Of a DNA stretch of 64,000 nt, positions 1-64,000 are shown piece after piece. Every line of letters starts with the position of its first letter. Positions within the stretch are counted from its first letter, which is position 1. Under the pieces are notes generated by a model. It was given only the letters and a program-made list of their open reading frames with translations. It was not told where the DNA came from and did no database searches. The DNA comes from a virus (Duplodnaviria; Heunggongvirae; Uroviricota; Caudoviricetes). Location of the stretch: positions 131,760-195,759 of the IMG/VR virus record IMGVR_UViG_3300017722_002988; one strand, written 5' to 3'. A program made the position numbers and the translations under genes.

Positions 1-2
1 CA

Positions 3-350
3 ATCGGCCATGCCTATCACTCTCTTCCCAAAGATGGGAAGAAGCACCTGCACATTCTGGTCGGTGGTGATCGGGTTGAGATGGCTCATGGTCTCAAAAA
101 GAGCCTAGAAGCCGGCAAGATCCCAGAGATGAATGGTCACAAGTGGGACTCTATTCATATCCACACACCTGAAGACTCAAACCGTAAACACGGTATGTCT
201 GGGACTAACCTTCGCTCGGCAGCTGTGACTGACGATCATGAAGAGTTTCATCGCCACCTGGGTCATGCATTCTCCAAAGGGGAAGCAGACAGCATCAGGC
301 AGAAAGTAAAGAGTGCGATCATCAGCAAGAAGATTAAGATCAAACGTTAA
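3..350 (+). CDS. C-terminal part of T4-like nucleotidyltransferase (cytidylyltransferase-like); 5' end outside window
   Basis: Frame is open from base 3. HILVGGDRV and GMSGTNLRSAA resemble the VGSDRV and GMSASKMR motifs of this phage family. Confidence 0.55.
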   Translation: MGHAYHSLPKDGKKHLHILVGGDRVEMAHGLKKSLEAGKIPEMNGHKWDSIHIHTPEDSNRKHGMSGTNLRSAAVTDDHEEFHRHLGHAFSKGEADSIRQKVKSAIISKKIKIKR

Positions 351-435
351 GCTACTACTGTATTCGTTGAGCACAGCACCATTATACACGCTCCGGACGG
401 ATTGTACATATAGCATTTCGTAATCTTTCATCTTT

Positions 436-443
436 GATAAATA
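436..443 (+). promoter_or_regulatory. T4-type late promoter (GATAAATA)
   Basis: Matches the gp55 TATAAATA consensus; intergenic, ~40 nt upstream of ORF 485. Confidence 0.65.
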
Positions 444-484
444 CATCTGACCAGTAAGTCCAAGGAAAACCTGGAAGGAAACCC

Positions 485-1771
485 ATGACTGACAAAGCAA
501 TTGACACTACACCTTCGAGCGAAGGAAACAGTTCCAAGCCGAAGACCAAGTTGGATAAGCCAAAGGGCAACCAAACAATAGTCAATCCTCAGTATGATGA
601 GAAGCCAGACCCAGAGGCTATCGTACCATTTGGCAGCAACATCAACGAATCTAAAGCTCTAACGGCCCTGCAGCGCCTCCACCGCGCGCAGGCTATTCGT
701 CGTATCCAGCCGAAGATGAAGATGGCCAGGGAGCGTGCAGCGTCTCGTAAAGCTGACGATAAGAAGATCGCCAAACGCTCCATGCGCAAGGCTAGAGATA
801 TTGCCAGAGACCGCATTGCTGGAAACTCTGGTCGTAAGTACGCTGAGATGTCGACAGGCGAGAAGATCCAGATTGACAAGCGCCTTGAGGACAAGGTAGG
901 CCTGATTCGTCGTATCGCTAAGCGCCTCATCCCTGTAGTGCGAAAGCAAGAAGCTGATCGCTTTGCTGCCTACACCCACAAAGACATGGTCAACACGGAC
1001 AAACTACCTCACACCAAGATGACAGTGAAGGCGAAGTCGCTTAAGGAAGAGGCTGCTCCTATCACCAAAACAGGCGACTATGCTAGGCACCTTGCTGATA
1101 AAATGGCAGCCCATCACGGTGAAACCTACGAACACCCACGCTGGGGAACTAGCGCCAAATCTTCTCATGATGTTGTAGTAGGTGGCGGCCAAGGCACCCG
1201 GTCTCAGAGAGAATCCGGTCACTTTATTAGGCGTGATAACTATCACAAGATCCCCCTAGCAAAACAAAAAGCCGCTGAAGATGCTGTAATCCGGTCAAAG
1301 CCTAAAATCAACGTAAAAGGTCCTAACGGCACAAAGCAAGCCTATAAGCATGGTAAGTTCGTGGTCGTGGACCACGGAGAGCATTTTAGCGTTCACTCCC
1401 ATTCCAAATATAAGGCAGTAGCTGAGTCCTACGATCTCCTTGACGGCGCCGTCGATCAAAAACACACTAGCCGATACGGCCAGAAAATCATTGTCGGTAA
1501 AGATGGCAAGCGCAGAGTCGTCCCAACTGCCATCACTATCAAGTCTGTCGAAGAAGGCCTGCTGAAGAAGTCTCGCCTGTCCGGCATTCCACTGGAAGCG
1601 CTGCAGGAAGTTTATGCCAGAGGCGTGGAGGACTATGACCCATTCCGCCACGCCAAAACTCTGACTGAGCAGCAATACGCTTTCAATCGAGTTAACAAAT
1701 TCTTGGCCGATCGCTCCATTGATACAGATGTCGCCGGTCGTTTCATGTCTCGCGTGAGGGGATCCGAATAA
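485..1771 (+). CDS. Basic hypothetical virion/internal head protein
   Basis: 428 aa, K/R/H-rich, with SLKEE and SVEE putative prohead-protease sites; follows a late promoter. Confidence 0.6.
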   Translation: MTDKAIDTTPSSEGNSSKPKTKLDKPKGNQTIVNPQYDEKPDPEAIVPFGSNINESKALTALQRLHRAQAIRRIQPKMKMARERAASRKADDKKIAKRSMRKARDIARDRIAGNSGRKYAEMSTGEKIQIDKRLEDKVGLIRRIAKRLIPVVRKQEADRFAAYTHKDMVNTDKLPHTKMTVKAKSLKEEAAPITKTGDYARHLADKMAAHHGETYEHPRWGTSAKSSHDVVVGGGQGTRSQRESGHFIRRDNYHKIPLAKQKAAEDAVIRSKPKINVKGPNGTKQAYKHGKFVVVDHGEHFSVHSHSKYKAVAESYDLLDGAVDQKHTSRYGQKIIVGKDGKRRVVPTAITIKSVEEGLLKKSRLSGIPLEALQEVYARGVEDYDPFRHAKTLTEQQYAFNRVNKFLADRSIDTDVAGRFMSRVRGSE

Positions 1772-2241
1772 TGGAAAAGAGAATCTCCCCAGAGAACACA
1801 ACCCGCCAGATTGTGGCTGGTAGACGTACGACCAAGAAGGACCAGACGGTTCAAGGCGCCATCAATTTCATCTTGCAACAGCAACGAGCTGAAGGTGTTA
1901 CATCAGCAGACATGTCTATCGTCGACGGCAAAGAGCATGACGTCGACCAGCTAATGCGCCGGATCCATGGTAGCATTGTTCAAGAGGAACTTATCACTGA
2001 AGCTGAAGTCGCTGGCATCGCTGATAAACTAGGTGGATCCAAAGACAACCTGGCGATCCAAATCGCTCAGGCCCTTAACCGTTACAGCATGGTTGACAGC
2101 GCTGATGACAGGGGCATGCTCCTTCTCATTGCAGCATTGATGCTGCTCAACATCTCCGATACCGATACCACTAACGGTGTGGTTCGCCGTCTAATGACCG
2201 CAGGCCTTAGCCAGATGAGGAAGCCAAAAAATGACAAATAG
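1771..2241 (+). CDS. Hypothetical late protein
   Basis: 156 aa, TAATG-coupled to the upstream gene; contains IVQEELITE. Confidence 0.6.
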   Translation: MEKRISPENTTRQIVAGRRTTKKDQTVQGAINFILQQQRAEGVTSADMSIVDGKEHDVDQLMRRIHGSIVQEELITEAEVAGIADKLGGSKDNLAIQIAQALNRYSMVDSADDRGMLLLIAALMLLNISDTDTTNGVVRRLMTAGLSQMRKPKNDK

Positions 2242-3394
2242 GTCTGACAGAATCAAAGCACACATGAACGCAAAGAAGCTTAACGAAGATGCAGCGGGCG
2301 ATGTCCTGCGGGCCACTGCGGCCAAGCATAAGCTGAAGCGTATGGAAGGCACAAAGAAATCTCCGGCATTGATTGCTAAGCTGACTGCTCGCGTAGCCGC
2401 CGGTAAGCGCTACCAGACCGAGGAAACTATCAAGAAGGCCGTGAAGCCTGCTCCGAAGCCGGTCAAGCCACTGACCAATAACCCAGGATATGGGTATCAC
2501 GGGATTGTTGATCGTAAGCACAAGGGCGATGCTAACAAGGCTCATGCAGCCTACAACGCCATGCATGCCAAGGTTAAGAACTGGGCCGGAGAGGCAGGCC
2601 ACCTAGCCGTCTCGAAGAAGCCTAACGAGATGGTCCGTGACTATCTCGACTCGAAGCGTGGGCGACACCTAGAAGGTCTCGAGGCTGATGAGAAGTACAT
2701 CAAGAAGGACTTCGGCCATTTCTCCCGTTCATATGATCCGAAGCTGTTCGTCGAGTCCCTGGAAGAGGGCGTCCGTCGGACAACTCACGCTGTCTTCTGT
2801 GTGTACCATTCTGGCCAATACAAAGGTATGGTCGTTCATCACGGCGGTAACACGAGCAACCCAGAGAAAGCCCAAGCCCTAGCAGACAGACTCAACGCAT
2901 CTTCGGACGCTTTCTTCAAGGACAAACACGTAAAAGAAAAGGCTAACTACCACTATGAGGCTAGGCCTCGTGGCAATAGAACTTGGATGGAACATGCCGG
3001 TGATCCAGGTGATGATGATCACTCCGGTGTTTATGAAGTCCAGCAGAGGGACGGCCGTTACAAGAATGTTCGGATCCGGCGCCAGCCAGACGGAAAGTAC
3101 CATATCCATCACGCTGATGGTTCCAAAGGATCTACAGATCTCAACGGAGTTAAGTCATACATCTCCCGGAACAACGCAGCATGGATGAATGAAGAAGCCC
3201 TCAACGAGACCACTAGATCTGAAGATGCTCAGCGCGTCCAGTACGGTGTTATGAAGCGTGACGACTATCTACGGAAGTGGAAGATCGGCAAGTTCGGAGA
3301 GAAGAAGAACCGTCTAGCCGGGCCTGGGGGTCTCTACAAGAATCTCCTGGTCGGCAGCAACATTGATAACAAGAGTGCAGCGACCAAGAAATGA
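2231..3394 (+). CDS. His/Lys-rich putative internal head protein
   Basis: 387 aa with repeated LNE, LEE and MNEE segments separating short domains. Confidence 0.6.
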   Translation: MTNRSDRIKAHMNAKKLNEDAAGDVLRATAAKHKLKRMEGTKKSPALIAKLTARVAAGKRYQTEETIKKAVKPAPKPVKPLTNNPGYGYHGIVDRKHKGDANKAHAAYNAMHAKVKNWAGEAGHLAVSKKPNEMVRDYLDSKRGRHLEGLEADEKYIKKDFGHFSRSYDPKLFVESLEEGVRRTTHAVFCVYHSGQYKGMVVHHGGNTSNPEKAQALADRLNASSDAFFKDKHVKEKANYHYEARPRGNRTWMEHAGDPGDDDHSGVYEVQQRDGRYKNVRIRRQPDGKYHIHHADGSKGSTDLNGVKSYISRNNAAWMNEEALNETTRSEDAQRVQYGVMKRDDYLRKWKIGKFGEKKNRLAGPGGLYKNLLVGSNIDNKSAATKK

Positions 3395-3975
3395 ACCGCT
3401 TAATTGAAGTAAAACTTGCGATGGGAGTCGACAAGAAACACAAATTTGATGATGCTGATATAGGTAAGGTTGCTTCGCCAGCAACCGGGTTTACCCATAT
3501 TGGCGTCGTTCAAGGACATGATGTTTACCATCGGCAAAGAAATGCTGGAAACCATGACTTTGTGATGACCAAGGAAGGTGAACGTAAGATCCACACCCAT
3601 CTCAATACCTTTCAGTCAGACAGCCATAAATCCCATCACGTAAATTATCTGCAATCAAAACCAGGCCACGGCCCTGGAGCTCATCATCTTTACCATCATT
3701 TAATCACTAAACATAACGCCATTATATCCACGGACACTCAATCTGAGGGAGGTGCAGCCGTTTGGCATAAAATGTCGAAAATGAAAGGTGTACACATACA
3801 TGCTATTGATGCTAAAGGTGTTGGTCACCACGCGGATCTAAGCAATCTAAACGATCTTCGAGATACCCACGCAAGCCCAGCTGACATTCAAAAAGCTAAG
3901 GATGCGAAAGATAATGATGAAGCCAAACGCCTTAGATCAAACATGGCTAGATGGCTAGTCGCCCACAAGTCCTAA
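3391..3975 (+). CDS. Putative GNAT-like acetyltransferase with Alt-like 6-residue leader
   Basis: GHGPGAHHLYHHL...STDTQSEGGAAVWHKM resembles phage GNAT motifs; N-terminus MNRLIE. Confidence 0.45.
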   Translation: MNRLIEVKLAMGVDKKHKFDDADIGKVASPATGFTHIGVVQGHDVYHRQRNAGNHDFVMTKEGERKIHTHLNTFQSDSHKSHHVNYLQSKPGHGPGAHHLYHHLITKHNAIISTDTQSEGGAAVWHKMSKMKGVHIHAIDAKGVGHHADLSNLNDLRDTHASPADIQKAKDAKDNDEAKRLRSNMARWLVAHKS

Positions 3976-3985
3976 GTTCACATTA

Positions 3986-3993
3986 GATAAATA
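3986..3993 (+). promoter_or_regulatory. T4-type late promoter (GATAAATA)
   Basis: Consensus match in the intergenic gap before ORF 4016. Confidence 0.65.
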
Positions 3994-4015
3994 ACCCAAA
4001 GTCTCCCAGAAGGAA

Positions 4016-5395
4016 TTGTCCATGACAACGAGAAATACATTTGCGGCTGCCCTTGCCAGGAAGCTGGCTCCTTTGAATGAAGCCGTTGAGGACATTCAAG
4101 AGGTTTCTAGCCCAACGCTAAACCGCTATTCAAAGGCCGCTCGTGAGCAAATTACTGCTATCAGTAAGAAGCCTGGCAAGACCTCGGCAGCTGGTAAAGC
4201 CGTCATCGCCAAGCGCGAAGCTGGTGTGGCCAAGGCCAACGACATCACAAACACCCGACGCACCCAAGCTTGGGATGCGCATGCTGTGGCCTCTCACGCA
4301 GCCTTTAAAGCGGCTGCAGATGACGCTCTGTCTGCCCACGGCTATGAGGTTGCTCATCCTGGCCAGATGTCGAATGTTTATACGAAGCATGACCCAGAGA
4401 CAAACTCGCTGTTTATTGCTAAGCACCATTTTGGTAACCCTTCTACGAGTGACTCTCCTCACTCCGCTCAGGGCCAGATCAAGTTGGTTTCTTCTAATGG
4501 CACAACTTCCGACATTCGCCACTCCTCATGGGGCCTCCGTCCACGTGAAAACGACGAGCCTGTCGATTTGCATGGCGAGCACTTCAAGAAGATTGTAGAC
4601 GAAATCAATGATCACCACAAGTGGTCGAAGAACTCTGCCTTCAACCAAGACATGAACGAAGGTGCTGAGTATCCTTCTGATGAAATGCTGGCCGAAGCGT
4701 TCCCAGAACTCAGTGGAGAGCCGCTCGACGAAATCCGCTATGTCAAGCCAGTTAAAGCTCCAAAGACTAAGGCTACGAAACCAGCTTACGTTTCTCCAGC
4801 TCGTAAAAAGTGGATCAAAGATCACGAGCACGAAATGCAGCCATTTGAAGAAGCCAAAGAGCCATACGTTTCGCCAGTTCGCAAGAAGTGGGTAGCTGAC
4901 CAAATCGAGAAAGAAAACAACGGAACTCTTAACTCGAATGCAGCTAATCCGCCGCGCTATGTCGCTCGCATCCCAATGACAACATTGGCCAAGGAAGAAG
5001 CCCCTGCTGAAGATGCAAAGGTCATCAAAGAAGGCCGTGGTCGTCCTCGCAAGGACGGTACTACCAAGGAAGGTGCAGATCGCGAGCACATCATCATGCA
5101 GCTCCGCAAGCACGTCTCGCTCCGTGGCCAGAACCCAATCGAGTTTAAGGACGGATCCAAGGCTTCGCCAGGCGAAGGCCAAGCACGTCTCGCTCTGATC
5201 ATCCACAACGGCCTGCGTACTCCACAAGAGAAGGCTAACTACATGGATCGCCTCGACGCAAACCACGAATCCTTCAAGGACGCAGTTCGTTCCAAGTCCC
5301 CTGAAGAAGCCGGCAAGGCTCCAACTCAAAAATCCCGCATCACGCTCCCAGCCATTGATCGTCTCAATGCTAAGCTGGGTCCTGACACTAACTAA
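4016..5395 (+). CDS. Putative internal head protein with AT-hook-like motif
   Basis: 459 aa; LNEAVEDIQE, MNE and IKE sites; GRGRPRK motif. Confidence 0.55.
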   Translation: MSMTTRNTFAAALARKLAPLNEAVEDIQEVSSPTLNRYSKAAREQITAISKKPGKTSAAGKAVIAKREAGVAKANDITNTRRTQAWDAHAVASHAAFKAAADDALSAHGYEVAHPGQMSNVYTKHDPETNSLFIAKHHFGNPSTSDSPHSAQGQIKLVSSNGTTSDIRHSSWGLRPRENDEPVDLHGEHFKKIVDEINDHHKWSKNSAFNQDMNEGAEYPSDEMLAEAFPELSGEPLDEIRYVKPVKAPKTKATKPAYVSPARKKWIKDHEHEMQPFEEAKEPYVSPVRKKWVADQIEKENNGTLNSNAANPPRYVARIPMTTLAKEEAPAEDAKVIKEGRGRPRKDGTTKEGADREHIIMQLRKHVSLRGQNPIEFKDGSKASPGEGQARLALIIHNGLRTPQEKANYMDRLDANHESFKDAVRSKSPEEAGKAPTQKSRITLPAIDRLNAKLGPDTN

Positions 5396-5410
5396 TAAGG
5401 AATACCCACC

Positions 5411-6028
5411 ATGGCTCAATGGAAGAACACCGACGCTGCAGCGAACTCCGTAATTTGGGCCGCTGGGCAACTCAAAACTCCGGCGAACACGGCCAACCGT
5501 GACGCCCTCTTTGGCAACACAACCGCCGACGCAACAGTTGCTGGACAGACCATCGGTATGTTTGGCGCCGACGTAACCGAAACCACTGTTAACCCTGCTA
5601 TCACTCATGCTGGGTGGGTTCTTCGTACTGTAGGTTCCGGCGGTCGTGCTGGCCGTGTCCAATATGAAACCCTAGTTGCTATGGGTTCTCTGACTGCTGA
5701 TGCTGAAGATGCTGTCCTGTCTGATGCCCGTCTGACCTGGGTAACCCAGCCAGTCGCTGCGAACGTTACCGCACCTGCTGCTGCAACGTTCACGATCGCA
5801 GTTTCTGTGGTTCCTGGTACCGTTACGCCTACGTACGTTTGGCAGGCTAACACGGGCTCTGGCTTCGCCAACCTGTCCAACGCGGGTGTTTACAGCAACA
5901 CCACCACGGCTACCCTGAGCATCTCGAACTCCACTGGCCTGAACGGTGTCCAGTACCGTGCTCTGGCTCTGGCAACAGGTGCTAACACGATTACCTCTAC
6001 AGCAGCGACCCTTACCGTCGGCGCATAA
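5411..6028 (+). CDS. Virion structural protein with C-terminal Ig-like domain (Hoc-like decoration)
   Basis: A/T/G/V-rich; TQP...ATFTIAV...TYVWQ...TATLSI...GVQYR...AATLTV is an I-set Ig pattern. Confidence 0.65.
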   Translation: MAQWKNTDAAANSVIWAAGQLKTPANTANRDALFGNTTADATVAGQTIGMFGADVTETTVNPAITHAGWVLRTVGSGGRAGRVQYETLVAMGSLTADAEDAVLSDARLTWVTQPVAANVTAPAAATFTIAVSVVPGTVTPTYVWQANTGSGFANLSNAGVYSNTTTATLSISNSTGLNGVQYRALALATGANTITSTAATLTVGA

Positions 6029-6057
6029 GTAACTGTAAGGTAACAAAGGAATAGAGA

Positions 6058-6372
6058 ATGAGTGACAGATCTAAGATGATCCCTGATATCACGACCGCTA
6101 ACACGGTCGTGCAGGGTGATCTCTTCATTGTAGAGAAGGCGGCAGGGACTCGAGTAGTCGCTGCTGAGAATCTGTTTGGTTCTATTGCAGTTGACGTGCT
6201 GGTTGGTGGCAATAACAAGCTTAGTGCCACCACCCTAGCCGTCTTGAAAAGTGATACACCAGTCAGTTCGACTGGTTCATTCACAGCGCGACAGATGTGG
6301 TTTGATGATACGTACCTTTACATAGCAATCAACTCAACAACTCTCAGGCGCGTCGCACTACAGGCGTTCTAA
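6058..6372 (+). CDS. Hypothetical structural protein
   Basis: 104 aa ORF with RBS in the late cluster. Confidence 0.5.
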   Translation: MSDRSKMIPDITTANTVVQGDLFIVEKAAGTRVVAAENLFGSIAVDVLVGGNNKLSATTLAVLKSDTPVSSTGSFTARQMWFDDTYLYIAINSTTLRRVALQAF

Positions 6373-6746
6373 TGCTAACTGATCAGAATTTTGTATTATT
6401 CGCAGCCAAGCATTACGACAATCCTGAGTGTCACACCACAGAAGAGTTTCATGAGGACCTCAATAAACTGAAGTATCTGAAGAAGATCTTCAAGAGGTAT
6501 AGGGACACCAGCGACATCAATACTCGCTTGACCTTAAATTACATCATAACATTCTACAATCTATTTGGTGTCGATGGCTCTAACAAAATGATGTTCTTCA
6601 AACTGAAGGACTATCATGATGTGTTGAAGCCATTTCTCGTTATGCTCAACTATATGCCAGAGGTTGTAGACCTCGGCAAAGCACGAATCCGAAGTTCAGA
6701 CATTACGATGGACCCAAAGATCATAGCAGAACTGAGAAAGATATGA
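6372..6746 (+). CDS. Conserved T4-like hypothetical protein
   Basis: NFVLFAAKHYDNPEC...EFHEDL motif recognised from T4-like phages. Confidence 0.6.
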   Translation: MLTDQNFVLFAAKHYDNPECHTTEEFHEDLNKLKYLKKIFKRYRDTSDINTRLTLNYIITFYNLFGVDGSNKMMFFKLKDYHDVLKPFLVMLNYMPEVVDLGKARIRSSDITMDPKIIAELRKI

Positions 6747-7051
6747 TCCCCTTCGCTAACTTCATAGCAGAATCTGACGACTACTACTATCATGGAACGT
6801 CCGATGCTAACGCAGACGAGATCATGAAGCACGGTCTGGACACAAAAAAGTCAGTTTTCAGTGGTAAGACCTATCTGACTAGGAGCTATATGCTCGCAAA
6901 CAAATACAGCAAATCCGGGGCTGGTAAACTTGGGACCGTTCTTAAAGTCAAGAAGGACGCGTTGGATCCGGATCACACAATTCATCACGATTCGACCGGT
7001 GTTATTGAATACACCGATCACATTCATCCTGATCATATCTCAAAGGTATAG
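6743..7051 (+). CDS. Small ADP-ribosyltransferase-fold protein (Tpt1/KptA-like NAD-binding domain) with capsid-targeting leader
   Basis: YHGTS...I...GL...YLT...A..Y...VLKV...IHPDHI; N-terminus MIPFANFIAE. Confidence 0.55.
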   Translation: MIPFANFIAESDDYYYHGTSDANADEIMKHGLDTKKSVFSGKTYLTRSYMLANKYSKSGAGKLGTVLKVKKDALDPDHTIHHDSTGVIEYTDHIHPDHISKV

Positions 7052-7053
7052 AA

Positions 7054-7224
7054 ATGAAGACCTTCAAAGAGTTCATTGAAGAAGACGTCCCTACCTGTTC
7101 AGCATCAGGCGGTGCCATTGCATCCATCGGCGTTGGAGTTCAAGGTGAACCGCCCGGAAAAAGATCTAAACTTAACAAAACACTTATGTTCAAACGTAAA
7201 CCACCAGAGGTTGTCAATTCATAA
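7054..7224 (+). CDS. 56 aa internal head protein with capsid-targeting sequence (not in ORF track)
   Basis: Hand translation MKTFKEFIEEDVPTCSASGGAIASIGVGVQGEPPGKRSK...; matches the T4 IP leader MKTYQEFIAE. Confidence 0.7.
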   Translation: MKTFKEFIEEDVPTCSASGGAIASIGVGVQGEPPGKRSKLNKTLMFKRKPPEVVNS

Positions 7225-7227
7225 ATA
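7220..7227 (+). promoter_or_regulatory. T4-type late promoter (CATAAATA)
   Basis: Consensus match upstream of the holin-like gene. Confidence 0.6.
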
Positions 7228-7283
7228 CTCCTGTTGAACGAGCGTATTCTATTTGTCATGCTTTTATATAAAGAGGACGACAA

Positions 7284-7553
7284 ATGGAAAAGTTTTTAAG
7301 GGACCTGTTTACAGGTAAAGACAATAAAACCTGGGATCTAGGTAGAGTAATGTGGGCGTGGGGTACTGTTGTATACTTCGCTATGACACTATATTCCCTT
7401 TACAAAGCCATCCCAGTGGACCCATTGAATTGGGCAACGGGCTTTGGTGCCATTCTCGCAGCCGGCGGAGCAGCTATCATGCTGAAGCGCCAGGACGAGC
7501 CACACCCAGATACCACAACCACGACGACGGCGTCTGAGGGCGAAGTAGTATAA
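7284..7553 (+). CDS. Small two-TM membrane protein, putative holin
   Basis: 89 aa, two hydrophobic segments, charged C-terminal tail, late promoter. Confidence 0.5.
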   Translation: MEKFLRDLFTGKDNKTWDLGRVMWAWGTVVYFAMTLYSLYKAIPVDPLNWATGFGAILAAGGAAIMLKRQDEPHPDTTTTTTASEGEVV

Positions 7554-8233
7554 TGCCGGCTGTTCCCGAACACACCATAGTTGACTCGATAATTGATCTT
7601 TGGCCCCTAGCGGCTTCTGCAATTGCTGCTGTAGTTGGCTGGTTTACGGCGGTACTAAAGGGCCGTAACGATTTCAAAATCAAAGCCGAGGCCGCCTTTG
7701 ACGAATTGCTCGAGCGTGCACACAAAACTGAAGTTGAACTCGCCCAGATGCGAGCAGTTCTTGCTGCGGCTACTGGTAAGAAATTTGAAGAAGTAACCCT
7801 GGAGATGATTCGGGAGCTCGTCTTCAAGCAGGCTGTCACGCTAAGAGAAATCCAAACCTTCATTTACACGATGCCGCGCTTGGTATGGATCAAGCGCCGT
7901 GAAGGTGAGAAAAGCTTCCGCATGATTCAAGTCAGCCAGGCTTATGCCGACAAGTATCTTGGAGGCGAGGCTCAGGCGTATGAGGGCAAATTTGACCACG
8001 ACATTTGGCCGCTTGACGTTGCTGATGCCTTTGTAGAAAATGACGAACTAGCGTATCGCTCCGGCGAAACAGTTGAGACTGTTGAGAAAGTTTATTCATC
8101 AAGAACCGGTATTCATGGTGTGTTCATTGGAACGAAATGGTCTTTCCGCCTCGGAAACGACACATATGTTTGCGGGCTAGGCGTCCACGAGGATGTTCAT
8201 ACCCCTAAAGTTATTGACGTTACTGCATTTTAA
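7553..8233 (+). CDS. Membrane-anchored coiled-coil + PAS-domain protein
   Basis: N-terminal TM segment; MPRLVWIK...YEGKFDHDIWPLDVADAFVENDELAYRSGETVETVE matches the PAS_4 pattern GKTD.D.FP....Y...D..V...G.....EE. Confidence 0.6.
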   Translation: MPAVPEHTIVDSIIDLWPLAASAIAAVVGWFTAVLKGRNDFKIKAEAAFDELLERAHKTEVELAQMRAVLAAATGKKFEEVTLEMIRELVFKQAVTLREIQTFIYTMPRLVWIKRREGEKSFRMIQVSQAYADKYLGGEAQAYEGKFDHDIWPLDVADAFVENDELAYRSGETVETVEKVYSSRTGIHGVFIGTKWSFRLGNDTYVCGLGVHEDVHTPKVIDVTAF

Positions 8234-8235
8234 GG

Positions 8236-8264
8236 GTGTACCTATTTTCGGTTTGGATTATGAT
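8236..8264 (+). promoter_or_regulatory. sigma70-like early promoter for primase
   Basis: GTGTAC-17 bp-TATGAT. Confidence 0.6.
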
Positions 8265-8287
8265 GGGGAAATAACCCCAGGACAACC

Positions 8288-9301
8288 ATGTGGCTTGAAC
8301 GGAAATACACCAGCCTTCTCAGTACTCGTCTAGAACGATTCAAACTTCGCGGTCATGTTGCGTCGTTTCGCTGTCCCATATGTGGAGACTCGAAGACAAA
8401 CAAATACAAGACTAGAGGGACGATAGTTCTCCAGTCCTCAGGCTCGTATTTCTATTGCCACAACTGTCATGCTACCAAAGAGTTCGGGCCCTTTCTAAGG
8501 ATCATTGACCAGATGCTCTTTGATGATTATCTCAAAGAGCATCTGGCAGAGAAATATTCACAGGCGCCTAAAGCCGACGACTCAAAGTTTGATGCAAAGC
8601 CAGAGTTCAAAAAGATCGATGACAAACTAGCTGGGCTTCGAAAAGTATCTCAGCTAGGCCACGATCATCCGGTTCGAGCGTATGTTGAGTCTAGGCAGAT
8701 TCCTGCTAGCCAACACTACCGCATTTACTATACGCCAAAGTTCAAAGCATGGACTAACAGCATCATTCCAGGCAAGTTTGAGAATGTCGACAAGGATGAA
8801 CCGCGTCTGATCCTTCCGTTCCTTGATGCTAATGGTGCATTCTACGGATTTCAAGGTAGATCGTTTAAGCGTAAGATTGATCCTAGGTATAGATACCTCA
8901 CCATCATGGCAGATCCTGAGAGACCTAAGGTCTTCGGCTTGGATGTAGCAGATCTCAAAAAGCCGTATCGAGTAGTTGAAGGACCGATCGACTCTCTGTT
9001 TGTGAAGAACTGCATTGCTACTGCCGGCGGAAAGCTCCAGGCCGAGCTTGCCAAGATGCATGCCGACCCCAAACTGGGAACTGTCATCTACGACAATGAA
9101 CCCCGCAATGCCCATGTCGTTCGCAACATGGAAGGGGCCATTGAGGATGGTTTCAATGTGGTCATTTGGCCAGAGTCCCTGACTCTCAAAGACGTAAATG
9201 ACATGGTTCTCGCTGGAATTGATCCAGAGGCCATGATCAACGATCATACATATTCAGCGCTACGTGCTAAACTTGAGTTACAAAAATGGAGAAAGACTTG
9301 A
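8288..9301 (+). CDS. 61: DNA primase (T4 gp61-like)
   Basis: Zn ribbon CPICGDS...CHNC, TOPRIM VVEGPIDSLF, DNEPRN, KDVNDM. Confidence 0.95.
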   Translation: MWLERKYTSLLSTRLERFKLRGHVASFRCPICGDSKTNKYKTRGTIVLQSSGSYFYCHNCHATKEFGPFLRIIDQMLFDDYLKEHLAEKYSQAPKADDSKFDAKPEFKKIDDKLAGLRKVSQLGHDHPVRAYVESRQIPASQHYRIYYTPKFKAWTNSIIPGKFENVDKDEPRLILPFLDANGAFYGFQGRSFKRKIDPRYRYLTIMADPERPKVFGLDVADLKKPYRVVEGPIDSLFVKNCIATAGGKLQAELAKMHADPKLGTVIYDNEPRNAHVVRNMEGAIEDGFNVVIWPESLTLKDVNDMVLAGIDPEAMINDHTYSALRAKLELQKWRKT

Positions 9302-10119
9302 CTCTACGCAATGAACAGGGTTATTTGACCTTGATGGAAGAGATCATGTCGTACGGAAGCGACAGGATGGATCGCACGGGAACAGGATCTAGAGCCCTGT
9401 TTGGTCGCCAAATAACCTATGATCTAGAAAATTGGCAGCTCCCTTTGCTGACAACTAAGAAAGTTCAGATTGTATCCATCATCAAGGAACTACTCTGGTT
9501 CCTGCGAGGCGAGACAAATATCAAGACTCTAGGCTGTGGCATTTGGGATCAATGGGCGGATGAGCACGGCGATCTGGGGCCCATCTACGGAAAGCAGTGG
9601 CGCTCTTGGACCAAGTATGACAAATATGATGGAACGCCTGAGGGCATTGATCAAATCGCTCAGGTGATGAGGTCTCTTAAGGACAACCCATTTAGTCGGA
9701 GGCACGTTGTCACAGCTTGGAACCCAGCTGACGTAGACGATGTTGCTCTTCCGCCTTGCCACTGTTTTTTCCAATTCTTCGTCGCTGATGGAAAACTAAG
9801 TTGCCAGCTGTATCAACGATCGGCTGACTTCTTTATTGGGGTTCCGTTTAATATTGCTTCATATTCCATTTTGACTATGATGATGGCCAAGGTACTTGGG
9901 TACGAACCAGGAAAGTTTGTCCATACTATGGGCGACGTTCATATCTACCACGATCATTTTGATGCAGTCGACACTCAACTAGGGCGTGAGCATCTAATCA
10001 AGGATTTTCCTAAAATTCACGTAGCCTCTAGAGATGATATTGATAGCTTTGAGCTGACTGATTTTACCATTATCGGCTATGAACCTGAACCGTTTATTTC
10101 CGCGCCCGTGGCTAAATAA
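9286..10119 (+). CDS. thyA: Thymidylate synthase
   Basis: DRTGTG, GDLGPIYGKQWR, LPPCH, YQRSADFFIGVPFNIASY. Confidence 0.97.
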   Translation: MEKDLTLRNEQGYLTLMEEIMSYGSDRMDRTGTGSRALFGRQITYDLENWQLPLLTTKKVQIVSIIKELLWFLRGETNIKTLGCGIWDQWADEHGDLGPIYGKQWRSWTKYDKYDGTPEGIDQIAQVMRSLKDNPFSRRHVVTAWNPADVDDVALPPCHCFFQFFVADGKLSCQLYQRSADFFIGVPFNIASYSILTMMMAKVLGYEPGKFVHTMGDVHIYHDHFDAVDTQLGREHLIKDFPKIHVASRDDIDSFELTDFTIIGYEPEPFISAPVAK

Positions 10120-10184
10120 GAATATAAAAAGCAACTACTTAACTTCTAACAATTAGCAGCCGAGTGGTTGCACATAGGAAACGA

Positions 10185-12470
10185 ATGTCAGTCATCAGTA
10201 TTACTAAAAGAAACGGCCAGAAAGAGCCTCTCAATATTGCCAAAATCCACAGGGTTGTTTCCTGGGCATGTGAGGATATAGCCGGGGTCTCAGCTTCTGA
10301 ACTGGAGATCCAGTCTCAACTCAAGTTCAACAACAACATGTCCAGTGCTGACATTCAAGAGACTCTGATTCAAGCTGCGGCTAACCTGATTAGCATTGAG
10401 TCTCCTGGTTATCAATATGTCGCCAGCCGCCTGATCAACTACCACCTCCGCAAACAAGTCTACGCACAACCACACCCCGGCAGCCTAGCCGATCTTCTGC
10501 GTAGAAACATCAAGGCCGGCATCTACACCCCGGAGTATCTAGAATGGTACACCGATGAAGAGATCGATCAGATCGATTCGTTCATCAATCACGACCGAGA
10601 CTTCAACATCGCCTATGCCGGGATGGAACAATTTCGAGGTAAGTATCTGGTCAAAGATCGGACTACCGGCCAGATCTTTGAAACTCCCCAGATGGCGTAC
10701 GTCTTGATCGCCGCAGCCCTGTTCCATAGTTACCCCAAAGAGACCCGTCTGAAGTGGGTCAAGGATTACTATGACGCAACCTCTAGGTTCGATATCTCTC
10801 TGCCGACGCCGATCATGGCCGGGCTTAGGACTCCGCAGAAGCAGTTTAGCTCGTGTGTCCTGATCGACTCGGACGACTCGCTGGATTCCATCATCGCTAC
10901 AACTGGTGCCGTGGTCAAGTACGTCTCCAAGAAAGCTGGCATCGGTATCAACGGCGGCCGGATCCGTGCTGAAAAGTCTAAGGTTCGGAACGGCGATACT
11001 GCCACGACTGGTCCACGTGGCTATTGGAGATTATTCCAAGACGCTACAAAATCTTGCTCCCAGGGGGGTGTCAGAGGCGGCGCTGCGACACTATATTGGC
11101 CTGCATGGCACCTTGACTTTGAAGACCTCATCGTCGTGAAGAATGGCAAGGGCACAGAGTTTAATCGTATCCGCCAAATGGATTACGGTGTTCAATTCAA
11201 CAAGCTCATGTATGAACGTCTACTGTCCGGCGGCGACATTACACTCTTCTCGCCTCACGAAGTTCCAGGCTTGTACGAAGCCTTCTTTAAGGACCAAGAT
11301 AAGTTCAAGGAGATCTACGAGGCAGCCGAACGCTCTACTAAGTTCCGCAAGAAGACGATCAAGGCTTCCGAGCTCTTCTCCATGTTCATGACTGAACGTA
11401 AGGAGACCGGCCGAGTCTACTTCATGAACGTCGATCACTGCAACGAGCATAGCTCGTTCATCACCGAGATGGCAGCGATCTACATGTCGAACCTGTGCAC
11501 TGAGATCACCTTGCCGACCATCCCACTGGATGACTTGAAAGATCCTGAAGGCGAAATCGCGCTGTGCACTCTGTCAGCCAACAACCTCGGTCGCATCAAC
11601 AAGGACTTTAGAGGCCTTGAGAAAATCGCAGATCTAACGGTTCGCGGGTTGGATGCTCTTCTATCCTACCAAGACTATCCAGTCCCAGCAGCCGAGCGCG
11701 CAACGATGTATCGTCGTCCGTTGGGTATCGGCCTGATTAACCTGGCCTATTGGATGGCCAAGAACGATATGACTTACTCCGACCCAGATCTCGAGAAGAT
11801 CGATGAGCTGGTCGAAGCTTGGTCGTACTATCTAATCAAGTCTTCCGTGGACCTGGCCGAAGAATTTGGCCCTTGCCCAGGATGGAAGGAGACTAAATAC
11901 TCCCTCGGCATCACTCCTAATATGACCTACAAGAAGTCGGTTGACGAGTTGGTGCCCCACAAGGAGCGCATGCCTTGGGGACCACTCCGTGAGCGCATGC
12001 AAATCATCGGTATCCGCAACTCAACACTTATGGCTCAAATGCCGGCCGAGACGTCTGCTCAAACCAGCAACTCGACCAACGGACTGAACCCAGTTCCTGA
12101 TCTTGTCACTGTCAAGAAGTCCAAGGATGGCGTTCTGGCTCAAGTTGTTCCTGAGGTTGCCCGCCTGAAGAACAAGTACGAACTCAAGTGGACCATGAAG
12201 TCGCCACAGGGTTACCTGAAAGTAATGGCTGTATTCCAGAAATACATCGATCAGGCCATGTCGATCAACACTCCGTATAACCCGGCCTTCTATGAAAATG
12301 AAGAGATCCCAATGTCTGTTCTGATTGGTGACATGCTCTTCATGTATAAGTATGGCCTCAAGACCGGTTATTATTTTGAAACCCATGACGGCGCTGGAGA
12401 AGAGGAAGCAGTTCCTACTGAAACGGTAGTCGATGAAGATGAAGAAGAATGCTCAGCATGCGTACTGTAA
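10185..12470 (+). CDS. nrdA: Ribonucleotide reductase class Ia alpha subunit
   Basis: ATP cone, QFSSCVL, SNLCTEI, PAETSAQ, GLKTGYY, C-terminal CSAC. Confidence 0.97.
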   Translation: MSVISITKRNGQKEPLNIAKIHRVVSWACEDIAGVSASELEIQSQLKFNNNMSSADIQETLIQAAANLISIESPGYQYVASRLINYHLRKQVYAQPHPGSLADLLRRNIKAGIYTPEYLEWYTDEEIDQIDSFINHDRDFNIAYAGMEQFRGKYLVKDRTTGQIFETPQMAYVLIAAALFHSYPKETRLKWVKDYYDATSRFDISLPTPIMAGLRTPQKQFSSCVLIDSDDSLDSIIATTGAVVKYVSKKAGIGINGGRIRAEKSKVRNGDTATTGPRGYWRLFQDATKSCSQGGVRGGAATLYWPAWHLDFEDLIVVKNGKGTEFNRIRQMDYGVQFNKLMYERLLSGGDITLFSPHEVPGLYEAFFKDQDKFKEIYEAAERSTKFRKKTIKASELFSMFMTERKETGRVYFMNVDHCNEHSSFITEMAAIYMSNLCTEITLPTIPLDDLKDPEGEIALCTLSANNLGRINKDFRGLEKIADLTVRGLDALLSYQDYPVPAAERATMYRRPLGIGLINLAYWMAKNDMTYSDPDLEKIDELVEAWSYYLIKSSVDLAEEFGPCPGWKETKYSLGITPNMTYKKSVDELVPHKERMPWGPLRERMQIIGIRNSTLMAQMPAETSAQTSNSTNGLNPVPDLVTVKKSKDGVLAQVVPEVARLKNKYELKWTMKSPQGYLKVMAVFQKYIDQAMSINTPYNPAFYENEEIPMSVLIGDMLFMYKYGLKTGYYFETHDGAGEEEAVPTETVVDEDEEECSACVL

Positions 12471-13540
12471 AGAAACACCACACCGACAAGATGATGTTCT
12501 TGGACGGACCGGTCGAAATCTCACGTTACGATGTCGTTAAGTATCCGTTCCTAGACAAGCTGACTCAAAAGCAGCTTGGGTTCTTCTGGCGACCAGAGAA
12601 AACAGATATCACGCAGGACCAAAAAGACTTCAAGGGTCTATCGATGGGCGAGCAGCACATCTTCACGTCCAATCTGAAGCGCCAGATTGTTCTCGATACC
12701 AAGCAGGGATCCGCTCCTGCCACCATCCTCGGCCCTCTTGTTTCTCTGCCTGAGCTTGAAACGTGGGTCATGACGTGGACTTTCTTCGAGACTATTCACT
12801 CTAGGTCCTACACTCATATCATCCGTAACATTTATCCGAAGCCATCCGAGGTGTTCGATACGGTTATGGACATTCCTGAGATCGTAGAATGCGCTGCTGA
12901 CATTGGCAAGTACTATGATCGCCTAGAGAAGCTGACGGCTTATCGAATCGGCCATAAGGTTTCTGATCGTGATCGGTACGAGCTGAAGAAAGCGCTATGG
13001 CTCTGCTTGAACGCTATCAACGCCCTCGAGGGCATCCGCTTCTATGTCTCGTTCGCTTGCTCGTGGGCATTTGCCGAGATGAAGAAGATGGAGGGCAATG
13101 CCAAGATCATCAAGGAGATTGCTCGCGATGAAAACCTACACCTGGCGTCGACCCAACAGATCCTGAAGATCTTGCCGAAAGACGATCCTGACTTCGTTCA
13201 GATCGCCGAGGAGTGTGCTCCAGAGGTTCTCCAGATGTTCATGGACGTCATTAATCAGGAGAAGACCTGGGCCAAGTTCCTCTTCACGAAGGGATCCATG
13301 ATCGGCCTGAACGAAGAGATCATGTGTGATTACGTAGACTTCATTGGTAACAAGCGCATGCGAGCTATCGGCATTGAGTCTCCGTTCAAGAGTGGCCCTA
13401 ACCCCCTGCCGTGGACCCAAAAGTGGATCGCCGGCGCGGACGTTCAGGTTGCTCCGCAAGAGACAGAAGTCGAGGCATACATTGAAGGTGGGGTCAAACA
13501 AGACCTGAAAGCTGACACATTTGCTGGGTTTTCTCTTTGA
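12458..13540 (+). CDS. nrdB: Ribonucleotide reductase class Ia beta subunit
   Basis: FFWRPE, ETIHSRSYTHI, EGIRFYVSF, RDENLH, VAPQETE. Confidence 0.97.
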   Translation: MRTVKKHHTDKMMFLDGPVEISRYDVVKYPFLDKLTQKQLGFFWRPEKTDITQDQKDFKGLSMGEQHIFTSNLKRQIVLDTKQGSAPATILGPLVSLPELETWVMTWTFFETIHSRSYTHIIRNIYPKPSEVFDTVMDIPEIVECAADIGKYYDRLEKLTAYRIGHKVSDRDRYELKKALWLCLNAINALEGIRFYVSFACSWAFAEMKKMEGNAKIIKEIARDENLHLASTQQILKILPKDDPDFVQIAEECAPEVLQMFMDVINQEKTWAKFLFTKGSMIGLNEEIMCDYVDFIGNKRMRAIGIESPFKSGPNPLPWTQKWIAGADVQVAPQETEVEAYIEGGVKQDLKADTFAGFSL

Positions 13541-13594
13541 TACATAGGTTCATGGGACAGTGATTTCCAGAACAACGACTTAGGGTAACCCACA

Positions 13595-13771
13595 ATGATT
13601 AATAAGCTAACAGTTTTCACATGTACAGGATGTGATGCCGAGTTTGGTATCATCCCTCATACTGATTTCGAAGAAGAAGATGTAACATTCTGCCCAATGT
13701 GTGGTGATCCAGTAGAATCAGACGCAGACCTGGACAACCTCTACACTGACGAAGATGAAGACGACGACTAA
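13595..13771 (+). CDS. 58 aa Zn-ribbon protein with acidic tail (not in ORF track)
   Basis: Hand translation: CTGC...FCPMCG...DEDEDDD. Confidence 0.65.
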   Translation: MINKLTVFTCTGCDAEFGIIPHTDFEEEDVTFCPMCGDPVESDADLDNLYTDEDEDDD

Positions 13772-13792
13772 GAACTAAGACTTGGAGGTCCA

Positions 13793-13800
13793 CATAAATA
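13793..13800 (+). promoter_or_regulatory. T4-type late promoter (CATAAATA)
   Basis: Consensus match upstream of ORF 13825. Confidence 0.55.
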
Positions 13801-13824
13801 CCCTAAGAAGATTAGGAGTTGTTT

Positions 13825-14286
13825 ATGTGGACCTATCAGGGTGAGCCATTCGATCCAGAAGAAGCAAAAAACTGGTTCGGAGCTGTGTACATTATATGCA
13901 ACACAGTCAATAATAGAAAATACATAGGACGGAAGTGTTTCACAGCGGCTGGCCGTAAGACTGTGAAAGGCAAAGTCAAGAAGATTCGCAAGGATTCAGA
14001 TTGGCTCACCTACTATGGAAGCTCCGATGAGCTTAAAGCCGATATCGAAAGACTAGGCAAAGACAAATTCACCAGAGAGATCGTCAAGCTGGTTAAGACC
14101 CGTGGCGAATTAAACTATTGGGAAACCAAGTACATCATAGATGCCGAGGCCATTCTTAGGTCCTCGTACTATAATGCTTGGTTCTCTGCTAAGATTCATT
14201 CTGGTCACGTGAAGTCGCTTTGGATTGACGACAAGGAACCTGATGACAAAAGACCAAATGGCCAAGATGCTGGAGATGGAATCTAA
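13825..14286 (+). CDS. GIY-YIG family nuclease (Seg-like)
   Basis: GAVYIICNTVNNRKYIGRK...YYGSS...FTREI...E...YYN. Confidence 0.8.
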   Translation: MWTYQGEPFDPEEAKNWFGAVYIICNTVNNRKYIGRKCFTAAGRKTVKGKVKKIRKDSDWLTYYGSSDELKADIERLGKDKFTREIVKLVKTRGELNYWETKYIIDAEAILRSSYYNAWFSAKIHSGHVKSLWIDDKEPDDKRPNGQDAGDGI

Positions 14287-14452
14287 GGGCTGGGAGACTA
14301 TCTACTTTCCTAATGCGCCAGGTTACATGTTCGAAATTTTTGGTGGCGATCAGTTCATGATGAGTGAGAATCGCAACCTCATCATGGTCAACGGAGCCGG
14401 TGAAGTTTACTGGCCGAGATGGACGCTTCGAGAAGAACCTAACAATCATTGA
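14243..14452 (+). CDS. Hypothetical protein
   Basis: AAGGA RBS then ATG; overlaps the GIY-YIG 3' end. Confidence 0.45.
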   Translation: MTKDQMAKMLEMESKGWETIYFPNAPGYMFEIFGGDQFMMSENRNLIMVNGAGEVYWPRWTLREEPNNH

Positions 14453-14467
14453 TAATGGAGAAGACCT

Positions 14468-14755
14468 ATGGGTAAGAAAATCATGCGTAAAGGCTACGGC
14501 GGATCCAAGAAGATCCACAGCACCGTGGCTCGGTCGACTGTCGTTGCGGCTAACGCTGCCCGCAGTCCACTGGACAAGATGGCTGGCATCCAACGCGCCT
14601 GGAAAGCTGGGTTGAACCCCTGGCTGACGGTGGATAACCGCAACAACGATCCGAAGAACAACAAGCCGTTTATTCGGGTCCGCTCTAATGACTATTGGGG
14701 TAAGCCCTCCGCTGGTTATTCCATGGGCAAGCAGCCTGATGGAGCCTCTGCGTGA
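14468..14755 (+). CDS. Conserved basic hypothetical protein
   Basis: AWKAGLNPWLTVDN...KPFIRV motif seen in T4-like phages. Confidence 0.6.
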   Translation: MGKKIMRKGYGGSKKIHSTVARSTVVAANAARSPLDKMAGIQRAWKAGLNPWLTVDNRNNDPKNNKPFIRVRSNDYWGKPSAGYSMGKQPDGASA

Positions 14756-14997
14756 TCGAGGGGTCTATCAAAGTCTACTGGCGTCCTGATTGTAAGTTCT
14801 GCGATCTAGCCAAGAACCTACTGAACAGTAAAGGTCTCTCTTATGAGACGGTGCAGCTTGGTGAGGATATGTCAAAAGAGTATTTCAAGATGATCAATCC
14901 TGGTATCGAGAAGGTTCCGGCTATTTTCATCGACGAGAAATACATCGGCGGCTACAGCGAACTCAAGGGGATGCTTATCCCTGCAGAAGGAAATTGA
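14752..14997 (+). CDS. nrdC: Glutaredoxin
   Basis: CKFC, KVPAIFID, IGGY. Confidence 0.9.
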   Translation: MIEGSIKVYWRPDCKFCDLAKNLLNSKGLSYETVQLGEDMSKEYFKMINPGIEKVPAIFIDEKYIGGYSELKGMLIPAEGN

Positions 14998-15239
14998 TTA
15001 TGACCAGAGACGATTACATCACTATTCTCAAAGAGAAGGTTCTTCGTGTCACGTTTACTAAGGTTGACGGAACAGAAAGAACTATGGACGTCACGCTGAG
15101 AGCTGATATGCTTCCTCCACCGGAAGAGACTGCTGGCACTAAGGCAATCAATCCTGACGTAGTCGCAGCATACGACATCAACGAGCAGCACTGGAAGTCC
15201 TTCAGGGTCGATAGTGTACTGCAAGCGATTGATAACTGA
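14994..15239 (+). CDS. SH3-like WYL_2/DUF2693-type small protein
   Basis: VTFTKVDGTER.M..TL...YD.....WKSFR. Confidence 0.7.
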   Translation: MIMTRDDYITILKEKVLRVTFTKVDGTERTMDVTLRADMLPPPEETAGTKAINPDVVAAYDINEQHWKSFRVDSVLQAIDN

Positions 15240-15332
15240 TATATAACTACACCAAAGGGCCATAATCCGGAGGACTTTTCCTGAGGATTATGTCTTTCAT
15301 ATCCTCATCACTTAGTAATCGAGGATACGAAT

Positions 15333-15698
15333 ATGGACGCATGGGGTTGGCTCACAACTATCGACGCACGCTACTGCAACGAAAACATTAACTCTCCCGA
15401 GATCATTCAAGATTTCGTTGATGAGATCTTGGAAAAGATCGAGATGGTTCCTATCGGTGGAACACATATTCTCTGGTGTGACACCCATGACCCGGCAAAA
15501 ATTGGATATTCGGTTTATCAGCTACTCCAAGACTCGAATATCTCGATTCATTTCTGCCCTGCTAATCAGAACCAGGCGTATCTGGATATCTTTTCATGCA
15601 AGCCTTATGAGGCTGCCACTGTTGTAGACATCTTCCTTAAGCATTTTGCTCCTGAGAAGTATGTGTCCAACTTTCATGAGAGAGTAGCACCAACCTAG
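15333..15698 (+). CDS. speD: S-adenosylmethionine decarboxylase-like proenzyme
   Basis: GYSVYQLLQDSNISIHF...AYLDIFSCK. Confidence 0.75.
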   Translation: MDAWGWLTTIDARYCNENINSPEIIQDFVDEILEKIEMVPIGGTHILWCDTHDPAKIGYSVYQLLQDSNISIHFCPANQNQAYLDIFSCKPYEAATVVDIFLKHFAPEKYVSNFHERVAPT

Positions 15699-15709
15699 GA
15701 GACAACACC

Positions 15710-15979
15710 ATGCAATTTAAGATGAGCCAGAAGGAACGTGAGGACTCCGATAAGTGGATGGCCAACGTAGCGCTCCCAGCAGCATTGGCATATCAGCGAG
15801 CGACCTATTCGAAGCCGACTGCTGAAATGAAAGAGTGCTGGGATTATAAGCAGCCGCATGGTGTCAGCACTTACTACGAGTTCTCGAACAGCTCCGGTAT
15901 CGGTCAGAGCGTCAAGGTGATGATCAAGGTGACCGGCTTCTCGATCAAGGCTAATTTTACGGATTATGACACATGGTGA
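15710..15979 (+). CDS. Hypothetical protein
   Basis: RBS plus 89 aa ORF; SSGIG motif. Confidence 0.6.
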   Translation: MQFKMSQKEREDSDKWMANVALPAALAYQRATYSKPTAEMKECWDYKQPHGVSTYYEFSNSSGIGQSVKVMIKVTGFSIKANFTDYDTW

Positions 15980-16959
15980 TTGACACAAACGAAGTATCTT
16001 CTAAGGCCATGGGTGGAACTGAACTCATGGCCTTAGGCCTATCTGAGCGGCTTGCCTGGAGCAAGCGTGTTAACTCTGAAAAGTTCCAAATCGTCTGCAG
16101 CCGAGTAAGAGATCTGGATGAATCAAAGTTCCGGATCTTCTGGGCACACGATCTGCCAGGAGATCCGGAGTCTGAGTTCCTTCATGACCCCCAGCTAAGA
16201 GACCGGTTCCATCGATTTGTGTTCGTCTCGAACTGGCAACTCTGGGGCTACGCTCAACGATACAACCTACCGATGGAACGCTGCGTGGTCATCCCGAACG
16301 CCATCACCCCAATTCCGAACCATGAGAAACCGGATCCCGATAAGCGAATCAACCTGATCTACTTCTCAACCCCGCACCGTGGGTTGGAACTCCTGAAGCC
16401 AGTCTACGACCTGCTGTATCAGCAATACGGTGACAAGATCCACCTCGACGTTTATAGCTCCTTCAACCTTTACGGTTGGGGTGAGAGAGACGTTCCATAT
16501 CAGTCCCTCTTTGATTCAATGGAGGAGCATCCAGGCATCACCAACCACGGCGCACAACCTAACTCGGTGATTCGTGCTGCTCTTGAGAAGGCTCACATTC
16601 TGGCCTATCCGAGCATTTGGCCAGAGACGAGTTGCCTGGTCCTTATTGAGGCTATGTCTGCTGGGCTAGTGTGCGTCCATTCAAACCTGGCGGCACTGCC
16701 TGAGACCTCGGGCGGGTTAACGAAACAGTATACTTTCCACCCAGATCCAAGCGTCCATGCCAACAAATTTCATCAAGAACTTTCTTGGGCGATAAAAAAC
16801 TACAGGGGCCCATGTACTTATTCTTCAAGGCATGCTAAACTGGTACATGAGTGGGGGACTGTCCTTGTCAAGTGGGAAGACCTGCTTGAAGAGGTTAAGA
16901 CCCTCGACCCACCGAAAGCCTTCCCAAGGGGGGAAGTGTTCTCCATTAAGGTTCCTTAA
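15973..16959 (+). CDS. GT-B glycosyltransferase (family 4-like)
   Basis: GGTE, HRFVFVSNWQ, IPNAI, STPHRGL, AYPSIWPETSC..LIEAM..G. Confidence 0.85.
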   Translation: MVIDTNEVSSKAMGGTELMALGLSERLAWSKRVNSEKFQIVCSRVRDLDESKFRIFWAHDLPGDPESEFLHDPQLRDRFHRFVFVSNWQLWGYAQRYNLPMERCVVIPNAITPIPNHEKPDPDKRINLIYFSTPHRGLELLKPVYDLLYQQYGDKIHLDVYSSFNLYGWGERDVPYQSLFDSMEEHPGITNHGAQPNSVIRAALEKAHILAYPSIWPETSCLVLIEAMSAGLVCVHSNLAALPETSGGLTKQYTFHPDPSVHANKFHQELSWAIKNYRGPCTYSSRHAKLVHEWGTVLVKWEDLLEEVKTLDPPKAFPRGEVFSIKVP

Positions 16960-16961
16960 TC

Positions 16962-18113
16962 ATGTCGACTGCCACTATCAAGAAGCGCGGTACCGGTACA
17001 CAGAAACCCAAGAAGATTCCTCTTCCCCGTACACCAAAGATGGTGGACACCAAATATCTCGGACTCGAGCCTGAACTCGAGGGTCTCGATCTGGAGAACA
17101 ACGATGTTCGACTGACTCGGGCTTACACCTGGTACAACCACTTCTATGGGCCGCCTGAGGCCAAAAAGTGGGCTGTGGACTATTACACCAAAGTCAGCCC
17201 AGCCACCGCCAAGACGCTCCAACGCGTCCCTGAGGCCTACTTCTCCACGACCGTGGGTTGGTTGTGCCGAATGATGGATCGTGGCACTGTGCTGCCGACT
17301 CAGAGCCGGGCATTCCTCCAACAGAAACTCTTGGAGATGACTCAGATCGCTGAGCGTCAGGTCGAGAAGAAGGCCGTCAAAGCGATTGACCGCGGATATA
17401 CCCCGCCTCCCCAAGATGCTGTTATCGCCGAAGTGGAATCGATGCTCGACGGCTTCTACGCCTCGGATTATTCCGTTCCGTTCGACATGTACGATTACCT
17501 CCAAAAGAACGATATCAAGAAAGGCTGGGCCAAGGCCATCGCCGAGTATTATCGCCCTTTGATGGCTGAGCTGCGCCTCTTGATGACCAAGAAGGACAAA
17601 GACCTCAACGAGGCCTATACCAAACTGACCAAGAAGCAGATCGACACTTACCTGAAGCTGCTGTACAGCATCATCGAGGACAGCGAGCGTTGGTACGCCA
17701 ACAAGGCCAAGACCATTCGAACTGCTCGTGCTCCCAAGAAGAAGTCGACCGAACAGCTTCTGAAATATTTCCACTACATGAAGGATATGCCTGCGTTGAA
17801 GGTGGTGTCCATCGACCCCGCCTCGATTATCGGCGCCTCTACCTTGTATGCCTACAATCATAAATACAAGAAGCTGATCGTCTACACCGCCAAGGATGGT
17901 GAGACGCTCTCAATCAAGGGCACCAGCATCATCAATTATGATGAGAGCAAGGTCCAAGGCAAGAACCTCCGCAAGCCTGAGGTGCAACTCCAGACCTACC
18001 TGAATGGTACGGCTGCCTTCATGAAGAAACGCTATGAAGAAATCAACTCCAAACCTTCCATCCCCTCCGGGCGTATCTCTGAAGATGTGCTCCTACTAAA
18101 AGTGTTCAAATGA
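16962..18113 (+). CDS. Conserved T4-like hypothetical protein
   Basis: 383 aa ORF with phage codon usage; GRISED.LLL C-terminus. Confidence 0.7.
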   Translation: MSTATIKKRGTGTQKPKKIPLPRTPKMVDTKYLGLEPELEGLDLENNDVRLTRAYTWYNHFYGPPEAKKWAVDYYTKVSPATAKTLQRVPEAYFSTTVGWLCRMMDRGTVLPTQSRAFLQQKLLEMTQIAERQVEKKAVKAIDRGYTPPPQDAVIAEVESMLDGFYASDYSVPFDMYDYLQKNDIKKGWAKAIAEYYRPLMAELRLLMTKKDKDLNEAYTKLTKKQIDTYLKLLYSIIEDSERWYANKAKTIRTARAPKKKSTEQLLKYFHYMKDMPALKVVSIDPASIIGASTLYAYNHKYKKLIVYTAKDGETLSIKGTSIINYDESKVQGKNLRKPEVQLQTYLNGTAAFMKKRYEEINSKPSIPSGRISEDVLLLKVFK

Positions 18114-18412
18114 GTGCAAGAATATACCCGTTCCCGAAACGGCAAAAGCAAGAGAGTCCTTCAGGATTCCGAGATAAACTAACTGAGATTGAGGAGACGG
18201 TCGATGAGATCGTCCCCGAACTCTTAGGAATGTTAATAACTGCCGGTTACGACGTATCCGGGGACGCATATGTCCAAGACGTCGCACTCATAGTTGAATC
18301 AATGAAGGCCATTATGTTTAGATCCGAAGCAATGGATCATGGCCTTCATAAGATTAGCGACAGAATCAACGTCACTGACTTGAATACCGCCTGCGCTAAC
18401 ACAGCAAGATAA
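18110..18412 (+). CDS. Hypothetical protein
   Basis: ATGA-coupled 100 aa ORF. Confidence 0.55.
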   Translation: MSARIYPFPKRQKQESPSGFRDKLTEIEETVDEIVPELLGMLITAGYDVSGDAYVQDVALIVESMKAIMFRSEAMDHGLHKISDRINVTDLNTACANTAR

Positions 18413-18434
18413 CCCACCCTTGAAAGTTTAGATT

Positions 18435-19307
18435 ATGCAAATTCTCGACCTCAATCAGGTCATGCTAGCCAGCATGTTCGTCCAGATTAGCAACTCCAAG
18501 AATGCTGAGGTCGATGAAGGCCTCATTCGGCACATGGCGTTGAACTCGATCCGAGCCTATAACCAAAAGTTCAAATCCAAATACGGCGAACTGGTCATCG
18601 CATGTGACTCCCGCTATTATTGGCGCAAGGACGTCTTCCCCTATTACAAGGCCAACCGCAAGAAGAACCGAGACGAGTCCCCGCTGGACTGGGAGGTCAT
18701 CTTCAAAGCACTCCATAACATCCGCGACGAGCTGAAGGAGTACTTCCCGTATCGCATCATCGAGGTAGATGGTGCCGAGGCTGATGACATCATTGCTACC
18801 CTCTGCTTCGAGTATGGGATGAACTTCGGTCAGCGTATTCTGATCATCTCTGGCGACAAGGACTTCGTCCAACTTCACAACCATCCTGCCGTCGATCAGT
18901 TCAATCCGATCCTCAAGAAGTGGGTTAAGCACAATTCACCCGAGGCATATTTGAAGGAACACGTCATCAAGGGCGATACCGGCGATGGTGTTCCCAACGT
19001 CCTTTCCAATGACGATGTGCTCGTTCGCGGTGTTCGCCAGGCAACCCTGACTGCCGGCAGACTCGAGGCTCTCCTGAAGGAAGATTACGAAGCTGATTGT
19101 CTTAAAAAGGTAATTTCGCCAGAAACACTCCAAAGGAATCTTGCCCGCAACCGCCTTCTCATAAATATGTCTGAGATACCACAACGAATCCAAGATGAGA
19201 TCTTGGCATCATTTAATGCGCAGGAAGGAAAACCTCGCAAAGATTTGTTCAACTATTTCGTGAAGTTCAAACTTAAGAACCTCATGGAAGCAATCGGTGA
19301 TTTCTGA
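18435..19307 (+). CDS. rnh: RNase H / 5'-3' exonuclease (T4 Rnh-like)
   Basis: DLNQ, YWRK..FPYYKANRK, EADDII, SGDKDF.QL, GDTGDGVPN. Confidence 0.93.
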   Translation: MQILDLNQVMLASMFVQISNSKNAEVDEGLIRHMALNSIRAYNQKFKSKYGELVIACDSRYYWRKDVFPYYKANRKKNRDESPLDWEVIFKALHNIRDELKEYFPYRIIEVDGAEADDIIATLCFEYGMNFGQRILIISGDKDFVQLHNHPAVDQFNPILKKWVKHNSPEAYLKEHVIKGDTGDGVPNVLSNDDVLVRGVRQATLTAGRLEALLKEDYEADCLKKVISPETLQRNLARNRLLINMSEIPQRIQDEILASFNAQEGKPRKDLFNYFVKFKLKNLMEAIGDF

Positions 19308-19326
19308 TCACCACGGAGACTAGACA

Positions 19327-19764
19327 ATGGAACGTAAGACCCTAGGCATCGCGCAGGTCCTCGAAATGACCTCCAAGCAAAAGACCAAGCAGGAAAAGAT
19401 CGCCTTCCTGCAGGCAAATTTCAGTGCAACTCTAGCTGATGTTCTCATCTTGGGACTGCATCCCTCGGTGAAATGGCTCCTGCCTGAAGGAGCTCCTCCC
19501 TATACCAAGAACGACATGGACAATCAAGAGTTCGTGATGTTCCGCCAGGTGAAGAAGCTGTATATGTTCCTCGACGGTGGTGGTAACCATCTGAAGCAAC
19601 TGCAGCGTGAGAAGATCTTCGTTGATGTTCTCCAGTCCCTGGCTCCGGCTGACGCCGAGCTGCTCATCTCCATCAAGGATAAGAAGCTTCCTTATGGTCT
19701 GACAGCTGACCTGATTCGTGAGGCGCTGCCTCAACTGAATCTTCCTGAGCCCGCCCAGGCTTAA
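19327..19764 (+). CDS. Conserved T4-like hypothetical protein
   Basis: KWLLPEGAPPY...REKIF...L..L...DAELL..IKDKKL. Confidence 0.7.
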   Translation: MERKTLGIAQVLEMTSKQKTKQEKIAFLQANFSATLADVLILGLHPSVKWLLPEGAPPYTKNDMDNQEFVMFRQVKKLYMFLDGGGNHLKQLQREKIFVDVLQSLAPADAELLISIKDKKLPYGLTADLIREALPQLNLPEPAQA

Positions 19765-19776
19765 AGGAACACGGTC

Positions 19777-20010
19777 ATTCCAACCTACACATTCCGAAAC
19801 AAAGACACCGAAGAAGAGTTCGATGCGGTCATTTCCATGTCCGCTTACGACTCCTATCTCGAAGAGAATCCCCATCTGGAGAGGGTATGGACCGCTAAGG
19901 CCCCAGCACTCATTAGTGGGGTAACCGCAAAACCGTCTGAGGGTTTTAGGGATCTCCTCAAGGGGATCCATAAAGGCGCCGGGAGGCAGAGCAACATTAA
20001 CGTGTATTAA
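19777..20010 (+). CDS. FmdB-like small protein, apparent ATT start (not in ORF track)
   Basis: AAGGA RBS 8 nt before ATT CCA ACC TAC ACA TTC, giving (M)PTYTFRNKDTEEEF...YLEENPHL...GFRDLLKGI. Confidence 0.7.
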   Translation: MPTYTFRNKDTEEEFDAVISMSAYDSYLEENPHLERVWTAKAPALISGVTAKPSEGFRDLLKGIHKGAGRQSNINVY

Positions 20011-20038
20011 AAACAAGAACCCCCATAGAGAGGTCAAA

Positions 20039-20785
20039 ATGCAGTCAACTAAGCCGCTGACAAAGAGACAGCGTCGTCTCATGGAAGGAGCAGTCCAACA
20101 GGTGGATGCTCCAACATTCAAGACACATTTCAGGATGCAGAGGGTCGAACCCCTAACTGATAACCAGTCCTTGGCAATGGCTGCGTACAATCGTGGTGAT
20201 AATCTACTTCTGCATGGAATGGCAGGAACCGGTAAGACCTTCCTAGCTTTGGCCATGGCTCTTCAAGACATGATGGCCGGTGACGTATCACAGAAGAAGG
20301 TCACGATCGTCAGATCCGTTCTTCCAACTAGAGACATCGGCTTCCTGCCAGGATCTATTGAGGAAAAGATTGGAGTCTATGAGGCACCATATATTGCGCT
20401 GTGCACTGAACTCTTCGGCAGGGCTGATGCTTACGGCATCCTTAAGAGTAAGGGTGTGATCGAGTTCATCCCAACCTCGTTCGTTCGAGGAGTGACCATC
20501 CAGGATTCCATCATTATCCTCGATGAGGTCAACAACTGCACCTTCCACGAAATCGATTCTATCATCACAAGACCCGGCAAAAATTGTCGTTTACTTATTT
20601 GCGGTGATATGAGACAATCAGACTTGACGAGGGAGCAAGAACGTGCTGGTCTCGGAGACTTCATCCGTATCGTCGACCGCATGAAGTCTTTCTCTCACAT
20701 TGAGTTTGAAGAAGAAGACATCGTACGAAGCGACTTGGTCAAGGAATACCTGATCGCCAAGGAGCGCTACCTAAGGACCAAATGA
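20039..20785 (+). CDS. phoH: PhoH-like ATPase
   Basis: GMAGTGKTF, GFLPGSIEEK, FVRGVTI, GDMRQSDL, DIVRS.LVK. Confidence 0.95.
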   Translation: MQSTKPLTKRQRRLMEGAVQQVDAPTFKTHFRMQRVEPLTDNQSLAMAAYNRGDNLLLHGMAGTGKTFLALAMALQDMMAGDVSQKKVTIVRSVLPTRDIGFLPGSIEEKIGVYEAPYIALCTELFGRADAYGILKSKGVIEFIPTSFVRGVTIQDSIIILDEVNNCTFHEIDSIITRPGKNCRLLICGDMRQSDLTREQERAGLGDFIRIVDRMKSFSHIEFEEEDIVRSDLVKEYLIAKERYLRTK

Positions 20786-21456
20786 TCTTTCATCATGAAC
20801 TATTTGAGTTTCACAAGCTCACACAAATAAACAGCGACGCCGGTAGGAAGTACGAAACTCCTACCGGCGAACGCTATCCATCAGTGACCACAGTCATTGG
20901 CGCCATGTCGGATAAGTCCGGCCTAGATGAATGGCGCAAGAGGGTCGGCTATGCCGAGTCCATCAAGATAGGTCAACAGGCCGCCAAGCGCGGCTCAGCC
21001 ATGCACAAGATGTGCGAGGAATATCTGGCTAACCTTCCAGTCGAGAAGGACGAACACATGCTCGGCCTGAACCGAGAGATGTTTGACTCCATCAGGCCGC
21101 TCCTAGATGCACACGTGACTAAGGTTCATGGCATCGAGTTCCCCGTCTATTCCCACAAGCTCAAGACTGCAGGCACCGTCGACTTCTTCTGTGAGTGGGA
21201 CGGTAAGAAGACAGTCCTCGACTTCAAGACATCATCGAAAGCCAAACGTGAAGATTGGATCGAGGGCTACTTTATCCAAGCGACCATCTACGTGATGTGT
21301 CTGTGGGAGATCTACGGCATCAGGGTTGAGCAGATCGCTGTCCTGATCGCCGTGGAGCATGATCAGCCCCAATTGTTTGTGAAGGACCCAATGGACTATA
21401 TGCCACGGGCCCTTCACATGTTCAAAGCGTATCACGCCGGCAGGCGCACCAACTAG
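20782..21456 (+). CDS. PD-(D/E)XK exonuclease (Cas4/RecB-like phage exonuclease)
   Basis: YPSVTTV, RGSAMH, AGTVD...DFKTS, YFIQAT.Y. Confidence 0.85.
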   Translation: MIFHHELFEFHKLTQINSDAGRKYETPTGERYPSVTTVIGAMSDKSGLDEWRKRVGYAESIKIGQQAAKRGSAMHKMCEEYLANLPVEKDEHMLGLNREMFDSIRPLLDAHVTKVHGIEFPVYSHKLKTAGTVDFFCEWDGKKTVLDFKTSSKAKREDWIEGYFIQATIYVMCLWEIYGIRVEQIAVLIAVEHDQPQLFVKDPMDYMPRALHMFKAYHAGRRTN

Positions 21457-21827
21457 AGCTTGGTGATTTTCTCAGGCTCGGCCAGAAGGATCGAACCGCC
21501 CCCGCCCCAAGTCATCCAGCCTTTCAAAGTATAGGCCTTCTTGATGACGTCCTCAAGGGTCCCCTCGAAGTAGCCGAGAACCGGCTCATGGTGGTATCCA
21601 CCCATGTCAGGGTTCGAGTCTTCACCCTTGACGCACCAGATGCCGTATTTCGAGAGATCGTACTTCTCAAGCAGCCGCTTGCCGCTGTAAGAGCGGCCGA
21701 AGTGGAACACGTGGTCCGACTTGGCACGAAAAGCCTCATCAGCCCGAAGCGCATCGATCTCGTTGTCGTAAGTTTTGCCGTCGTCCGATTGGAACGCAGT
21801 CTTCATAACTTGAACGGTCTTAACCAT
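21453..21827 (-). CDS. Hypothetical early protein
   Basis: AAGGAAG RBS, ATG at 21827, 124 aa; downstream of a minus-strand early promoter. Confidence 0.65.
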   Translation of the reverse strand: MVKTVQVMKTAFQSDDGKTYDNEIDALRADEAFRAKSDHVFHFGRSYSGKRLLEKYDLSKYGIWCVKGEDSNPDMGGYHHEPVLGYFEGTLEDVIKKAYTLKGWMTWGGGGSILLAEPEKITKL

Positions 21828-21996
21828 TGGTCTTCCTTGTTGCGGTGTAAACACCTTTGCGATAATCAAGTCCAAGATCATAGAGAGCCTTGACGCGGGC
21901 AGTCCGGTTTTCACCTTCGACCCAAGTCCAGCCTTCGGCATCCCGCACTTTGAGCAGGAGGTCGGCAGCGATACGGGCTCGAATAACCTTTTTCAT
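21820..21996 (-). CDS. 58 aa leaderless early protein
   Basis: ATG 6 nt after the -10 TATTAT on the minus strand; MKKVIRARIAADLLLKVRDAEGW... Confidence 0.6.
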   Translation of the reverse strand: MKKVIRARIAADLLLKVRDAEGWTWVEGENRTARVKALYDLGLDYRKGVYTATRKTNG

Positions 21997-22002
21997 AATT
22001 TC

Positions 22003-22031
22003 ATAATACGAAGTGTGGCAATTAAGTACAC
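22003..22031 (-). promoter_or_regulatory. Early promoter (leftward)
   Basis: Reverse strand GTGTAC-17-TATTAT. Confidence 0.8.
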
Positions 22032-22042
22032 ACATCTTTTCG

Positions 22043-22071
22043 TTGTACAAGAATATGGAATGTCGTACTAT
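22043..22071 (+). promoter_or_regulatory. Early promoter (rightward, leaderless)
   Basis: TTGTAC-17-TACTAT; ATG at 22078. Confidence 0.8.
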
Positions 22072-22077
22072 AAGAGT

Positions 22078-22872
22078 ATGACCAGACGATTCGCACCCAT
22101 CGATTCCATCATCCCGATCACTGATCGGAACCGGAACGAACTGATGCCTCGCCATGAGATGGCGAGCTACGCAGTAGCCTATCTTAAAGGCCACAACGGT
22201 CACTATTATCTGATCACCCCGTGGCGCTATGGCACTCCTTACATCATCCGGCTTTACACGAAGAATCAGATTCGTGAATCCAACGTGTTGGAAGCCGGCC
22301 TCGACCGCGACGAGGTTCTCGACTGCGACGGTCGGCTGACCACTCAAGCAAGGAGACAATTCATGATGGCCGTGAACGATCATCGGGCCTTCCACTATGT
22401 CCCGAAGGTTGTTGACAGCCAGCGGAGGTCCTGCTACCGCTGGGAGGCTGCTTTCCATCACGAGATGCTTGAGACCACTGGCAAGCACCATGGCTTCACC
22501 ACGATCGAGAACTGTGCCAAGTATGTAGAGATCATCCTGCAAAAGGAAGGGGTCACCAAAATCCCCGAGATCAAATATACGAAGAAGGGCAGCACCTCGT
22601 GCGCTTGGGGTGATTGGAAACTCAAGTTCCTCGTCAACTCGGATAACAAGGTTGCCGTAGATACGATCATCCACGAGCTGGCTCACATCATCGACTCGTC
22701 GCGTGGCCGGAATCGTGCGGCTGAGCCAGGTCATGGTCCGAAGTTCATCGGTATCTACATCGACCTTCTCGTTCGCTATCTGAGTGTCGATCGTGATTTC
22801 CTCGAGCGCACTGCTCGGCAACACGGTCTCCGCATTGACTACGATCGTGCGGTTATGGCAAAAGCAGCCTGA
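22078..22872 (+). CDS. SprT-like zinc metalloprotease domain protein
   Basis: TIIHELAH...GHGPKF. Confidence 0.7.
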   Translation: MTRRFAPIDSIIPITDRNRNELMPRHEMASYAVAYLKGHNGHYYLITPWRYGTPYIIRLYTKNQIRESNVLEAGLDRDEVLDCDGRLTTQARRQFMMAVNDHRAFHYVPKVVDSQRRSCYRWEAAFHHEMLETTGKHHGFTTIENCAKYVEIILQKEGVTKIPEIKYTKKGSTSCAWGDWKLKFLVNSDNKVAVDTIIHELAHIIDSSRGRNRAAEPGHGPKFIGIYIDLLVRYLSVDRDFLERTARQHGLRIDYDRAVMAKAA

Positions 22873-22884
22873 CCGCACTTTTTA

Positions 22885-22913
22885 GTGTTCTTATTTGTGC
22901 AATGTCTTATTAT
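22885..22913 (+). promoter_or_regulatory. Early promoter
   Basis: GTGTTC-17-TATTAT. Confidence 0.65.
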
Positions 22914-22944
22914 AAGAGAGTAAGACAGAAACAAGGAAACTAAC

Positions 22945-23802
22945 ATGCCCCGTGGCGTCCCTCGCGCTGGTTTTCGTAACACGAAGAACCGCAAAGCCGC
23001 AACCACCACTACGAGCGTTCCTGACACCTTTGAGAGTGTCGAGACGTTCGAGCAAGCCGAGCTCCGCATCCGCGAGCGCTTCGAGGTTCTGGACGAGTTC
23101 GTTCAAGACTCGATCAACGGCGATGTCACCAGCCTGATCGTCTCGGGTCCTGGCGGCCTCGGCAAGTCCTTCCGGACTCACAAGGCCCTGAAGGATTGGG
23201 ATGCTCGCAAGCAGAACCACTCGGTCACCAAGGGTTACTGCAAGGCCACCGGCCTCTACCGTCTGCTCTGGAAGCACCGTGCTCCCGGTCAAGTCATCTG
23301 CTTCGATGACTGCGACTCGGTTCTGTTCGACGAGACGGCTCTCAACTTCCTGAAGGCTGCCTGCGATACCTCGGCTCAACGCATCATCAGCTACTCGGCT
23401 GAATATGACATGTTCGACGAGGAAGGCGGCGAGAACATTCCCCGCGAGTTCCAGTTCGAAGGCACGATCATCTTCATCTCGAACATCGACTGGGATGCCC
23501 AAGTCGACAAGGGCTCGAAGCTGGCTCCGCACCTCGGCGCCATGATCAGCCGGTCGCACTACATCGATCTCGGTCTGAAGACGAAGCGTGACCTCCTCAT
23601 CCGCATCAAGCACGTCATCGAAGACGGCGCTCTCGATGAGATGGAACTGTCGGCTGAAGAGCAGAACGATGTGGTCGGCTTCATCAATGAGAACGCTGAC
23701 AAGCTTCGTGAACTGTCGGTTCGCATTCTGCTGAAGGTCGCCACTCTCCGTAAGGTCAACCCCAAGTGGGAGCGTGCGGCCAAAGTCAGCTGCTGCCGCT
23801 AG
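22945..23802 (+). CDS. AAA+ ATPase of T4-like phages
   Basis: Walker A GPGGLGKS, Walker B ICFDDCD, IIFISN. Confidence 0.85.
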   Translation: MPRGVPRAGFRNTKNRKAATTTTSVPDTFESVETFEQAELRIRERFEVLDEFVQDSINGDVTSLIVSGPGGLGKSFRTHKALKDWDARKQNHSVTKGYCKATGLYRLLWKHRAPGQVICFDDCDSVLFDETALNFLKAACDTSAQRIISYSAEYDMFDEEGGENIPREFQFEGTIIFISNIDWDAQVDKGSKLAPHLGAMISRSHYIDLGLKTKRDLLIRIKHVIEDGALDEMELSAEEQNDVVGFINENADKLRELSVRILLKVATLRKVNPKWERAAKVSCCR

Positions 23803-23841
23803 GAGACCATAAATATGCTCAGTCAACCGAGGAGTGCACGT

Positions 23842-24063
23842 ATGGTCGAAGCTGACATCAATCCGTACGGAACGGACATCGTCGATGTCCTTGAAGACGA
23901 GATCACCATGCTCTTGAAAGAGCTTGAGTATCACAAGAAAATGTCGAAGGTGAAGGTGAAGGGCCCCAACATCCATAAAAAGATGTTGGTCGCCAAAGAG
24001 CGGAGCATGCGCCGGCTGCTCGACCTTCATCCGGACGGCGAAGAGTTCCTGTTCGACCTCTAA
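23842..24063 (+). CDS. Hypothetical protein behind late-promoter motif CATAAATA (23808-23815)
   Basis: AGGAG RBS and ORF. Confidence 0.55.
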   Translation: MVEADINPYGTDIVDVLEDEITMLLKELEYHKKMSKVKVKGPNIHKKMLVAKERSMRRLLDLHPDGEEFLFDL

Positions 24064-24070
24064 AATAAGT

Positions 24071-24099
24071 GTGTACATAAATGCAGGACTTCGTATTAT
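24071..24099 (+). promoter_or_regulatory. Early promoter
   Basis: GTGTAC-17-TATTAT. Confidence 0.8.
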
Positions 24100-24123
24100 A
24101 GGAATATAACCTGGATACGAAAA

Positions 24124-24282
24124 ATGTTTGATGCTAAGTTTCTTGCCAAGGATTTTGTCGGTGGAAAACTGCCGACCAAAGTCGGCGAAATCGCCAAAGT
24201 CAAGGAGTTCTTCGGTCAGAAGAATGCTCAGGTTCGCGTTGTCGAACTGTGGGGTTCTTCGGTTCTGGCGAGTCTCCTGTGA
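24124..24282 (+). CDS. 52 aa hypothetical protein (not in ORF track)
   Basis: Hand translation MFDAKFLAKDFVGGKLPTKVGEIAKVKEFFGQK...; GTGA overlap with the next ORF. Confidence 0.5.
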   Translation: MFDAKFLAKDFVGGKLPTKVGEIAKVKEFFGQKNAQVRVVELWGSSVLASLL

Positions 24283-24461
24283 ATCGCTATCGGTCAACCC
24301 TCGTAAATCCTGAGGGCTACCGCCTATCGGCCACTCTGCCTTCCGACGGTGCGCCTCTTTGGCGTCAGCCGGGCGAGACTGCGGAGGCTTGGGCCAACAA
24401 TCATCCTGAGCATTCCAAGCACGGTCCTTGGACCGTCGTTGAAACGGATCGAGCTGCATAA
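24279..24461 (+). CDS. Hypothetical protein
   Basis: GTG start in a coupled gene array. Confidence 0.5.
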   Translation: MNRYRSTLVNPEGYRLSATLPSDGAPLWRQPGETAEAWANNHPEHSKHGPWTVVETDRAA

Positions 24462-24739
24462 TGTTTCGCAAACGTTATCCCTACGTCGTTGAGCTGCTTC
24501 ATAGCGGCCATCATCCCTACGTTTCTGATCCCACCTACGACATGTTCGAGGGGATCAAGCAGGAACAGGTTCACGTGATGGCCACGGGCTATGATGATGC
24601 GGCCAAGCGAGCATTCCGTGAATCCAAAGTCCGGTCGTGGAGAACCACGGTTTGGACTGTTCGTCATAAAGAAGCAGGTGAGCATCTGCTTCCGGGCCGC
24701 CCGGCCCCATTCTATCGCTGTGGACAGAAAGCTAAATAA
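24461..24739 (+). CDS. Hypothetical protein
   Basis: TAATG coupled, 92 aa. Confidence 0.55.
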   Translation: MFRKRYPYVVELLHSGHHPYVSDPTYDMFEGIKQEQVHVMATGYDDAAKRAFRESKVRSWRTTVWTVRHKEAGEHLLPGRPAPFYRCGQKAK

Positions 24740-25683
24740 TGAAAAAAACCGTAATCGTTGACATGGACGGCACGATCGCCGACTGCGAGCATCGCAGACA
24801 CCACGTCGACACTGGAAACTGGCCTGCCTTCTTCGAGGGCATGCATGAGGATGGCGTGTTCGAACATACCCGCGAGGTCGTGTTCGCTCTGCATGCTGCA
24901 GGTTATGCCATCGTAATCGTTACGGCTCGTCCGGACGAGAACGACTATCGTGCCAAGTCGGTTGAGTGGCTGAACCGTCATGGGTTCACTTACGACGCCA
25001 TCTACATGCGCAAGGGCGGTGACTATCGCAAGGACAATATCGTCAAGAAGGAAATCCTGATGGATTTGCTGAACGATGGGTATGAGCCGGTGATGGCGCT
25101 GGATGACCGCAATCAGGTCGTTGCCATGTGGCGCGAGATGGGTATCCCCTGCATGCAGGTGAACGAAGGCGACTTCGACAACCGCCAGTCGCGCTACGTG
25201 CGTGACAATCAGGGCAAGGAAATGCTGCACATGATGATCGGCCCTTCGGGTGCCGGTAAGTCGACTCTGATCAAGCAGCGTTACCGTCCTGAGGACGTGG
25301 TCTCGTCTGACCAAGTCCGTCGTGATCTGTTCGGTTCGCATGACGCTGCCCATGTCCACAACCCTGACAACCTGGCTCTGACGTGGGCTTACACCCACAA
25401 GCTGGTTCAGGCTCGGATGGAATGTGGTCTGTTCACCGTTCTGGACTCGACTGGACTGCGCCGTAAGGACCGTCTGTCGGTTCTGGAACTGGTTCCTCAT
25501 GGGTATCTGGTCCGCTATGTCGTGGTCGACCGTGACTATGACGAGAAGATCAAGGACCGTGATTGGCGTCCTGTGGCTCTGATCGACAAGCACCATCAGG
25601 CCATGAAGTCGGCTCTGAAGGACGTCATGAAGGCGGATGGCTTCGGCCATATCGTCGTGGAAGACACGCGTAAGAAGCGCTGA
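24739..25683 (+). CDS. pnk: Polynucleotide 3'-phosphatase/5'-kinase with HAD domain N-terminal and kinase C-terminal
   Basis: DMDGT, DYRKD.IVK.E, DDR.QVV.MWR (T4 PseT-like phosphatase); GPSGAGKST, SSD.VR, VLDST (P-loop kinase). Confidence 0.85.
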   Translation: MKKTVIVDMDGTIADCEHRRHHVDTGNWPAFFEGMHEDGVFEHTREVVFALHAAGYAIVIVTARPDENDYRAKSVEWLNRHGFTYDAIYMRKGGDYRKDNIVKKEILMDLLNDGYEPVMALDDRNQVVAMWREMGIPCMQVNEGDFDNRQSRYVRDNQGKEMLHMMIGPSGAGKSTLIKQRYRPEDVVSSDQVRRDLFGSHDAAHVHNPDNLALTWAYTHKLVQARMECGLFTVLDSTGLRRKDRLSVLELVPHGYLVRYVVVDRDYDEKIKDRDWRPVALIDKHHQAMKSALKDVMKADGFGHIVVEDTRKKR

Positions 25684-25696
25684 AACTGGTGGTGAT

Positions 25697-25704
25697 CATA
25701 AATA
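25697..25704 (+). promoter_or_regulatory. Late promoter in the loop of a 9-bp inverted repeat
   Basis: GGTGGTGAT-CATAAATAG-GTCACCACC. Confidence 0.6.
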
Positions 25705-25732
25705 GGTCACCACCTCTTCCAAGGAATTCACA

Positions 25733-25954
25733 ATGCGTCCTATCAAAACCGTCCTGTCTGAAGCTGTTGCTACCGGTTCTATCAAAGAGCTAAGGGCTCG
25801 TCAGGCAGCTTCTCTGGCAGCACATCATAAGCTCCACGCAGAACTTGAAGCCCAGATTGTTGCCATCAGGAAGAAGCAAGGCACGAAGCCCAAGGCGCCG
25901 GACTACTCTGGATACCATGAGGCAGGGCGAGACGCTGATCGCCGTCGAGGCTAA
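25733..25954 (+). CDS. Small basic protein with capsid-targeting-like leader
   Basis: MRPIKTVLSE (E at position 10); follows a late promoter. Confidence 0.55.
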   Translation: MRPIKTVLSEAVATGSIKELRARQAASLAAHHKLHAELEAQIVAIRKKQGTKPKAPDYSGYHEAGRDADRRRG

Positions 25955-25983
25955 TAGCCTCTTATTTTATTATGAGGAAGTGA

Positions 25984-26475
25984 ATGCAGCCGACACATCC
26001 GTTTCAGACGGACAAATGGCTATCACCGTATCTCGCGGTGTCAGCCTCTTCCATGTACCGATCATTCAAAGACGAGACGACACTATTTCTAGAGGAGGTC
26101 ACTCCCTTCTTGCAAGAGATAAGAGCGCTCTTCCCAACCTTAAAGAGAGAACCGACTGTTCGCGTGTGTCATATACGCTGGAACACGGGCATGTTTTACG
26201 GGGTTTGGAATCCTCCCGTACTCATGATAGACGCTCGTCTAAAGCTTGCTGAAGCTATTGAGACCCTCATCCATGAATATGTCCACGCTGAACAGTGGGA
26301 CCGCGGTGACATTGTATTCCATGGCGGAGAGATTCACTGGAAGCAATCAATATTGATCCAAGACGCAGTGGCTCATGCTAGATCTGAAGACGCTTATAAG
26401 GCTCTTCCTTGGGAACAAGAAGCATATGAGCGTGCTGATTTCTTGTATCAGAAACATTTTGCCCATCGCCTATAA
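25984..26475 (+). CDS. Zinc metallopeptidase-like protein
   Basis: ETLIHEYVHAEQW...PWEQEA. Confidence 0.7.
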   Translation: MQPTHPFQTDKWLSPYLAVSASSMYRSFKDETTLFLEEVTPFLQEIRALFPTLKREPTVRVCHIRWNTGMFYGVWNPPVLMIDARLKLAEAIETLIHEYVHAEQWDRGDIVFHGGEIHWKQSILIQDAVAHARSEDAYKALPWEQEAYERADFLYQKHFAHRL

Positions 26476-26480
26476 TAGTT

Positions 26481-26510
26481 GTGTACCTATTTTCCTGATC
26501 TTTGTATTAT
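26481..26510 (+). promoter_or_regulatory. Early promoter
   Basis: GTGTAC-18-TATTAT. Confidence 0.65.
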
Positions 26511-26537
26511 GAGAATAACTGTAACGGAGATTATATC

Positions 26538-27500
26538 ATGTCCCACGAAATTGAATTCCAAGACGGCAAAGCTCAAATGGCATGGGTCGGCCAGGTTCCT
26601 TGGCACGGCCTCGGTACCAAGGTTGATCCGGACCTTACTCCTGATGAGATGATGACCGCAGCTGGTGTTGACTGGTCAGTCCGCAAGGAACCGGCCTTCA
26701 TTGAACTGGAAGGCAAGCGCATCGACATCGGCCGTTCGGCTCTCGTGCGTGACACGGATGAACGAGTCCTTGATGTCGTTACCAACGACTGGGAGCCGCT
26801 GCAGAATGCTCAGGCATTCGAGTTCTTCAACGAGTACATTGTTGCCGGTGACATGGAGATGCACACGGCCGGCAGCCTGAAGGGTGGTCGTATTGTCTGG
26901 GCTCTTGCCAAGACCAAGGAATCCTTCAGTCTCTTCAACGGTGACACGGTCGAGAGCTATCTCCTATTCACCAACCCCCACCAGTTCGGCAAGTCGATCG
27001 ACGTTCGATTCACCAACACTCGAGTGGTCTGCAACAACACGCTGACCCTGTCGCTGAACAGCGCCAGCTCGAACATGGCTCGCATCACTCACCGCAACGA
27101 GTTCGACGCGGATGCCGTCAAGGAGACGATGGCTATCTCGAGCCGCAAGCTGTCGGACTACAAGGAGATGGCTGAGTTCCTCGGTTCGAAGCGTTACGAC
27201 AAGGAGAACATCGTCGAGTACTTCCAGCGGGTCTTCCCGGTCCTGTCCTCGAAGGAGGACGGTGGCAAGAAGGTCCTGTCGAAGAATGCCGGCATCGCCC
27301 TCGAACTGCTCGAGCAACAGCCCGGCTTCCAGTACGCACCGGGCACCTTCTGGTCGGCGTTCAACACCGCCACGTTCATGACCAACCACGTTCTCGGCCG
27401 TAGCCGTGACAACCGTCTGCAGTCGCTGTGGTACGGTGCAAACAAGAACCTCAACGTGTCGGCTCTGAAGACTGCCGTTGAAATGGCGGAGGCCGTCTGA
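26538..27500 (+). CDS. DUF932-family phage/plasmid protein
   Basis: PWHGLG, AGVDW.V, AGSL.GGR.VW.LA, TNTRVVC.NTL. Confidence 0.85.
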   Translation: MSHEIEFQDGKAQMAWVGQVPWHGLGTKVDPDLTPDEMMTAAGVDWSVRKEPAFIELEGKRIDIGRSALVRDTDERVLDVVTNDWEPLQNAQAFEFFNEYIVAGDMEMHTAGSLKGGRIVWALAKTKESFSLFNGDTVESYLLFTNPHQFGKSIDVRFTNTRVVCNNTLTLSLNSASSNMARITHRNEFDADAVKETMAISSRKLSDYKEMAEFLGSKRYDKENIVEYFQRVFPVLSSKEDGGKKVLSKNAGIALELLEQQPGFQYAPGTFWSAFNTATFMTNHVLGRSRDNRLQSLWYGANKNLNVSALKTAVEMAEAV

Positions 27501-27715
27501 TGACCGACACATATACCCAATGCAAACTCGTCCGTGAGGGATCTACTCAGGTCTCATGGATCCCATCGCGTGGTGCTATCCTTGGCAAGTTCGTCGAGGT
27601 GAAACCAGAAAATGATCGATGGGAAGTCACTGAGATCTATGGCACTCAACCTGAAGCCGTGATTCGAGACAACGAACGCAATCACGTCAATCATCGTAAG
27701 GCGACTGACGTTTAA
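27500..27715 (+). CDS. Hypothetical protein
   Basis: YTQCKL...SWIP...A.LG motif; coupled start. Confidence 0.55.
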   Translation: MTDTYTQCKLVREGSTQVSWIPSRGAILGKFVEVKPENDRWEVTEIYGTQPEAVIRDNERNHVNHRKATDV

Positions 27716-27767
27716 CCCCATTCGTGCACTGCTGGGCCCGAATATTTGTAACAATGGAGAAGAGACT

Positions 27768-28226
27768 ATGAATAAACTCACAATGCTTGGTGCAGCCGTC
27801 GCTGTAGCCCTGATGGCTTCGGCTGCTTCGGCTCAAGAAGTCGGCCTGTCTGTCGGTTCAGTTGAAGGTCGTGACACTGTCGCGTCCGCCAGCTATTCGC
27901 CGGCTGTCACTGGACCTTTCAACACGCAGGTCGAGTTCACCTATGACACGCTGGTTGGCGACAACTCGTTTGATGCTGACCTCGTCGGTGCCAACCTGGT
28001 CAAGGTCGTTAACCTGACTGATCGCCTGGCTGTCTACGGCCTCGGCGGCGTTGGCTATGCGTGGACCAACGTTGAAGACCGTGCCACCTATACGTATGGT
28101 GCCGGCGTTTCGTATGATCTGACTGACAACCTGCGTCTCGATGCACGTGTCCGTGAGGTTGAAGCCTTCGACAGCAACACCGATGCCTTTACGGTTTCGA
28201 CTGTTGGTTTCGTCGCCCGCTTCTAA
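27768..28226 (+). CDS. Outer-membrane beta-barrel protein (OmpA/Ail-like)
   Basis: Sec signal peptide (ASA-QE), amphipathic strands YGLGGVGY and YGAGVSYDL, C-terminal Phe. Confidence 0.8.
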   Translation: MNKLTMLGAAVAVALMASAASAQEVGLSVGSVEGRDTVASASYSPAVTGPFNTQVEFTYDTLVGDNSFDADLVGANLVKVVNLTDRLAVYGLGGVGYAWTNVEDRATYTYGAGVSYDLTDNLRLDARVREVEAFDSNTDAFTVSTVGFVARF

Positions 28227-28234
28227 GACTGCAT

Positions 28235-28269
28235 GAGCGGCGGGGTTCTTAACGGGACCCCGCCGACTC
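28235..28269 (+). terminator. GC-rich hairpin after the OMP gene (terminator or 3' stabiliser)
   Basis: CGGCGGGGTTC/GGGACCCCGCCG 11-bp stem; no clear U-tract. Confidence 0.5.
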
Positions 28270-28289
28270 TCATATTTGGACACTACGCT

Positions 28290-28676
28290 ATGTTTGACCA
28301 TGCACCTACCTACGTAAACCGTAGCCAGCACACCTCTATTCGAGTGGAGCAACAGCCTCATGATGCAGCGGATGCTGCTCGGTTGCATGGTGAGATGCGT
28401 GAAAACGTTCTCAAAGAGATCATTCAACGCATCCCCATCCTCGCAAACACTTTCAAGTGCGAGGTTATGGAGATGCCATCAATGGGCCGTGAGTGTTACC
28501 TCATTGTGTTTGATCTAAATGGTCAACGTATTCGCCTTGAGTATGAGCCCGATTATAGTGTTCAGACGCGCGACGATCTGATTATAGGATTGGCTACCAA
28601 GATCAGTAATGCTATCGCTGTCGAAATGCTCATCCCCCTTCTTAATGAATCACCACTAAGGTATGCAAAACTATGA
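28290..28676 (+). CDS. Hypothetical protein
   Basis: ORF with ATG at 28290, coupled to ligase. Confidence 0.55.
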   Translation: MFDHAPTYVNRSQHTSIRVEQQPHDAADAARLHGEMRENVLKEIIQRIPILANTFKCEVMEMPSMGRECYLIVFDLNGQRIRLEYEPDYSVQTRDDLIIGLATKISNAIAVEMLIPLLNESPLRYAKL

Positions 28677-29812
28677 TTGGTTCGACACTCTATACGACTG
28701 ACTCTAAGGGTAAGACCCGCTGGTGGAAGATGGAACAAGATGGTCCGAGGTTCCGTACGGTCTCTGGTCTCCTCGATGGCAAGGCTGTCGAATCTGAGTG
28801 GACCGAATGCTTTCCGAAGAACGTGGGTCGTGCCAATGCCACCACTGCCGAAGAGCAATGCTCGGCTGAGATCCTGAGCCTCTACACCAAAAAGCTGGAT
28901 CGCAAGTATCACACTGCCGAGGACTTCAAGGCGGCTGGATCTTCTGCTGGCTATAAGTTCCAAGGCCCGATGCTCGCCACGAAGTATGAGAGCTTCCCAG
29001 GCCCATGTTATTCGCAGCCGAAGCTTGATGGGTATCGCTCGACTGCTGATGCCACCGCAGGTCTGTTGAGCCGTCAGGGCAAACCGTGGCGCCATGACCA
29101 CATTCTTGATGCGCTAGCTCCTATCTTTGCTGCATTCCCAGGCATCGTGCTCGATGGTGAACTGTACAACCACGACCTCAAGGATGATTTCAATGAGCTC
29201 GGCAGCCTTATCAAGAAGGATAAGAGAACGCCTGAGCAAGATGCCAAGACCCGTGAAGTCGTGCAGTATCACATTTACGACATTCTGAGTCATCCAGGCC
29301 CATTCATTGAGCGCATCCACGTGCTGCGTGAGATCCTGGATGAGTTGGGCGATGAGTCTCCTGTCATCAAGTTTGTCAGGACTGATCAGGTAGGATCTGA
29401 AGACGAACTCAACGAACTGTATGCCAGCTACATGGAAGATGGTTATGAGGGTCAAATGGTTCGCCTACAACACACTCTCTACGAGGGCAACGGCAAGCGA
29501 TCCAAGGGTCTCATGAAGCGCAAAGAGTTCTTCGATGAGGAATACGAAGTCATCGAGGTTCATGAGGGCAAGGGCAACTGGGCAGGTCACGCCAAGGCTG
29601 TGACCTTCAGGATGCCTGATGGTCGGCTGACCGAGAATGGTGAACACCCCAAGGCCGGCATCAAGGGAACTAAGGAGTTCGCCAAAGAACTGCTGACCAA
29701 CTGGAGAAAGTATGAAGGCGTGACCATTCGTTCCTTCATCAAGACTCCAGCTGGGATCCCACGCTTCGGTGTTGCTTATGGATGGCACGAAAGCCTCGAG
29801 TTCAGGGGCTGA
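28673..29812 (+). CDS. lig: ATP-dependent DNA ligase (gp30-like)
   Basis: SQPKLDGYR, LDGELY, YEGQMVR, KRS..L.K.KEF.D.EY, GIPRF. Confidence 0.93.
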   Translation: MIGSTLYTTDSKGKTRWWKMEQDGPRFRTVSGLLDGKAVESEWTECFPKNVGRANATTAEEQCSAEILSLYTKKLDRKYHTAEDFKAAGSSAGYKFQGPMLATKYESFPGPCYSQPKLDGYRSTADATAGLLSRQGKPWRHDHILDALAPIFAAFPGIVLDGELYNHDLKDDFNELGSLIKKDKRTPEQDAKTREVVQYHIYDILSHPGPFIERIHVLREILDELGDESPVIKFVRTDQVGSEDELNELYASYMEDGYEGQMVRLQHTLYEGNGKRSKGLMKRKEFFDEEYEVIEVHEGKGNWAGHAKAVTFRMPDGRLTENGEHPKAGIKGTKEFAKELLTNWRKYEGVTIRSFIKTPAGIPRFGVAYGWHESLEFRG

Positions 29813-29826
29813 TCCTTAAATCCCAT

Positions 29827-29892
29827 AACTGGCCATATATGGCCTCTTAAGCTACAAAAACTAACACAACTGGCCATATATGGCCTGTTAAG
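29827..29892. repeat. Two 25-bp direct repeats, each containing the palindrome GGCCATATATGGCC
   Basis: 29827-29851 and 29868-29892; 24/25 identical; 41-bp period. Confidence 0.9.
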
Positions 29893-29894
29893 AA

Positions 29895-30004
29895 TCAACG
29901 TACAGCCTGGGTCTCGGTGTAGTGGGCTACGTAGCATGAACCCAGGTCACGGCCACCCCTAATGACTGGGGTTATAAAGAGCACGCCTTAGGGTTGTACG
30001 TTGA
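29895..30004 (+). ncRNA. Candidate structured non-coding RNA, family unknown
   Basis: Closing stem TCAACGTACA/TGTACGTTGA enclosing CCTGGGT/ACCCAGG, GTAG/CTAC and ACCCC/GGGGT helices; no ORF. Confidence 0.45.
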
Positions 30005-30072
30005 CAAGTTCAGGGCAAGATATGAACACGAAATGGTTCCATCTGCCTATGTACATTATTATACCGGCGAGG

Positions 30073-30080
30073 TATAAATA
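30073..30080 (+). promoter_or_regulatory. Perfect T4 late promoter TATAAATA upstream of tmRNA
   Basis: Exact consensus match. Confidence 0.75.
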
Positions 30081-30084
30081 AGCT

Positions 30085-30417
30085 ACCAGTGAGAAATCGC
30101 TGTACGATATTCGATGAAGCCATTAGTTTAGGTAACACTCGGGGGCAGTACCCGACGGCTCCACCAAAAACAGATATAGGGTTGTTGACCCTCTACATTC
30201 TAGAAGTCTGGTAGAATTCCAGAGTATCTGTTTTTGATGGGGCCGAACTAGTTTCGACTACCGAAGGCAAAGTGTGTGGAGAATCCGGATGGAAGCACCG
30301 GTCAAATGCGCAAACACTGTAAATGTCGCAGCTAATGACAACAATGAGGTTTCTTACGCCCTAGCGGCCTAAGTTACTTCGGGGAATGGGTTCCTCCTAG
30401 CAACAGAACGGGCCCAC
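30085..30417 (+). ncRNA. ssrA: Circularly permuted two-piece tmRNA (alphaproteobacterial type)
   Basis: Acceptor piece ends TCGGG-GGCAGTA-CCCGA-CGGCTCC-ACCA (CCA ends 30166). Intervening segment 30167-30238. Coding piece starts GGGGCCG (30239), giving a G3-U70 pair. Tag ANDNNEVSYALAA* at 30331-30372. Outer ends approximate. Confidence 0.93.
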
Positions 30418-30546
30418 TAATCTTGCACCGATCATGCAAGATAGGATCAAAAGTAAGATCCGCCGTACCACCTAATGATGCATTAAGGTGTGGGGTCAAG
30501 AGATTCGCTCTTGATACTCAACTCAATCAACAACAAAAGGAGGTAG

Positions 30547-31122
30547 GTGTTGTCAAATACAAACACTCTACTTGGAGGCGTTATTTGTGCGTCTCTACTA
30601 CTTGCTGGATTTTCAGCAAGTCCACAGAGTTCGCAAGAACTCATCATCTCACCCCCTGCTCAGGTGAGTCAACAGACGGTCCCGGTCCCATATGAGCAGG
30701 TATTGAGGGAGGAAGCTGAAGCTTCTAGGGAACCAGTCAACACAAGATCAGCCAACAGCGCTGAAATCAACTGTCTAGCTCGAAACATCTACTACGAGGC
30801 CCGCGGTGAGGGAGTCGATGGCATGCGTGCTGTTGCTCACGTTACTATGAACCGCATGCGCAATGGACAGTTTCGTAACACAATCTGCGGCGTGGTCCAT
30901 CAGCCATCCCAGTTTTCTTGGGTGAGGCAAGGATACGCATCGCCTCGTGGTCCTCTATGGGCTCAAGCACAAGAAATAGCCGAGCGTGTATATACCGGAG
31001 AAGATGCATCGGACAATACACACGGCGCCACCTATTTCCACGCATTCAGGGCTCGTCCTAGCTGGGCAAATAGGTTCAGACGTACAACTACGATCGGAGG
31101 CCACGCTTTCTATCGCACTTAA
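30547..31122 (+). CDS. SleB-like cell wall hydrolase
   Basis: N-terminal signal/TM; CLARNIYYEARGE...AVAHVTMNR...QFSW...GATYFHA...IGGH.FY. Confidence 0.9.
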   Translation: MLSNTNTLLGGVICASLLLAGFSASPQSSQELIISPPAQVSQQTVPVPYEQVLREEAEASREPVNTRSANSAEINCLARNIYYEARGEGVDGMRAVAHVTMNRMRNGQFRNTICGVVHQPSQFSWVRQGYASPRGPLWAQAQEIAERVYTGEDASDNTHGATYFHAFRARPSWANRFRRTTTIGGHAFYRT

Positions 31123-31134
31123 GGATACTAGTAT

Positions 31135-31377
31135 ATGTCATTGATTAAGCCTGAGAAAATGGTCGATACGACTCAGTTCTTGCAAGAGGTTGACCAGTTC
31201 AGCCGTGCCACTTCATGTGGTTACATGGACGCAGTCATCCACGTTGCAGGACTTAAGGGCATTGAAATTGAGACGGCTGCTGCGATGATCAAGACCAGCA
31301 CCAAAGCCAAAGCCTTCTTGCAAGAGAGCGCTGAGGATCTCAACTACATGGCGAGGACGAGTCGCCTTCCTGTTTAG
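31135..31377 (+). CDS. 33: Late transcription coactivator gp33
   Basis: Size, position before gp59/gp32, and pattern YMDAV...IEIETAA.MI...K..L..AE.LNY. Confidence 0.75.
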   Translation: MSLIKPEKMVDTTQFLQEVDQFSRATSCGYMDAVIHVAGLKGIEIETAAAMIKTSTKAKAFLQESAEDLNYMARTSRLPV

Positions 31378-31379
31378 CA

Positions 31380-31904
31380 TCATATTACAGGAAGGCGACG
31401 AGCCTTTGCAGAGGCAGACATTTTGGCCCTGGTTGCAGCAGACCTAGGACCAGAAGCATTCTTGTTACCACGCTTGGCGGTTGCTAGTTTAGCTCTATGC
31501 TCTTCCGAGAGTATCTTGCCTAGATTAGCAACCGACATTCGAGCTTTAGTTTCAACTGAACGCCTGTGACCTAACAACGAACAAGATATTTGGGCTTTAT
31601 GCTCTTCACTATGCCGAGAACCCTTTACGGTTCCATCAAGACCAGTCTCTTCAACGAGATTAGCCCAATCATCAGATGCTACGATATTATTCACCCTCGA
31701 GTATTCAAGGGCAAATGCTGTGCATTGATCCATGTCATCGAAGCCCCACACTTCAAGTGTGTTGACGTGACGACCGTGCTGTTTGAGATGGTGACGCCAG
31801 TACGTTCCTGATCCCTTGTACGAATAGGGATTGTGGCGAGTTGTCTTGCCGAAGTACTTAAGGCCTGTCGAAGCATGTTGCTTCACGTACAGATAGATAA
31901 TCAT
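31380..31904 (-). mobile_element. Free-standing homing endonuclease (GIY-YIG-like + NUMOD3 repeats)
   Basis: IYLYVKQH..TGLKYFGKT...YKGSG; HSEEHKAQIS, RSVETKARMS, LSEEHRAKLA. Minus-strand RBS and late promoter CATAAATA at 31969-31962. Confidence 0.8.
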
Positions 31905-31980
31905 GCTGATTCTCCTACTAGAGTTAGAGTGGTTAGATGTTGACGCATCGTGAACCACACTTATTTATGAGGAAAGTCTA

Positions 31981-32559
31981 TTGACTGGCTATGACGCATA
32001 CGTCATGTATTTGGCATTGAAGAGGCATTTTACCTCTAGTTACGATTATGTCAAGTACAATGGTAAAGTCTCAGCGTCTGTTGCATCTCTCGAGAAGAGA
32101 CGAGACAAATACTCTTTCCACAAGCTGGCTAAACAGCCAGATCCATTCGGACTAGCAGTCGCCAACCTATTCGAGGACACCTCTAAGTGGGTTGGCGACT
32201 TGTTCGATGATGAATCGCAGCGTGTCTACACATCCATGAAGAAGAGGCGAGAGACTCTCTCGTATACCTTCAAGGATCAACTGCTGTCACTAGACAACTT
32301 CAAGGACTCATTCACTGTCGTAGACGGTCAACACCCGCCTTTGCTCAAAGCTTATCTGCGTGGTAAGATTGGACCAGAGACAATGATCATCCTCAACAGT
32401 CTCGGTGGCTTCTTTGACTCTTGGGATGCCAAGATCACTGAGACGTATCAATGGCCAGAGGTCAAGTTCAAGCTGAATAAGCTCGCACAGTTCTTTGATT
32501 TTGATCGTGCCAAGTACAAGAAGATCTTCAAATCAGTCATCGACGAAATGTCTGATTGA
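31981..32559 (+). CDS. 59: Helicase loader gp59
   Basis: TTG start; Y..YLALK.HF...YDY.KYNGK...I..ET..IL. Confidence 0.88.
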   Translation: MTGYDAYVMYLALKRHFTSSYDYVKYNGKVSASVASLEKRRDKYSFHKLAKQPDPFGLAVANLFEDTSKWVGDLFDDESQRVYTSMKKRRETLSYTFKDQLLSLDNFKDSFTVVDGQHPPLLKAYLRGKIGPETMIILNSLGGFFDSWDAKITETYQWPEVKFKLNKLAQFFDFDRAKYKKIFKSVIDEMSD

Positions 32560-32661
32560 TTACGAAGACCTAACAGGTCATGCCACCACAAACTCATATA
32601 TAGATGGTAGCTTCGGTTACACATCCAAACATACATCGAACACATTCATACGGAGAATACA

Positions 32662-33558
32662 ATGTCTTTTGCAGATCTACGCAAACAAAGAGCAAACGCC
32701 CTGTCGGACCTGACCAGTGAACTGGCAAAGGTTGCACAGAAGGGTGGCGGTAAAGGGTCAGAGGATACACGCTTCTGGACGCCGACCATCGATAAGGAAG
32801 GTAATGGCACAGCCATCATCCGCTTCCTCCCCTCCCCAGAAAATGAGACTGTTCCATTCGTTCGCGTCTGGGATCACGGTTTCCAAGGACCAGGTGGCTG
32901 GTACATCGAGAAGTCTCGCACGACTATCGGCGAGGATGACCCTGTGTCCGAATACAACTCGGCTCTGTGGGCAACCGGCAATGAGGACGACAAGAAGATC
33001 GCCTCTAGCCAGAAGCGCCGTCTGAAGTTCATTTCGAACATTTACGTGGTCAAGGACCCCGGCAATCCGGCCAACGAAGGCAAGGTCTTCCTCTACAGCT
33101 ACGGCAAGAAGATCTTCGACAAGCTCAACGACCTGATGAACCCATCGTTCGCCGATGAGACCGCCATCAACCCATTCGACCTGTGGGAAGGCGCCAACTT
33201 CCGCCTGCGTATCCGCAAGTTCGAAGGCTATCGGAACTACGACAAGTCAGAGTTCGACAAGGCTTCGGCTCTTCGTGAGTCTGATGACGAACTCGAAGCC
33301 ATCTGGAAGTCCGAGTATCCTCTGCAGGCGTTCATCGATCCAAAAGAGTTCAAGAGCTATGCTGAACTCAAGGCTCGTCTTGAGAAGGTCCTCGGTTCGG
33401 CTACGCCTGTCAGCGCTGAGAAGCGTGAGGCGGTTGCTGAGTCTTATGCCGCTGCTCCAAACTTTAAGGAGCGTGCAGCTGAGTCTGCTCCAGCGGCCAT
33501 GGCCGATGACGATGATGACGATCTGGCATTCTTTGCACGTCTCAAGGAAGAAAACTAA
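32662..33558 (+). CDS. 32: Single-stranded DNA-binding protein gp32
   Basis: D.RFW, A.IRFLP, HGFQG.GGWYIE, N.GKVFL..YGKKIFDK, YDKSEF, acidic tail. Confidence 0.95.
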   Translation: MSFADLRKQRANALSDLTSELAKVAQKGGGKGSEDTRFWTPTIDKEGNGTAIIRFLPSPENETVPFVRVWDHGFQGPGGWYIEKSRTTIGEDDPVSEYNSALWATGNEDDKKIASSQKRRLKFISNIYVVKDPGNPANEGKVFLYSYGKKIFDKLNDLMNPSFADETAINPFDLWEGANFRLRIRKFEGYRNYDKSEFDKASALRESDDELEAIWKSEYPLQAFIDPKEFKSYAELKARLEKVLGSATPVSAEKREAVAESYAAAPNFKERAAESAPAAMADDDDDDLAFFARLKEEN

Positions 33559-33599
33559 CCCACCTACGTCGTGGGTCGAGGTTTAAGCCTCTTGCGAAA

Positions 33600-33622
33600 G
33601 GGTTCCTTCGGGGACCCTTTTT
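33600..33622 (+). terminator. Rho-independent terminator
   Basis: GGGTTCC-TTCG-GGGACCC-TTTTT. Confidence 0.85.
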
Positions 33623-33625
33623 CAA

Positions 33626-33654
33626 TTGTACTTAATATCCTCTTGTCGTATTAT
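33626..33654 (+). promoter_or_regulatory. Early promoter
   Basis: TTGTAC-17-TATTAT. Confidence 0.85.
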
Positions 33655-33673
33655 GGTGATAGGAGAATAGATC

Positions 33674-34012
33674 ATGTACAATTGGAAACCGATCGAAGAG
33701 ATTGACCTCGACCACCCGCTTTGGGTTCTTAAATACGACATCTTCTTCGATGAGCACGGCCAGTTCTGTAAGAAGGACACGCCGGGCGCCACTAAGTTCA
33801 CAAGTGTTCACGGCTATTATGAATCGCAAGAGGAAGCTCTTGAGGTTCAGCACCACTTCCCGAAGCCGAACAGTTACAGTCTCGAGAAGATTTACAAGCG
33901 GGTCCTTCTGCGTAAGAAGCCGGACCCGTACAGCTGCGCCATGTGCAATGGCATTCCGCCGTATCCGGGTTCGCCTTGCGGCATCCAAACCTGCCCATAC
34001 AAGAAAGGCTGA
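33674..34012 (+). CDS. Hypothetical early protein with Cys-rich tail
   Basis: AGGAG RBS; CxxC...CxxC-like C-terminus. Confidence 0.6.
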   Translation: MYNWKPIEEIDLDHPLWVLKYDIFFDEHGQFCKKDTPGATKFTSVHGYYESQEEALEVQHHFPKPNSYSLEKIYKRVLLRKKPDPYSCAMCNGIPPYPGSPCGIQTCPYKKG

Positions 34013-34015
34013 ACT

Positions 34016-34177
34016 ATGCCTGCCGAACACATGACTCCCCGTGGTCTCGCTCAAGGCTACTTCTGCTACACCTGCGGCAAAGGCTGCAACATGGTCGGCT
34101 CTGGTCACGGTCCCGGCAAATGTGAGCCGAATCCCACCTACGTGGCCGAGCTGCGTGAACTAAACAAGAGGAAATGA
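34016..34177 (+). CDS. 53 aa Cys/His-rich protein (not in ORF track)
   Basis: Hand translation YFCYTCGKGCNMVGSGHGPGKC; coupled on both sides. Confidence 0.55.
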   Translation: MPAEHMTPRGLAQGYFCYTCGKGCNMVGSGHGPGKCEPNPTYVAELRELNKRK

Positions 34178-34428
34178 TGCTGACTGTGCAATGGACTGAC
34201 GGACCGATCAGCGGTTCGACGCCTGAGATTCTGCGTAAGAGACTCGGCGTGGATGAGATCACGTCTCAAGACCTCAAGGCTATTCGGTCAGCCAACAAGC
34301 GTGGCGTGCCGATCTACGGTGATATCTGCCCTTACGGCCAAGACATTCACGGTGGCAACTATCTCGAACTCGATGAGAACCTCGAGCGACTCGAAGAGAG
34401 AATGTATCAGGCGTCGCAAGACATCTGA
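34174..34428 (+). CDS. Hypothetical protein
   Basis: ATGA overlap with the previous stop. Confidence 0.55.
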   Translation: MMLTVQWTDGPISGSTPEILRKRLGVDEITSQDLKAIRSANKRGVPIYGDICPYGQDIHGGNYLELDENLERLEERMYQASQDI

Positions 34429-34436
34429 TCTTTTCG

Positions 34437-34465
34437 TTGTACTTAATATCCATTCATCGTATTAT
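34437..34465 (+). promoter_or_regulatory. Early promoter (leaderless)
   Basis: TTGTAC-17-TATTAT-6 nt-ATG (34472). Confidence 0.85.
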
Positions 34466-34471
34466 GGCAAT

Positions 34472-34645
34472 ATGAATAGCAACAAATATACCCTCGACGA
34501 GCTGCATCAGTCTGATGCCTACGCTAACTTCATCATGGATCATCCTGATGACCGTCCAATCTGCAACGGGGACATGCTCCTCGAAGCAATGGAGGATGGT
34601 TATCTGTTCGATGAGTTCCTCGCCTCGATTGGATACGAAGAATGA
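34472..34645 (+). CDS. Small acidic leaderless early protein
   Basis: 57 aa MNSNKYTLDEL... Confidence 0.6.
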   Translation: MNSNKYTLDELHQSDAYANFIMDHPDDRPICNGDMLLEAMEDGYLFDEFLASIGYEE

Positions 34646-34890
34646 GCAAGACCTATTTGGACAATGCATTCCAAGCCGCCAGCCTTCAAGGCGACATGGA
34701 CTTCGTGGACCTGATCCTGAACAATCAAGGTCATCATCGCAAGGCTGAAATCCCGAGTGATCCGGCTCTGGCCGTGGCATATGCCGAAGGCCTTATCGGC
34801 GCTGCCAAGCGCTTCATGCATCGCCAGAAGGTGGAAGCTGAGACCGGCATGAGCTACATGGAAGCTCTGCTCGCAGGAAAGGCTGGCTAA
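34642..34890 (+). CDS. Hypothetical protein
   Basis: Coupled ORF. Confidence 0.55.
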   Translation: MSKTYLDNAFQAASLQGDMDFVDLILNNQGHHRKAEIPSDPALAVAYAEGLIGAAKRFMHRQKVEAETGMSYMEALLAGKAG

Positions 34891-35087
34891 TGCTCAAACT
34901 CTCTGTCAAAATCGTCGATGTGCTCATGAAGCTCATTGCCTATTTCTGGATCGGCGCAGCTGTATTCGCCGTGCTTCTCGGGGCTACATACGTCCTCGTG
35001 AATCTGTTCAACTACGTGTTCATGGCTGGTGGCCTGATCCTTATCGGCTATATCGCCGTACAAGTTCACAAGGAATATTTGAAGTGA
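34890..35087 (+). CDS. Small two-TM membrane protein
   Basis: Two hydrophobic stretches. Confidence 0.55.
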   Translation: MLKLSVKIVDVLMKLIAYFWIGAAVFAVLLGATYVLVNLFNYVFMAGGLILIGYIAVQVHKEYLK

Positions 35088-35383
35088 CGCAACCCAAAGG
35101 CTACATTGCCCACATCATGAGTGGCGGTCGTGTTATGTGCACGGCCACATCATTCGAAACATCACCTGCCGCCGGCTTCAAGGATGAGCATTGGCAGAAG
35201 AGTGAGGTGCGCCGCATCCTCGCTAAGAAGCTCCTGTCCACCTTCTGTTCGGATCGCATCATGCCTCTGTTTGATGATAGCGACATGGACCAGCTTCTTT
35301 ACAAACTCATCAACTATCCTGATCGTGCCGGTGGCTTGACGTATGTCGAGACCAAGATCGGTTACGAAGAGACAGAGGCATAA
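35084..35383 (+). CDS. Hypothetical protein
   Basis: GTGA-coupled ORF. Confidence 0.55.
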   Translation: MTQPKGYIAHIMSGGRVMCTATSFETSPAAGFKDEHWQKSEVRRILAKKLLSTFCSDRIMPLFDDSDMDQLLYKLINYPDRAGGLTYVETKIGYEETEA

Positions 35384-35384
35384 C

Positions 35385-35663
35385 ATGCAACCAATGTTCG
35401 TACAAGTCGACCTCGGGTTCGGCAACGTCATCGTCGAGACCTGCATCCTCACTGAGCCAGACACGAGGAAAGCCATCGTCTGGTATCCAACGGAAGATGG
35501 CCATCAGCCTGGTGATACGATTAAGAATGAGCCTGATGACTTCTCGTATCGTGAAAACGGTGGCGTCATCGTCAGCTTCAAGACCGATGAGGATATCGAC
35601 CGACTCATCGAGAACCTGCAGAAACTGAGGAGCGCACCGATTGACCTACAACCTGTTCCTTGA
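35385..35663 (+). CDS. Hypothetical protein
   Basis: RBS plus ATG at 35385. Confidence 0.5.
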   Translation: MQPMFVQVDLGFGNVIVETCILTEPDTRKAIVWYPTEDGHQPGDTIKNEPDDFSYRENGGVIVSFKTDEDIDRLIENLQKLRSAPIDLQPVP

Positions 35664-36009
35664 TGATGAGCGTAAGCCATCAGACGTGACGTGGTGCGCC
35701 ATCGGTCTCGGACCGTGGGTCATCGTCCGCTCTTATGAAGAGTTCCGTACCTACATCAAGAAGAACGGTGTTCCAGATCGCGTGAGCTTCGACCATGATC
35801 TGGCCGACGCACACTATCAGGCCTGCTTCGATGGCTCACATGATTATGGTCCCGAGAAGACCGGCTATGATGCAGCCAAGTGGCTGGTGTTTCATATCGG
35901 GTCTGCTTACCCTTTCCCAGATTACACCGTTCACTCAATGAACCCGATCGGTCGTGAGAACATCACCTCATTCATCGAGAACGCACGGAAGGCAGGAGTC
36001 ATTCAATGA
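35641..36009 (+). CDS. Cyclic-phosphate-processing receiver-domain protein
   Basis: LFLDDER.P...VSFDHDL...TGYD.AKWL...VHS.NP.G..NI. Confidence 0.75.
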   Translation: MTYNLFLDDERKPSDVTWCAIGLGPWVIVRSYEEFRTYIKKNGVPDRVSFDHDLADAHYQACFDGSHDYGPEKTGYDAAKWLVFHIGSAYPFPDYTVHSMNPIGRENITSFIENARKAGVIQ

Positions 36010-36281
36010 GACCGATCGACATCGTCCTACGTGACTTCGAGAAGCTTCGGGTCCGTGTTCAAGACGCACTCAACAACTCAAAGAATGAGAAGCGGCTACT
36101 CGATGAACACATCTCCCTCCCCCTCCTCAATCTAGAAGAGAGTGCACAAACAGCATTATCTCTACAGAAGAGAGGGATCATGAAACAGTGCCATGTGACG
36201 TGCATGGCATTAGATCTAGCAGAACTATCCACCGCAGTAGAAGTCGGTGAAGAAATCATTGGAAGAAAGAGATTCACATGA
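36006..36281 (+). CDS. Hypothetical protein
   Basis: Coupled ORF. Confidence 0.5.
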   Translation: MRPIDIVLRDFEKLRVRVQDALNNSKNEKRLLDEHISLPLLNLEESAQTALSLQKRGIMKQCHVTCMALDLAELSTAVEVGEEIIGRKRFT

Positions 36282-36535
36282 GCATGATGATATTCGGATA
36301 CGGTTCCACCTTCCTTGGCATGGGTGAACACGAAGACCCTGAAACAAAGCTCAAGGCTTTCTACATCGTCTTCAAGGACACCGGCCAAGAGAATCGGCCT
36401 GGCCCAATCGATGAGACCAACCGGCCAACATTCCTGAGTGATGAGGACAACGTGTCTATCGATCCACAAGATGTGGTCTTCTATTTCAACACACGTGAAC
36501 AGCGTGACCGTGTGTATGAGAGCTTCAACGTATGA
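36278..36535 (+). CDS. Hypothetical protein
   Basis: Coupled ORF. Confidence 0.5.
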   Translation: MSMMIFGYGSTFLGMGEHEDPETKLKAFYIVFKDTGQENRPGPIDETNRPTFLSDEDNVSIDPQDVVFYFNTREQRDRVYESFNV

Positions 36536-36765
36536 GATATGAAGGTCTCAACTTCGTAGCCGCATACTCTGAATCACTCACAACTGGGCCCAACCTCGGT
36601 TGGCTAGACCTACGTGTCATGCATTGTGGACCAAGAGGTGAGGCGATCACACACCGCCACACGAAGCATAACGTCTTCCTGATAGAACCACACGACCACA
36701 TTCGACCAGGCTTCGGCTCACCATCGATGGCTCAGGTTATATGCAGAGTAAAGGACATATCATGA
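36532..36765 (+). CDS. Hypothetical protein
   Basis: Coupled ORF. Confidence 0.45.
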   Translation: MRYEGLNFVAAYSESLTTGPNLGWLDLRVMHCGPRGEAITHRHTKHNVFLIEPHDHIRPGFGSPSMAQVICRVKDIS

Positions 36766-37082
36766 TCACCTCCCCCCTCCCACCAGACAGCAAATATCAT
36801 GATTATTCTCCTACAGACTGGGCCATGGAGTTCATCAGTTCCTATGGACAGATAGATGGTGCACACCATAAGACATGGGTCTTAGACCAAGTAGCACGTA
36901 TTCTTCATGGCACACCAGTGAAGAGTTCAATGATCACCTATGCCAATGGACAGGAAGAAGTGCGGTTCGAAACAGACCATCCACCACTAGAATACCTATT
37001 GTGGGTCACTGAGATGACAGGCCCGTGGGACCATGACGAAGAGTGTTTCGAGTATGAATATGACATCGGTATCGCACCTTGA
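36762..37082 (+). CDS. Conserved phage hypothetical protein
   Basis: YGQIDGAHHKTWVLDQVAR...GIAP motif. Confidence 0.65.
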   Translation: MITSPLPPDSKYHDYSPTDWAMEFISSYGQIDGAHHKTWVLDQVARILHGTPVKSSMITYANGQEEVRFETDHPPLEYLLWVTEMTGPWDHDEECFEYEYDIGIAP

Positions 37083-37291
37083 TTAGCTTTACCCGCAGCT
37101 CAGCCACCTTCCAGATCGTCTATATGATTCGGAAGGACATAACTCTAGATTACGTGCTCACTCGCCAACACTAAGAAGTGCACCTAACTTTTAGTTGTGT
37201 CACCACCATTCACCCGTATACCACAAATAGCAAAACAACATTAAATTCGATTTAATATCGATTCTAAATATGTTGCGAGTCGGAGAGAGCC

Positions 37292-37858
37292 ATGTACAGA
37301 GACCAGAAGCCACCGGAATCCATTAAGACCACAGAGACGTATCGCCGGACGCATCAGATAACCCTGGATACACATCAGGTCCGCTCAATCCTCCTTGACG
37401 CTGGCCTCCGGATGGCAGGCCTTGAACGAACAGCCGGGGTCTACTCGGACATCTTTATCCACCCCGGCGAGCGATGCCCAGCCACCGGAGAATCTCTGCC
37501 GACCGCAACGATCACGATCACCGAGGATCTGTCGAACCCAGCCATCACCGACTTCGCTCCACCCAACATCGAGGAGATCGTCCGGCTCAACCCACCAACC
37601 ACACCGGGGCTGAGCATCAGGCTTGGGACAGGTGTCGGATACGCTGAGATTAACAACGGCAATCAAGGGAAGAGCTGGGGCGTTGTGCCGCCATATACCA
37701 CTGCTACGCCCAGCCGTGAGAACGTGGATGCCAATGTCCGTATGAGCCGGATCACCAAACTCCATGAGGTCCTGCTCCATGGCAAGGGCAACAACATCGT
37801 CCTGAACCGTGATGAGGTAGATACCATGTTGGAGATCATCGAGCGTTCGGCTGATTAA
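37292..37858 (+). CDS. Hypothetical protein
   Basis: GGAGAG RBS, 188 aa. Confidence 0.55.
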   Translation: MYRDQKPPESIKTTETYRRTHQITLDTHQVRSILLDAGLRMAGLERTAGVYSDIFIHPGERCPATGESLPTATITITEDLSNPAITDFAPPNIEEIVRLNPPTTPGLSIRLGTGVGYAEINNGNQGKSWGVVPPYTTATPSRENVDANVRMSRITKLHEVLLHGKGNNIVLNRDEVDTMLEIIERSAD

Positions 37859-37861
37859 GTT

Positions 37862-37890
37862 GTGTACTTAATATCGTGGTATCGTATTAT
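37862..37890 (+). promoter_or_regulatory. Early promoter
   Basis: GTGTAC-17-TATTAT-GGGATAGTAA. Confidence 0.85.
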
Positions 37891-37900
37891 GGGATAGTAA

Positions 37901-38164
37901 ATGGAGCTACCCATGAAAACGCGCACGTACGGAATGCTCGAAGTGACTGCCAAGAAGCGGTCCATCGAGATGTCCTATATGGGCAGCATGAGTTCGCGGC
38001 TGCAGGACGTTCAAGAGAGCCTGGCCAAACTGGTTGGCAAGACGCTGGCCACTCGCTTCATGAAAACGGCTATTGTGACCGGATCGGTTCAATACTGCCT
38101 GGTCGTGGAGCTTCCACAAGCGAATGCGCCCAGACTGTTTGAAGACATGGTTGCAGCTCTGTGA
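37901..38164 (+). CDS. Hypothetical early protein
   Basis: ORF behind the promoter. Confidence 0.55.
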   Translation: MELPMKTRTYGMLEVTAKKRSIEMSYMGSMSSRLQDVQESLAKLVGKTLATRFMKTAIVTGSVQYCLVVELPQANAPRLFEDMVAAL

Positions 38165-38311
38165 GACTGGCCGGCTACCCACAACGGCTGAAGGCCGACA
38201 TGGAACGGCAGATGAACCGTCCAGGGGTCGTTAATTATTTCAAGCCCACCAAATGATGTGACCTCATCTACCATCCCAGTGGTGGCTATCAACTGAAACA
38301 GGAAGAACCAC

Positions 38312-38698
38312 ATGACACCCGTGACTAAGCAGGCCTGGATCGATGCACTTCGCTCTGGGGAATTCAATCAATGTACCGGAGCCCTGGGTAAGCTGGCTGA
38401 AGGGGGCGGCATTAACTATTGCTGCCTCGGCGTCCTGGCTACGCTTGCCGGTGCTCAGCACCGACTCAATCCAATCGACGAAATAAATATCCTGACCTTC
38501 GATTTTGGGGATGGGGCAGAGGACAGTGGGATCATTCCTCTGTCGGTTCGTGATACCATCGTCTCGGATCTGCCCCTGGGCCAACTGATCACGGAAAGTG
38601 GTCCGCATCGAGAGGATGATCTGATGCGGACTCTGTCCAGCAAGAACGATCGTGGTGCCACGTTTAACGAGATCGCTGACTACCTGGAGACTGTGTGA
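38312..38698 (+). CDS. CCLGV-family protein, paralog 1
   Basis: WIDALRSGEF.Q...CCLGVL...NDRGATFNEIADYL. Confidence 0.7.
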   Translation: MTPVTKQAWIDALRSGEFNQCTGALGKLAEGGGINYCCLGVLATLAGAQHRLNPIDEINILTFDFGDGAEDSGIIPLSVRDTIVSDLPLGQLITESGPHREDDLMRTLSSKNDRGATFNEIADYLETV

Positions 38699-39096
38699 TG
38701 AAGGCTGCTGAATGGACTGCTGCCCTCCGTAGCGGCAAGTATGAGCAAGGCCAGAACGCTTTGTGTGATGGCAGTGCCTTCTGCTGTCTGGGTGTCCTGG
38801 CTGAAGTGGCCGGGTTCGAGAAGGTGGTGGATCCAGAGTTTCAGGTTGTGGAGTACCTCTTCTCCAAGGATGGGATCGGCGAGGCCGAGCGAGAGGAAGC
38901 TGTGATCCCTTATAGCCTCCAACAGACCATCCTGGAGGATCTGGATCTTCGGGTCCGGGTGCCGACGGCCGAGATCGATGGACAGACGTTCCATGCTGAT
39001 GATCTACATTCCCGCCTGATCAACATGAATGACAGTGGCGTGACCTTTGATCAGATCGCTGACTATATCGATGGGGTGGCCAATGCCAATCAGTGA
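38695..39096 (+). CDS. CCLGV-family protein, paralog 2
   Basis: WTAALRSGKYEQ...CCLGVL...NDSGVTFDQIADYI. Confidence 0.7.
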   Translation: MMKAAEWTAALRSGKYEQGQNALCDGSAFCCLGVLAEVAGFEKVVDPEFQVVEYLFSKDGIGEAEREEAVIPYSLQQTILEDLDLRVRVPTAEIDGQTFHADDLHSRLINMNDSGVTFDQIADYIDGVANANQ

Positions 39097-39328
39097 AGCC
39101 CAGGTAGAGCTGGATGGAGTTTTGGCCAAGGCCAAAGAAACCACTGTGAGATCCATCCTGCAGCCCTATCTGCAGACAATCAATGAGACGCCGGATCTTC
39201 TGTCTCTGCTGTATGACGTGAACCTGCTCCCTGAGCAGTGTGTGAGTGTCAATGCGGCCGTGGCTGTATCGGCCGTCTGTGAGGCCTACCGTATGGGTCA
39301 GGCATCTGCATCCTGTGAGATTGAATGA
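39083..39328 (+). CDS. Hypothetical protein
   Basis: ORF between paralogs 2 and 3. Confidence 0.5.
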   Translation: MPISEAQVELDGVLAKAKETTVRSILQPYLQTINETPDLLSLLYDVNLLPEQCVSVNAAVAVSAVCEAYRMGQASASCEIE

Positions 39329-39714
39329 TGAAAGCAGCTGATTGGGTCAACGCCCTGAGATCCGGTGACTATGAGCAGGGCCAGGATTATCTGTGCCGCG
39401 ACGGCAAGTTCTGTTGTCTGGGAGTTCTGTGCGAGATCCAGGGCCTTCCGAAGCAGAATGTCGAGGGAGACATTTACTTTGTCTTCGACAACATGAATTC
39501 GTACGCAACCAAGCGGGCGGTTCAACAATCCGTGATCCCGCGGGCTGCTCAAGCCACCATCCTGGAAGATCTGAACCTGACGCAGGTCGTGGAAGATGAG
39601 GTGGGCGATAAGCTATCCCTCCACACCCGTCTCATCTGCATGAATGATGAGGGCAGGAGCTTCAATGAGATCGCTGACTTTATCGAGAAGATCCAGGCAG
39701 CCAATGAACACTAA
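39325..39714 (+). CDS. CCLGV-family protein, paralog 3
   Basis: WVNALRSGDYEQ...CCLGVL...NDEGRSFNEIADFI. Confidence 0.7.
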   Translation: MMKAADWVNALRSGDYEQGQDYLCRDGKFCCLGVLCEIQGLPKQNVEGDIYFVFDNMNSYATKRAVQQSVIPRAAQATILEDLNLTQVVEDEVGDKLSLHTRLICMNDEGRSFNEIADFIEKIQAANEH

Positions 39715-40036
39715 ACATTTAGCTCTACTGTATGACTATGAAAGCAAGGTCATCCGAGTGGCCGAAGGTTGTACAAACTCGCAAGCGGCCATGGCCGATG
39801 TAATCGGCGCCAGGAAAGTTCTGTTAGATCGTGAAGCAGACCTACGGACGGCTTTCACAACCTTTCTGGCTCAGGTGAAGACTATGGCTCAGCAGCTTCC
39901 CATCAACACCGGGACCTGCTGCTGCGGATCCCCTATGGCAGACCATGACCCCTTTGATAACCACAGCCCACGGGACGAAGGTGAGTACTTCGTCACCAGG
40001 GCCATCGAGGCAGCTGAGGAGGCCCTGGGCCAATGA
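39704..40036 (+). CDS. Hypothetical protein with CCCG...H...H putative metal site
   Basis: TCCCGSPMADHDPFDNHSPRD. Confidence 0.55.
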   Translation: MNTKHLALLYDYESKVIRVAEGCTNSQAAMADVIGARKVLLDREADLRTAFTTFLAQVKTMAQQLPINTGTCCCGSPMADHDPFDNHSPRDEGEYFVTRAIEAAEEALGQ

Positions 40037-40212
40037 GTCGTGAGAGCGAGCTGGACAAGATCATCCGGGATCTGATCCACATCCTGGTGCATAAGGGCAA
40101 GTGGACCAGGGATCAGAAGCAGCGATATGACATGGCCACTATGGAAAGATCCAGGCGGCTCATGTCCTTTCCCGATTATCCGCGGATCCCACGGGTGTAT
40201 CGACAATAAACT

Positions 40213-40241
40213 GTGTACATAATATCCCTGTATCGTATTAT
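40213..40241 (+). promoter_or_regulatory. Early promoter (leaderless)
   Basis: GTGTAC-17-TATTAT-GGGATT-ATG (40248). Confidence 0.85.
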
Positions 40242-40247
40242 GGGATT

Positions 40248-40460
40248 ATGGAAAAGACACTGAAGCTCCCTGCCGTCCAGATCAGCCTCTGCGGAACCCA
40301 GAAACTGGTTCCCTCGGTGAGCCCCTTCAATGATCAAGAGATCTGGTGGGCTCTGATGATCCTGGCCCCGTCGGGCCGCTGGGTCCTCGCCGGCGCTGGA
40401 CCTGCTCCTGCTGCCTACTGGATGACGGACCTCGGCTTCAACCCCTGGCTCAAAGCTTGA
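40248..40460 (+). CDS. Leaderless early hypothetical protein
   Basis: Starts at the predicted +1. Confidence 0.6.
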   Translation: MEKTLKLPAVQISLCGTQKLVPSVSPFNDQEIWWALMILAPSGRWVLAGAGPAPAAYWMTDLGFNPWLKA

Positions 40461-40462
40461 TT

Positions 40463-40639
40463 ATGGAAAAGACTGTGTATCTGCTGGAAACTGAATGGGG
40501 CGGGATCCCCATGTGGTGGGGCGTCGTCGGTGACTGGACTGAGGTCCGCACCGAGGGCCGTGTGTTTGACACCGACCGTGATGCGGAAGACTTTGGCTGG
40601 GCTAATGGCCTGGACGACGTGTACCCGGTGGCGAAATGA
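40463..40639 (+). CDS. Hypothetical protein
   Basis: ATG 2 nt after the previous stop. Confidence 0.5.
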   Translation: MEKTVYLLETEWGGIPMWWGVVGDWTEVRTEGRVFDTDRDAEDFGWANGLDDVYPVAK

Positions 40640-40917
40640 GCAGGCTGTGGGAACTGTGGTGCTATGAGTGGCAGTGGCGCGTCGACTCTTTCATGAAGAA
40701 TATGGGGTATCGCCTTAGGCCCTCCACCTGGCCACAACTGACCCGTCGGATCTTCGTCTGTGGGGCGCTTCTGTTTGGACCTCTGCTGATCCTGGCATGG
40801 GTCACGTATCTGCTCCTGTACGCATTGATCATCGCAACGTGGGCTGCTGGCATGGTCGTTCTCATCGTATTGGGTGTCGTCCTGTGGCCCCTGGAAAGTC
40901 TGTGGAAGCTGTGGTAG
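40636..40917 (+). CDS. Membrane protein
   Basis: Long hydrophobic C-terminal half. Confidence 0.55.
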   Translation: MSRLWELWCYEWQWRVDSFMKNMGYRLRPSTWPQLTRRIFVCGALLFGPLLILAWVTYLLLYALIIATWAAGMVVLIVLGVVLWPLESLWKLW

Positions 40918-41265
40918 TCTCATTCGACCGTGACATTCTCATTGAGGCCATAGCGCGGGCTCTGAAGCCTATGTGGTTTGATACCCTCCAGGATCCTGAG
41001 CGGGGCGAGTACTGCGCCTTGAATAACTATCCTGGGCAGCACCTGAAATACCAGGCGAAGGCCCGAGAAGAGGCAACAGCTCTAGTGGAGCAACTGAAAC
41101 GATGACCCCTATGCCGAACATTCCGCCAAGCCTGAACTTCAAGGAAGCCTGCGCTCTTGTGGCCCTTCATCAGGTCCTTGGCAGCTATTCTATGACGGCG
41201 TCAGGCGCTGAATGGATTGCTGAGCAAGCCTGGAAGATTGCTGACCAGATGGAGCATAAGAAACG

Positions 41266-41460
41266 ATGACCGATAGAGACTACGAAGGCTACGGGGATAT
41301 GCCTTACGGCGACGGTGATGTGGCGACCTACATGAGCCTGCGGGATTACTTCGCTGCAGCAGCCCTCCAGGGGATGCTGGCTAATAACCCGCTGTTCGCT
41401 AGCCCGATATTGGCTTATCAAAAAGCAGATGAAATGTTGAGGGTTCGAAATGAAACCTGA
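41266..41460 (+). CDS. Phage protein of the MxLRDYFAA family
   Basis: MSLRDYFAAAALQGMLA...AYQKADEML. Confidence 0.65.
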   Translation: MTDRDYEGYGDMPYGDGDVATYMSLRDYFAAAALQGMLANNPLFASPILAYQKADEMLRVRNET

Positions 41461-41638
41461 TGAGATCCAGGCCCAGAAGGACAAGCTTTACGACGCCGTA
41501 ATCAAGTGGCGTGATGAAAACAATGTATGGGATGGTGAGGTCATCGCCCTGTACGATCATGTCCGGGAAACCTTTGACGAATTGATCCACGAGCTGATCC
41601 GAACCGTGGGCTATGCTCCTTACAAGGAAGAAGATTGA
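41450..41638 (+). CDS. Hypothetical protein
   Basis: Coupled ORF. Confidence 0.5.
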   Translation: MKPDEIQAQKDKLYDAVIKWRDENNVWDGEVIALYDHVRETFDELIHELIRTVGYAPYKEED

Positions 41639-41639
41639 T

Positions 41640-41867
41640 ATGAGAATCACCCTACTGGCCGTGATGGCCATCGTTCTGGCCGGCTGCGGATATGGACCCA
41701 GAGATCTGGATAACCTCTACGTCTTCGCCAAGCATGACTCCACGGGGCTCTGCTTCTTCGGCGAGGACTGGAACAACGACGGCATGCTCGACTCTGGCAC
41801 GGCCGGCGAAGTTCCCTGCACCCCAGAGGTCGAGAAGTGGATTGTGGACCACAGGAGAGTTCGATGA
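41640..41867 (+). CDS. Putative lipoprotein
   Basis: Lipobox LAGC after a hydrophobic signal. Confidence 0.6.
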   Translation: MRITLLAVMAIVLAGCGYGPRDLDNLYVFAKHDSTGLCFFGEDWNNDGMLDSGTAGEVPCTPEVEKWIVDHRRVR

Positions 41868-42386
41868 ACCGTAAGATTGAAGAGCCCCTGAGGGCGGCCA
41901 TTGAGCACATCAATGAAGTCCTGGCTACGGTCACTACGGACGCAGATGCTTGGCTTCTCAATGAGGCCATTCAACGTATCCAGGACGCACTCGATGAGTC
42001 CTGAGTTTGTCATTTGGATCCTGGTGGCCATGGTTGCCGGCAGGATGATCTGGAAGGCCTGGATGAGGAGGCAGCCATGAACAAGAAGATCTGGCCTGGG
42101 GTCTACACTCACAACATCATTGAGGTCATCGAGTTTGAGGAATGGTTTGGCCGCCTTGGAGGCAATGGGCGGTACATTGGTGACTGCATGCAGATTATCG
42201 GTGGACCAGGGGTTGCTCCTGGTGAGACTGTAACCTTCCATGAAGGCAAATGGGGAGTGGAACCGTGAAGGTTTTTATAATTGCCTTGGAGCTGGCCTGG
42301 GCCCTTGCTCCTATGGCTTATAAGGAGCGAGTTCGGCTGATCTTGAAAGACGCCAAGCAGCAGGTTTATGAAGAGGATGGATACGC

Positions 42387-42632
42387 ATGAACGATAAAGT
42401 GATTGATGCGCTGCTTGCTTTTGATCCGGAGCCGCTGGACAAGCTTCGGCAGCGGGTTCGTGTGGAGGGCGGCTTCGCAAATGCGGTCCTCCTGACCGAC
42501 GGCTATGATTTCTGGGTGGAGTCCTGGAAGAACCAGGGTCATGGCTATACCCCGCCTATGATCATCAGCTTGAAGTGCAAGACGCCTAAGGGGGCTTGGC
42601 AGTCCTGCAGCGAGTATTTGGCGGCCAGATGA
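42387..42632 (+). CDS. Hypothetical protein, paralog of 42629
   Basis: TDGYDFWVES...IIS...TPKGAW...LAAR. Confidence 0.6.
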   Translation: MNDKVIDALLAFDPEPLDKLRQRVRVEGGFANAVLLTDGYDFWVESWKNQGHGYTPPMIISLKCKTPKGAWQSCSEYLAAR

Positions 42633-42826
42633 CCGAACTCGTAGACAGAGTCATCCCATTCCTTCAAGAGGGTGTAAGGAAAGAGTTTCCTGACGCCAAA
42701 CTGAAGACCAATGGCTACATGTACTGGGTAGAATCGGCTGCTATCGGAGGAGAGATCATCTCCGAGAGAGCCAGTACTCCAGGTCGGGCTTGGCGAAAGG
42801 CTTTGGATTTCGCTGCAGCAAGATAA
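42629..42826 (+). CDS. Hypothetical protein, paralog of 42387
   Basis: TNGYMYWVES...IIS...TPGRAW...AAAR. Confidence 0.6.
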   Translation: MTELVDRVIPFLQEGVRKEFPDAKLKTNGYMYWVESAAIGGEIISERASTPGRAWRKALDFAAAR

Positions 42827-42828
42827 CT

Positions 42829-42857
42829 GTGTACTTAAATGTGGATCTTCGTACTAT
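42829..42857 (+). promoter_or_regulatory. Early promoter
   Basis: GTGTAC-17-TACTAT. Confidence 0.8.
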
Positions 42858-42880
42858 GGGATAGTAAGAGGAGAGACGTG

Positions 42881-43072
42881 ATGTACACGGTTGGTCAACA
42901 GCTCCAGGGTGAGCGCTGGTCGGATCAAGGCGAGATCGAGGTCCTGGTGGGAACGTTCTGTTTCCGTACGGATGACCCTGAGGGGTACATTCAGGACATC
43001 GTCCTGGACGTACCCGGTCGTGGTCGGCTCTATTTCGATGAGCAAGGCGTCAGCCCGGTGATTTACCTCTAA
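42881..43072 (+). CDS. Hypothetical early protein
   Basis: AGGAG RBS after the promoter. Confidence 0.55.
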   Translation: MYTVGQQLQGERWSDQGEIEVLVGTFCFRTDDPEGYIQDIVLDVPGRGRLYFDEQGVSPVIYL

Positions 43073-43101
43073 GATCAGCGCCTCACGGCCTGATCTTTTC
43101 G

Positions 43102-43130
43102 TTGTACCTATTTTCCCATCGTTGTATATT
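43102..43130 (+). promoter_or_regulatory. Early promoter
   Basis: TTGTAC-17-TATATT. Confidence 0.75.
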
Positions 43131-43156
43131 GAGATAGTAACAAGGAAACACTTCTC

Positions 43157-43447
43157 ATGCATATGACCGAGTTCCCGAACCTGATCGCTGCCCGTGCTGG
43201 CGTCATCGCCGCCGGATACACCATCAAGGAAGGTGTCGGTCAGGCCGGTGATTACGCCTACGGAAGCCGCGAGTACTGGAAGCATCCGGACAGCCCGGTC
43301 AACGAGTACAACGTCCCGCTGTGGACCGCCACGATCTCCAAGATTCCCGGCGGCTGGTGCACCTGTGATCTGGACCCGTACGGCATGAGCCGCCACGTGG
43401 TCGAAGCCGCGGCCGGTGAATTCCCCATCCTCGAATCTGTTGAATAG
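43157..43447 (+). CDS. Hypothetical early protein
   Basis: AAGGA RBS, 96 aa. Confidence 0.6.
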   Translation: MHMTEFPNLIAARAGVIAAGYTIKEGVGQAGDYAYGSREYWKHPDSPVNEYNVPLWTATISKIPGGWCTCDLDPYGMSRHVVEAAAGEFPILESVE

Positions 43448-43555
43448 GACACTACCATGACACGCCACGACTGGAATGAGTGGATTTGGGCTGGGGTTGT
43501 CCTCATCGCTTCGATCGTTTTCGGCTTGAGCTTAATTTTCTGAAAGGAAACTACC

Positions 43556-43744
43556 ATGACACCTACTAACCGTGAAACACGTGACGCTATGGCCGCCGAG
43601 ATCTTCACTCAAATCATGGTCGGCGGTACCAATCTGGACCAGCTGACCCCCGGTGAACGAGAAGCTCTCTATGACCAGGTTGCTGACTTCACTCTGGCCA
43701 TGGCCAACCGATTCCAGGCACGTGCATGGGCTACCCCTGTATGA
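43556..43744 (+). CDS. Hypothetical protein
   Basis: AAGGA RBS. Confidence 0.55.
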   Translation: MTPTNRETRDAMAAEIFTQIMVGGTNLDQLTPGEREALYDQVADFTLAMANRFQARAWATPV

Positions 43745-43995
43745 TGGACTCTGTTTTCAAACACAGCGTTGATCTGAACGCCCCCAACGGCATCACTCAC
43801 CTCTTCTGTGGAGAGGTTCTGCACTTTGCTGAACAGGCCGGCCAACTCTACGTCTGGGCTCGTACAGTTGATACCAGGCCACGTTTCGTCCGGCTGGTCG
43901 TGACCGGCATGCCTTTTGATGGGCAGGGCCTGAAGCACGTGGGCACGGCGATGATGAATGATGGCTATTTCGTAGTCCACGCCTTTTCTTCCTAG
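43741..43995 (+). CDS. Conserved phage hypothetical protein
   Basis: EVLHFAEQ.GQLYVWA...VTGMPF...HVGT motif. Confidence 0.55.
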   Translation: MMDSVFKHSVDLNAPNGITHLFCGEVLHFAEQAGQLYVWARTVDTRPRFVRLVVTGMPFDGQGLKHVGTAMMNDGYFVVHAFSS

Positions 43996-44180
43996 GAGAA
44001 TATCATGCAAGAGCAATACAAGCTGAATCCACAGGAAGTGGCTGAGGCCCTTGCCCAATACGTGAATCGTAAGCTCACGGCTGAAGGCCGACCGATCAAG
44101 TCCAACGTGAAAGTCTTTACCAGGACCGACCAGTTTGGTCAGGTCGAGGGAACAGTTACCTTCGAACGCTGATCTTTTTA

Positions 44181-44209
44181 TTGTACATAATATGGGGTTG
44201 TCGTATTAT
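44181..44209 (+). promoter_or_regulatory. Early promoter
   Basis: TTGTAC-17-TATTAT. Confidence 0.85.
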
Positions 44210-44233
44210 GGGATAGTAAGAAGGACACCTGCT

Positions 44234-44638
44234 ATGACCCCGACTGCTCTGACCGCCGCCACTGTCACCGCCGCCCAAGTTGAGGCTGGCCTGACGGACG
44301 ACTGGTGCTACTCGGACGCCTTCAAGGAAATCTATGGCTACCGCCCCCGTGGCGAGTACGTCAATAGCCCCGAGTACGTGGCTGAGTTCTGGAATAGCTT
44401 TGACGAGCTGTTCGCTGAGGCCCAGGAGCAGGACAAGGCCGATCTGGCCGCTGCCTGTGAGGCGGTTGGCATTCCCAACACCGGCTGGATGGCCTACTAC
44501 GACTACCTGGAGACCCAGGATCGGGCCGAGCGGGAAGCCTATGAGGCCATGGAGGCCGAAGCGGCCGCTGAGAAGGCTGAATTTTATCGTCGGGGCTCTC
44601 CTGCTCCGGTTCTGGAGGCTTGGGCACACGGTGCCTGA
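44234..44638 (+). CDS. Acidic Ala-rich early protein
   Basis: YSDAFKEIYGYRPR motif. Confidence 0.65.
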   Translation: MTPTALTAATVTAAQVEAGLTDDWCYSDAFKEIYGYRPRGEYVNSPEYVAEFWNSFDELFAEAQEQDKADLAAACEAVGIPNTGWMAYYDYLETQDRAEREAYEAMEAEAAAEKAEFYRRGSPAPVLEAWAHGA

Positions 44639-44650
44639 GCCCATTTTTCG

Positions 44651-44679
44651 TTGTACTTAAATCCACACTGTCGTATTAT
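44651..44679 (+). promoter_or_regulatory. Early promoter
   Basis: TTGTAC-17-TATTAT. Confidence 0.85.
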
Positions 44680-44703
44680 GGGATAGTAAGAAGGAAACCT
44701 GCT

Positions 44704-44907
44704 ATGACCCTGTTCTATGCTGACGCCCTGACCGAAGACCGTCTGGAGACTGTCTTTGAAACTGAAGCTGCCACCCGAGATGAAGCTCGGGACTATTTCG
44801 AGGATGCCTATCCGGATTGCCGGATCAAGCGCATCTATTCGGCTGCGGAAGCTGCTGAAGAAGAAGGTGCTCGGTATCGTCGCCTCACTCTGGCCATGGA
44901 TTATTGA
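44704..44907 (+). CDS. Small acidic early protein
   Basis: ORF behind the promoter. Confidence 0.6.
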   Translation: MTLFYADALTEDRLETVFETEAATRDEARDYFEDAYPDCRIKRIYSAAEAAEEEGARYRRLTLAMDY

Positions 44908-44908
44908 T

Positions 44909-45136
44909 ATGACTATCGCAGCTGATGACATGACCATGGCCCAAGCCAAGCGCTGGGTGGCTCAGGAGGCGGCCAAATACAACACGGCCGCTGAGATCAA
45001 TGTGTGGCTTCAGGACTATAACAGCCGTTTCGACTGGCCGAAGCTCGAAGAAGAGTATCCGAACAGCGATTGGGCTGATGCCGAGCTGACTCGTGTCCTT
45101 CTTGGACGTATGGCCCAACTGGAAGAATCGTTTTGA
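44909..45136 (+). CDS. Hypothetical protein
   Basis: Coupled ORF. Confidence 0.5.
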   Translation: MTIAADDMTMAQAKRWVAQEAAKYNTAAEINVWLQDYNSRFDWPKLEEEYPNSDWADAELTRVLLGRMAQLEESF

Positions 45137-45399
45137 CTGATCTGACCGCTCGACAACTCATCTCCAGTTTCAGCCAGGTCAATCGGTCTCGTCTGCAGAT
45201 GGCTGCCGAGACCGGCCGCTATGAAATGGTCATGGATGGTGCCGGCCATCATTTCAAGGCGACTTTTGCTGACACCTGCCTGCAGTTGACTTATCTGGAC
45301 GATAACACCATCGTCTTCCATGCCAGTTTCGAGGCCGTCAAAGAGGCCTACTTGGCCGGAGACGGCCGAGCGAGCCTTTTGGAGTTTCGCAATGACTGA
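45133..45399 (+). CDS. Hypothetical protein
   Basis: TTGA-coupled ORF. Confidence 0.5.
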   Translation: MTDLTARQLISSFSQVNRSRLQMAAETGRYEMVMDGAGHHFKATFADTCLQLTYLDDNTIVFHASFEAVKEAYLAGDGRASLLEFRND

Positions 45400-45628
45400 C
45401 CGGTACCTGAAAGACATCCAGCGGGATTATCCAGAGGCTACAGCCTGGAACATTGCTGACAACGGACACCTGATCGTGACCATGAGCCGCCTGGCATCTA
45501 TTCGCGATGTCTGGGTAGGTAACCGTCGGTACACTTTGTGCGCTGTTGATCCTGGAGTGAGCCCCAAGCACCGCGGCGAACTGTTTTGCCGCTTTTGGCC
45601 TGTTACTATTATTCGCGAAGAAGATTGA
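45392..45628 (+). CDS. Hypothetical protein
   Basis: Coupled ORF. Confidence 0.5.
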   Translation: MTDRYLKDIQRDYPEATAWNIADNGHLIVTMSRLASIRDVWVGNRRYTLCAVDPGVSPKHRGELFCRFWPVTIIREED

Positions 45629-45629
45629 T

Positions 45630-45875
45630 ATGAAGCTGACCCAAGAAGAACTGAACGGCTTTCCGCTGCAGTCCGGTATCCGGCTCGGTGAGTATTTCGA
45701 AGTCAATGTGGTGGAGGATGGCAAGCGCCTGATCATCACCTGTGATTCCATTGAGGTCATTCCACACGAGTACCTCCGATATGGGGCACATATCTATCGG
45801 TTCGAGGGAGTGCATTGTTCTCTTAGACCCGCTGGAACACCCCCTGCAATTGATCTCTGTTATAAGGCTACCTGA
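45630..45875 (+). CDS. Hypothetical protein
   Basis: Coupled ORF. Confidence 0.5.
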   Translation: MKLTQEELNGFPLQSGIRLGEYFEVNVVEDGKRLIITCDSIEVIPHEYLRYGAHIYRFEGVHCSLRPAGTPPAIDLCYKAT

Positions 45876-46072
45876 TGTTTGAAATCCTGTTTACTATTGG
45901 CATGGGCCTTCTAGTCGCAGCTATCGTCTTGGTCATCTTGGCCTTGATGTCTGCCATGCTTGATCGACCCACTGGAGCTGTATGGCTAGGTGGAGGGGCA
46001 GCTGCGTGTGTTGGTCTTAGTCTCTTGCTGGCCATCTTGACTGGTATCCTTGGAATGTTCGGCATTCTCTAA
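45875..46072 (+). CDS. Small two-TM membrane protein
   Basis: Almost entirely hydrophobic, 65 aa. Confidence 0.55.
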   Translation: MFEILFTIGMGLLVAAIVLVILALMSAMLDRPTGAVWLGGGAAACVGLSLLLAILTGILGMFGIL

Positions 46073-46074
46073 TC

Positions 46075-46082
46075 GATAAATA
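46075..46082 (+). promoter_or_regulatory. Late promoter (GATAAATA)
   Basis: Consensus match before ORF 46108. Confidence 0.65.
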
Positions 46083-46107
46083 GGACAAACCTAGAGAATG
46101 GTGTCCT

Positions 46108-47439
46108 ATGTCAATTAGAAAAATACTCACATCGAATATGAGTTACCCGGCTTCCCAATATAAGGGAAAGACCGGTGAACTGTTTTACGACAGTGTTGTC
46201 AAAGAACTGCGGCTCTCCGATGGTGTTACAGTGGGTGGCAATCCGCTCAATGTGGCTGGCGGAACTGTTATTTCTTCCCTGTCAGATTTTCCAGACCCTG
46301 TTTCTGGGGTGATTACACTTCCGAGTGATACAGCGTATTATCTCGACTCCGATATTGATCTTCTAGGTAACCGGCTAGTCACAGATGGGGTTGTGGCTAT
46401 TATAGGCACAAGCTCGGAAACTACGTTTCTAACAAGCACTGGGCTGGCAAACAATACGCCTCTCCTGACATCGCGCTATACGATTCCGATGCGGGATATC
46501 ACGATTAAGGACGTTCATACTGCTATTTACATCGACGATGACGGGGGAGCCAATGCACCGCTTGCCATTGACTGGAGGGCAGTAAACTTTTCTAACGTTA
46601 CGAACGTCGGCGAGGTCGGCACGGCATCTAACTTTATCTACGACACCGGCGCGTTTCTTGGTTCCCAAAATCTTAGATTCACCGGCACTATAGGCACTGT
46701 GGGCGTTAATAACTCGCTGCTGCAGGGTGATGGCTCTAATACGTCTATTATTAGCATTGCTAACACGGCGGTAATTACCAGACGATTTAGAGCGATCTAT
46801 TCGTCCATCATTGCATCAAGTGCCACGAAAGGCATCACAGTCGGGGCCGGGTCTACCATTCCAGTAGAAGGGTTTATCCTCGATACTATAAACTTCTCCG
46901 GCGGTGGCACGTATCTGTCTGGCGTTAACACTGCATCAAGTAGCGCTCTGTTTGTAAACTCTGTTGGTGTGCTTAACTCGACTGCCATAGCTCAGATGTA
47001 CATGAAGGCTAACGCTGTGGCCACGGCGTGCCCTGTACAATCAGCTAGGTATCCTACTGCTGGCACTACCAGTACTATGGAATCATTGAATCAAAAGTTT
47101 ACACACGTTCCTGCACGTAATGCGCTGCAATACACATCCACAATTCCAAGACTGTTTAAGGTGACTGTCACGTTTTCTCTTACTGGCGGCCAAAACCAGA
47201 TCATTGGATTTTATATAGGTAAAAAACCTTCCGCTTCTGCCCAAAACACAGACAATGACAGGCTGCAGGAGTCTGAAGTATATGTTACCGCTACTGGTAC
47301 AAGACCAGACGCCGGGACCGTCCAGACAATTGTGGAGCTAAGTCAAGGCGATGAAATATACACGATAGTTCAGAACACCTCGGGGACGAGTTCCGTAACC
47401 GTGGGATATTTGAACGTTATAGTCGAGCGCACAAACTAA
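46108..47439 (+). CDS. Putative virion fibre/decoration protein (Mtd-N-like start, C1q/TNF-like end)
   Basis: GELFYD...LRLSDGVTVGG; S/T/G/N-rich beta body; VELSQGDEIY. Confidence 0.55.
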   Translation: MSIRKILTSNMSYPASQYKGKTGELFYDSVVKELRLSDGVTVGGNPLNVAGGTVISSLSDFPDPVSGVITLPSDTAYYLDSDIDLLGNRLVTDGVVAIIGTSSETTFLTSTGLANNTPLLTSRYTIPMRDITIKDVHTAIYIDDDGGANAPLAIDWRAVNFSNVTNVGEVGTASNFIYDTGAFLGSQNLRFTGTIGTVGVNNSLLQGDGSNTSIISIANTAVITRRFRAIYSSIIASSATKGITVGAGSTIPVEGFILDTINFSGGGTYLSGVNTASSSALFVNSVGVLNSTAIAQMYMKANAVATACPVQSARYPTAGTTSTMESLNQKFTHVPARNALQYTSTIPRLFKVTVTFSLTGGQNQIIGFYIGKKPSASAQNTDNDRLQESEVYVTATGTRPDAGTVQTIVELSQGDEIYTIVQNTSGTSSVTVGYLNVIVERTN

Positions 47440-47459
47440 CTCCTATCAGATACTTTTCA

Positions 47460-47488
47460 TTGTACATAATATGCCAGTGGTGTATTAT
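47460..47488 (+). promoter_or_regulatory. Early promoter (leaderless)
   Basis: TTGTAC-17-TATTAT-6 nt-ATG (47495). Confidence 0.8.
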
Positions 47489-47494
47489 GGCGTT

Positions 47495-47713
47495 ATGGAA
47501 AAGACACTGAACGAAACCGAAATCCTCGATCTTCTCGCCCAGGCAGATGGCATGCTGGAAAGCAACAGCGATTATGCCTGGGATGATGCAAGCTGGGAAG
47601 AGGCTGCACAAAATGTGGTGGATCAGCTGACAGACATTGATGAGGAGCCCATGCTCGGCTGGCGCTGGTCAGACTGGGGTGGGATTGAATTCTTTTATGG
47701 AGAAGCTATATGA
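47495..47713 (+). CDS. Acidic leaderless early protein
   Basis: MEKTLNETE... Confidence 0.6.
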   Translation: MEKTLNETEILDLLAQADGMLESNSDYAWDDASWEEAAQNVVDQLTDIDEEPMLGWRWSDWGGIEFFYGEAI

Positions 47714-48180
47714 CCAAACTTTGTGATCTGCCTGAGGGCACCAAGCTTCTCTGCATCAAGGACTTCGTCCACCCAGCAGCCGATTGGGAAGGATCTCATT
47801 GGGCTGGAAAGAGCCGACTGACCAAGGGCAAGATCTATACCAAAGCCAATGCCGGTGGTTCGGCTTCAGTTGGCATTACGCAATGCGATGAAGGGCACGT
47901 TTGCTATTGGGGTTCCGGCAAGGAACACTTCGTGGAGTACGACGTGGAACCCAAGCAGAAGGTTCTCGTGGCCCAACTCTGGAACGAGTCGGATGACTCC
48001 TGCCAGTATATTGGCGTCTTCGCCACCCCCGAGTCTCTGGACAACTATATGAAGACTAGCTGGGGCAATGCTGTCGCGGAGCCCAATGCTGACGGCTTCG
48101 TCGAGAGCTATGAGCTCCGTGGGCCTTCCGGCGAGTACCTCGGTTTCGACATGCTCATCACGGAGACTGAGGTCCTGTGA
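47710..48180 (+). CDS. Hypothetical protein; N-terminus shared with 48755
   Basis: LPEGTKLLCIK. Confidence 0.55.
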   Translation: MTKLCDLPEGTKLLCIKDFVHPAADWEGSHWAGKSRLTKGKIYTKANAGGSASVGITQCDEGHVCYWGSGKEHFVEYDVEPKQKVLVAQLWNESDDSCQYIGVFATPESLDNYMKTSWGNAVAEPNADGFVESYELRGPSGEYLGFDMLITETEVL

Positions 48181-48477
48181 TTCGATCGACCCACGTCTAT
48201 GACGCTCTTGTGGGCGTTCTGAAGCGTAAGCGCTCTTGGTGGCATCCTGCTGATATTGAGGATGACAAGGCGCTGCGCCGTATCCTGATCAATCCCGATC
48301 TGATCGAGCAGCTGACTGAGGAACTGAACAAATGCTGAAGCTCAAGATCTTCAAGAGTCGTAAGAAGTCTCTTCGCGTGGGCGATCTCATGCCCGAGGAT
48401 CTGAAGACGGCATCTAACATGGGCGCCATGATCAGTTGGAATCCTGAGACAGGTCGCATCACAGAGATTTTCATCCC

Positions 48478-48789
48478 ATGATGGTATCCCCTTCCCTAGA
48501 AGTCACTCTGCAGGACGTCCGTGACGCCAACCACCACTATGAAGCGGGGGCTGGCCTCGAAGTCTGTAAGAGGGCCGTGGCTCCTGCCAACGAACTATTT
48601 GGTGGGGACTCTCTTAAGGGTCTTCTGTATATCCTGGCTGACGGGTACGCACTCTCTGTGGGAAGCAAGCTTCCTCCTGAGGAACGCCGTGCTGCTCGAC
48701 TTCGGTGGAACCGCGATCGTGCGGAATCCCAATCTGTTTGGGTAAGAGAGAAATATGATGGAAAAGACGAAACTTCCTGTAGGGACTAA
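48478..48789 (+). CDS. Hypothetical protein
   Basis: 103 aa ORF. Confidence 0.5.
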   Translation: MMVSPSLEVTLQDVRDANHHYEAGAGLEVCKRAVAPANELFGGDSLKGLLYILADGYALSVGSKLPPEERRAARLRWNRDRAESQSVWVREKYDGKDETSCRD

Positions 48790-48985
48790 GCTTCTCTGCA
48801 TTCGTGCATCTGAGCATGGCATTCCTATTAAGGAGGGTCATGAGTACACGGTAAAGCGCTGGGTTCGCGATGGTCATGTCGTCTTTGGTGATGGTATGGG
48901 ACCGAACAAGGGCGAACCCGGCGTGGAACTCAATGAGGTCCCTGGGGCCTTCCTTCTGAATCGATTTGAAATATTGGAGAACTAA
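48755..48985 (+). CDS. Hypothetical protein; N-terminus shared with 47710
   Basis: LPVGTKLLCIR. Confidence 0.55.
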   Translation: MMEKTKLPVGTKLLCIRASEHGIPIKEGHEYTVKRWVRDGHVVFGDGMGPNKGEPGVELNEVPGAFLLNRFEILEN

Positions 48986-48986
48986 C

Positions 48987-49340
48987 ATGATGAAAACTGC
49001 AATGCTGCTGACCGCTGCGATCCTGGCCCTTTCTACTGCTGGCTGTGCACAGCTCGATCAGGATACCGAGACGTTCACGGTGGAGAGTAAGGACCGCGAG
49101 TGCACCGGTGGAGAAACCGTAACATGTCGTTACGTGGTTCTGGCCACAGACGGTCGTGCCTACACCAACGAGGATGACATCTTCAGCGGCAAGTTCAACA
49201 GCCGGACCTTCCAGGCTCGCCTGCAGGTTGGCCAGACTTACACGGTCCGCACGACCGGCTGGCGTATTCCGTTCCTGTCGATGTCTCCGAACATCGTCGA
49301 GATCATCAGCCCGACTCCTCTTCAAGGAAAGGCCATCTGA
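48987..49340 (+). CDS. Putative lipoprotein
   Basis: Lipobox TAGC; GKFNS...L.VGQTY.V...GWRIPFLSM.PNI motif. Confidence 0.65.
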   Translation: MMKTAMLLTAAILALSTAGCAQLDQDTETFTVESKDRECTGGETVTCRYVVLATDGRAYTNEDDIFSGKFNSRTFQARLQVGQTYTVRTTGWRIPFLSMSPNIVEIISPTPLQGKAI

Positions 49341-49747
49341 TGGCAAAACAAGATCAAACGATCGTCCTGACTTGTCCGGCTGGCTCTAAGGAGTGGTCGG
49401 CAGTTTGCCCGGAGTATCCGGAGCACGTTGCGGTGGGTTGTACTGCTGCCTCGGCCATCCGTGAATATAATCTGCTGCTCTGGCGGATGCACTACGACAA
49501 GCAGCGCCGGCTGGATAAGTGTCATCTGCTGATGCGGACTGAGCTTCGGCGGTTCGCAGGTGTTCCTGAGTGGGCTATAAATTTTCCCTCTTGGCTTCTT
49601 TGGAAGAAAAAGGAACGCAGCGTTCAGCGTGCCCGCATGGATGAGATCGTCAATCGCCTCTGTGCAGCTAAGAACATGCAAGACCTCTCCTATGAGGAGC
49701 TGACCAAACTTATCATTGCTGAGTTCAACGGCCTGGTTAGGGACTAA
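49340..49747 (+). CDS. Hypothetical protein
   Basis: Coupled ORF. Confidence 0.5.
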   Translation: MAKQDQTIVLTCPAGSKEWSAVCPEYPEHVAVGCTAASAIREYNLLLWRMHYDKQRRLDKCHLLMRTELRRFAGVPEWAINFPSWLLWKKKERSVQRARMDEIVNRLCAAKNMQDLSYEELTKLIIAEFNGLVRD

Positions 49748-49752
49748 ATACA

Positions 49753-50082
49753 ATGGCAATCTGGACTAAAAGAACTTCCAAGAAGACTGGGAGATATACG
49801 CGATCTACCACAACCACTCGTGGTGACGGGTCCCAGGTCCGATCTACGAGCAGTAGGGTTGGAAACCTGCCACGGGTGACGCTTTCAATGGGCCAGGAAG
49901 GCGGCGGACTCAGAACCACCACCACCGAATATAGCAGCCTCGGCCGCCGAACAACTTCCAAGACTATCGGCCGAACTGGCAAAACGAGACAGCGAAAAGG
50001 GAAGCCAGCGTCGCTCAAAGTGTTGATGTGGATGTTGTTGGCACTTGCGGGTTTCTACGCTTTCGGGTACTTTTTCGCATAG
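49753..50082 (+). CDS. Basic T/R-rich protein with C-terminal TM anchor
   Basis: Low-complexity R/T/K region then a hydrophobic tail. Confidence 0.5.
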   Translation: MAIWTKRTSKKTGRYTRSTTTTRGDGSQVRSTSSRVGNLPRVTLSMGQEGGGLRTTTTEYSSLGRRTTSKTIGRTGKTRQRKGKPASLKVLMWMLLALAGFYAFGYFFA

Positions 50083-50094
50083 CGACACTTTTCA

Positions 50095-50123
50095 TTGTAC
50101 ATATTATTCTGATGTCGTATATT
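50095..50123 (+). promoter_or_regulatory. Early promoter
   Basis: TTGTAC-17-TATATT. Confidence 0.75.
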
Positions 50124-50147
50124 GGGATAGTAACAAGGAGAGACGTC

Positions 50148-50528
50148 GTGGCTTATATGTCGCAAGAGAATAAGAAGGCCCTCGCCCCCGCCATCAAGGC
50201 CATTCTGAAGAAGCATGGTCTGAAGGGCTCGCTCGGCGTGCGCAACCACTCCACCCTCGTTCTCAAGATCACGTCCGGTACGATCGATTTCGCCGCTGCC
50301 TATCAGGGTGAGCGGTCGACCTCGAATGAGGGCTTCGCTGCTCGGGTCAACCACTACTACATCACCACCGGCTGGACCGGCCAGGCCTGCGAGGCGCTGA
50401 CCGAGCTGGCTCAGGCCATGATGGTCGGCAACCACGATCGGTCTGATTCCATGACCGACTACTTCGATGTGGGTTGGTACGTCGACCTGTCCATCGGTGA
50501 ATGGAACAAGCCCTATGTCCTTAACTAA
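50148..50528 (+). CDS. Conserved T4-like early protein
   Basis: AYMSQE.K...AP.IK.IL.K.G.KGSL.VRNHSTL...D.MTDYF..GWY. Confidence 0.7.
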   Translation: MAYMSQENKKALAPAIKAILKKHGLKGSLGVRNHSTLVLKITSGTIDFAAAYQGERSTSNEGFAARVNHYYITTGWTGQACEALTELAQAMMVGNHDRSDSMTDYFDVGWYVDLSIGEWNKPYVLN

Positions 50529-50772
50529 AGAAGGCCTGAAGGCCACGTTGAGCCGGTTGCATGCATATCCGGTCGGCGCAACTCAAATCCATGGTCATCG
50601 AATCATGGTCGCTGCGCCAGATCTTTCAGATGTCTTTCTGGACCACCTGAAAGAACGTGAGGACCTAGCCCGGCAAGAACTCAAGAACATCGAATATATT
50701 CGGGCCAATTTCCTGGCTGGACACCGAGCTATGGTTTCGGCCAGACTCAAACTGAAACACGGAAGGTAGATC

Positions 50773-51144
50773 ATGCAAACTCTGACTCTCGACGACGTCC
50801 TCAAAGCAGGACGTGCAGCCTATGAAGCCAAGACACTTACGGCGCAATCCACGAATCCGGCTTGCGTTTATCGAGACCGCGTAACTGGCTGCAAATGTGT
50901 TGTTGGGTCGGCCATGACCGACGAGACGCTGGATGCGATTCAGGGTCTGCATGCAATGAGTTCGCGAGTTACGGCCCTGGCCAGACAAGAGAAAGTCATT
51001 GCGTTTGCTGACGACGATCAAGCATCCACGATCGTCGGGCTTCAAGAGGCTCATGACCAATGGTGCCGGGCCCGGAACGTTTCCAGTTCTAACTCCCAAG
51101 TCGAGGACGCCGAGGCCGACTTCGTTCGCCTTCTTTATCGGTAA
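50773..51144 (+). CDS. Hypothetical protein
   Basis: C.Y...KC.VG...LQ.AHD.W motif. Confidence 0.55.
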   Translation: MQTLTLDDVLKAGRAAYEAKTLTAQSTNPACVYRDRVTGCKCVVGSAMTDETLDAIQGLHAMSSRVTALARQEKVIAFADDDQASTIVGLQEAHDQWCRARNVSSSNSQVEDAEADFVRLLYR

Positions 51145-51157
51145 GCGACACTTTTCG

Positions 51158-51186
51158 TTGTACTTAATAACCCCACATCGTATTAT
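51158..51186 (+). promoter_or_regulatory. Early promoter (leaderless)
   Basis: TTGTAC-17-TATTAT-GGGATT-ATG (51193). Confidence 0.85.
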
Positions 51187-51192
51187 GGGATT

Positions 51193-51600
51193 ATGAGAGA
51201 GAACACTGAAATGTCCGTTGACGAACTGATGGCCTCCATCGGGATTGTCCAAGTTGCCGGTGCTGCAAAGCCCGAACATGAAGACATCGCTCTTCGCCTC
51301 ATCATGGAAATCCTCCATAAGCATAACCGCCACAAGATGGAGGTTAATGAGACTCGTGAAGAGCCTTACAAGCTCGACGAGGTCAAGATTTTCGAGATGT
51401 GCCATCACAAAGGCATGTCCACCACCTTCGTGACCATCGAGACTGGTCTGATTGATGATGAAGGCTCGGCGGCTTCTATCTACTGCCGTGACCATCGCCA
51501 CATCGCGATCGCCAAGAACGGCGGTCTGACTCTGCTGAATGCCAAGCGCAAGCGTGAGAGCCTTGGCCGGTTCCACGCCGTTTATTCCCTGACAAAGTGA
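51193..51600 (+). CDS. Leaderless early hypothetical protein
   Basis: Starts at the predicted +1. Confidence 0.6.
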   Translation: MRENTEMSVDELMASIGIVQVAGAAKPEHEDIALRLIMEILHKHNRHKMEVNETREEPYKLDEVKIFEMCHHKGMSTTFVTIETGLIDDEGSAASIYCRDHRHIAIAKNGGLTLLNAKRKRESLGRFHAVYSLTK

Positions 51601-51872
51601 GAGAGAACATGACCGCCAAAAACCTTGCCGCGTGTGAAAAGATCGCAGCCCAGCTGATGCTTCCTGTGGAAGCCGTTCAAGCTATCGCCGTCGGCCTTCT
51701 GAGTGACGGCATTAAGATCACCGCCAAGAACGTCCTGCGGGAGGCGATTTAACATGAAAGACGGATTTGAACGTACCATGGAAGCTGCCTGGAAACGGTA
51801 TCTTGCGGGTGAACCATTCGCAGCCACGGAAGAGCGCATGGGCGCCTATCGTGATGAACGTAGGAAAGCAAA

Positions 51873-52148
51873 ATGACAATCACTCCAGTCGGCCATATCT
51901 CTGGCACCCATCGGACCGGTGGCCTCGAAGGCATCACCGCCAAACAAATCTCAGAGATCCTTGGATTCAAGCCGAATGTTCAAGATGACCCCGACAAGGT
52001 GGTCAATTCTTGGGCCGGTGAGTCCGACGGTGAGCTGTTTGCTATCTGGGACTACAAGGGAAGTCAGAAATACAATCGATTCTCAGTCTGGGGCGATACG
52101 GCAACTTTAGATCGTATCTTTGGCTCAGTTTTCATCTCGGAGCGATAA
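51873..52148 (+). CDS. Hypothetical protein
   Basis: AGGA RBS; FAIWDYK motif. Confidence 0.55.
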   Translation: MTITPVGHISGTHRTGGLEGITAKQISEILGFKPNVQDDPDKVVNSWAGESDGELFAIWDYKGSQKYNRFSVWGDTATLDRIFGSVFISER

Positions 52149-52149
52149 C

Positions 52150-52545
52150 ATGCAAGCTGTAACTGACTTTGAAGCCACCCGTGGGCTTATTGAATATGCC
52201 GTGAGCATATTCCGCATGCGGTTTGACGAAAAGAAGAACACTGAAGCTGCCAACCGAAAAAGCTGGATCGCTGAGAGGGTCAAAAAAGACTGGCTCAACC
52301 GCTCCGAGGCGTATTGGACTCGCTATGCAAATGGCGAGATCGGCGACGGTTTCTTGCGTTATGAAATGTTCTACAAGTTTCGGCCGGAGAACTATAACTG
52401 GTACAGCGAGAAGCTGGAATACGCAGAAAATCTTCTGAAGAGGTTCGACTGCGCCGCCGGTGAATGCCAAGCCAAAGAGGTTGTTCTCTCTGACGAGGAT
52501 TTGTCCCTTCTTTCGATTTCGCTGAAATCTGCTTTGGAGAACTAA
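52150..52545 (+). CDS. Hypothetical protein
   Basis: Coupled ORF. Confidence 0.5.
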   Translation: MQAVTDFEATRGLIEYAVSIFRMRFDEKKNTEAANRKSWIAERVKKDWLNRSEAYWTRYANGEIGDGFLRYEMFYKFRPENYNWYSEKLEYAENLLKRFDCAAGECQAKEVVLSDEDLSLLSISLKSALEN

Positions 52546-52549
52546 GAAC

Positions 52550-52819
52550 ATGAACTACCTCAGCCTCATCAAGGCCCGCGGGTCTGCCAAAAAGATCCTC
52601 ACCGAAGTCATGGCCAAGGAAATTATCCTTTCTCAGGGTCTGGACTACTCGTACGAGATCGAGTCGGCCACGGCCATCGAGAACGGAAGCACTCTGGTCG
52701 TCTACAAGACGGTCAATGCTCGTTCTCAGATGGCCAGCTCGAAGCCCATCAAACCCCTGACGCGGGTTATCTGTTTCCGTCAGGACCAATCCACCAACTT
52801 CAACATGATCGCTGGATAA
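52550..52819 (+). CDS. Hypothetical protein
   Basis: RBS plus ORF. Confidence 0.5.
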   Translation: MNYLSLIKARGSAKKILTEVMAKEIILSQGLDYSYEIESATAIENGSTLVVYKTVNARSQMASSKPIKPLTRVICFRQDQSTNFNMIAG

Positions 52820-52820
52820 A

Positions 52821-53219
52821 ATGAGCAACGGTGACACGCAAGTAAACGTGGCCTCTGAAGGTGCGTTCCACCTGCAACTAGCTATCGACCTAGCTATGAA
52901 ATACCATATCCAATACGTTACCCAAAAAGAGCCGACCGTCAAACAATGGGCTCTTATTGACAACGTCGTGTATTGTGGGTGGCATGAATCCATGGGTGGG
53001 CAACCTATGATCGTTCCCCACACGGCTGAGATGATGGTTCCGGTTATCCTGGCTCTGCTGGATTCTTTGCAATATCCAGAAGAACCAGACAGCGACGGTT
53101 CGACCAGCAAAGGCTGGCGTTTGAAGAGCGGGATGAGACAAACCCCAGAAGCCGCTGGGATCGCCGACTTCTATGTGCAGTTTACGATCGAACCTGAATG
53201 GATGGAGTACGGCAAGTGA
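52821..53219 (+). CDS. Hypothetical protein
   Basis: EPD.DGS..KGW...EW...GK motif. Confidence 0.55.
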   Translation: MSNGDTQVNVASEGAFHLQLAIDLAMKYHIQYVTQKEPTVKQWALIDNVVYCGWHESMGGQPMIVPHTAEMMVPVILALLDSLQYPEEPDSDGSTSKGWRLKSGMRQTPEAAGIADFYVQFTIEPEWMEYGK

Positions 53220-53431
53220 TCAAATACCGTGTCGATGAGCGAGACTTTGGTTGTTTCGCTCCTTTTTTTAAGACCGGCCTCGTTCGGAGGTATCTCGGCG
53301 AGGCCGGTGACGTCCTTCCTTTGGGTACGGTCTGGTCTGGACCATTGGAAGCTGCGGCACAATCGGTTCGCAATCATATGGCGGCCGAAGCTGACAAATG
53401 GCTTGAAAAGGAAGAGGCCGATGTTTCTTGA
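53216..53431 (+). CDS. Hypothetical protein
   Basis: GTGA-coupled ORF. Confidence 0.45.
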   Translation: MIKYRVDERDFGCFAPFFKTGLVRRYLGEAGDVLPLGTVWSGPLEAAAQSVRNHMAAEADKWLEKEEADVS

Positions 53432-53642
53432 TCTATGGAAGCGCTGCTTCCCTACAAAAGTAGTTGCGCCAAAGCGTCCTACTGACCTTTCTTCAGACAT
53501 TGCAGCTCTAGAAGCTATGCAACGCGCCTATGTGGACAGGCTTTGTGATGCTGAATCTCGGACCAGGCTAGAAGAACGTAAGGCTGGGTTGATCCAGAAG
53601 CTCAAATACGATGAATCTGCAGACAGTCTTTTAGGTCTGTGA
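53421..53642 (+). CDS. Hypothetical protein
   Basis: GAGG RBS plus ATG. Confidence 0.45.
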   Translation: MFLDLWKRCFPTKVVAPKRPTDLSSDIAALEAMQRAYVDRLCDAESRTRLEERKAGLIQKLKYDESADSLLGL

Positions 53643-53726
53643 GGTCACCAGCATCTTATTCTAAAAGCTAAGAACTACAGCATTGAATAACAACATCTTT
53701 TAACACTCGATTTAGAGAGAAATCAC

Positions 53727-53936
53727 ATGGATATCACCGCTTACCCTGCAACTGCACAGAAGTCTGCTCAGGAGCTTCACGAAGTTATCGTTGCACATAA
53801 CGAAGCTATGAAAACGGCCATGCTGAAGCTGATTGGCACTCGGCCTGATTTGAGTGATCTACCCGATGAGGCTCTGGATGCTGCCATTCTGATCTGTAAG
53901 GCCATGGCCACGCTGATGGAAGCTGTTTCAGAATAA
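53727..53936 (+). CDS. Hypothetical protein
   Basis: 69 aa ORF. Confidence 0.5.
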   Translation: MDITAYPATAQKSAQELHEVIVAHNEAMKTAMLKLIGTRPDLSDLPDEALDAAILICKAMATLMEAVSE

Positions 53937-53958
53937 AACGCCCACGGCTCAATTTTTG

Positions 53959-53987
53959 TTGTACAAGAATATCAAATGTCTTATTAT
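53959..53987 (+). promoter_or_regulatory. Early promoter
   Basis: TTGTAC-17-TATTAT. Confidence 0.75.
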
Positions 53988-54012
53988 CTAATAGTAAGAT
54001 AGGAGACGACGT

Positions 54013-54213
54013 ATGATGCGAGATCCAGTTAAAAAGGTCATGGATAACGTCGTTGAAATTGACGGCATGAAATATGTCCCAGCTCCGCTTGCTGCGGCAC
54101 TCGCTATGGAGATCAAGGATCTTCAGGCAGCCGCTGTTGAACGGGGATGGGCTCTTGAGCAATATCGCCAACTGCAAAGCGACAACTACGTCGCAGATGG
54201 ACAATGGACATGA
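54013..54213 (+). CDS. Hypothetical early protein
   Basis: AGGAG RBS. Confidence 0.55.
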   Translation: MMRDPVKKVMDNVVEIDGMKYVPAPLAAALAMEIKDLQAAAVERGWALEQYRQLQSDNYVADGQWT

Positions 54214-54812
54214 TCGAACGCGACCAACTAATGCCAGGCACCCGGTTCAAGACCGTGAAGAGTGCGCTCGGGGCAGAAGAAACCCTTGACACTATCTTTG
54301 TTGTCGTAGATAACCGCGAGCCGCTTGGTGATCGCTGGATTCCAGCGGTTCGGGAAAAGGACTTCAGGACCACTGTTGACATTTCGACCCACCTCTTCCT
54401 TATGAAGGAGGTGGCAGAAATCGTTCCCTTCGTGGTTGATGAAGAGATGGCAAGGTTTCTCGACGGGGTTGTCGGCGTTGTCGAGTGTGACAACTACGGG
54501 AAACACATGATCTGGGTAGAAAACCATTACAAGGCAGTTGAACTCGGCCATCGTAAACTTGATTGGGTGGATGGCCGCCTTGGCATGATGGAAAAGGTCG
54601 GCGAACTTGCCGACATGCCGGTTTGCATTAGCCTGTTCAAGGCTACCATTGATGGCCAACTCATTCTGTTCGTTGACCCATGTTCTATGGTTGTCGACCA
54701 CCGGATGATCGATGCTTGGTATAAGCGGGTGCTGCCTAAGTCGGCTTTCCGTGCAGACGGTTATGTCAACAAGACCGACGCTATGAATTTCAACAACGTT
54801 CTTAGAGGATAA
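54210..54812 (+). CDS. Hypothetical protein
   Basis: 200 aa; GEL..MPVC.S....I.G..ILF.DP.S..VDH.MI..W motif. Confidence 0.55.
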   Translation: MIERDQLMPGTRFKTVKSALGAEETLDTIFVVVDNREPLGDRWIPAVREKDFRTTVDISTHLFLMKEVAEIVPFVVDEEMARFLDGVVGVVECDNYGKHMIWVENHYKAVELGHRKLDWVDGRLGMMEKVGELADMPVCISLFKATIDGQLILFVDPCSMVVDHRMIDAWYKRVLPKSAFRADGYVNKTDAMNFNNVLRG

Positions 54813-54814
54813 CT

Positions 54815-55015
54815 ATGTTCGGAATTAGCTTGGCACTGACGGGGTTAATTGTGTTTGTATTCTCGATGCTTGGAGTTGGATTAGCTCCAAGGGAGTTTGG
54901 TGGGCGTGATAAGCATTGGTCAACCTATACGATCCAGTGGCTTCTTATGATCGGCGTGATTTTAGGCCTGGCCTTCCTTATTACCGGCCTCATCATCTCG
55001 GCATGGTCGATTTAA
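54815..55015 (+). CDS. Small two-TM membrane protein
   Basis: Two hydrophobic segments. Confidence 0.55.
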   Translation: MFGISLALTGLIVFVFSMLGVGLAPREFGGRDKHWSTYTIQWLLMIGVILGLAFLITGLIISAWSI

Positions 55016-55018
55016 CCA

Positions 55019-55216
55019 ATGAAAAAGCCCAAAGAAGATCCAAACACCTACGCACCGGTCGAGAACTCATATCTTGACTACTGGATTGCCAATGAGCCAA
55101 GTGGTTCCGGCCTGAGTGTTGCTCTTCAGCGCAGTCTTCGCAATATGTCAATCGAACTGAAGCGGCATCGTGAAGAAGCCGCACTTCGCAGCTGGGGAGA
55201 GCACGACGGTGCCTGA
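55019..55216 (+). CDS. Hypothetical protein
   Basis: 65 aa ORF. Confidence 0.45.
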   Translation: MKKPKEDPNTYAPVENSYLDYWIANEPSGSGLSVALQRSLRNMSIELKRHREEAALRSWGEHDGA

Positions 55217-55574
55217 GATTTACAAGATCAGAAATGCCGAAGGTCTGTTCTCGACAGGCGGATCCTATCCCCGTTTTAACGAGCGCGGAAAGTCATGGTC
55301 GCATCGTGGTCACCTATCTAACCACCTCGCCCAGTTGGGTAAGCATGGACAGTCGGATTACATTCGGCAAGGCTGCAAAGTCGTGACCTACGAACTCGTC
55401 CAAACTGAATCAGATATGGTCAACATCACAGATTACATTGATGGTGTGACCGAGCGGCGCAAACGACGGGAAGCTGATCAAGAGCGCCAAGCGGCTGAGT
55501 TCCGGCGAGATAAGGCACTTTATGATCTGCAGCGCATCCAAAAAGAATTTCCGGACCTGGTCACGATCCCTTGA
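55209..55574 (+). CDS. Hypothetical protein
   Basis: YKIR...GLFS.GG..P.F...GK.W...GHL.NHL motif. Confidence 0.55.
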   Translation: MPEIYKIRNAEGLFSTGGSYPRFNERGKSWSHRGHLSNHLAQLGKHGQSDYIRQGCKVVTYELVQTESDMVNITDYIDGVTERRKRREADQERQAAEFRRDKALYDLQRIQKEFPDLVTIP

Positions 55575-56104
55575 ACATATTCACTACGTCTCCCTCTAAC
55601 ATTGTAGCTGCTCGGGATCTTGATGACGTGCGTCTTCGCAAGATGATCTTGGAGACGGCTCAGCTTGTGGCCACCGCCTTGCGTGAGCGGTTCAATCTTG
55701 ATACCCAGTACAAGTCCACCCACAAGAATCATCCATGCAACGTATGGGCGCGTGAGTCAGCCGGCAATCTGCAGTGGCTGATCGACTATGGGGTACTGCT
55801 GCACGATGAATCCATTGCTAGGTTTGGCAAGACTCATAAATCTGGTGGAGTCCTTGAAGATCAAGCATCTCTTTTTGCTGCGTTCTGTTCCGTTCATGAG
55901 AACACTGAAGAGGACATGACGCCGTTTGCCAACTGTGCTCGTCGCACAGATTTGGACCTTGACTTTACCCATCTTACTGTCCATGATGCTTATAGGGCGT
56001 ATCTTAACGCTCGCTGGGCACTTGACAAGAAACGGCCCAAATGGACCAACACTAACCCGCCGGCGTGGGCTAACTACGTATGGCATGGAGAACACGCATG
56101 CTGA
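55571..56104 (+). CDS. Pyrimidine-dimer DNA glycosylase-like protein (DenV-annotated family)
   Basis: MNIF...KMILETAQL...YKSTHKNHPC.VWARES..N..WL...YR.Y...W. Confidence 0.65.
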   Translation: MNIFTTSPSNIVAARDLDDVRLRKMILETAQLVATALRERFNLDTQYKSTHKNHPCNVWARESAGNLQWLIDYGVLLHDESIARFGKTHKSGGVLEDQASLFAAFCSVHENTEEDMTPFANCARRTDLDLDFTHLTVHDAYRAYLNARWALDKKRPKWTNTNPPAWANYVWHGEHAC

Positions 56105-56385
56105 TATCAGACTTAGGCAAAGTCAATGAACTCGTCGAGAAAAGAGATAGTCTTCTCTATCGGCTGAAAGACCTCGCGTTGGCTAAAGCCGACGTTAAAA
56201 CTACTATCTTTGTGACGTTTAAGTCCCCAAATGTTGATGGGATTCCTGTTGGCAGGGAGGTTCGTGTCAAGACGCTAGAAGCGCAAACTGCCAATGTGGT
56301 TGAGCTGGCCAGGGAGTCACTGGAAGCTGAACTGGTAAAGGTTGAAACCGAAATGGTTGAGGCCGGCGTGAAACTGGACATCTAG
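56098..56385 (+). CDS. Hypothetical protein
   Basis: Coupled ORF. Confidence 0.5.
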   Translation: MLISDLGKVNELVEKRDSLLYRLKDLALAKADVKTTIFVTFKSPNVDGIPVGREVRVKTLEAQTANVVELARESLEAELVKVETEMVEAGVKLDI

Positions 56386-56492
56386 TGAAACACGCTTCAT
56401 TCCAATGTCAAACGTGTGGCGCTGATATCGGCTACCTAGGTCGCTTCTTGATGTGGGTGTTCGGGCCTTTTGCTCCTCATACGCATTAAGTA

Positions 56493-56521
56493 TTGTACAT
56501 AATATCCACACTTCGTATTAT
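56493..56521 (+). promoter_or_regulatory. Early promoter (leaderless) dedicated to the CCA-enzyme gene
   Basis: TTGTAC-17-TATTAT-GGGATT-ATG (56528). Confidence 0.85.
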
Positions 56522-56527
56522 GGGATT

Positions 56528-57634
56528 ATGAACAAGATCGCTTTTGAGTGCCCGGCTAAGATCTTCCCGATCTGGAGCCAGATGGAGGCCGAGGGTTTCG
56601 AAACCCGGGTCGTTGGCGGGTTTGTCCGTGATATGATCATGGGTCACACTCCCAAGGACATGGACTTCTGCACGACCATGACTCCTGAACAGATGATCGA
56701 CTTCGCGGACCGTAACGGCTTCCGCGTCGAGCCCACCGGCATGCAACATGGCACGGTGAGCTTCATCGTTGATGGTGAGGCCTTCGAGTTCACCACGTTG
56801 CGGGTTGACACCGACTGCGATGGTCGTCACGCCACGGTCCAGTTCACGACTGATTTTGAAGCTGATGCCGCTCGTCGGGATTTCACCTTCAACGCCATGT
56901 CCATGGACATAGCTGGTAATGTTCACGATTTCTTCGGTGGTGAGCAAGATGCTCACAACAAGGTGGTTCGGTTCGTCGGTTCTGCTGATGAGCGGATCGC
57001 TGAGGACTTCTTGAGGGTCATGCGCTTCTTCCGTTTCGCTGCTCGTTTCGAGACCGAAATGGATATGGAAGCTTGCCGGGCCTTCACGAATCCGGCTGTT
57101 CATGCTGGTTTGGCCAAGGTCTCGCGCGAGCGGGTCTGGGCTGAAGTGTCCAAGATGATGAGCGCTCCTCGCCCTCAACGAGCTGTTGAGATGATGTTCG
57201 CAACGGGTGTTGCCAATGCTGTCGGCATGGGTGTCAACGAGTTCGCTCACATGGCCATGACGCACGGTGATGATCACTGCGCTCGCATGGTCGGCTTCTG
57301 CGGTGATGACGTGGTCGGCTTCTGCCGGGACATGAAGGTCTCCAACGAAGAGCGTAACAAGATGGTCTTCGTGACTCGCCATGCTGGCAAGGTTACGAAG
57401 TCTCAGTTCGCTGGCATGATGATAGACGGTGAAAAGCAAAGCCACATGGTCTCGGTTGCCAAAATGACTGATCCTTCGTGGATGGAGATGATGGACAAGC
57501 CTGTCCCCGTCTTCCCCGTTACTGGCCAGATGATGATGGACTCGGGCATGAAGCCTGGTGCTCAGATGGGTCAGGTCTTGAAGGTGATGCGTGAAGCATG
57601 GAAGGCCGAGATGGTCAAGGAGATGGTTCGGTGA
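56528..57634 (+). CDS. cca: Class II tRNA nucleotidyltransferase (CCA-adding enzyme)
   Basis: VGGFVRD, catalytic DMD, TTLR, RRDFTFNAM, EDFLR, VSRERVWAE. Confidence 0.92.
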   Translation: MNKIAFECPAKIFPIWSQMEAEGFETRVVGGFVRDMIMGHTPKDMDFCTTMTPEQMIDFADRNGFRVEPTGMQHGTVSFIVDGEAFEFTTLRVDTDCDGRHATVQFTTDFEADAARRDFTFNAMSMDIAGNVHDFFGGEQDAHNKVVRFVGSADERIAEDFLRVMRFFRFAARFETEMDMEACRAFTNPAVHAGLAKVSRERVWAEVSKMMSAPRPQRAVEMMFATGVANAVGMGVNEFAHMAMTHGDDHCARMVGFCGDDVVGFCRDMKVSNEERNKMVFVTRHAGKVTKSQFAGMMIDGEKQSHMVSVAKMTDPSWMEMMDKPVPVFPVTGQMMMDSGMKPGAQMGQVLKVMREAWKAEMVKEMVR

Positions 57635-57786
57635 GTGTTAACAAACTTGCCGAACATCTCTATACCACTTTTTGGCAGCGTAACAATGTTGAGAATCCAC
57701 CACCTCTCGGCGAACAAGCTACTGCCATAATCAAAATGTGGACTAACATTGCGTTGTCCGCCCTTGACTTTAAGGAAGACAAATGA
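57631..57786 (+). CDS. Hypothetical protein
   Basis: GTGA-coupled ORF. Confidence 0.45.
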   Translation: MSVNKLAEHLYTTFWQRNNVENPPPLGEQATAIIKMWTNIALSALDFKEDK

Positions 57787-57986
57787 AAATCTTTTTCGAT
57801 CTATTGACCATCATTTTTATCCTGATCGTGATGGGAGTATTTTTAGGCTTCGACGGATTCCTGGGAATCCTTCTTATGGTCACAGTCGTGGCTGCCATCT
57901 TCTATGTGGCATTCTGGCTGCTGATTTTTGGTGGGTTAGTCGCCATCGCAAAGTACATTATGGGCGAACCGCCTAAGAACGATTAG
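57783..57986 (+). CDS. Small membrane protein
   Basis: Hydrophobic 67 aa; its stop codon overlaps the stop of the convergent gene. Confidence 0.55.
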   Translation: MKIFFDLLTIIFILIVMGVFLGFDGFLGILLMVTVVAAIFYVAFWLLIFGGLVAIAKYIMGEPPKND

Positions 57987-60976
57987 TCGACGCCCCAATA
58001 AGCAGCGTATTCGTACGCTGCCATAACAGGACTTGAAACGGACTCAGCTGCGCTGGTGTCCGTTTTTTGCGTTCTAGAAGTAGCCTTACCGGACTCTTGA
58101 GTCTGAGCGTTTTGGACGACCACATTAATGTTCTTTCGCTCTGCAGCAACGGAAGCAGCCACGATGTTTGTGGCGAGCCTGTTTTGTGGAGTCGCCGGAG
58201 CCATTCTTGGTGCAGGACTTGGAGCGGGGCTCGGAGCACTAGAACCACCGCCTGGCCTCAGGTTAGCCCAGGTGATTGTAGGTGTTCGCCCTGGCGCCAT
58301 AGCGGCTCCGGCGCCGCCGGAGCCGGCCGCAGCTCCTGCTCCGTGGCCGGCGTGTCCTGCATGACCATTGTCATTAGCACCGCCGCTACCTCCTTCATTT
58401 CTTCCAACCGAGAAGTGCATGGCATCTTTAGAGCTAGACCAATCGAAGCCCCACCCTAATCCGTTACGGCGCGCAGCCGCTCGCGTCTGCTCAATAGGCA
58501 TGTCTGTAATACCAGCCCGACCGAAGACGTGTGGGTTCTGAGCTGGATTGATATCGATGGAATCGCCATTAGCGTGGTGGCTAAATCCGCCTCTGGCGGT
58601 ACGTCTATTGGCATATCCGCCGATGGATCGAATGACATATCCTGTGGCTTCAAGCTCGTTAATGAACGATTGGAACTTAGGAGCATAGGCGGCATTAACT
58701 TGCGCTGTTAGTCCAAGCCTGCTGGTTGTAATTGTTGCGAGTGGAATTCCACTCGCAGTACGTGGACCTCCAGCGCCAGCAGCTCCAACAGTACCACCAA
58801 CACGTACATTGCCTCCACTTTGAGGCCGAGGGCCACGACCACCGGCTGCAGCAGGAGCTATTACTGGGGCTGCTGCTGGCGCCATGTTTTGTGGCCGCGC
58901 TTGATCTAATAGAGCAGTGTTAAACACGGTGCGGCCAACGGTCTGGCCACCATTGCGAAGCATTGTGTCGCGGTACGAAATGTTGGTTCCGGCTCCATAC
59001 GCAGCTGCGCTTGCAGCAGTGAATGCCACCTGGTTGTGAGGAACACGATCAAGGAACTGCATGATAGCCCGGAAAATACCCTCAACCTCGTTATGGTTTG
59101 GGCCTCTTGTCCAATGCGCTGATGGTCTGCGATTTCCGACGGTTCCTGTTACAGCTTGGAACTGATTTTCTGCAAAGAGTACGGCCAGAACAGTAAGGCC
59201 TTGACGCAAATACCCTTGCGCAATAGCACCTCTGGAATATGATCCTGCCGACCTAGCTCGGTTCAGAATGGTGGCCAAAATCATTGCGTCTTCACGACCG
59301 GCTGCGCCGCGACCAGATTCGGCATAGACCGTTCTAAGCAAAACGTCCCATTCGTCGTTGGTCATTGAGCGCCCGAGGTACTGTTCCGCTTTTAATCTAG
59401 CAGCCGCATGCAACTCAGTTCCTTGCATTTGCATAAGCGCAGGTCCAGCAATAGCTGGTCCAGAGTTAGGCCGTGTCATGTGGTAGGTTGCGGCCCCGCC
59501 ACCAATAACAGCAGCACCAACTGCGACTCTTGCCGGCATTCTCATACCAGCGCGTACTGCGGCCCCGCCGGTTTCAGCGATTGCAGGGGCGGCCCCTGCT
59601 GCTCGACGGACCATACCGACACCGGCAAGCGCACCACCAAGAATAGCTCCGCCAGCTAGCGCAGCGCTATTCCGCAGGCCGTTCATTGCTCCGCGACCTA
59701 GCTTCCTAGCAAACTCGCCTAGCGTAATGTTGCCAGCGATGAGGTCGTATATTTGTTCGGCTACAAATTCAGCCGACAGGGCAGCGATTGCTCCGCCTAG
59801 ACCGCCTAGAATAGCCCCTACAGCCATACCAACAGGGGTTGCAGGAATAGCAATTGCCGCTCCTACTGCTGCACCCATAGCAACACCCGCCGGGCCAGCA
59901 ATGATCATAGCAATAGCACCGATCAGCTCCCTCTTAACGCTATCGTTTACGGTCCCACCAGACAGTATGGCGGCTTCTAACGGGTCGATAAGGGCAAATA
60001 CCGTGGTAAGAATCGGGAATCGGCCGACGGGGCCCGCTCTAAGTCCTTTCAGAAACCTAAAGACCTTTGCCACACCTCGTCCAGCACCAGACCCGAGGGC
60101 GCTACCAAGACGGCCCTGGCTAGCGGCCATGCTAAGGCTTGGTCGCCTAACTGCGTTATCGTTTGCTGCAATAGGGCCAGCCCCGCCAGCTGGTCTTACC
60201 GGCGTTGCCCTAATACGGTTGCCAGCATCGGTAGCATACGCCGCTGACGTACCGGCAACTCCAATCTGTTGCAGCATCGATCCGGCTGGAGCCCCGAGCG
60301 AACCTTGAGATCCTGCAGGCGATACTCCGCCTGAGGCAGGTGATTCGCCATTTCCACCCCCGAAGAATTTACCAAACGTGGTAATGCCGGCAAGTAAGGC
60401 TCCGGCTGCTGCAGTAAGCCCTAAAACTAGGAGCGGAGATATGCCGCCTTGTTGATTTCCATTGACAGCATTGAACATGCCATTTCCGCCAACTCCACCC
60501 GCGAACCCGCCAGCAGAGTTATTGCTGGCCTCGATCGACATTTCTCTCAGAGATCTGGTGTCCCATGTGGCCTTGGCCACTGAGAACTTCAACATATTCC
60601 TGACAGTGTTATCGATAGATGCTAGAGAATTGGCCGAAGAAGCCTGAAGCCTTAGGGACTCAGTCTCAAAATTACCGTTTGGGTTGTAGGAAACTTTACG
60701 TGGGCTGTTATCGTTATTCGGTGCTGTGAAACCACGCGAAGATGCTAATCCTGCACGGCCGCCGGAGAGGCCGCCGCCGCCCATGGAGGTTGCTGATCCG
60801 CCGCTGTCACCAGCGGTGGATTGTGTGTTATTACCAGCTAGTGACCGTGAGACAAGCCAACCAGCTCCTACGAGGCCGGCGGCCGGCGCAGCAATCCTTG
60901 CAGCCCTAGGTACTACACGGGCTCCGCCCCCTAGCATCCTGCCGCCGATCGTGACTGCTTTGTCCCAGACTCCCAT
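57983..60976 (-). CDS. Tape-measure/baseplate-hub-like protein with SleB-like and M15 peptidase domains
   Basis: 997 aa, A/G-rich. TVYAESG...ILATILNRAR...QFQAV (cell wall hydrolase); RSIGGYANR...SHHANGDSIDINP...WG.DW...DAMHFS (M15). Confidence 0.7.
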   Translation of the reverse strand: MGVWDKAVTIGGRMLGGGARVVPRAARIAAPAAGLVGAGWLVSRSLAGNNTQSTAGDSGGSATSMGGGGLSGGRAGLASSRGFTAPNNDNSPRKVSYNPNGNFETESLRLQASSANSLASIDNTVRNMLKFSVAKATWDTRSLREMSIEASNNSAGGFAGGVGGNGMFNAVNGNQQGGISPLLVLGLTAAAGALLAGITTFGKFFGGGNGESPASGGVSPAGSQGSLGAPAGSMLQQIGVAGTSAAYATDAGNRIRATPVRPAGGAGPIAANDNAVRRPSLSMAASQGRLGSALGSGAGRGVAKVFRFLKGLRAGPVGRFPILTTVFALIDPLEAAILSGGTVNDSVKRELIGAIAMIIAGPAGVAMGAAVGAAIAIPATPVGMAVGAILGGLGGAIAALSAEFVAEQIYDLIAGNITLGEFARKLGRGAMNGLRNSAALAGGAILGGALAGVGMVRRAAGAAPAIAETGGAAVRAGMRMPARVAVGAAVIGGGAATYHMTRPNSGPAIAGPALMQMQGTELHAAARLKAEQYLGRSMTNDEWDVLLRTVYAESGRGAAGREDAMILATILNRARSAGSYSRGAIAQGYLRQGLTVLAVLFAENQFQAVTGTVGNRRPSAHWTRGPNHNEVEGIFRAIMQFLDRVPHNQVAFTAASAAAYGAGTNISYRDTMLRNGGQTVGRTVFNTALLDQARPQNMAPAAAPVIAPAAAGGRGPRPQSGGNVRVGGTVGAAGAGGPRTASGIPLATITTSRLGLTAQVNAAYAPKFQSFINELEATGYVIRSIGGYANRRTARGGFSHHANGDSIDINPAQNPHVFGRAGITDMPIEQTRAAARRNGLGWGFDWSSSKDAMHFSVGRNEGGSGGANDNGHAGHAGHGAGAAAGSGGAGAAMAPGRTPTITWANLRPGGGSSAPSPAPSPAPRMAPATPQNRLATNIVAASVAAERKNINVVVQNAQTQESGKATSRTQKTDTSAAESVSSPVMAAYEYAAYWGVD

Positions 60977-61140
60977 TATTCTGCTTTCGTGGCCTCTAGA
61001 TGCGATGCGAGCATATCAATATAGAGGTCCCACTCAAACGGAATGAGGTTCTCCAACTCGGCAATGGAGTATTTATGTAGATGAACCAACGTGAAGATTG
61101 TCTGGTAATAAGAGAGTAGTGACCTGTGGATTAGCCCCAG
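60976..61140 (-). CDS. 51: gp51-like baseplate/tail assembly ORF lacking a start codon (not in ORF track)
   Basis: Hand translation LGLIHRSLLSYYQTIFTLVHLHKYSIAELENLIPFEWDLYIDMLASHLEATKAE*; TAATG overlap with the next gene. Confidence 0.8.
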   Translation of the reverse strand: MGLIHRSLLSYYQTIFTLVHLHKYSIAELENLIPFEWDLYIDMLASHLEATKAE

Positions 61141-61850
61141 GTAAAAAAATCGTTTAGGCCCTCGAATGTCAGGGTCTTCGTTTTCTTGTCTTTGGTCTTG
61201 TACGTAATTTCATGCTTCATCGAAGGAATCGTATCGAAGAACTCTTGGATCTTGCCGAAGACTGGAACCGGAATCGTATCGATGAACTCAGTCTGTTGGG
61301 CAGGAGTATACTCGTCGAAAGCATAGACATTCTCAGAATCAAACACGTCTTCAATACACGCCGCCACGATCTTCGTGAGGACTTCATCTTGGTTCAGCCC
61401 TGGCTTCTTGTATTCTACAGTCTGTTCGACCGTTGGGAAGCGCATACGCAGTCCTAGACCACGCTCATCATCAATCATGACAATAGGGTCGTTCTTTTCG
61501 TTCTTTGCAATCTCTACTTCATCAAGATTGACTTTGATCGTGTAGACCTGGCCATCTTCAGGATCCGTGTACTTAAACTCAATGGAGTTAGAAACAGACT
61601 TAGCTCTCAGTTTCAGGAAGATGTATTCGAGATCGAAGTACGCTAGCTTGTCGATCTTGAAGTTCTCTTCTTGAACACAGTTGTTGATGATCTGCTTGAG
61701 GGCGACAATAATGTCACGCTCCTCTTTGGATTCTTGGGCGATCAGCAAGATCTTCTCTTCCTTCACCAAGAAAGGCCTGAAGAGAACTTCTCTATCCATG
61801 GAAGGAACTTTGATAGGGAACAAAGGCATTGCGATTTTAGGTAGTGTCAT
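61131..61850 (-). CDS. 26: gp26-like baseplate hub assembly protein
   Basis: LPKI..P.F.I.VPS....V.FRPFLVKEEKILL...FDLEYIFLKLRAKSV...FF.TIP...GLNDFF. Confidence 0.88.
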   Translation of the reverse strand: MTLPKIAMPLFPIKVPSMDREVLFRPFLVKEEKILLIAQESKEERDIIVALKQIINNCVQEENFKIDKLAYFDLEYIFLKLRAKSVSNSIEFKYTDPEDGQVYTIKVNLDEVEIAKNEKNDPIVMIDDERGLGLRMRFPTVEQTVEYKKPGLNQDEVLTKIVAACIEDVFDSENVYAFDEYTPAQQTEFIDTIPVPVFGKIQEFFDTIPSMKHEITYKTKDKKTKTLTFEGLNDFFTWG

Positions 61851-61866
61851 TTCACGTCTCCAGTTA

Positions 61867-62811
61867 TTAGAATCCGAAACGTCTACGGACGTTGTCGACT
61901 ATAGTTTGCTTGCTGCCGTTAACCAGATTCTGAATATCAGCTATTCTCTGTGGCACGCTTGTTAGATTCTGGCCTAGCGATTGGAGGCCGAGGTTTGGCG
62001 GTAACGAACCCGTTAACCTAGCGAATCTATTGAGTAGGGGTTCTTGTCTATTTATGTCGCGGTTCAGAGGCTGTGGACCTTCGCGCTCATCACCATTCGT
62101 CCGCTCTGGATCGTGATACTTCACTGACCAATCCATATAGTCCCAAGTCACATCGAGTCTCATGAATTGGTCAGAGTTTCCCCACGACAAAGGAATTGGG
62201 TTAATGGCGATTGGATATGCTGAGTTGAGTGTCAGCTCAATGATCTTATCGTTGAGTTCGTTGTAAACGAGAATAGTGACATTGGATCTATAGTCATCCT
62301 TATATGCCACTTCATACGGGGTTCTGCCAAATCCATTAACAGCTGACATGCCTTGCGACGAATCGAACCCAACCATATACGTCATCCAATCGTAAAAGAA
62401 TGAATGAATAGATCCGGCGCCGTCGACGATATAGGAAGCTGAGATAGCACCGAAAATGGGTAGGTACGGATGTTTCTCAGTTGGGCCAACACCAAAGCGT
62501 CTGATCTCTTCAGATTCTGCAAAGGAGATGCCCGGCAGGGTGGATGTGTCACAGCGCAGAGCTACCTGCTTGACCGAGTTAGCATCATAGTGCTCCAACA
62601 GCCCTTTCGGCAATGTGAAGAGCATCAGGTGCCGGCTTGTGTCCAGAAGTGTCTTGGTGGAAATCTCAGTTAGGAATGTGCTTAGGCTGAAACCAGAAGT
62701 TGGCCTCCGGCCTGTAACAACGATTTCATCAAGCTCGTATGTAGCATCTTCGGGTACTCCCGTTGCGGGCCTGATTGAGTCTTTGAGAATGTTTGAAAGC
62801 GTGCCGCTCAT
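61867..62811 (-). CDS. 54: Baseplate tail-tube initiator (gp54-like)
   Basis: LRC....LPG...PY...F..I...FF.DW...Y..DY...I.VYN...AYP.AI...L.W...L.VT..Y. Confidence 0.7.
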   Translation of the reverse strand: MSGTLSNILKDSIRPATGVPEDATYELDEIVVTGRRPTSGFSLSTFLTEISTKTLLDTSRHLMLFTLPKGLLEHYDANSVKQVALRCDTSTLPGISFAESEEIRRFGVGPTEKHPYLPIFGAISASYIVDGAGSIHSFFYDWMTYMVGFDSSQGMSAVNGFGRTPYEVAYKDDYRSNVTILVYNELNDKIIELTLNSAYPIAINPIPLSWGNSDQFMRLDVTWDYMDWSVKYHDPERTNGDEREGPQPLNRDINRQEPLLNRFARLTGSLPPNLGLQSLGQNLTSVPQRIADIQNLVNGSKQTIVDNVRRRFGF

Positions 62812-62896
62812 TTATGTTTACGAAACCTTAATAAAAATGGCCATGTACAAATCCCGAATACTGGGTATAATGGTGCTGTCTTCTAAAAATACTGGG

Positions 62897-63535
62897 TTAG
62901 TATGAGCCAACACTGTTGACAGAGTCTTTCTGTACTCTAATTGCTTTCTGCTTCTTGAAGCGTTCCAGAGGAAGCATAGCACAATAATCCCACTCAGTGA
63001 TCGGAACCTCAACCATGTTAGATTTCACGTGATTGTAGAGATACCTTTTTACGCACGGCTTGAACCACTTCATCCTTGATGATGCAGCAAGCATCTTATA
63101 ATTAATTCGAAGTTTTGTGGTCTCATCATACTTTGTATTATTTATGGTCTGGTACAGAGCGTCCATAAGCTTAGCCCTATAGATAGGGGGTAGATAATGG
63201 AGGTTGATACCTAGGAACCCGTCTGCGTATGTTTCGATAACAAAAATGACTGGGAACTGGTCGTAATAAGGAAGTGTCTCTTTATGCTTTGGATCGTAGA
63301 AGTACATAAACATACGGCCGATGTCTTGCGCCTTCATTCTGGTCACGGAACGCTGCTTGAGCTTGCCTAGCACAGCCCTGGGGTTTACAGCAGTTACCGC
63401 TTGAGCCTTTTCTCTGAACCATTGGCGGGAGTCTCGGTTGGCTGGTTTAATGCCAGTTCCCTTCTTCATGAAACCAATATTGGCCATTCCGGAGGTGCTC
63501 TTTCCAGCAGCAAGGTCTTGGAAGAGGAATGCCAT
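62897..63535 (-). CDS. 2: DNA end protector gp2
   Basis: GRM.MY.YDPK.KETLPYYD.FP...GF.G.NLHYLP...PC.KRYL..HV.S. Confidence 0.92.
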   Translation of the reverse strand: MAFLFQDLAAGKSTSGMANIGFMKKGTGIKPANRDSRQWFREKAQAVTAVNPRAVLGKLKQRSVTRMKAQDIGRMFMYFYDPKHKETLPYYDQFPVIFVIETYADGFLGINLHYLPPIYRAKLMDALYQTINNTKYDETTKLRINYKMLAASSRMKWFKPCVKRYLYNHVKSNMVEVPITEWDYCAMLPLERFKKQKAIRVQKDSVNSVGSY

Positions 63536-63990
63536 TAAATGATTATCCCTAAGTGTTTCTCTGTCATGATCTCAAATTTCCACCCTCGGTCTTTACAGTA
63601 TTCCCGAGCGGCATCCCACTTAGCGGAGTTAACACCCCAAGTGTACACCTCATTTAGATAGGTCCGCGTGTGAGTGCGGGCCTTTTTTGGCTTTGGAGGA
63701 GTCGTCTCTTTGGCCGGTTTCACTTCGATCATCACCGTCTCGGTCATGCCGTTTGCGTTTCGCATCTTGACCAGGAAGTCTGGGAAGTAACGATGCCACC
63801 TCATGTCTATGGGTGACTTGTACGGAACCACAATTTCCTCTGAAGAATACTGGATTACGTCTGGGTGTTTGTCCAACCACATCATCAATTTTAGTTCCCA
63901 TGAGGAACGATATACGATGTTGTTTGGGTCTCCGCGATATTTATGGGGGTTCTTAGGCTTGAACCTTCCCTGCATGTACCGTCTGGCCAC
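63535..63990 (-). CDS. 4: Head completion nuclease gp4
   Basis: G.FKP.NP.KY.GDP.NI.YRSSWE...SSEE...PY...HRYFPDF...IEVKP...N.AKW.AA..YC. Confidence 0.92.
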   Translation of the reverse strand: MARRYMQGRFKPKNPHKYRGDPNNIVYRSSWELKLMMWLDKHPDVIQYSSEEIVVPYKSPIDMRWHRYFPDFLVKMRNANGMTETVMIEVKPAKETTPPKPKKARTHTRTYLNEVYTWGVNSAKWDAAREYCKDRGWKFEIMTEKHLGIII

Positions 63991-64000
63991 CAGGGCTCCC

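Follow-up and report, generated by a model that had tools for sequence, protein, structure and literature searches.

The window analysed here is a 64,000-nt stretch of the 198.6-kb genome of an uncultivated, T4-like freshwater phage, in which 245 ORFs were scanned. Its plus strand carries a gene for a class II CCA-adding enzyme, with a promoter immediately upstream and two small ORFs immediately downstream (Table 1). We placed the start of the gene at 56528 because the 25 in-frame codons upstream carry three Tyr codons, a TTA codon and the promoter.

Table 1 Features of the CCA locus, in window coordinates (columns are alignment columns shared with the relatives L001, L003 and L004)
Feature	Position	Strand	Details
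-35-like hexamer TTGTAC	56493..56498	+	recurrent phage promoter type; kept in L001, L003, L004, L008, L091, L093
-10 hexamer TATTAT	56516..56521	+	17-nt spacer after -35; 6 nt (GGGATT) to ATG
Class II CCA-adding enzyme gene	56528..57634	+	368 codons and TGA; PF01743, PF12627
Retained Leu TTG in TTLR	56798..56800	+	column 101: CTG in L003 and L004, TTG in the window gene and L001
Retained Leu TTG in EDFLR (motif D)	57011..57013	+	L162, invariant in the 14-sequence alignment A1
Retained Leu TTG in GL	57110..57112	+	L195, invariant in A1; column 207: ATG already in L001
Retained Leu TTG near the C-terminus	57578..57580	+	column 385: ATG in L001, CTG in L004
Small downstream ORF, 51 aa	57631..57786	+	GTG overlaps the CCA stop (GTGA); ordinary Leu and Tyr
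Second small downstream ORF, 67 aa, hydrophobic	57783..57986	+	ATGA overlap; ordinary composition

The CCA enzyme and its promoter

In the Pfam analysis, the CCA protein matched the Pol-beta-type head domain (PF01743; 1.2e-29, 103.7 bits against a cut-off of 23) and the RNA-binding neck (PF12627; 5.4e-08). It aligned over its full length with human TRNT1 (8cbm; E = 2.7e-57, residues 21-360) and over the head only with the poly(A) polymerase PcnB (3.6e-18), and on this sequence comparison the full-length protein is more similar to CCA-adding enzymes than to enzymes of the poly(A) polymerase or A-adding type. The top NCBIfam model was NF009814 (CCA tRNA nucleotidyltransferase; 3.9e-52), matched at 177.6 bits, below the equivalog cut-off of 290. 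In the 14-sequence alignment, motif A (GGxVRD, residues G30, G31, V33, R34 and D35, together with the DxD residues D44 and D46), motif B (RRD; R116, R117, D118) and motif D (EDxxR; E159, D160, R163) are invariant, as expected from the original prediction, which had named DxD, RRD and EDxxR as intact. The dN/dS of the gene, 0.17-0.24 in the clade comparison, indicates purifying selection on the protein, a ratio that speaks to constraint only and not to CCA addition itself. The gene product is best read as a working class II CCA-adding enzyme, that is, a predicted builder and repairer of tRNA 3' ends.

The enzyme resembles human mitochondrial TRNT1 (PDB 8cbm, 4x4w, 1ou5), bacterial Cca (1miv, 6ibp) and the annotated phage copies of Agrobacterium phage Atu_ph07 and the Caulobacter CcrBL9 type in head domain, catalytic motifs and length. 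It departs from the family in composition, with 1.1% Leu against a mean of 10.8%, 10.3% Met against 2.2%, and no Tyr, and from known CCA enzymes in its use of a single Leu codon and in its predicted leaderless promoter. The Atu_ph07 (L024) and CcrBL9 (L067) enzymes, in contrast, are of ordinary composition.

The promoter belongs to a set of 16 sites of the TTGTAC-N16-18-TATTAT type on the plus strand of the genome, most of which are followed by a leader of ~25 nt (GGGAATGTAAGAAGGA...ATG). An arrangement of TATTAT or TATATT, 6 nt and ATG, with no Shine-Dalgarno sequence, occurs in seven clade members, and the leaderless arrangement is kept down to ~50% protein identity. From the -10-to-ATG distance we predict a leaderless mRNA transcribed from an early-type promoter, in agreement with the earlier proposal and now with conservation in relatives. 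The 51-aa ORF, which matched no Pfam family, is likely to lie on the same transcript, and equivalent small ORFs directly follow the CCA gene in relatives.

Composition of the CCA gene within genome and family

The 368-aa translation contains no Tyr and four Leu, all four encoded by TTG, so that neither CTN nor TTA codons are found, together with 38 Met (10.3%), 30 Phe (8.2%; TTC in 27 of 30), 37 Val and 9 Ile (2.4%, which is low). The gene uses 45 of the 61 sense codons, A-ending codons are nearly absent, and CGG encodes 9 of the 25 Arg residues. These counts bear out what had been read by hand, namely the lack of Tyr, the TTG-only Leu and the high Met and Phe; Leu had been described as retained in TTLR and EDxLR, and it is found in TTLR, in EDFLR and also in GL. 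The motifs RDMIMG, TGMQHGTV, DFFGG, EDFLRVMRFFRF and GQMMMDSGMKPG are present in the protein. Since Tyr is naturally low in the family (mean 1.3% in 95 ordinary homologues), its absence is less extreme than that of CTN and only moderately surprising; the nearest clade has ~10 Tyr. Ser, which had been called normal, is so relative to the family (3.5% versus 3.7%) but stands at half of the genome mean.

A genome-wide scan, suggested with the original prediction, singled out the CCA gene as the sole outlier without low complexity among the 245 ORFs (zero CTN, p=2e-12; Leu, p=5e-9; Met, p=3e-14; A-ending codons, p=2e-11); Leu deviates more strongly in one ORF alone, which encodes a collagen-like protein of Gly/Ala/Asn repeats. 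As TTG makes up 12% of Leu codons genome-wide, four TTG out of four has p ~2e-4. Compared with the 95 ordinary homologues, the protein deviates by z=-6.4 in Leu (mean 10.8%, minimum 5.6%), z=+7.0 in Met and z=+4.7 in Phe, and none of these homologues shares the depletion. Recent transfer from a GC-rich bacterium was rejected on the same set, which never falls below 5.6% Leu or 0.5% Tyr. At its downstream end the depletion stops with the CCA gene, as the adjoining 51-aa ORF has ordinary Leu and Tyr. The depletion is thus gene-specific, as neither the remainder of the genome nor the ordinary homologues show it.

Part of this pattern is shared with other genes of the phage. When the 131 ORFs of 150 aa or more are ranked by avoidance of A-ending codons, Pnkp comes first, CCA second, Rnl1 third and Rnl2 seventh, with the major capsid gene twelfth; the four tRNA-repair genes shun these codons more than the capsid gene does. 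Tyr is normal in Pnkp, Rnl1 and Rnl2, and Pnkp contains 20 CTG, one TTG and 12 Tyr, which agrees with the contrast drawn originally (~21 Leu, 12 Tyr). The capsid, scaffold and Pnkp genes all use CTG (capsid and scaffold CTC and CTT as well), with TTG and CGG each at 0-1. This comparison bears on the possibility that the CCA gene is a highly expressed early gene that underwent extreme codon optimisation plus lineage drift, with Leu to Met and Tyr to Phe changes as near-neutral hitch-hikers. Its 45 codons are matched by the 43-48 used in scaffold, capsid and Pnkp, and many phage CCA genes at IMG/VR loci exceed their own genomes in GC and CTG. However, ordinary optimal-codon bias does not produce a gene that is TTG-only and writes so much of its Arg as CGG, since these codons are shunned by the capsid gene and near-absent from scaffold and Pnkp, and Met reaches 4-5 times its genome mean and lies 7 sd over the family mean. 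Similar losses on independent branches and a monotonic fall in Leu (see below) are also left unexplained, and we consider this possibility improbable.

The depletion is in frame. Avoidance of an mRNA-interferase motif in all frames, as in ACA-less genes, was rejected: 65 CT dinucleotides are observed over all frames against 73 expected, and TA is reduced yet present (10). A codon-aligned antisense ORF (56486-57445, 319 aa, His-rich) is open because TTA, CTA and TCA are absent from the CCA gene, and antisense CAT (His) would be read as ATG in the sense strand. It is extremely improbable that the composition is a by-product of such an overlapping gene; the ORF matched no protein family and was rejected as the driver, the ATG codons lying at Leu columns of a conserved, constrained enzyme.

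Codon series and convergence among relatives

The relatives of the window gene form a graded series. Leu is encoded by 22 CTG out of 22 codons in L004 and by 22 CTG and one TTG in P0014; by 14 TTG and four CTG in P0007 and 10 TTG and two CTG in L003; and by TTG alone in P0020 (6/6), the window gene (4/4) and L001 (2/2). Across the clade, Leu thereby declines monotonically from 23 residues to 2, and orthologous columns run from CTG through TTG to ATG, so that the lineage-specific Leu to Met change raised at the outset is found as a progressive one. CTA, CTC, CTT and TTA, which account for roughly half of the Leu codons used locally, never occur in the CCA genes of those clade members that have a DNA sequence. 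Because the sole Leu codon kept ends in G and alternates between CTG and TTG among relatives, the sequences support a depletion that works on codons and not on residues alone.

This codon-level constraint tells against selection on the protein itself, in which Leu, Tyr and Ile would have been lost to escape a protease, a modifying effector or a binding inhibitor, or Met gained to buffer oxidation. The replacements are conservative ones at family-conserved hydrophobic positions and Met reaches 10%, which such selection could account for. Yet synonymous choice is constrained as well, with CTG and TTG only over a dS of ~1; Leu is chemically inert, Leu to Met and Tyr to Phe keep the hydrophobic or aromatic character that proteases recognise, and the residues dropped differ between lineages. 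We give a protein-level cause little credence.

Tyr-free or nearly Tyr-free CCA enzymes are found on separate branches (the window gene with P0001 and P0002; P0020; P0018/19; P0053; P0023; P0036; L028), and Ile is reduced to zero in P0018/19 and to two in P0053. The CCA gene is again the outlier among its neighbour genes in L005, L006, L007 and L028. Judged from these sequences, Tyr-free, Ile-free and Leu-poor CCA enzymes arose independently on separate branches, and the sets avoided are Ile and Tyr, Tyr alone, or Leu and Tyr, in line with the expectation that relatives might avoid different codons. That other phages independently lost different amino acids suggests an enzyme made for synthesis during partial tRNA failure. 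Against this reading stands the ordinary composition of most phage CCA genes, ~60 of the 69 IMG/VR loci surveyed.

HigB-type toxins prefer codons with A at the third position, and in-frame avoidance could also protect the mRNA from an endonuclease that depends on the ribosome and cuts particular codons in the A site (a phage shut-off factor, or a toxin of the RelE/HigB/YafQ type). The normal CT count over all frames, the 39 TA dinucleotides of L005 beside zero Tyr codons, and A-ending codons as the most avoided class would all follow. Such an endonuclease does not account for why the CCA-adding enzyme is the recoded gene across several unrelated phages, nor for the CTG/TTG alternation between sister lineages, and we know of no RelE/HigB/YafQ-type toxin with Tyr, CUH and Ile specificity; it is quite unlikely to be the cause.

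tRNA supply as a candidate selective agent

Because the avoidance falls in frame and extends to synonymous codons, it tells against avoidance of a motif, an antisense gene, transfer of the gene, and a cause lying purely in the protein. For a depletion that is gene-specific, codon-level, progressive and convergent, in an enzyme of recognised family under purifying selection, we infer impaired tRNA supply as the selective agent, and our best explanation, held tentatively, is that selection keeps the enzyme translatable despite the failure of particular tRNAs. Selection would have rewritten the gene so that its own synthesis needs the fewest tRNA species: neither tRNA-Tyr nor a reader of CUN or UUA, and hardly any reader of codons ending in A, with the four remaining Leu all readable by one isoacceptor, tRNA-Leu(CAA). 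Replacement of core Leu by Met, Phe, Val or Cys and of Tyr by Phe would keep fold and catalysis, and transcription from the conserved early-type promoter as a leaderless mRNA would allow the enzyme to be made in an infected cell that decodes Leu, Tyr or A-ending codons poorly. Several points weigh against this explanation: the Ile-free variants misfit a rule based on the variable arm, avoidance of A-ending codons by itself is also expected from very high expression, and a general block of Leu and Tyr decoding would also stall Pnkp, which relies on 20 CTG and 12 Tyr codons, as well as Rnl1 and Rnl2, in which Tyr is normal.

A shortage of charged tRNA could arise with no nuclease at all, if massive synthesis of late proteins, or a limited supply of amino acids, exhausts charged Leu-, Tyr- and Ile-tRNA and the gene relies only on isoacceptors that stay well charged. 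Leu is the most used residue of the phage proteome, and CTG and TTG are reportedly the starvation-robust Leu codons of E. coli, with CTA, CTC and CTT sensitive (Elf 2003 and Subramaniam 2013 are said to have described this), which matches the CTG/TTG-only rule of the clade. But starvation gives no reason for this enzyme alone to require protection, unless uncharged tRNAs lose their CCA ends, and the promoter looks early, not late; we regard it as unlikely.

As to which agent would impair the tRNAs, the best-fitting published one would be a toxin of the MenT/AbiEii nucleotidyltransferase type, which acts by blocking the 3' ends of tRNAs with a long variable arm; further candidates are tail-cleaving nucleases such as Cas12a3 and cleavage of host tRNA-Leu induced by the phage in the manner of T-even phages. 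A 1971 report is said to describe T-even phage-induced cleavage of host tRNA-Leu. Known tRNA-Tyr nucleases (PtuAB/Septu) cut the tRNA body or variable loop, beyond repair by a CCA enzyme, and cuts of this type count against CCA-enzyme repair of tRNA-Tyr. In mycobacteria, MenT3 extends tRNA 3' ends and picks its targets by the long variable loop, and an overexpressed CCA-adding enzyme counters it (PMC11541572). The MenT3/PcnA pair resembles our proposal in the tRNA-specific 3'-end lesion, the class II variable loop and reversal by a CCA enzyme, and differs in its tRNA-Ser target, its toxin-antitoxin setting and the lack of a phage enzyme or codon depletion (PMC11541572); the link to the window phage would be our own extension. 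Changes of tRNA-Leu after T2/T4 infection are termed minor and strain-specific in a passage of a 1966 paper (PMC3328318). OLD depletes wobble-U tRNAs that read ACA, GGA, GUA and CCA (OLD preprint), and all four codons are absent from the CCA gene.

A stronger form of the proposal is that the missing codons of phage CCA genes name the tRNAs disabled at their 3' ends, the leaderless enzyme being a bootstrap that restores decoding. The tRNAs named here would be tRNA-Tyr and all tRNA-Leu other than the TTG reader, disabled by a MenT/AbiEii-like toxin that recognises the class II variable arm or by a T-even-style tRNA-Leu cut. We consider this form doubtful. Nearly all tRNA genes of the window phage encode their own CCA, which weakens a strict bootstrap role in tRNA maturation and leaves no obvious need for the enzyme in maturing replacement tRNAs. 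The interpretation offered originally is partly supported, in that the depletion is gene-specific, codon-level and lineage-specific.

The tRNA genes were also considered in their own right. The tRNA-Leu(CAG) of the phage ends ...GCAC/ATC, with no encoded CCA, and CTG is absent from the CCA gene, a pairing that fits a rule by which codons of CCA-less phage tRNAs are avoided. As a generality the rule is not supported: CTC, CTT and CTA are also avoided though their tRNAs encode CCA, and another phage (G006) has CCA-less short-arm tRNA-Leu genes yet a CCA gene that is one of the ~60 of ordinary composition. Class-I-shaped tRNA-Leu were found in 49 IMG/VR contigs by one narrow pattern, and since such tRNAs are common in IMG/VR phages, their co-occurrence with a depleted CCA gene weighs little. 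Of two phages with Tyr-poor CCA enzymes, one carries a normal tRNA-Tyr and the second lacks tRNA-Tyr altogether (n=2). A search that paired tRNA clusters with CCA genes in relatives through the protein beside the Leu cluster gave no match. Decoding of AUG as Leu by a phage tRNA(CAU) was rejected, as none of the three CAT tRNAs looks Leu-like and one looks initiator-like.

The tRNA-failure explanation has an analogue in cognate bias, by which biosynthetic enzymes are reportedly poor in their own product and sulphur-assimilation proteins poor in sulphur, as credited to Alves and Savageau in 2005 and Baudouin-Cornu in 2001. In both cases a protein that relieves a shortage would be written without the scarce item; in the window gene, unlike in cognate bias, the scarce item would be particular tRNAs, the signal reaches synonymous codons and the depletion is near-total. 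By this analogy, the CCA depletion would be a tRNA-level counterpart of cognate bias. MazF-mt9 cuts tRNA-Lys(UUU), and AAA-poor genes stay translated. Like MazF-mt9 and the phage tRNAs that evade tRNases (PMC11555353), the proposal has tRNA depletion set which mRNAs are readable and involves adaptation of phages to immunity that targets tRNAs. Phages are known to respond with replacement tRNAs, with inhibitors or with repair by Pnkp and ligase; the proposal differs in that a repair gene would avoid the targeted codons; our literature search for codon-depleted phage CCA genes, or for a repair gene rewritten around targeted codons, found none.

Whatever its cause, the CTG to TTG to ATG series is a rare and clean example, within one gene, of directional selection sustained on the choice among synonymous and near-synonymous codons. 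tRNA-targeting immunity is a fast-growing field (PrrC, PARIS, retron/Septu PtuAB, OLD, Cas13, Cas12a3, MenT/AbiE). Cas12a3 cuts CCA tails, and no viral answer was known according to a 2026 paper (PMC12851939); phage CCA-adding enzymes of the window type are obvious candidate answers. If the tRNA-failure explanation is true, a repair enzyme that can do without the disabled tRNAs would represent a counter-measure of a new kind, and the tRNAs attacked in uncultivated phage-host pairs might be predicted from sequence alone. If the bootstrap form is also true, the dropout sets of other phages, such as Ile and Tyr, would name the targets of further tRNA-directed immune systems.

Composition of the CCA gene

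The CCA protein has a nucleotidyltransferase head (PF01743, 1.2e-29) and an RNA-binding neck (PF12627), and its residues 21-360 align with human mitochondrial TRNT1 (PDB 8cbm, E=2.7e-57); the poly(A) polymerase match is far weaker (3.6e-18, head only). The top NCBIfam model is CCA tRNA nucleotidyltransferase, with a score under the equivalog cut-off. The catalytic motifs GGxVRD, RRD and EDxxR and the DxD carboxylates do not vary across an alignment of 14 sequences, and DxD, RRD and EDxxR are intact as first described. The phage genome is one 198,633-bp contig (50.5% G+C; the window is its 131760-195759), syntenic relatives contain T4 baseplate, gp2, gp5, gp53, gp32 and gp59 genes, and the source is an uncultivated T4-like phage. 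We placed the start codon at 56528 because the 25 in-frame codons 5' of it, which overlap the promoter, include three Tyr and one TTA. The next two small ORFs, which overlap the stop of the gene, have ordinary Leu and Tyr usage.

The original prediction described a gene stripped of Tyr and CUN Leu codons, an observation that is confirmed and extended here. Translation gave exactly the reported counts, namely 0 Tyr, 0 CTN, 0 TTA and four Leu, all TTG (56798, 57011, 57110, 57578), with 38 Met (10.3%), 30 Phe, 37 Val and 9 Ile. When 245 non-overlapping ORFs called in the genome were each tested against the genome codon frequencies, the CCA gene showed the highest Met enrichment (p=3e-14), a significant absence of CTN codons (p=2e-12) and the strongest avoidance of A-ending codons (p=2e-11). 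Only one ORF reaches lower p-values for Leu, Ile and Tyr; its product is a collagen-like protein of 1,395 residues with Gly/Ala/Asn/Pro repeats (34% Gly, without an internal Met), whose values follow from its low complexity. Relative to 95 ordinary homologues, whose lowest Leu content is 5.6%, the CCA protein lies 6.4 sd under the mean for Leu, 7.0 sd over it for Met and 4.7 sd over it for Phe; its Ser content is normal for the family. Because Tyr is naturally scarce in the family (1.3% in the 95), its complete lack stands out chiefly beside the nearest clade, whose members have about ten. The gene uses 45 of the 61 codons (simulated mean 59.2, minimum 53), a low number equalled by capsid-type genes; unique to it is the identity of the missing codons and residues, not codon number. 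Antisense to the gene and codon-aligned with it runs a His-rich ORF of 319 codons that matched no protein family and is open only because the sense strand lacks TTA, CTA and TCA.

Features of the CCA locus and related genes (window positions unless prefixed G000:C1, the whole phage genome; L094, L095 and L005 are DNA loci or contigs)
Feature	Position	Strand	Remark
CCA-adding enzyme ORF	56528-57634	+	368 residues; PF01743 + PF12627
-35-like hexamer	56493-56498	+	TTGTAC
-10 hexamer	56516-56521	+	TATTAT, 17-nt spacer after TTGTAC
TTGTAC-N17-TATTAT promoter starts	33626, 34437, 43102, 44181, 44651, 47460, 50095, 51158, 53959, 56493	+	
Antisense ORF	56486-57445	-	
Pnkp	24739-25683	+	HAD_PNKP phosphatase + AAA_33 kinase
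Collagen-like repeat protein	G000:C1:27400-31587		
tRNA-Leu genes	G000:C1:104292-104948 (L094 13293-13949)		outside window; 4/5 encode CCA
tRNA(CAU)	G000:C1:104376-104447 (L094 13377-13448)		between two tRNA-Leu genes
137-nt tRNA-like gene	G000:C1:111829-111965 (L095 929-1065)		GGGCGCC acceptor stem, A73, CCA
AT-rich phage CCA gene	L005 482-1624		Logan SRR16229186 contig

Leucine codons and residue dropout among relatives

We tabulated the codons of relatives' CCA genes against local backgrounds of neighbouring genes. Leu codons are G-ending only in every T4-like clade member tabulated; CTA, CTC, CTT and TTA number zero in these CCA genes, and neighbouring genes take roughly half of their Leu codons from these four.

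Leucine codons of CCA genes in the window and in relatives (P, homologous proteins; L, DNA loci)
CCA gene	Identity to window protein	Leu codons
Window		4 TTG
L001	83%	2 TTG
L003	76%	10 TTG + 2 CTG
L004	63%	22 CTG
P0007	54%	14 TTG + 4 CTG
P0014	50%	22 CTG + 1 TTG
P0020	separate long branch	6 TTG

At orthologous columns, Leu passes from CTG (L004) to TTG (L003) to ATG (window, L001), and Tyr from TAC to TTC. Window-clade genes have dS of ~0.7-1.7 and dN/dS of 0.17-0.24, at which unconstrained drift from CTG should have produced CTH codons, and none is seen. In the scaffold, major capsid and Pnkp genes, CTG serves for Leu (joined by CTC and CTT in capsid and scaffold) and TTG and CGG occur 0-1 times each, whereas the CCA gene takes only TTG for Leu and encodes 9 of its 25 Arg by CGG; its codon choice is not ordinary optimal-codon use. 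Avoidance of an mRNA motif was ruled out, with CT dinucleotides in all frames at 65 against 73 expected and 39 TA dinucleotides in a relative without Tyr codons.

The loss of Leu and Tyr is lineage-specific, and relatives differ in what they drop (Ile and Tyr; Tyr; Leu and Tyr). Within the window clade, a gradient leads from 18-23 Leu, ~10 Tyr and 17-19 Met to 2-4 Leu, 0 Tyr and 38-39 Met. The 120 best homologues include P0018/P0019, with no Ile and 0-1 Tyr, P0053, with no Tyr and 2 Ile, P0023, without Tyr, and P0020, with 6 Leu and no Tyr; these dropout genes occupy separate branches of a maximum-likelihood tree. At all four loci compared (L005, L006, L007, L028), the CCA gene is a composition outlier among its own neighbours. 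The L005 gene (52% G+C on a 38% G+C contig) is an independent, even sharper case, with 0 Ile, 0 Tyr, CTG for 23 of 28 Leu and one AAA against 25 expected. About 60 of 69 phage CCA genes at IMG/VR loci are of ordinary composition.

Promoter, tRNAs and other repair genes

The leaderless promoter claimed for the gene is borne out at the level of sequence: GGGATT (6 nt) separates TATTAT from the ATG, with no Shine-Dalgarno between them. This predicted layout is kept in L001, L003, L004, L008, L091 and L093 and is absent from the distant lineage L007. Of the 16 promoters of this TTGTAC/TATTAT type in the genome, most lead into a conserved ~25-nt leader that contains AAGGA, GGGAATGTAAGAAGGA. Those at 34437, 47460 and perhaps 51158 also have an ATG 6 nt after the -10, marking further candidate leaderless genes.

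ARAGORN called 38 tRNAs in the phage, nearly all with encoded CCA, and no canonical tRNA-Tyr(GUA). It reads the 137-nt gene as an intron-containing tRNA, below the Rfam tRNA model threshold. The five tRNA-Leu isoacceptors (GAG, UAG, CAA, UAA, CAG) all have a class-I shape, a variable loop of 5 nt and A73; tRNA-Leu(CAG) ends in GCAC followed by ATC and so needs CCA completion. A narrow DNA pattern from these genes matches 49 IMG/VR viral contigs (L096-L144), many with several tRNA-Leu genes of 74-78 nt, some encoding CCA and others not. A class-I shape of tRNA-Leu is widespread in phages, and one such phage carries an ordinary CCA gene, so co-occurrence with a depleted CCA gene has little weight. 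The tRNA(CAU), without encoded CCA, has initiator hallmarks (a 1-72 mismatch, three G-C pairs by the anticodon loop); if it is an initiator, it would be of interest alongside leaderless genes.

Of the 131 ORFs that reach 150 aa, Pnkp avoids A-ending codons most (5.1%, the lowest share); the other three tRNA-repair genes, CCA and the RNA ligases Rnl1 and Rnl2, rank 2, 3 and 7, ahead of the major capsid gene at 12. For Leu, Pnkp takes CTG at 20 of 21 codons, agreeing with the early remark on its CTG preference; for Ile it takes ATC at all 13, and for Lys AAG at 18 of 20.

Proposed selection on decoding

To account for these data, selection must have acted persistently, and on this gene specifically, on the codons, hence tRNAs, needed by the CCA mRNA. 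In the simplest reading, the enzyme would have to stay translatable while part of the decoding apparatus fails, a sparing akin to cognate bias, the shortage of an amino acid in the enzymes that synthesise it. Published systems make decoding failure plausible. Defence tRNases deplete tRNA-Tyr (PMC11555353, PMC13096335), and OLD depletes wobble-U tRNAs for Thr, Gly, Val and Pro (OLD preprint), which read ACA, GGA, GUA and CCA, all absent from the CCA gene. Cas12a3 removes CCA tails, with no viral counter known (PMC12851939). MenT3 (AbiEii family) blocks tRNA 3' ends, choosing targets via the long variable loop of class II tRNAs; deleting two nucleotides makes a tRNA-Leu a full substrate, and an overexpressed CCA-adding enzyme counters the toxin (PMC11541572), an example of tRNA-specific damage that such an enzyme can mend. 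We infer that systems of this kind may bear on this phage. A simple total decoding block is argued against by the dependence of Pnkp on CTG and Tyr, by the CCA encoded in phage tRNA genes, and by the ordinary composition of most phage CCA genes. The original interpretation is partly supported. Four rivals each account for some of the data: escape from a codon-specific ribosome-dependent mRNase, a lack of charged tRNA in which no nuclease takes part, protein-level selection on the enzyme, and extreme optimisation combined with drift. None of them covers at once the restriction of Leu to CTG and TTG, the specificity for this enzyme family and the convergence. Our literature search found no published description of codon-depleted phage CCA genes, and the gene encodes an enzyme of known kind whose adaptation is apparently undescribed.

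Follow-up and report, generated by a model that had tools for sequence, protein, structure and literature searches.

In the uncultured T4-like phage analyzed here, one tail-assembly gene very likely makes both a short and a long hub chaperone, the long form being produced by a −1 slip on seven U's. This reading is supported by comparison with related phages, and there are no protein, RNA or ribosome-profiling data for this phage. The window, by which we mean the whole 64,000-nucleotide stretch of viral DNA that was analyzed, carries the gene on its minus strand, and all positions given below refer to the window.

The gp26-type gene (zero frame, 61131..61850, minus strand) has a short product of 239 aa. 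Its translation matches the profile PF12322 T4_baseplate with 8.5e-54 over profile positions 1-218 of 219, i.e., over the full length, and phrog_150 with 8.4e-58. The 3′ end of the gene on the minus strand reads GGC CTA AAC GAT TTT TTT ACC TGG GGC TAA, with the stop codon TAA at 61133-61131. The slippery heptamer U_UUU_UUU (61143..61149, minus strand) covers the zero-frame codons GAU UUU UUU, which are followed by ACC, and its register in the gp26 frame, GA[T TTT TTT], is X_XXY_YYZ. In the 64-kb window three T7/A7 runs are observed where 6.7 are expected from shuffles. Taken alone the T7 run could be due to chance; since the same register is kept in all of the 85 related junctions described below, however, chance cannot account for it. 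A further T7 run, at 24742-24748, likewise seems to be in register on the minus strand but does not count as a slip site: it is the A-run opening a plus-strand polynucleotide kinase gene with a Lys-Lys start.

No stop codon interrupts the −1 frame between 61209 and the TAA at 60978-60976. The 20 codons that this frame has ahead of the run include no ATG, GTG or TTG, and the first start codon downstream of the run is TTG 61089, which is residue 21 of the extension. Because of this late start the ORF finder reports only a 37-aa fragment. Counted from the heptamer the −1 frame extension (60976..61149, minus strand) comprises 57 codons, of which 55 give new residues; the peptide matches phrog_634 'baseplate hub assembly catalyst' with 1e-17 and is modeled as three helices (pLDDT 76). 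From the sequence, and without protein data, we infer a long product of 291 aa consisting of gp26 residues 1-236 followed by YLGLIHR...TKAE. The stop codon of the extension overlaps the ATG of a 997-aa ORF in the form of a TAATG (60974..60978, minus strand), and in most relatives examined the stop likewise overlaps the start of the next gene or lies within ~10 nt of it. A first-pass annotation, made from the sequence alone, had described the gp26 end, the T7 run at 61149-61143, the frame open from 61209 and the TAATG overlap, and had noted the absence of ATG, GTG or TTG ahead of the conserved block and a gene missed by the ORF track. All of these observations held when the sequence was re-read.

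A blastn search of the junction-region DNA against GenBank phages gave no matches, and relatives were then gathered by protein searches. Besides the window, the resulting set of 85 junctions contains 80 from IMG/VR contigs and 4 from GenBank phages, and the gp26 proteins are only 33-47% identical. The motif T_TTT_TTY is present in the same register in 85 of 85 junctions, 46 times as T7 and 39 times as T6C, and in most of them it is located 0-3 codons ahead of the gp26 stop. In every junction the −1 frame is open into the conserved extension, which is 56-73 aa long. Without exception, T is the last base of the codon preceding Phe-Phe and TTT is the first Phe codon; in the rest of these genes, 67% of the Phe codons are TTT. 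With the junctions treated as independent, the joint probability that codon usage alone yields the heptamer is ~1e-33, a value that is overstated, given the relatedness of the sequences. The heptamer register and the extension are also kept in four T4-type phages that are more distant: ValKK3, LPCS28, ACP17 and S-SCSM2R, which comprise a KVP40-like Vibrio phage and Cronobacter, Acidovorax and Synechococcus phages. As a separate observation, the Phe-Phe motif is conserved as protein too, so that coding explains part of the T run.

The extension is conserved in the alignment from residue 3 onward, and no start codon is present before residue 10 in 33 of 84 loci and before residue 21 in 20 of 84. 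For the 26 loci without a start before residue 16, the window included, we compared the startless segment in the three frames. Amino acid identity is 0.47 in the −1 frame vs 0.27 and 0.26 in the other frames; stop codons interrupt the segment in 0/26 loci in the −1 frame vs 23/26 and 22/26 in the others; and conservation is lowest at the third codon position. By this comparison the startless segment is under coding constraint in the −1 frame and in no other. The first-pass annotation had proposed an alignment of the junction across T4-like genomes, and had named homologues with ordinary ATG starts and no T run as a finding that would refute it. In the alignment the heptamer is conserved, a −1 frame start codon upstream of it is absent in every locus (0 loci), no ordinary start is conserved and the T run is present in all homologues. 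Its claim that gp51 is made only as a gp26-gp51 fusion by slippage on T TTT TTT is supported by this comparison and has no evidence at the protein level. We found no report of a gp26/gp51 frameshift in the literature searched, which did not include subscription-only papers; the matches to 'gp26' and 'gp51' concerned unrelated phages.

In T4, gp26 (208 aa) and gp51 (249 aa) are hub assembly chaperones (Leiman et al. 2010, PMC3004832). T4 gp51 combines in one ORF a PF12322 domain over residues 1-201 (3.9e-52) and a C-terminus matching phrog_634, and T4 gp26 has PF12322 only. The conceptual fusion of gp26 and the extension is colinear with T4 gp51: the domain family is common to both phages, the short and long forms of the window correspond to gp26 and gp51, and the extension is homologous to the gp51 C-terminus. 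In T4, however, the two paralogs are separate genes transcribed divergently, without a slippery run, whereas in the window phage there is a single gene with a frameshift site. The T4 gp26 gene ends with GAG TTC TTT GAG TTA CTA TAA, in which the Phe-Phe motif is kept and the T run is absent, and the complete 198.6-kb genome to which the window belongs (a record with terminal repeats) contains only one PF12322 locus. A CPxC motif is found in the T4, KVP40-type and ACP17 proteins, but not in the window protein. With high confidence, though the long form has not been detected, we regard it as the orthologue of T4 gp51, composed of a gp26-type domain and a three-helix C-terminal extension.

Known tail assembly chaperones were compared with gp26 on the structural level. 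The AlphaFold2 model of gp26 has a pLDDT of 94.3, and the model was compared with 48,161 PDB representatives by VIA-align. The best matches, which cover residues 1-95, were 3fgx (Z 8.4), 2ob9 (Z 6.8), 3klu (Z 6.5) and 5ir0 (Z 5.0), so that tail assembly chaperones fill 4 of the top 5 places among the 48,161 chains. These are Rbstp2171 (3FGX), HK97 gp13 (2OB9), YqbN (3KLU) and the PLE1 chaperone (5IR0), all described as tail assembly chaperones (PMC9603447, PMC12987554); they differ from gp26 in being single-domain proteins of ~100 residues. The alignments cover 82-86 residues at 8-10% identity with an rmsd of 3.4-4.7 Å. Z values of 5-8.4 are moderate and the search tool itself cautions on such a range. 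A Foldseek search of the gp26 model against the PDB gave no match, the chaperones surfacing only in the exhaustive VIA-align search, and when gp26 and the extension were searched as profiles against the sequences in the PDB, only chance-level matches came back. The structural resemblance is shown; that the N-terminal domain of gp26 indeed has the tail-assembly-chaperone fold is likely, resting on a predicted model and moderate Z values.

The gene is embedded in a syntenic block of gp2, a tube-like protein, gp26/51 and a large protein, which has the same order in phiN3 and ValKK3. Upstream lie, on the minus strand, a gp2-type DNA end protector (62897..63535; phrog_429, 4.2e-52) and a 314-aa tail-tube-family protein of the gp48/gp54 type (61867..62811; PF23849 Phage_TTP_2, 2.9e-9; phrog_45, 3.1e-25), whose syntenic counterpart in ValKK3 carries the annotation 'baseplate-tail tube initiator'. 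Complex prediction of the extension with the gp19-like tube protein of this genome and the upstream tube-family protein gave no answer (score 0.00) and is uninformative either way. Downstream follows the 997-aa Gly/Ala-rich protein (57983..60976, minus strand), which is presumably the client of the chaperones and putatively a tape measure or a tail lysin. It matches Peptidase_M15_4 at 7.7e-11 and a SleB-like motif is visible in its translation. The protein shows no similarity to T4 gp29, PF25671 matches nothing in the whole genome, and its identity as a tape measure was not confirmed by an Atlas look-up either. The first-pass annotation had called the gene tape-measure-like, which held only in part: a tape measure is possible, but this is inferred from position, size and composition and not from homology.

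The −1 frameshift of tail assembly chaperone genes, as in lambda gpG/gpGT, is reportedly conserved (Xu, Hendrix and Duda 2004), and E/E+E′ of phage P2 is a comparable frameshifted pair. The window gene resembles gpG/gpGT in having the heptamer near the end of the upstream ORF, a long form that shares the N-terminus of the short form and an N-terminal chaperone fold, and also in its position after a tube-family gene and directly ahead of a very large gene. It differs in several respects: gpG/gpGT has no sequence similarity to gp26, gp26 is roughly double gpG in size and carries a beta-rich C-terminal domain in addition, and the heptamer is U_UUU_UUU here vs G_GGA_AAG in lambda. Moreover, the known role in T4 is hub assembly, and binding to a tape measure or tube has not been shown for the window phage. 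Because of the chaperone fold and the place between a tube-family gene and a very large overlapping gene, we infer that the pair most likely works like lambda G/GT or P2 E/E+E′. The earlier claim that gp26/gp51 is the T4-like equivalent of the G/T chaperones is supported by the architecture of T4 gp51, by the lack of a second PF12322 gene and by the chaperone fold of gp26; the structure comparison with known chaperones that had been suggested gave the match of residues 1-95, with moderate Z values.

We propose the following mechanism. Most ribosomes would read gp26 to the TAA and release the 239-aa short form. A minority would slip back by one base with tRNA-Phe in the P and A sites on U_UUU_UUU (61149-61143) and would then translate 55 further codons in the −1 frame, giving the 291-aa long form. 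The tape-measure-like protein would be held by the part common to both forms, and the rarer long form would use its extension to tether this complex to hub or tube proteins at tail initiation; for neither step are there binding data. Slippage itself, its efficiency and the binding partners are all inferences.

We also analyzed the region downstream of the heptamer for RNA structure. A small local hairpin, ACCUGGG...CC.CAGGU (61122..61142, minus strand), is located directly 3′ of the heptamer with a spacing of 0-1 nt. The 91-nt fold of this region has a z of −0.06, and in a 45-nt piece −8.2 kcal/mol is obtained. The hairpin is not conserved, being missing in L005, the nearest relative, and is probably incidental. 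In the T7 class an 8-bp long-range stem starts 7 nt after the heptamer (61080..61135, minus strand, with arms at 61127-61135 and 61080-61088). Of its cells 89.8% are paired, compared with 14-35% in slid controls, and 21 cells are changed on both sides vs 6.1 in shuffles. The window itself retains just 6 of the 8 pairs, and with the local hairpin unconserved we do not see a convincing stimulatory RNA structure in the window, where one would be expected 5-9 nt downstream of the heptamer. In the T6C class many members have a strong hairpin 6 nt downstream; a hand-specified hairpin occurs in just a part of the class, 61.7% of cells being paired, and RNAalifold found no consensus structure for this class.

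Independent initiation of the gp51-like peptide, at TTG 61089 (giving 37 aa) or at the non-canonical CTG 61140 or ATT 61167, is the first alternative to be considered. In its favor a separate small CDS is annotated in P-TIM40, Melnitz, phiN3, ACG-2014f, S-SCSM2R and ValKK3, and an ATG occurs at residue 6 of the extension in many loci of the cyanophage type. The position of the start is, however, not conserved: the commonest first candidates are at codon offsets 3-5 and 20 from the first codon of the heptamer, others at up to 34. In the 26 loci mentioned above, the window included, residues with a conserved coding signature precede any start codon. Independent initiation would furthermore leave unexplained the invariant synonymous T's, the invariant −1 phase and the uninterrupted frame from the heptamer, and T4 shows the extension working as the C-terminus of a gp26-type domain. 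We therefore consider this explanation very unlikely.

An equally remote alternative is transcriptional slippage, in which stuttering of RNA polymerase at the T7 run gives some transcripts one extra U, and these transcripts then encode the long form directly. In its favor, slippage of this kind is known from bacteria and phages at homopolymers of at least seven residues, a strong RNA stimulator is missing from the window, and selection would here, too, favor a wobble T by which the run becomes longer. Against it, in 39 of the 85 relatives only six T's precede a C, a sequence that is short for slippage by the polymerase although standard as a ribosomal heptamer. The hairpin 6 nt downstream in many members of the T6C class and the covarying stem 7 nt downstream in the T7 class are features of ribosomal frameshifting. 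That nothing functional is present, the −1 ORF being a decaying gp51 remnant or the run a product of chance or assembly, is supported solely by the missing start codon and is all but excluded by an extension intact and conserved in 85 junctions and 4 further phages, by third-position variation typical of purifying selection and by the completeness of the record with its terminal repeats.

Ribosomal slippage on the heptamer thus being preferred, a bolder reading is that gp26/gp51 are the G/GT-type chaperones of the whole T4 superfamily, that a single frameshifting gene is ancestral and still prevalent, and that T4 is derived, a duplication having replaced the frameshift with loss of the slippery run. 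We lean towards this reading, though only by a narrow margin. A conserved tail-chaperone frameshift is a hallmark of long-tailed phages, and to our knowledge no T4-type phage has been described as having one. If the reading is true, gp26 and gp51, the long-unexplained 'assembly catalysts' of the T4 hub, would gain an identity as short and long tape-measure chaperones, and T4 would be a natural experiment in which two genes replace a protein ratio set by frameshifting. The gene would also be mis-annotated or missing in hundreds of deposited T4-like genomes; in the records examined the starts of the small 'gp51' CDS are arbitrary. The single-gene state of this reading is that of cyanophage-like, Sinorhizobium, Methylophilales, KVP40-like, Cronobacter and Acidovorax phages and of many uncultured ones. 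For the window phage the junction peptide expected across the slip is ...GLNDFF-YLGLIHR, the predicted tryptic form of which is TLTFEGLNDFFYLGLIHR.

The gp26 gene (61131-61850, minus strand; PF12322 T4_baseplate, 8.5e-54) ends in ...AAC GAT TTT TTT ACC TGG GGC TAA, and its run of seven T at 61149-61143 (minus strand) lies in the register GA[U UUU UUU], the classic X_XXY_YYZ arrangement. From 61209 the -1 frame has no stop until the TAA at 60978-60976, which overlaps the ATG of the next gene, coding for a 997-aa protein, as TAATG. None of the 20 -1-frame codons preceding the run in the window is ATG, GTG or TTG, and the first start codon past it is TTG 61089, at residue 21 of the extension (the -1-frame peptide counted from the heptamer). 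Translated, the -1 frame hits phrog_634, 'baseplate hub assembly catalyst' (1e-17). The sequence observations of the first-pass annotation on this junction held in all details. Runs of seven T or A occur three times in all, both strands counted, in the 64-kb window, compared with 6.7 in shuffled sequences. The only other run apparently in register (24742-24748, minus strand) was rejected, being the AAA AAA of a Met-Lys-Lys gene start (24739-24750), that of a polynucleotide kinase/phosphatase (plus strand; phrog_505, 1.5e-48). The 312-aa minus-strand ORF overlapping this start matches no family and is probably not a real gene.

The junction is a real and conserved feature. We compared 85 distinct junctions from the window, P-TIM40, the Methylophilales phage Melnitz, Sinorhizobium phiN3, Synechococcus ACG-2014f and 80 IMG/VR contigs, the closest reachable relative of the window gp26 being at most 47% identical. 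All 85 carry the heptamer in identical register, 46 as T_TTT_TTT (T7 class) and 39 as T_TTT_TTC (T6C class), and in all 85 the -1 frame is free of stops from there through a conserved extension of 56-73 residues. The heptamer is placed 0-3 codons ahead of the gp26 stop in 82 junctions. The codon preceding the Phe-Phe pair is GAT, AGT, TCT, GCT, ACT, AAT or GGT, always ending in T, and the first Phe is invariably TTT, a codon used for 67% of Phe elsewhere in these genes. Codon usage gives a joint probability of about 1e-33 with kinship ignored; relatedness among the sequences makes this value an overstatement, although synonymous sites have reached saturation at such divergence. The same arrangement of heptamer and -1 extension is found in four more distant phages, Vibrio ValKK3 (KVP40-like), Cronobacter LPCS28, Acidovorax ACP17 and Synechococcus S-SCSM2R.

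Going upstream from the heptamer to the nearest -1-frame stop, no canonical start codon occurs in that frame in any locus. A start codon is missing ahead of extension residue 10 in 33 of 84 loci and ahead of residue 21 in 20 of them, and conservation in the alignment already begins at residue 3 (consensus FFYxxLSHxxLxNYYxxxFxLxQHHKYS...). A coding signature was sought in the 26 loci, the window among them, that lack any start codon ahead of residue 16. Over the startless stretch pairwise amino-acid identity is 0.47 in the -1 frame versus 0.27 and 0.26 in the other frames, stops occur in none of the 26 loci versus 23 and 22, and codon position 3 is the least conserved (0.40 versus 0.58 and 0.61). 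A -1-frame coding signature without a start codon argues that this stretch would be translated in the -1 frame and could be reached only from gp26, an inference made from sequence alone.

Directly 3′ of the T run the window has a small hairpin (61142-61122), which is absent from the nearest relative, and the 91-nt fold is not better than shuffles (z = -0.06). The T7-class junctions share an 8-bp stem beginning 7 nt past the heptamer, which is 89.8% paired (slid controls, 14-35%) with 21 cells changed on both sides versus 6.1 in shuffles; the window retains six of the eight pairs. Many T6C-class loci, though not all, carry a strong hairpin 6 nt past the heptamer. In cyanophage-type junctions (alignment A5 of T6C loci, e.g., loci L044, L055, and L084) it is often 10-11 bp long, GUAUGGCUCA...UGAGUCAUAC, with stabilities down to -16.9 kcal/mol and some compensatory changes such as GGCGCA/UGCGUC. 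The T7-class stem is long-range, unlike this hairpin, and therefore the two slippery-site classes seem to use different downstream elements.

We consider it very likely that -1 ribosomal frameshifting produces a gp26-type and a gp51-type protein from one gene, although slippage itself is inferred. The same long protein would result if RNA polymerase slipped on the T run; the 39 loci with just six T's and the RNA structures downstream agree poorly with such transcriptional slippage, which appears unlikely, though RNA data are lacking. Independent initiation of the gp51-like peptide is contradicted by the comparative evidence, namely conservation from residue 3 and a coding signature ahead of any start in 26 loci. 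That the -1 ORF is a decaying remnant is likewise contradicted by the comparison. The first-pass annotation held that gp51 is made only as a gp26-gp51 frameshift fusion, to be refuted by homologues with ordinary ATG starts and no T run; such homologues were not met, the run being present in 85 of 85 and no ordinary start being conserved. The frameshift fusion is thus supported by comparative data, without protein-level evidence. We found no report of such a slip in the full-text literature searched, subscription literature being outside the scope.

T4 genes 26 and 51 lie side by side and are transcribed divergently. T4 gp26 (208 aa) consists of the PF12322 domain, whereas gp51 (249 aa) has this domain at residues 1-201 (3.9e-52) and a C-terminal piece that matches phrog_634 as well as the final 45 positions of phrog_150. 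In the alignment the T4 gp26 terminus ...EFFELL coincides exactly with the shift point of the other phages, while gp51 runs on across the extension and stays colinear with the conceptual fusions. T4 gp26 keeps Phe-Phe but encodes it in GAG TTC TTT, without a T run; it is a natural control, and the slippery sequence is therefore not imposed by the protein motif. The source genome, a complete record of 198,633 bp with terminal repeats, has a single PF12322 locus, and therefore the long gp51-type architecture can arise there only by frameshifting.

An AlphaFold2 model of gp26 from 42 sequences had pLDDT 94.3 and pTM 0.88. A Foldseek search against the PDB gave no match. The model was also aligned exhaustively to 48,161 PDB representatives; residues 1-95 matched 3fgx best (Z 8.4), also 2ob9, the HK97 tail assembly chaperone (Z 6.8), 3klu (YqbN; Z 6.5) and, at rank 5, 5ir0 (Z 5.0), with 3d8l (lactococcal phage p2 ORF12) lower in the list. 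2OB9, 3FGX and 3KLU are tail assembly chaperones (PMC9603447) and 5IR0 is that of a Vibrio satellite (PMC12987554). These Z values are moderate; four of the top five matches come from one very small family. The extension modelled alone forms three helices (pLDDT 76). Residues 87-233 of gp26 (about 61152-61592, minus strand) form a beta-rich domain with weak matches to Hsp40/DnaJ C-terminal domains (2q2g, 7zhs, 3i38, 3lz8, 3agz, 6jzb, and 1xao; Z 3.0-4.0, rmsd 2.3-3.1 Å, 46-49 residues), no more than a lead. The T4, KVP40-type, LPCS28 and ACP17 homologues have a CPxC motif in this domain, which the window protein lacks.

The minus-strand order is a gp2-type DNA end protector (62897-63535), a 314-aa tail-tube-family protein (61867-62811; PF23849, phrog_45), gp26 and the Gly/Ala-rich 997-aa protein (57983-60976; Peptidase_M15_4 domain). 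The gene immediately upstream of gp26 differs by lineage (ORFs of about 90 to 560 aa in loci L005-L084), being a tube-family protein in the window, phiN3 and ValKK3 and a wedge subunit in ACG-2014f. In most relatives examined the extension stop overlaps the next gene's start or is no more than about 10 nt away from it, and in most loci that gene is a large one; the downstream linkage is therefore the commoner. Chaperone matches, frameshift and gene order together make the first-pass analogy to the G/T chaperones well grounded, and the short and long products would, by analogy, likely act as a G/GT-type pair, their binding being inferred.

That the 997-aa protein is the tape measure is likewise only inferred and has no homology support: comparison with T4 gp29 gave no similarity, and T4_Tape_measure (PF25671) has no match anywhere in the genome. 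Its N-terminal half is long, Gly/Ala-rich and glycine-zipper-like, followed by a SleB-like motif (about residues 540-575) and the Peptidase_M15_4 domain (residues 796-856); it would be a protein in tape-measure position with two cell-wall hydrolase modules.

The GenBank records of relatives examined (L001-L004, L087-L090) contain no joined or ribosomal-slippage CDS. The extension is unannotated in the ACP17 and LPCS28 records. In some T4-like records it appears as a separate CDS of 47-60 aa, 'hypothetical' or 'baseplate hub assembly catalyst', whose annotated start differs, lying at extension residue 5, 6 or 22.
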